Source: Candidatus Bathyarchaeia archaeon (GTDB lineage Archaea; Thermoproteota; Bathyarchaeia; Bathyarchaeales; Bathycorpusculaceae). From it: a stretch of 11,807 bases of DNA. A program made the position numbers and the translations under genes. The stretch spans positions 1 to 11,807 of the forward strand of contig JBEKKX010000053.1 of the NCBI GenBank assembly GCA_050010515.1, read 5' to 3'. The notes under the pieces were generated by a model, which saw only the letters and a list, made by a program, of their open reading frames with translations, did no database searches and was not told the origin of the DNA. Shown here in pieces: positions 1 to 11,807 of the stretch. Positions within the stretch are counted from its first letter, which is position 1. The number at the start of each line of letters is the position of its first letter.

Positions 1-411
1 CGTAGATAATGTATTGTCAAGCACAAGAAAGTAAGTTCCATTTGAGTCAAGGTTGGAACTAATTGAAGCGGTTGTGGTTTGCCCGCTTTGATAGAGCGCA
101 CCGAAGTAACTGCCAGTCGCATAATCTTCAAAGTTGCTGCTGTCAAAAATGTAAACTATAATGCCGCTGCCACTACCACCTTGTACCGTAAACGTTCCTG
201 ATACATGAATGTTTGATGCATTAGGCGGAATAATGAACTGGTAATCTACATAAGCACCAGCATCAACGTTAGCTGTTCCGTTCACTATCTGAATCGTATG
301 TGCTATGGGAGGTGGAGAAGGATTTTTTTTGCTCAAAATCACAACAGCGCCTATACTGCCAGCAACAATAAATACAATCAGAACCGACGCCAGAATTTTT
401 CTTAATTGAAT
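1..411 (-). CDS. Membrane-anchored beta-sandwich protein, emp24/gp25L/p24 (GOLD)-like; 3'-partial (runs off the window start)
   Basis: Not in the ORF track. Manual translation gives an open frame 411->1: (I/M)QLRKILASVLIVFIVAGSIGAVVILSKKNPSPPPIAHTIQIVNGTANVDAGAYVDYQFIIPPNASNIHVSGTFTVQGGSGSGIIVYIFDSSNFEDY...DSNGTYFLVLDNTLST. It has a basic N-terminus, one TM helix, a Pro linker, beta strands and a GxYxLxxDN motif typical of GOLD-like domains. In-frame TAA at 417-415, SD-like AGGGGG at 425-420, candidate start ATT at 411-409. Confidence 0.75.
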   Translation of the reverse strand, partial: MQLRKILASVLIVFIVAGSIGAVVILSKKNPSPPPIAHTIQIVNGTANVDAGAYVDYQFIIPPNASNIHVSGTFTVQGGSGSGIIVYIFDSSNFEDYATGSYFGALYQSGQTTTASISSNLDSNGTYFLVLDNTLST

Positions 412-584
412 ATCTTATTCCCCCTTTAAATTGAATCTACTTTTAATTTCGCACGCGCTGTTGGTATTCGGTTTCGTTTCATTCTTTTCATCTTTTATGT
501 TTAATTCTTAACGCTGGCATTTTTAGCATACAGTTTCTTCATGGCACACGCGTTAGTGTATGTGCGTACGTTACGTGAATGAGT

Positions 585-677
585 TTATGCTGGGATGTCA
601 GAGAAAAAGCGCGCTCCGCTTCCGTCTATTTTGGTCAAATCCAATACATACACCGTTGTGTTTGCTTCGTTCTTCAA
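585..677 (-). pseudogene. Truncated 5' remnant of a small archaeal hypothetical protein (LDLTKIDGxG motif)
   Basis: TTG start preceded by AAGGCGG, with TATA-like TTTAAAT at 714-708. It encodes MKNEANTTVYVLDLTKIDGSGARFFSDIPA*. From memory, the LDLTKIDGxG motif begins a small Bathyarchaeia protein that continues with FxCPxCG, which is absent here. Unverified. Confidence 0.35.
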
Positions 678-851
678 GCCGCCTTTGCTCGATCAAGTTT
701 TCAAACCATTTAAAGTGGAAGAGTATTAATCGATTTTCCAGATTTACACTCAAATCTTTACCAAATTCTTGCCAGATAACCAAAACTCTCCAACCCAAAA
801 ATAAACGTTCATATTTTAGGACAAACCAGCTTGCAGTGCGCGCTGGCAGAA

Positions 852-862
852 CGGTTAAATAG
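852..862 (+). promoter_or_regulatory. Putative archaeal TATA box for the dienelactone hydrolase gene
   Basis: CGGTTAAATAG about 30 nt upstream of ATG 892. The same CGGTTAAAT occurs on the minus strand upstream of the integrase remnant (8713-8705). Confidence 0.5.
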
Positions 863-891
863 TAACTCATGAGAGGTTAATATGATCTAGA

Positions 892-1701
892 ATGGAATTC
901 TCAAGTCGAACTGTAACGATCAAGTGCTTTGATGACTCTGACATGATAGCTTATATTGCCACTCCTAAAACTGGCGGCCGACAGCCTGCCATCATCATCG
1001 TCCACGAAGCCTGGGGTCTCAACGAGCAGATTAAGGGTGTTGCAAACAGATATGCTGAACAAGGTTTCGCCAGCATAGCCCCGCATCTCTTCAGCCGACA
1101 GAAAGACCTGCTGACTGAACAAGCTATCGAGAAAGCCATGATGCATATTTGGCAGATTCCCCCAGAAAAACGCAGCGACCCAAACGCAGTCCAGAGCTTA
1201 ATGGAGAATCTGCCTGAAGACGACCGGAAAATTGTCAATTATTTCTTCACGGGCCGAGAAAACGCCGAAAAAACAATGGTCGAAGACCTGCTCTGCTGCA
1301 TAAACTTCGTCAAAAACGTAGAAACTGTAGACCCTGAAAGCCTTGGAATCACAGGCTTCTGCCTCGGCGGCGGATTAGCTTACCAGCTTACAACCATGTA
1401 CCCATTCAACGCTGCGGCTCCCTTTTACGGCGCAAACCCGAAACCGCTCGAAGCAGTTGCCAAAATTAAAGGACCTATATTTGGAATCTACGCTGGGGAG
1501 GACCAAAGAATAACCAGCGGCGTTCCCGCCCTAGTAGAAAGCATGATCAAGTACAAAAAAACTTTCCAAATGAAAATCTACCAAGGGACACAACATGCCT
1601 TCTTCAACGAGAAAAGACCCTCGTACAACAAAGCCGCAGCCGAAGACGCATGGACGATGACTTTGGCATTCTTCAACAAGTATCTCAAGGCAACGCAATG
1701 A
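892..1701 (+). CDS. Dienelactone hydrolase family protein (alpha/beta hydrolase, Cys nucleophile)
   Basis: 269 aa. Motifs: PAIIIVHEAWGLN, nucleophile elbow GITGFCLGG, FYG, AGEDQ (Asp), YQGTQHAFFN (His), C-terminal AAEDAW...FF. Confidence 0.95.
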   Translation: MEFSSRTVTIKCFDDSDMIAYIATPKTGGRQPAIIIVHEAWGLNEQIKGVANRYAEQGFASIAPHLFSRQKDLLTEQAIEKAMMHIWQIPPEKRSDPNAVQSLMENLPEDDRKIVNYFFTGRENAEKTMVEDLLCCINFVKNVETVDPESLGITGFCLGGGLAYQLTTMYPFNAAAPFYGANPKPLEAVAKIKGPIFGIYAGEDQRITSGVPALVESMIKYKKTFQMKIYQGTQHAFFNEKRPSYNKAAAEDAWTMTLAFFNKYLKATQ

Positions 1702-1820
1702 GCAACACCCAAGATCGAACCGACTCAAGCCTGCTGTGGGACTGCTTCACCAACTGGTCACTGACCCTCGAGAAAATCAAAAAGCAAAAAACCTCAGCGC
1801 AAGAGATCCGTAAACAATAG
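1698..1820 (+). CDS. Putative 40-aa small protein translationally coupled to the hydrolase
   Basis: ATGA overlap with the hydrolase stop codon (1698-1701). Translation: MSNTQDRTDSSLLWDCFTNWSLTLEKIKKQKTSAQEIRKQ*. Below the ORF-track length cutoff; no recognised homology. Confidence 0.35.
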   Translation: MSNTQDRTDSSLLWDCFTNWSLTLEKIKKQKTSAQEIRKQ

Positions 1821-1838
1821 TAACCAGAAAATCAACCA

Positions 1839-1875
1839 TTACTGTTTAATCTTAATCTTACTGAAAACAGTAAGA
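1839..1875. repeat. Nested inverted repeats (TTACTG/CAGTAA)
   Basis: TCTTACTG-AAAA-CAGTAAGA is a perfect 8-bp inverted repeat (1856-1875). TTACTGTTT (1839-1847) is also the exact reverse complement of AAACAGTAA (1865-1873). Confidence 0.7.
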
Positions 1876-1886
1876 ATCTTATGGAT

Positions 1887-1926
1887 TTCAATAAGACTCA
1901 ATAAACTCCAAATAATCTCAAATCAA
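1887..1926. repeat. Four degenerate tandem 10-bp repeats next to the att site
   Basis: TTCAATAAGA / CTCAATAAAC / TCCAAATAAT / CTCAAATCAA, exact 10-nt period, ending 20 nt before the tRNA-derived repeat. Confidence 0.55.
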
Positions 1927-1945
1927 GTCGTTTTAGTGAAATTAA

Positions 1946-1962
1946 AGCGGGTCCGATGGGAT
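1946..1962 (-). repeat. attR-like direct repeat: exact copy of the tRNA-Arg 3' end
   Basis: AGCGGGTCCGATGGGAT is identical (17/17) to 8740-8756 in the same orientation. It covers the end of the T-loop through the discriminator plus 2 nt. Confidence 0.9.
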
Positions 1963-2259
1963 GCGCTTAAAATATTAAGCAAATCCATAATTAATACGCA
2001 AATATCATAGCAACTTCGAAGGACAAATGTTTGTGCAGGATTCGGGATTGCAATACTCTATTTTTCCGCGGGTTATTTGATTTTTAGCCTTAGCTTGTCC
2101 TTCCTCAACGTTTTTAGCCAGAGCCAAACATTTCGTTCCTCGATAAAAAAAACTTGACCAATGCACGAATTAAAAATAGTTTGTAAAAAAATGGCGGGAA
2201 TAGGATTTTGACGCCAATTTACCAGCAAAAGTGCGCTCTGAGAATAAGCCTGACCTGGG

Positions 2260-3474
2260 TTACCCCCGAACTGGGGGTTTAACGGTGTCCTTTGCAAACA
2301 GGAACACAACGGAGGCTGAGGCTACGCCGGAAACCCCAAACATTGTAAATATGATTTGAAAGTTGTTAGCGTAAAGGTTTAGAACCAAACCGCTTATGAT
2401 CAATCCCACAATGATGCCAATGTCCCGAAATGATGCGTTTAGAGACATCATCGTGCCTCGAAAACCTGGAACTTGTTCGAGAGCCAAACTGTTAAGACCC
2501 GTAATCGATACACTGGCAAAGCCTGCTGATACCATCCACATTGCCGCAGATGCCCACGCGTTAGGCATAAAGGCGATCAAAACTGCGAATATTCCCGAAA
2601 TTACACTTGCCACGACAGTAAGAGGCTTTCTTCCGATTCGATTAATCAATCGCCCCCCAACTATGACACCCAAAATCCCTATTACTGAAGCAATCGAATA
2701 GAAGATCGCACTCGTACTCAAAGACTCATTAAAATATAATCTGTAAAACGACACTGCATAAACAGGCACTAGGAATGAGAAGTTAGCAAGCGTCGTTCCG
2801 ACTTGGCATGCGAGTGCGGATTTGTTTGACAAGATTTGTTTGAAAGCCTTCAAATATTGAGGCTTGTTTGCAGTCTGTTCCTGCCGCGGTTTCGACGGAA
2901 GAACGAAAAAGCCAAAGAGCAAACTAACTACGGCGATTGGAAAGATAAACCACAAAAGGACAAAGCGCCATCCCGCAGCATTCGTAATTACGCTCGTCAC
3001 TTGAGGCATAACTAAGTTCGCAATAAACACACCTCCCATTGCTAACCCAATTGCCATTCCCTTTTTTTCCAAAGGCAAAAAATCTCCGATTAAGGCGAAA
3101 ACCACAATGCCAATCATTGCTGCACCTATTCCAAGAAAGAGACTGAAGAACAGAATGGACTCAAAATCTGGGGCGAAGAACGAACCTAATGCTCCGACGC
3201 CAAAAAGCGCCATGCCAAGCAGGAACAATGACTTATGTTTGAATCTGACAGTCAAAAAGCCCATGATAAAACCTACAATAAGACCCACAAAAGAGCTGAT
3301 GGTCAAAATCTGGCTTGCGGTTCCCACCGTAACTTTTAGCGTTGAGGCTACGTTTACCATAGCATTGCTTAAGAAAACCTCAAATGTGAATGTTAAGAAC
3401 ATACCCAAAAGCAAGGCGGGCACGAACAATTGCCTTTTAAGACTTTTCTTGATAGTCGGCTGTGGGGTGCTCAT
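2260..3474 (-). CDS. MFS transporter (12 TM; drug/purine/sugar efflux-like)
   Basis: 404 aa, two hydrophobic 6-TM halves joined by a central hydrophilic loop (KPRQEQTANKPQY). Motif-A-like GRLINRIGRKP in loop 8-9, EKKGMAIG in loop 4-5, EQVPGFRGTMMS in loop 10-11. Confidence 0.95.
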   Translation of the reverse strand: MSTPQPTIKKSLKRQLFVPALLLGMFLTFTFEVFLSNAMVNVASTLKVTVGTASQILTISSFVGLIVGFIMGFLTVRFKHKSLFLLGMALFGVGALGSFFAPDFESILFFSLFLGIGAAMIGIVVFALIGDFLPLEKKGMAIGLAMGGVFIANLVMPQVTSVITNAAGWRFVLLWFIFPIAVVSLLFGFFVLPSKPRQEQTANKPQYLKAFKQILSNKSALACQVGTTLANFSFLVPVYAVSFYRLYFNESLSTSAIFYSIASVIGILGVIVGGRLINRIGRKPLTVVASVISGIFAVLIAFMPNAWASAAMWMVSAGFASVSITGLNSLALEQVPGFRGTMMSLNASFRDIGIIVGLIISGLVLNLYANNFQIIFTMFGVSGVASASVVFLFAKDTVKPPVRG

Positions 3475-3580
3475 GTTTTTCTGCTATTTATCTAACTAAT
3501 ATATGAGATTATAGTTATTATGTTTGGTACTTGTCAAAACTCTTTACTAAAATTGGCGCCTGATTCTGGTGTTGATTCTT

Positions 3581-3592
3581 AAGTTTAAAATA
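3581..3592 (+). promoter_or_regulatory. Putative TATA box for the STAND gene (divergent from the MFS gene)
   Basis: AAGTTTAAAATA about 65 nt upstream of ATG 3656, in the 181-nt divergent intergenic region. Confidence 0.35.
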
Positions 3593-3655
3593 CGCAGTAG
3601 CGTCAATAATAGAGTAACTGTGGGGTTGTACTTGAGTTGGTAGGCAAAGAAAACT

Positions 3656-6600
3656 ATGAAAACTGAAATCTTAGCTGAACCCGTTTTGGTAGGCAGAGAA
3701 CGTGAAATTGAAGAACTAACGCGCCATCTGGATTCGGCTGTTCAGGGAAAAGGAACAACAGTTTTCATATCAGGAGAGGCCGGAACCGGAAAAACCAGAC
3801 TCATAAAAGAATTCCTAAACTCTGCAAAACAAAAACAAGACGTGTCAGCGCTGGCCGGGTACTGCCTCAGCAACGCTGACGTTCCATACTTCCCCTTCTT
3901 CGAAGCCTTCACCGGCTACTTCACAGAAGAAAACAAACTCGCTACCTCCACCCAGAGCCGAGATCTAACACACCCAAAAACCAGGCAAATCCGAAACGAG
4001 GAAAAGGAAATAAAACGCTGGTTCATGGGTCCAACACAAAACGAGAAAACCGGAAGACGCGAAACGTTGGCTCCTCAAGTGTGGAAAGACCAAACCTTCA
4101 TCACAGTCACACAAACCCTATCAGCCATCTCCTACGAGAAACCCATAATCCTGGTTTTAGAGGACATACACTGGGCAGACTCCGCCTCGCTCGCGCTGAT
4201 TAATTACATTAGCCGTGCCATAAACTCTAAGAGAATCCTGGTCTTAGCCACCTTTCGAAGCGAAGCACTAACGGTCGACGCCCAAGGACGCCCGCATCCG
4301 CTCGTTGAAACGCTCCGCCAAATGAAGCGGGAAGATCTCTACAAAGAAATCAAACTCCCAAACCTAGACCAAACCCATGTCTCTGCAATCGCCAAAAGCA
4401 TGCTAGGCGGAAATCTGCAGCAAGAACTCGTGGAAAAACTCACAAAAGAAAGCCAAGGAAACCCCCTCTACATCGTGGAAACACTGCGAATGCTGCATGA
4501 ACGCCACAGCCTAACTCAAGAACACGACCAATGGCGCTTATCCGCAAATGAACTAGGGATACCCGCCAAAATCAAGGACATAATCCTGCAGAGACTAAGT
4601 ATACTCATACGAAACCAAAGAAGGGTACTTGACGCTGCTTCTGTTATCGGAGAGAAGTTTGACGTTGAATTGCTCGAAGCCGTGCTCGCCCAAGACAATT
4701 TGGAGGTTCTTGAAACTTTGAATGCTATTGCGCAGTCGACCTCGATGGTTTTTTGCGAGGAAGATTCCTTCAAGTTTGACCATGCAAAGTCTCGGGATGC
4801 GATTTACGAAGAGATTCCTCTGGCCTTGAAGAAGGGTTACCACGCCAAAATTGCGGAGCGACTGGAAAGCGCCTCCAAGGGGGGCAAGCTGCCGTTCAGC
4901 GACTTAGCGTATCATTATGCTCAGGCAGGAAACAAGGAGAAAGCAGTGAAATACGCCTTAGCCGCAGGAGAAAATGCGCTAGCGAGATGGAGCAACGAGA
5001 GCGCCATCAAACACTTCACATACGTCTTGGAGAGCGTCTCCGAAAACCCAGAAAACATTGAAACGAGAAGAAAGGCCCAGGAAGGGCTGGGCGACGCTTA
5101 CTACGCCAACAGCATGTTCAAAGAAGCAATGAGAACATTTGAGGATCTGGGCAAAAATGAAATGGGGGTTGTTAAGTTGCGAGTGCTCAGAAAGGCAATG
5201 GAATCTGCCTTCCAATGCATGGATATTCCTCATTTGATGGAGCTTGTGAAGGAAGCCGAGCCGTATGCTGCCGTTGACCGTTTGGAAAGCGCAAGAGTTC
5301 TAACGCAAAGAGGAAGAGTCTACATAATGCAGAATATGGTAACGCTCGCCCCCGAAGATCGCATGCACGCGCTTGAAGATCTCAAAGCTGCTTTGCATGT
5401 TTTTGAGGAAGAGTATTCTCTTTGGGACGCCGCTTTAACCTTAGTCGGAGCAGGGACAATGCATACTTTGTCAGGCGAGCCGAAAAAGGGAATAGCTGAA
5501 TCGTTGCGTGCGATTGCGCTGTTTGAGGAACTAGGCGATTTTCACTTCCAAATGGAAGCATGCTGGGCTGCAGGCTTAGTATTTGCGGAGATGCTATTGC
5601 TTATTCATGAAGCGTTGGGCGTGCTCGCAAGGGTCATAGAAATTAATGAGAAAATGAAGATGGGTGATTATAACAGATTGGTTTATGCGCATGCTTTTTC
5701 AGCTTGGGCGTATGAGTTTATGGGTGATTGGGAAAAGGCGTTGTCTTGCAGTCTGAAAGCTCTGGACGCGTCGAAGAAGACAGATAACCTCGTAGCTCCA
5801 GGGATGGTTTACTCTAACCTTTGCAGGGAATATGTTAGACTTGGAGACTTGAAGCATGCAGAAGAATACTTTGAGAAACTCATGAAACTGCCTCTAGAAG
5901 TGCAAACGAACATTTTTACTAATGGGACATTAGCCAAGGCGGTCTTTTTTGCTGGAAAGGGCCAGTGGAAGGAGTCAACCCAGTTCTTCAAAGAACGCAT
6001 CGAATCTTTAAAGGCGAATCAAGCCGGGGGAGATGAAGTGCGTGGAAGACTGTTTTACGCTTGGGCTCTTGAAAGGGAGGGACGGGTTGAGGATGCTAAA
6101 GTTATGCTTGAAGGAGTCCAGAAGCTGTATCGAGATATGGAAAAAAGGTTTGCTCATGTAAGTTTGCAGGCGAGTTTGATGGTTCGCAGAGAGGTAACAG
6201 TTGGCGAGGAGTTTGAAATGCGTCTCGACCTCGTCAACGCCTCGAGAAAGCCGGGTTTGCTCGTCAAAGTTGAAGGCGTAATTCCTTCCGAAGGGTTCAA
6301 AGCAGCCGTTCTGCCGCCTTGGTGCAGCCTGCAAAACTGTTGCATCGAAATGAAAAACAGAGAAATCAGCGCTTTCCAAGTCGTGACCGTCAAGCTTACT
6401 TTGCAGGCAGTGAAAACTGGGGCTTTCAGTTTAAACCCGAAAATAGTATACTTAAATGAATTAGGAAAGACCAAAACAAGTAGGCTCAAACCGATAAAAA
6501 TATCTGTTGAACCTGTATCAGCAATGAACGAAGAAAGAGCACCATCGACTACATCTGCTAACTTTGGGTTCAAATCTGAAGTTACGGAGAGAGCGTTTGA

Positions 6601-6886
6601 CTTTTTGGTTAGCGCTTTTTTTGAAGATTATGTTCGCCGAAGATTGTCGCAGGAGCGGTCTGGATGGAGAACGTTAATGGATATCGTGAAACAGGGGCGG
6701 ATATCCAAATACAGTGTGTATGGTGCTTCTGGTCGTCGTGGAACAGCATTGTCCGAATTGGAACATCTAGGATTAGTTGAGGTTCGATTGTTTCAAGGCG
6801 AGAGAGGTCGGGGAGGAAAAATCCTCAAACTCAGAATTGCATACGAAAAAGAAAACGTAAAGCGCTACGTTGACCAGTCCTCTTAA
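3656..6886 (+). CDS. STAND-class ATPase (AAA_16) with TPR repeats, Ig-like beta-sandwich and C-terminal winged helix; putative transcriptional regulator
   Basis: 1076 aa. LVGRERE start motif, Walker A GEAGTGKT (3773-3796), Walker B ILVLEDIHWAD (4148-4180), GNP motif (SQGNPLY), WHD with FKFDH, LAYHY, then TPR-like helices. A beta-sandwich follows (VTVGEEFEMRLDLVN...GAFSLNPKIVY, ~6165-6510), then a C-terminal wHTH (LSELEHLGLVEVRLFQGERGRGGKILKLRI, ~6570-6886). Confidence 0.9.
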   Translation: MKTEILAEPVLVGREREIEELTRHLDSAVQGKGTTVFISGEAGTGKTRLIKEFLNSAKQKQDVSALAGYCLSNADVPYFPFFEAFTGYFTEENKLATSTQSRDLTHPKTRQIRNEEKEIKRWFMGPTQNEKTGRRETLAPQVWKDQTFITVTQTLSAISYEKPIILVLEDIHWADSASLALINYISRAINSKRILVLATFRSEALTVDAQGRPHPLVETLRQMKREDLYKEIKLPNLDQTHVSAIAKSMLGGNLQQELVEKLTKESQGNPLYIVETLRMLHERHSLTQEHDQWRLSANELGIPAKIKDIILQRLSILIRNQRRVLDAASVIGEKFDVELLEAVLAQDNLEVLETLNAIAQSTSMVFCEEDSFKFDHAKSRDAIYEEIPLALKKGYHAKIAERLESASKGGKLPFSDLAYHYAQAGNKEKAVKYALAAGENALARWSNESAIKHFTYVLESVSENPENIETRRKAQEGLGDAYYANSMFKEAMRTFEDLGKNEMGVVKLRVLRKAMESAFQCMDIPHLMELVKEAEPYAAVDRLESARVLTQRGRVYIMQNMVTLAPEDRMHALEDLKAALHVFEEEYSLWDAALTLVGAGTMHTLSGEPKKGIAESLRAIALFEELGDFHFQMEACWAAGLVFAEMLLLIHEALGVLARVIEINEKMKMGDYNRLVYAHAFSAWAYEFMGDWEKALSCSLKALDASKKTDNLVAPGMVYSNLCREYVRLGDLKHAEEYFEKLMKLPLEVQTNIFTNGTLAKAVFFAGKGQWKESTQFFKERIESLKANQAGGDEVRGRLFYAWALEREGRVEDAKVMLEGVQKLYRDMEKRFAHVSLQASLMVRREVTVGEEFEMRLDLVNASRKPGLLVKVEGVIPSEGFKAAVLPPWCSLQNCCIEMKNREISAFQVVTVKLTLQAVKTGAFSLNPKIVYLNELGKTKTSRLKPIKISVEPVSAMNEERAPSTTSANFGFKSEVTERAFDFLVSAFFEDYVRRRLSQERSGWRTLMDIVKQGRISKYSVYGASGRRGTALSELEHLGLVEVRLFQGERGRGGKILKLRIAYEKENVKRYVDQSS

Positions 6887-7354
6887 CAGCCCATTCAAGA
6901 ATTAAAGCCGACTTCGATAAATCATGGGAGTATTCTTTTCGTATTTTTATCTATAGGCCAAGTTCTGCTTTCTAAAAATAGCTATGCAGGTAATGCAGAG
7001 CAACAAAAAAGGAGGTTTCCAAGTCGTTGACGAAGCAAACCAAACAGTAGGATAAATAAAAATACTCCTTCGCCAACGAGCCACCGCAGAGAGTAACGGC
7101 ACCACATACGTCATATTATACATCTTCGCTCGATGGAGAACAATCACGGGAAACTCATCTATAACAAACTAAAAAGCTCCTTAACACGTTTTTCCAATTC
7201 GTTTTTGCTTTACCTACCAAAATAGAACCGTATTAAGATGAGGCTTCCTAACATGCATTTATGTAAAAGGATTCAGCATTGAGTTTGGGCACATTTTTCG
7301 ATGAAATATGTGCTTGAGATGTTCTTTTGGAATTTGCGCATAAAAAATCTCTTT

Positions 7355-7392
7355 TCGGAAAAATCAGGAAAAATACCCATATAATTTTCCGA
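7355..7392 (+). promoter_or_regulatory. Promoter with direct and inverted GGAAAA(A)T boxes flanking a TATA-like element
   Basis: GGAAAAAT at 7357-7364 and 7367-7374 (10-bp spacing), CATATAAT at 7378-7385, and TTTTCCGA at 7385-7392, the exact reverse complement of TCGGAAAA at 7355-7362. Lies 44-80 nt upstream of ATG 7436. Confidence 0.55.
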
Positions 7393-7435
7393 CCCCAAAA
7401 CAATTGGACAACACCGCTAAGGGGAGGTGAAAAAG

Positions 7436-8020
7436 ATGAAGATGAAAAGAATTATGATTTTAGTTCCCGTACTGGCTTTGGTGATGTTGTTTGCTACGGC
7501 CGCACCAGCTATGGCTTGCAAACCACAACATGGAACTTTCACACAAACAGGAATTGGCATGGGGACCAGCCCTGGAACCGTCTATGTGGACGCAAATAAT
7601 GTCCAGCATGCCATAGGAGCTCACGGAGAAATAACGTTCTTTGGATCGCCATGGGGAACGGCTGTAGCCACAACTACAAACAATGTTAAGCTTAGTTTGA
7701 CGAGCTTCACTGGAACAGGTCATTCAGCGGCTGTATTTAACTACAAAACAGGAGTTGCTAAGGGAGTCGCATTCCTTACATTCAATGGACTTGGCTGGTA
7801 CACCTATAATGGACCAACCATAACTGCCTATGGACTAACAATAACTCATGGACAAAAGATTTTCGGAGTACTATTTTCAGAGGTTGGAGGTGCGTTCGGC
7901 ACGAAAGGGAACCTGAGAGGACTAAACGAGATAATTGAATCGGGCACGGGCGTAAGCATAACGACACCTAACGGACTAATGGACGTCATAAGCGAAACTT
8001 ATTCGTACTGGTTCACTTAA
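7436..8020 (+). CDS. Secreted Gly/Thr-rich beta-strand hypothetical protein (194 aa)
   Basis: Start moved from GTG 7427, which is part of the SD GGAGGTGA, to ATG 7436. Signal peptide MKMKRIMILVPVLALVMLFATAAPAMA|C. Alternating beta pattern, GAFGTKGNLRG motif, no C-terminal membrane anchor. Followed by an oligo-T tract. Confidence 0.85.
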   Translation: MKMKRIMILVPVLALVMLFATAAPAMACKPQHGTFTQTGIGMGTSPGTVYVDANNVQHAIGAHGEITFFGSPWGTAVATTTNNVKLSLTSFTGTGHSAAVFNYKTGVAKGVAFLTFNGLGWYTYNGPTITAYGLTITHGQKIFGVLFSEVGGAFGTKGNLRGLNEIIESGTGVSITTPNGLMDVISETYSYWFT

Positions 8021-8034
8021 TAGGTTAGTCAAAA

Positions 8035-8061
8035 TCTTCTCTATTTTCTGTTTTTCTTTCT
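8035..8061 (+). terminator. Archaeal oligo-T terminator
   Basis: TCTTCTCTATTTTCTGTTTTTCTTTCT beginning 15 nt after the stop codon of the secreted protein. Confidence 0.6.
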
Positions 8062-8290
8062 GGAAAATTAAATAAAACGTTAACTAACTTGTGATGGAGA
8101 ACGAACGCGCTAAGCGCTAACAAATCACCGTCACGGGATTAATGGGGCACGAAGCCAACGCCTATGCCTGGAGGTGAAGATCACTTTAGTTGCCAAGCAG
8201 CCAACGATAAACCAACCACGCAGTCATCGTGGTAGTACGCTAGATTTACTCGGTGCTATCCCCATTCTTGGAGATTCGAACCTGAAGTGG

Positions 8291-8317
8291 GCTGGGTCTC
8301 TATGGAATTTGACCCCA
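8291..8317 (-). repeat. Degenerate third copy of the tRNA 3' end (relic att site)
   Basis: GCTGGGTCTCTATGGAATTTGACCCCA aligns to GC-GGGTC-CGATGGGATTTGAACCCA (8741-8765). By hand: 22 of 25 bases match, with 3 substitutions and 2 single-base insertions, same orientation. Confidence 0.5.
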
Positions 8318-8398
8318 AAAGGGGGCGGAACCATCAGCTTGAAAATCGCCGACAGTGAAAAAAAGCTGAAAAACAGCCCGCAAGCGCTTCAGCGCACA

Positions 8399-8424
8399 GG
8401 GCTGAGTCGGACCGGACTTAGCCC
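8399..8424. other. GC-rich hairpin
   Basis: GGGCTGAGTC-GGACCG-GACTTAGCCC: 10-bp stem with one G:T pair and a 6-nt loop, about 40 nt beyond the integrase remnant stop. Confidence 0.6.
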
Positions 8425-8464
8425 CAAACGGGTCTGAGTTCCTATTCTAAGTTGAAGAATAAGG

Positions 8465-8665
8465 CTATTTTTCTAAAAGCAAATCATAAAGCTCTTCTTC
8501 GCTCATCTCAAGAAGGTTACCTGGCACAATTTTCAAATCGTTACAGAAATATCCTAAACGCCTGAGATATACCTCGGCCGTTATCACCGAACCGCGGGCG
8601 ACATTATCCCGCCAACGCCTAACCGCTTTGTCATTCAAAAGAGACGAGTAATCGCTCCCGCGCAC
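8465..8665 (-). pseudogene. Truncated archaeal site-specific (tyrosine) integrase, N-terminal domain only
   Basis: From GTG 8665: MRGSDYSSLLNDKAVRRWRDNVARGSVITAEVYLRRLGYFCNDLKIVPGNLLEMSEEELYDLLLEK*. I recognise VRRW.dN.ARGS.ITA.VYLRRLG.FC as the N-terminus of archaeal integrases. It stops at 66 aa with no catalytic R-H-R-H/W-Y domain and lies directly downstream of the tRNA. The ORF-track start at 8785 falls inside the tRNA intron. Confidence 0.75.
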
Positions 8666-8739
8666 AACCTTTTTCTCCCTACAAAACCTCTTTCGGCTGA
8701 ATACATTTAACCGGTGTGGTAGACCTGAACCTAAAAGGG

Positions 8740-8756
8740 AGCGGGTCCGATGGGAT
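8740..8756 (-). repeat. attL-like direct repeat within the tRNA-Arg 3' end
   Basis: AGCGGGTCCGATGGGAT, identical to 1946-1962. Confidence 0.9.
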
Positions 8757-8840
8757 TTGAACCCATGACTTTCAGCTCTCTTCACACCCCAAAACGGGCG
8801 ATAGAAGGCTGACGCGCTATCCGTACTGCGCCACGGACCC
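8742..8840 (-). tRNA. tRNA-Arg(UCU) with intron; CCA not encoded
   Basis: GGGTCCG TG GCGC AGTACGGATA GCGC G TCAGC CT TCT A [intron] A GCTGA AAGTC ATGGG TTCAAAT CCCAT CGGACCC G. All four stems pair. Anticodon at 8805-8803; 75 nt after splicing. Confidence 0.97.
8778..8801 (-). other. 24-nt tRNA intron at canonical position 37/38
   Basis: TCGCCCGTTTTGGGGTGTGAAGAG. The central 4-bp helix is CTTC/GAAG with bulges TA|T and AG|A. The intron helix CGCCC/GGGTG is offset by one extra T (relaxed BHB / bulge-helix-loop). Confidence 0.9.
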
Positions 8841-8929
8841 TTTTCGGCTCTTTAATGAAAACACTTACAAATATAATTTTACCTATCGCTTCACCCTAAA
8901 AAAAGAGGCTAAAGGTGCTCTATGCAAAG

Positions 8930-9751
8930 TTATAGTTTTTGTCCGCAACGTGTGCAGTATATGGCGTCTGTTTGGTTTGGTGCTCCGCAGTGGGAGCAGT
9001 ATTTTACTTGCGCTGAAACACTTAGAACCGGCTGAACATTGACTGGTGCAATCGCTGGGGACGCTGGCGGTTTTATTCTGAAATACGCCATCGCTAGCAA
9101 CACCCAAGCAACATCCTGAACTAACCCGCCTGGAATCATGAAAGTCAGCAGGGAATTGAAGGAAAGCGAAACCGAAGACCCTATAACCGCAAATATAATT
9201 GTGAGCAAGACGCTTACTAAGGCGCCAGCTAACAACACTATAGCACCAGTTCTAAACAACAGTACCTTGGATTTGTCCGCCAACAAATTAAAGGCTCTCA
9301 CGTTAAACAATACCCAAATCAGCCCGATAACCGCAAAGACCGGAAGAACTGGCAGTATAGAACTTAGCATTGACGATGTTATTTGTGATGGAGAAGCAGG
9401 TGCTGAAGTAAAGTTTGGAATAATACTACCGATATTTGAGAGTATAAGTATAATAGTGAAGATTCCCGCTATTACACCTACAATTATAACTATGATAAGT
9501 CCGTATAACAGATTATCGAATATTCGATGGTCGCCGTAGTCTCTGGAGAAACCATACATCGCTATAAAAAATAAAAGTAAACCAACTAACCCTAAAACAC
9601 CAACAATGCCAGAGATTCCTGAAAGCGCCAAGTAAGCTACACTTGAATTTGGTAAAGCATACTGGAAAAGCTCAGAAACTTGACTCACTACACCAATTAG
9701 AATAAAACAAGCGGCAATTCCACCCATAGTCCTGTTAGACTCAATGGTCAA
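8930..9751 (-). CDS. DUF996-family membrane protein with C-terminal zinc ribbon
   Basis: 273 aa, about 6 TM helices. LGLVGLLLFFIAMYGFSRDYGDHRIFDNLLYG and LADKSKVLLFRTGA match the DUF996 pattern. Pro-rich linker, then KYCSHCGAPNQTDAIYCTRCGQKL. Confidence 0.85.
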   Translation of the reverse strand: MTIESNRTMGGIAACFILIGVVSQVSELFQYALPNSSVAYLALSGISGIVGVLGLVGLLLFFIAMYGFSRDYGDHRIFDNLLYGLIIVIIVGVIAGIFTIILILSNIGSIIPNFTSAPASPSQITSSMLSSILPVLPVFAVIGLIWVLFNVRAFNLLADKSKVLLFRTGAIVLLAGALVSVLLTIIFAVIGSSVSLSFNSLLTFMIPGGLVQDVAWVLLAMAYFRIKPPASPAIAPVNVQPVLSVSAQVKYCSHCGAPNQTDAIYCTRCGQKL

Positions 9752-9840
9752 TTTTTAACCTTCACAAACAGCTATTAGGTGGCGATTAAGGGATAAGTTT
9801 TTGCTAGCCAGCAAGCTCCAGTTCCTTGAGGGATAAAGCG

Positions 9841-10000
9841 CCTATTTAGAGCATATTTGAACATCTAATATTAAAATTCATGTTAATTGTGCCAAAAAGT
9901 ACATGTAATTTCACCAATTCTACATGCAAAGTGCGGGGCATTAATTCTATGTTGAACTATGTTGAATCATATTTGAAGCATATTAGAAGCATCTAGTAGA
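9841..10000. repeat. Two clusters of 10-11-bp degenerate tandem repeats (CATATTTGAA/CTATGTTGAA-like)
   Basis: CTATGTTGAA x2 (9947-9966), TCATATTTGAA, GCATATTAGAA, GCATCTAGTAGA (to 10000). Also CCTATTTAGA / GCATATTTGA / ACATCTAATA (9841-9870). Confidence 0.65.
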
Positions 10001-10090
10001 CCGGAGGGTAGGCTTGAGCACACACACAAATCCCTAAGACAAAGCAGAGCTCGAATAGCCTAAAAAATCGTTTTTCCCCAAAAGAAACGC

Positions 10091-11092
10091 TTAGTTCTTT
10101 ATGTTGCCAACTCTTAGTTTTTCCACATCAGCATCATCTGGTACTGATACAGTTACGGATTTGTTGAGGGTTTCTCTGCCAAAGTTCACTTTGACTTCGC
10201 CTGTTTTAGCATCCGAATAATAAGCCGTTAATTTGGCGGCTGTTTCAATGGCGTTTTTGGTTTTCGGTCCCTGCAAAATCGTTATCGGACCGACAATTTC
10301 GGGCAGTTCAAAATAGTATTCGCTTTGAGCTTTTCTAGCGGTTAAAAGTTTGTTTTCCGCCTCGTTTCTTCCGACAACTATCTTGTTTTTGCCCGCTCTA
10401 AAGTGCCTGCCAACTCGAAGCAAAGCGATATCAGCCATGGAAACGCGTTTCTTGTAGGTGAAGAGGTCTCGGATTTTCTTTGCATATTCTTCGCATGTTA
10501 ATAGGCATCCGCCGGCAGGACAAGGGTAATCTTTAATGCCATACTCGGTTGCAAGCTTAAACTGAGGCTTCCTTGACCGCCCTTGAATATCCATCAGCAT
10601 AGACCTGTTGACTAAACCTCTCTTTTCTACATCCGTTTCAGGCAGCAATCTGGCGGACAATGGTCTTAAAACTTTACCGTTCAATCCGGCTTCCTTTTCA
10701 ATAAGCCTCATTGCCTGATAATGCTGAGACATTGGTCGTTCATCCAAAACTTCGCCTGTAAAAATGAAAGCTGCACCTATCTCTTTTGCGTACTTCTTGG
10801 CTCTTTTCATGAGGAAAATTCTGCAGTCAATGCAGGGGTTCATGTTCCTGCCGTAACCATGCCTGGGTTTGCGAAGCATCCGTAAATAATCGTTCCCAGC
10901 AGCAACCACTTTTAAGGGTACATTTAACTGTTTAGCTGCGTCCACTGATGCGCAACCGTTTTTTTTGCAGAGGCAAAATGGACTTCTAACGTTAAAGGCA
11001 GTCACTTCGATGCCTTGCTTTAAAATCATTTCTGTAGCAAGAATGCTATCCAATCCACCTGAAAGCAAACCTAAAGCCTTAACGCGAGTCAT
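10091..11092 (-). CDS. PP-loop tRNA thiouridylase (ThiI/MnmA-like) with C-terminal NFACT-R/DUF814-like RNA-binding domain
   Basis: Likely start ATG 11092 (MTRVKALGLLSGGLDS), 333 aa. Motifs SGGLDS, NPCIDCR, TGEVLDERPMSQ, LRPLSA, GRSRKPQ, PAGGCLLT, GRHFR, IVVGRNEAEN. No N-terminal THUMP domain. Confidence 0.88.
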   Translation of the reverse strand: MTRVKALGLLSGGLDSILATEMILKQGIEVTAFNVRSPFCLCKKNGCASVDAAKQLNVPLKVVAAGNDYLRMLRKPRHGYGRNMNPCIDCRIFLMKRAKKYAKEIGAAFIFTGEVLDERPMSQHYQAMRLIEKEAGLNGKVLRPLSARLLPETDVEKRGLVNRSMLMDIQGRSRKPQFKLATEYGIKDYPCPAGGCLLTCEEYAKKIRDLFTYKKRVSMADIALLRVGRHFRAGKNKIVVGRNEAENKLLTARKAQSEYYFELPEIVGPITILQGPKTKNAIETAAKLTAYYSDAKTGEVKVNFGRETLNKSVTVSVPDDADVEKLRVGNIKN

Positions 11093-11364
11093 ATCGCCAA
11101 TAGCATTCTTCGCCCTAAATAATAATCTAACGATAAATAATAGAAGAAAAAACCTGACAAAGCAAAACAAGAATAATCTTGCTGAATCCAGAAGGTTTTT
11201 CGCATGCATCTGGGCTTTGTTAAGAGACTTGACTTATTTGCGAAGTGCAGTTTGTTCGTTATCCTTAAGCGAACTTGACTTTTTAGCGAATTTCAGTTGT
11301 CAAAAAGCTATAAAATCTTAAAACCTCTACAGAAAATGGCAAGAAAGCGCTGGAGGAGAAACAA

Positions 11365-11807
11365 TTGGTTGTTGAAAAAAATGAAAACATCATCAGCTAT
11401 CAAGAATACGCCGCTAAAAATGCTGAAGCAAATATAAGTGTTACTAAGTGGAAAGACTATAAATGGCAACTGAATAATTCGATAAAAACTGTTGCTGCTT
11501 TTGAAAATTTTACAGGTATTACATTCACAGAAAAAGAACATAAAGAACTTGAAAAAACAATCCGCAAATTTCCGCTGAGCATAACACCATATTATGCATC
11601 ATTAATAAAAAAAGAAAATTACCGTAATGACTCCATATTTAAGCAAGCGTTTCCTAATCCAGCCGAACTAAAAATTTCAAAATATGACATGAAAGACCCC
11701 TTACATGAAGACAAAGACAGCCCCACCAAAGGAATTACCCATCGATACCCTGACAGAGTCCTTTTTCTGGTTAGTAACCGATGCGCAATGTACTGTAGAC
11801 ACTGCAC
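11365..11807 (+). CDS. kamA: Lysine 2,3-aminomutase (KamA/AblA radical SAM family); 3'-partial
   Basis: Not in the ORF track. TTG start after SD GGAGG (11352-11356). Translation includes WKDYKWQLNNSI, FPLSITPYYASLI and DPLHEDKDSPTKGITHRYPDRVLFLVSNRCAMYCRHC, with the CxxxCxxC motif at the window end. Confidence 0.95.
   Translation, partial: MVVEKNENIISYQEYAAKNAEANISVTKWKDYKWQLNNSIKTVAAFENFTGITFTEKEHKELEKTIRKFPLSITPYYASLIKKENYRNDSIFKQAFPNPAELKISKYDMKDPLHEDKDSPTKGITHRYPDRVLFLVSNRCAMYCRHC

Follow-up and report, generated by a model that had tools for sequence, protein, structure and literature searches.

The window analysed here, a stretch of 11,807 nucleotides, carries a gene for a 1076-residue STAND protein (P0001) followed on the same strand by a gene for a predicted secreted protein, and the promoter region between them holds a phased motif that is conserved among homologous loci. 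In our best reading, P0001 is probably a ligand- and ATP-gated STAND regulator that activates this adjacent promoter by multimerisation, working like MalT or AfsR while belonging to neither family. A preliminary description of the DNA had proposed a STAND sensor with a winged helix that controls the adjacent boxed promoter; its observations were confirmed in part, and this core of its interpretation is partly supported.

Domain architecture of P0001

P0001 consists of an AAA_16 P-loop NTPase core and a TPR-like repeat region, then an Ig-like beta-sandwich, and at the C-terminus a winged helix (Table 1). Since AAA_16 covers residues 11-196 (E 7e-26), there is no space for an N-terminal effector, in agreement with the preliminary description, and a Pfam search of P0001 found neither an N-terminal nor any other enzymatic effector domain. 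Residues 446-827 match TPR_12, TPR_2, TPR_19, TPR_7 and other Pfam families, while TPR_MalT scores 23 bits, below the Pfam cut-off of 45. The Ig-like domain matches TRAP-beta and complement MG domains in Foldseek (E 6e-7), reaches a Z of about 10 in VIA, and has a weak BatD/DUF11-like match in Pfam (E 0.0038). There are 178 homologues with the same C-terminus, and those with a named source all belong to Bathyarchaeia/Bathyarchaeota or Thermoproteota. The homologous STAND ORFs are often fragmented, which gene decay or assembly error could explain. The DNA of the window itself comes from an uncultured soil archaeon of the Bathyarchaeia.

Table 1. Coordinates of the features of the locus
Feature	Position (nt)	Strand	Basis or remark
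P0001 gene, STAND-TPR-Ig-winged-helix protein, 1076 aa	3656..6886	+	ORF; Pfam AAA_16 and TPR families
AAA_16 P-loop NTPase core, residues 11-196	3686..4243	+	Pfam PF13191, E 7.2e-26
Walker A GEAGTGKT, residues 40-47	3773-3796	+	Motif positions
Walker B ILVLEDIHWAD, residues 165-175	4148-4180	+	Motif positions
TPR-like repeat region, presumed sensor, ~residues 425-830	4928..6145	+	Pfam TPR families
Ig-like beta-sandwich, residues 841-952	6176..6511	+	AF2 model, pLDDT 90-94
C-terminal winged-helix domain, residues 975-1076	6578..6883	+	AF2 topology H-H-H-H-beta-hairpin-H
Invariant GWR of winged helix, residues 1003-1005		+	
Wing tip GERGRGG of winged helix, residues 1048-1054	6797-6817	+	
Extra non-repeated DNA, ~380 nt, stop codon to conserved intergenic region	6887..7268	.	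By-eye comparison
Upstream direct box GGAAAAAT	7357..7364	+	Sequence; exactly 10 nt ahead of next copy
Conserved 26-nt predicted operator/promoter motif GGAAAAATACCCATATAATTTTCCGA	7367..7392	+	EM motif, PWM
Box 2, GGAAAAAT	7367-7374	+	Within 26-nt motif
TATA-like stretch	7379-7388	+	Within 26-nt motif
Inverted half-site AATTTTCC	7383-7390	+	Within 26-nt motif
Shine-Dalgarno GGAGGTG	7423..7429	+	6 nt ahead of ATG; same SD precedes downstream genes in other loci
Downstream ("cargo") gene, 194-aa predicted secreted DUF3224-like beta-barrel protein	7436..8020	+	Translation, AF2
T-runs TTTT, TTTTT, TTT, plausible archaeal oligo-T terminator	8044..8059	+	24-39 nt past stop; sequence only
tRNA-Arg(TCT), intron-bearing	8741..8840	-	Rfam tRNA 59 bits; aragorn -i; edge of conserved neighbourhood

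A STAND ATPase joined to TPR repeats is also the body plan of the Avs proteins. P0001 might share more than this plan with them and be an antiviral STAND protein in which a viral protein is sensed by the TPR region and the effector is either the winged helix or the product of the neighbouring gene, a reading that we consider very improbable. It would suit a patchy, multi-copy distribution that resembles defence islands, and there are weak matches at the P-loop level to BrxD and SngB (E 3e-4) and to the NCBIfam model of Avs4 (E 0.006), but PADLOC found no match beyond the P-loop and P0001 carries no enzymatic effector. Moreover, the products of the neighbouring genes are esterases, propellers and small barrels destined for export, not intracellular nucleases, proteases or pore-formers, and a conserved promoter motif would have no role in such a system.

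The last 236 residues of P0001 were modelled by AF2 (pLDDT 87) as a beta-sandwich, a disordered linker, and then a helix-turn-helix with a beta-hairpin wing; in this model the C-terminal domain folds as a winged helix, as the preliminary description had proposed. When model residues 121-236 were compared in VIA, with ranges differing between matches, the best non-Ig matches were the winged helices of MarR-family regulators (6pco Z 8.8, 3cjn 8.6, 2nnn 8.6, 7wze 8.3), ORC2, RPC62 and TFE-alpha, at Z 8.2-8.8, values that are middling and lie in a range that, by the tool's caution, may mean merely a common arrangement. Foldseek of the C-terminal model against the PDB listed Ig-like or unrelated matches only and no winged helix, and no Pfam model matches the domain; its sequence profile matches the winged helix of Cdc6 (2qby_B, E 0.039). 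Among 1.84 billion proteins the domain has 448 cluster representatives, and further fusions join it to a TPR module, to a cyclase together with TPR, to a cNMP-binding or to a nitroreductase module. In two proteins of about 270 residues (L117 and L118) a cNMP-binding domain directly precedes the winged helix, and P0240 has the reverse order.

A conserved motif in the downstream promoter

The boxed promoter (7357-7390), the strong Shine-Dalgarno sequence (7423-7429) and the signal-peptide gene starting at ATG 7436 are all present behind P0001 as previously described. A profile search with the winged helix retrieved 51 Bathyarchaeia loci from 38 assemblies, and EM analysis of these loci and the window gave a 26-nt motif with the consensus RnAAAAAT-N8-TAWTTTTCc. 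The motif, and with it the A-rich boxes, is kept in 51 of 53 intergenic regions 3' of the winged-helix gene, although the PWM was trained on the very loci in which the motif was counted, and, the loci being related by descent, both this count and the Fisher test suggest more independent cases than there are. In the two regions that lack it, the convergent neighbour is just 20-26 nt off. The site in the window is the top PWM match in the 2.38-Mb genome (score 20.5), where only two other matches reach at least 14, and a Markov simulation of the same size gave 0 matches of at least 14. Given that the motif is found again between the genes of the homologous loci and has hardly another copy in the genome, the boxes of the window are far beyond chance.

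Across the homologous loci (539 kb), plus-strand matches of at least 12 lie directly behind winged-helix genes, with the exceptions of L073:720 and L082:8329, both of which precede further signal-peptide genes. When we scanned 14 independent loci with a recognisable winged helix, 13 had a same-strand motif 3' of it, and six of the motif instances were sequences absent from the training set; at locus G025 the gene is present and the adjacent motif is absent. A scan of the window for sigma-70 promoters and hairpin terminators turned up nothing of relevance, which is what one would expect in an archaeon.

The end of the motif is mostly 25-50 nt from the next start codon. Of 55 sites, 13 have an exact AAAAAT at offset -10 and 3 have one at -20; elsewhere it occurs once each at 11, 19 and 26. 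Many of the sites come close to perfect palindromes, with scores on either strand, and the right arm TAWTTTT is the sole TATA-like stretch, about 45-55 nt ahead of the start codon. An inverted repeat 25-50 nt before a start codon could act as RNA, as a hairpin in the 5' leader or a protein-binding site that governs how the downstream mRNA is translated or how stable it is. We regard this as highly unlikely, as the arms would pair by A-U alone, direct copies at 10-nt phasing suit B-DNA rather than a hairpin, and the arms show no covariation, which follows from both arms being invariant.

A weightier alternative is that P0001 binds this very site as a repressor or dual regulator: winged helices at rest would sit on the inverted repeat, cover the TATA-like element and block TBP/TFB, and ligand and ATP would release or rearrange them and de-repress the gene. 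Archaeal regulators that overlap TATA/BRE mostly repress, and here the TAWTTTT arm overlaps the only TATA-like stretch; the palindromic form of many sites is as found with dimeric MarR-type repressors, and the nearest fold matches of the winged helix are MarR-family proteins. On the other side, the additional upstream copies phased at 10 nt fit cooperative recruitment better than plain occlusion, and MalT is an activator. AfsR, as presented in the available part of the source, is an activator as well and works from a box overlapping a core promoter element (PMC10936776). We hold repression or dual control to be unlikely, yet the most serious of the alternatives, and if binding is real, activation is the fairly probable outcome.

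Downstream genes and genomic neighbourhood

The gene behind the motif looks secreted or membrane-anchored in 40 of 54 cases, on the same strand, versus 66 of 388 among the remaining ORFs of these loci (odds ratio 13.9), as called by a crude in-house heuristic signal-peptide rule. This agrees with the association with signal-peptide genes expected from the preliminary description. The 14 genes that fail the rule include two for cytoplasmic-looking SRPBCC proteins. The downstream genes fall into 24 sequence clusters, and those of the relatives encode esterases, PQQ-type beta-propellers, beta-helix proteins and collagen-repeat anchored proteins.

In the window, the downstream protein begins with MKMKRIMILVPVLALVMLFATAAPAMA, a typical signal peptide (residues 1-27), followed by Cys28; P24, A27 and C28 are invariant in the family (alignment A3). 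An upstream GTG at 7427 was rejected as the start codon in favour of the ATG. After the signal peptide, AF2 gives an all-beta barrel (pLDDT 89) that matches 2q03 (VIA Z 14.1, rmsd 2.1, 125 residues) and 2ooj (Z 12.4). Among the matches that follow, at Z of about 10, are barrels of the dirigent, allene-oxide-cyclase and Diels-Alderase types, and most of these have small hydrophobic molecules as ligands. Like the DUF3224 proteins 2Q03 and 2OOJ, the protein is modelled as a closed antiparallel beta-barrel, but it differs from them in its signal peptide and invariant Cys at +1, and no Pfam model matches it by sequence. Only seven sequence clusters of the family were found, the single one with a named source being from Bathyarchaeia, and members lie 3' of the winged-helix gene in nine loci, including the window. 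The T-runs behind the gene make the oligo-T terminator of the preliminary description plausible.

The tRNA island of that description comes down to a single intron-bearing tRNA-Arg(TCT) on the minus strand. In two related genomes (G003 and G013) the same tRNA adjoins a ThiI-like gene, and beyond the tRNA window positions 1-8700 are unmatched save for two short low-identity matches. No integrase, transposase or recombinase gene was found in the window, and the features that might suit the proposed mobility of the module are a patchy distribution of STAND/winged-helix modules, multiple and tandem copies, and the synteny break at the tRNA. The ~380 nt of extra DNA behind P0001 is missing from the closest homologous locus (L034) in a by-eye intergenic comparison, and blastn found no second copy in the genome and the homologous loci searched.

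These features also bear on whether the motif is the target of the winged helix at all. It could instead serve some other factor, for example a dedicated TBP/TFB paralogue or a recombinase, as a specialised promoter or as the boundary of a cassette, and would then accompany the gene only because the two genes and the DNA between them are passed on or duplicated together. Co-inheritance could account for the constant adjacency of gene and motif, and tandem modules, patchy distribution and the position next to a tRNA, where synteny breaks off, would suit a cassette. Motif subtypes track winged-helix subfamilies, and shared ancestry alone would yield the same. However, the motif stays while the downstream gene changes, which is expected of a regulator-operator pair and not required of a cassette, and the window lacks a recombinase gene. 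A paralogue in the same genome (contig C8) has the same AAA_16-TPR-Ig body with a KaiC-like C-terminus, and no motif match of at least 10 lies nearby. Furthermore, at two metagenome loci genes that join the winged helix to an unrelated N-terminal part, a cNMP-binding domain, have motif matches of 12.9 and 14.9 ahead of the neighbouring gene, once on the opposite strand ahead of a convergent gene; a third, fragmentary locus of this type (L119) has no match of at least 8. We consider another factor improbable.

Comparison with known systems and proposed mechanism

MalT of Escherichia coli combines a STAND ATPase with a TPR-like sensor and, at its C-terminus, a DNA-binding output, and its promoters carry short direct and inverted boxes. 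P0001 shares the effector-free N-terminal ATPase, the TPR-like sensor, a C-terminal output of DNA-binding type and the repeated direct and inverted boxes, so far as the available parts of the sources describe MalT/LAL regulators, with their AAA_16-type ATPase, TPR-like sensor and DNA-binding output (PMC6468293, PMC4381067). The MalT-like system of the preliminary description stands in this respect, but we rejected membership in the MalT/LAL group of large ATP-binding LuxR-family regulators, since Pfam found no LuxR-type HTH in P0001. In place of the LuxR/GerE HTH it has an Ig-preceded winged helix that lacks a Pfam model, its TPR_MalT match is below the cut-off, its host uses the archaeal TBP/TFB machinery, and its predicted target, as far as visible here, is one gene, the adjacent one, and not a regulon.

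In the available part of its source, AfsR of Streptomyces is a winged-helix, NOD and TPR activator that binds two 11-bp direct repeats overlapping the -35 element (PMC10936776). P0001 resembles AfsR and the large SARPs in this set of domains and in direct boxes that recur at one helical turn and extend into a core promoter element, but AfsR has an OmpR-type winged helix and BTAD at the N-terminus, whereas P0001 has its ATPase there and a MarR/Cdc6-like winged helix at the C-terminus. The repeat period is 10 nt here and 11 in AfsR, and the inverted copy is additional here. The preliminary description knew of no characterised archaeal example; the structure of an archaeal STAND-TPR protein, PH0952 of Pyrococcus horikoshii, has been solved (PDB 6MFV), yet within the available text it is a predicted or putative transcription factor (PMC6468293). 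Like P0001 it joins an archaeal STAND ATPase to a TPR sensor, but its architecture differs, and that text names no operator or target for it, whereas both are predicted here. L117 and L118 have the domain order of CRP, as in CRP/FNR one-component regulators, but their winged helix belongs to the GWR...GERGRGG family, which has no Pfam match, and P0001 has no cNMP-binding domain.

We suggest that P0001 is a cytoplasmic, one-component-style STAND signal transducer, in which the AAA_16 core would serve nucleotide binding and oligomerisation, the TPR region sensing, the Ig-like domain as spacer and the winged helix as DNA-binding output. The winged helix would directly contact A-tract half-sites of the form G/R-n-AAAAAT in the next gene's promoter, arranged as one to three direct copies, which would lie on one face of the helix because of their 10-nt spacing, and one inverted copy with its T-rich arm overlapping the TATA-like stretch. 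On the model of MalT and other STAND proteins, a ligand from inside the cell, bound to the TPR region, may together with ATP open the core and lead to multimerisation, and the multimer would place several winged helices on the phased boxes, so that the adjacent gene is transcribed. In the window the gene switched in this way would be that of the secreted DUF3224-like beta-barrel protein. Because a near-invariant motif stands in the promoter of the next gene, usually one for a secreted protein, in dozens of relatives, the locus has the looks of a widespread and hitherto undescribed archaeal gene switch for exported proteins.

Domain architecture of the STAND protein and its homologues

Pfam assigned an AAA_16 domain to residues 11-196 of the 1076-aa protein P0001 (E 7e-26, 92 bits against a cut-off of 32.6), in which the Walker A motif GEAGTGKT lies at 40-47 and the Walker B motif ILVLEDIHWAD at 165-175. 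Since this domain already begins at residue 11, the view in the preliminary description that P0001 carries no N-terminal effector was borne out. TPR_12 (34.8 bits, cut-off 30.1) and several further TPR families were found over residues 446-827. Judged by its sequence, P0001 is a STAND (AAA_16) protein, with a P-loop core and a presumed repeat sensor C-terminal to it. When the full-length protein was compared with PDB sequences using phmmer (E ≤0.01), only TPR proteins were matched. For the piece that precedes the last 106 residues, Pfam gave only a weak BatD/DUF11-like match, and the AlphaFold2 model shows a beta-sandwich at residues 841-952 (VIA Z about 10).

The model covers the last 236 residues and was built from 54 aligned sequences (53 homologues) with a mean pLDDT of 87. 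In it, the beta-sandwich is followed by a disordered linker and a long helix, after which come a three-helix unit, a beta-hairpin that has the invariant GERGRGG as its turn, and the last helix. The last 106 residues match no Pfam family, even with the E limit relaxed to 10. Foldseek against the PDB listed Ig-like or unrelated structures only, with TRAP-beta and complement MG domains on top, and the winged helix surfaced only in the exhaustive VIA search. In that search, model residues 121-236 (ranges vary by row) matched MarR-family proteins at Z 8.3-8.8 with 73-83 residues aligned, and the winged helices of RPC62, ORC2 and TFE-alpha at Z 8.2-8.3. A 13-sequence profile of the domain matched the archaeal Cdc6 winged helix among PDB sequences (E 0.039), such marginal Cdc6 matches being all that phmmer and profile searches with the C-terminal domain returned. 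ESM Atlas matches to residues 965-1076 scored at most 0.83 and, going by their names, include several winged-helix families; they are leads only. Although the Z values are middling, all non-Ig matches are winged helices, and we accept a predicted winged-helix fold with a hairpin wing, in agreement with the domain assigned earlier to this C-terminus. The two Arg residues of the invariant wing would be well placed for the narrow minor groove of an A-tract.

The C-terminal 236 residues of P0001 retrieved 178 proteins, and the sources that name these homologues give Candidatus Bathyarchaeia or Bathyarchaeota. Among the 120 matches listed, most are about 1030-1090 aa long and contain AAA_16 and TPR, while a second class of about 1200 aa (1190-1220) has the same Ig and winged-helix tail with no AAA_16 in Pfam. 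Many of the homologous STAND ORFs are split, through gene decay or assembly error. The winged-helix profile alone gave 448 cluster representatives (50% identity) in 1.84 billion proteins, in which the domain is nearly always C-terminal and is fused to TPR alone, to an adenylate/guanylate cyclase with TPR, to a cNMP-binding domain or to a nitroreductase-like domain. Because it is fused to such varied sensors, the winged helix behaves as the output domain of one-component regulators. Regulators with a swapped sensor, the class of about 1200 aa included, are also found among the retrieved proteins (P0114, P0058, P0070, P0110 and P0118); in P0114, an alpha/beta-hydrolase domain takes the place of the TPR region.

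The genome of the window itself encodes a paralogue on contig C8 (G000:C8:41807-44662; locus L002, ORF 1480-5049) with 55% identity over residues 4-955. It keeps the AAA_16-TPR-Ig body and has a KaiC/RecA-like ATPase domain at the C-terminus in place of the winged helix, which indicates that the output module of the STAND scaffold is exchangeable. From ORF translations, its neighbours are a methenyl-H4MPT cyclohydrolase-like gene and a small Cys-rich gene.

A conserved motif ahead of the downstream gene

In the window, GGAAAAAT at 7357-7364 is repeated at 7367-7374, and the inverted AATTTTCC lies at 7383-7390. GGAGGTG at 7423-7429 precedes ATG 7436, which is likely the start of the small ORF, and T-runs are present 3' of its stop codon. 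The boxed promoter and strong SD described earlier for the secreted-protein gene are therefore found in the sequence. One genome per species was scanned, which yielded 51 loci in 38 assemblies. Going by crude ORF calls, the winged-helix gene usually has its next neighbour on the same strand at a distance of about 200 nt, and this neighbour has a signal-peptide-like start. A motif search upstream of these neighbours, as proposed with the preliminary description, did yield one A-rich boxed motif: an EM search of 53 downstream intergenic regions converged on a single 26-nt motif, R-n-AAAAAT-r-n-y-T-A-n-n-T-A-W-TTTT-C-c, found in 51 of them with scores of 11.8-23.7. In the remaining two (L048 and L075), a convergent neighbour lies just 20-26 nt away. 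A loose IUPAC pattern tried on 41 relatives was too degenerate: A/T-rich chance matches turned up in genomes with the gene and in genomes lacking it, so that the pattern speaks neither for nor against the link.

When the PWM was run over both strands of the own genome, 21 matches scored at least 10 and three at least 14, the window site, with 20.5, ranking first. A simulated genome of the same length (first-order Markov) gave 12 and none, respectively. Across 539 kb of homologous loci, plus-strand matches of at least 12 lie directly behind winged-helix genes; the two exceptions, L073:720 and L082:8329, are located ahead of further signal-peptide genes. The minus-strand matches are these palindromic sites again, read in reverse, plus one weak extra. 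The pattern across these sequences argues that the motif is not a general promoter element. No match of at least 10 was found near the KaiC-tailed paralogue on C8 in the own-genome scan. In a later class-wide search, 14 loci had a recognisable winged helix, and in 13 of them the motif was found downstream on the same strand; the miss was in genome G025, and six instances (loci L099, L105, L107, L108, L111 and L114) were absent from the training set.

A metagenome scan added three sensor-fused loci. In two of them, L117 and L118, the winged helix comes after a cNMP-binding domain. A match of 12.9 is located 247 nt past the stop in L117, before an alpha/beta-hydrolase-like ORF (named by eye), and one of 14.9 lies on the opposite strand in L118, before a convergent ORF that has a hydrophobic segment at its N-terminus. 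From the own-genome rate, we estimate the chance of such a match in about 2 kb as roughly one in several hundred. The fragmentary L119 has no match of at least 8. When recognition-helix residues and motif flanks were compared by eye, any coevolution was inseparable from shared descent.

The second-best own-genome site, G000:C54:9254-9279, is a near-perfect palindrome (16.6 and 13.2 on its two strands) located between a P-type ATPase gene, about 220 nt off, and an adjoining TnpB-like ORF, both named by eye. Its geometry is unlike that of the window-type sites, and it may be either another target site or the end of an IS. C7:25274, which ranks third, falls within a coding region and is probably a chance match.

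The distance from the end of the motif to the start codon is mostly 25-50 nt. Among 55 sites, 13 have an exact further copy of AAAAAT at 10 nt upstream and three (seven with one mismatch) at 20 nt, and such copies occur only once each at offsets of 11, 19 and 26. Based on this phasing, the predicted operator has one, two or three direct boxes, all on one face of the helix, and in addition an inverted arm. The right arm of the site and the sole TATA-like stretch overlap. In 45 own-genome upstream regions passing the filter, no A/T-rich hexamer stood out as a promoter consensus, so the TATA assignment rests on position and composition. A sigma-70 and hairpin-terminator scan was set aside as uninformative for an archaeon.

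Exported genes and the setting of the module

An ORF of at least 60 aa lies within 135 nt of 54 of the 55 motif sites. By our own crude signal-peptide/TM heuristic, 40 of these 54 ORFs pass, compared with 66 of the 388 other ORFs in the same loci (odds ratio 13.9; Fisher p 5e-17, which overstates the evidence because the loci are related), and the enrichment of signal-peptide neighbours suggested earlier was thus recovered. On inspection, several of the 14 ORFs that fail look like frameshifted or mis-started signal-peptide genes. The 54 proteins form 24 sequence clusters: 12 proteins are collagen-repeat proteins with an N-terminal anchor, nine belong to the barrel family of the window and four are alpha/beta-hydrolases, and the rest include two PQQ-type propellers, two NosD/beta-helix proteins and two SRPBCC proteins without a signal peptide. 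The commonest family (loci L054, L056, L058, L062, L066, L067, L069 and L082) is 546-569 aa long and has collagen-like G-X-Y repeats after a membrane anchor at the N-terminus. Three members were scanned and match Pfam Collagen (E about 1e-8); the remainder of the protein has no convincing Pfam match.

The product of the small ORF is predicted to be secreted, as first described, with a classic signal peptide ending in AMA just before C. Its AlphaFold model is a closed beta-barrel (pLDDT 89). The nearest solved barrels in VIA are the DUF3224 proteins 2q03 (Z 14.1) and 2ooj (Z 12.4), and the next rows, at Z about 10, include dirigent, allene-oxide-cyclase and Diels-Alderase barrels. No Pfam family, PF11528 included, matched at E ≤0.01, and Foldseek with the model returned nothing at E ≤0.001; as modelled, the likeness to DUF3224 is at the level of the fold only. 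The barrel family comprises seven sequence clusters in a collection of 5.8 billion protein clusters. Its members have an invariant Cys right after the predicted A-x-A cleavage site (window 7436-7519), and an A-C pattern of this kind also occurs in unrelated downstream genes, among loci L034, L065, L070, L073 and L033. In Bathyarchaeia, this lipobox-like Cys may be the sign of a lipid anchor or of covalent attachment.

The window is the entire 11.8-kb contig C53 of a 2.38-Mb genome that is 98.5% complete.

Features located in the window (nucleotide positions)
Feature	Position	Strand	Source
Dienelactone hydrolase	892-1701		
MFS transporter	2260-3474	minus	
1076-aa ORF (P0001)	3656-6886	plus	
Small ORF	7436-8020	plus	
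tRNA-Arg(TCT)	8741-8840	minus	Rfam; ARAGORN with introns allowed
DUF996/zinc-ribbon protein	8930-9751	minus	
ThiI-like protein	10091-11209	minus	

Rfam and ARAGORN found a single tRNA gene, so the "tRNA island" of the preliminary description did not hold. ARAGORN detected no tRNA in default mode and the same single one as Rfam when introns were allowed. This gene is 100 nt long with an intron, i(40,24); the tRNA-Arg(TCT) genes beside a ThiI-like gene in two congeners (L085 and L086) are 76-78 nt long and have none.

About 380 nt of unique DNA (6887-7268) separates the regulator stop codon from the conserved promoter region, and only about 100 nt lie between stop and promoter in the closest homologous locus, L034. 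The extra DNA has no second copy in the own genome and contains no convincing ORF; a degenerate box-like stretch, CTAAAAATAGCTATG, is located in it near 6968.

The winged-helix gene is present in eight of 41 related genomes, the own one included, and in six of 24 other sampled genomes of the genus, often in two or three copies per genome that are sometimes in tandem. Two modules of regulator and downstream gene stand head to tail within 5-6 kb in L034, L062 and L065 (and G012:C10). Each module has a motif copy to itself, and this suggests that the entire unit was duplicated locally. The congeners G003 and G013, which are without the module, have tRNA-Arg(TCT) beside the ThiI-like gene as in the window, and their DNA past the tRNA does not match window 1-8700 save for two short low-identity matches. 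The module region is a variable region bordering a tRNA gene. We considered a mobile element, as had been proposed. Pfam finds no integrase or transposase gene in the window and the 380 nt of extra DNA are not repeated; because there is no recombinase gene, the module is not a demonstrated mobile element. Motif modules also occur on contigs of 1.4-12 kb in MAGs labelled Heimdallarchaeota, Thermoplasmatota, Acidoferrum and Baldrarchaeota (L063, L071, L073 and L074). Since these contigs are short, mis-binned Bathyarchaeia DNA seems as likely as gene transfer.

Comparison with known systems and implications

The architecture of P0001, its fold, the pairing of its gene with a specific, phased predicted operator and the bias towards exported genes are most simply accounted for by a STAND-class signal-transducing transcription regulator acting on the neighbouring promoter. 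In archaea, a regulator site over the TATA element often means repression; both STAND transcription factors used for comparison, MalT and AfsR, activate. If binding is real, activation of the adjacent gene would, by analogy, be the rather probable outcome. By analogy with MalT and with other STAND proteins (PMC6468293, PMC4381067), a ligand on the TPR sensor and ADP/ATP exchange would open the core and lead to multimerisation. The multimer would cluster winged helices on the phased boxes.

MalT/LAL regulators activate promoters with arrays of short direct and inverted boxes; in the window, boxes are present, conserved and phased, and their binding and activation by P0001 are predicted. The label MalT-like, given in the preliminary description, would hold for the working principle and fails for MalT/LAL membership: P0001 has no GerE/LuxR match in Pfam at E ≤0.01, its C-terminus being instead a predicted winged helix with a hairpin wing. 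For PF17874 TPR_MalT, the score is 23.1 bits and the cut-off 45. The activator AfsR, which has the same three kinds of modules as P0001 in a different order, acts from two 11-bp repeats that overlap the -35 element (PMC10936776). Pfam finds neither Trans_reg_C nor BTAD in P0001, whereas an N-terminal OmpR-type winged helix with BTAD is the SARP/AfsR hallmark. P0001 would work like MalT/LAL and AfsR, yet it fails a defining feature of each. The archaeal STAND protein PH0952, a predicted transcription factor, has an N-terminal ArsR-like domain, whereas P0001 has no domain before AAA_16, and phmmer of P0001 against PDB sequences (E ≤0.01) did not match PH0952. An antiviral STAND protein of the Avs type was also considered and rejected: Pfam finds no effector domain, PADLOC gave P-loop-level matches only (E 3e-4), and NCBIfam Avs4 scored 13.7 bits against a cut-off of 1500. 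We place P0001 with the STAND transcription factors, as a variant of these.

A bolder reading, which we hold to be possible but doubtful, is a plug-and-play regulatory cassette peculiar to Bathyarchaeia, in which a constant pair of winged helix and operator is combined with swapped sensors and exported genes in mobile units. A dedicated GWR...GERGRGG winged-helix family would read the A-tract boxes, and, since the TATA-like stretch and the last box overlap, the regulator would supply TBP/TFB recognition, or stand in for it, at a crippled promoter, as an archaeal counterpart of the "sigma adaptation" of AfsR. The swapped sensors would be AAA_16-TPR, AAA_16 with alpha/beta-hydrolase, cNMP-binding and cyclase-TPR, the exported genes would be those of the 24 clusters, and the units would duplicate in tandem and move between genomes.

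Bathyarchaeia abound in soils, peat and sediments and are nearly all uncultured, and to our knowledge almost nothing is known of their gene regulation. A literature search covering articles without their supplements gave no account of the protein family, its winged-helix domain or the motif. Taking the STAND-class regulator as the preferred reading, a large family (448 cluster representatives) appears from sequence to be tied to a precise predicted operator and to an exported class of targets. Among archaeal STAND-class regulators, P0001 would be the first for which operator and target are both predicted. It would lend itself to studies of a multimerising ATPase at promoters that depend on TBP/TFB, and control of the exoproteome in an uncultured archaeon can be put to the test using a purified domain and a 60-bp probe. 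The genes flagged by the motif, including esterases, PQQ-type propellers and DUF3224/dirigent-like barrels, are candidates for substrate-induced extracellular functions. If the cassette reading were true, the system would set which extracellular enzymes and binding proteins the archaea of sediment and peat deploy in response to intracellular metabolites.
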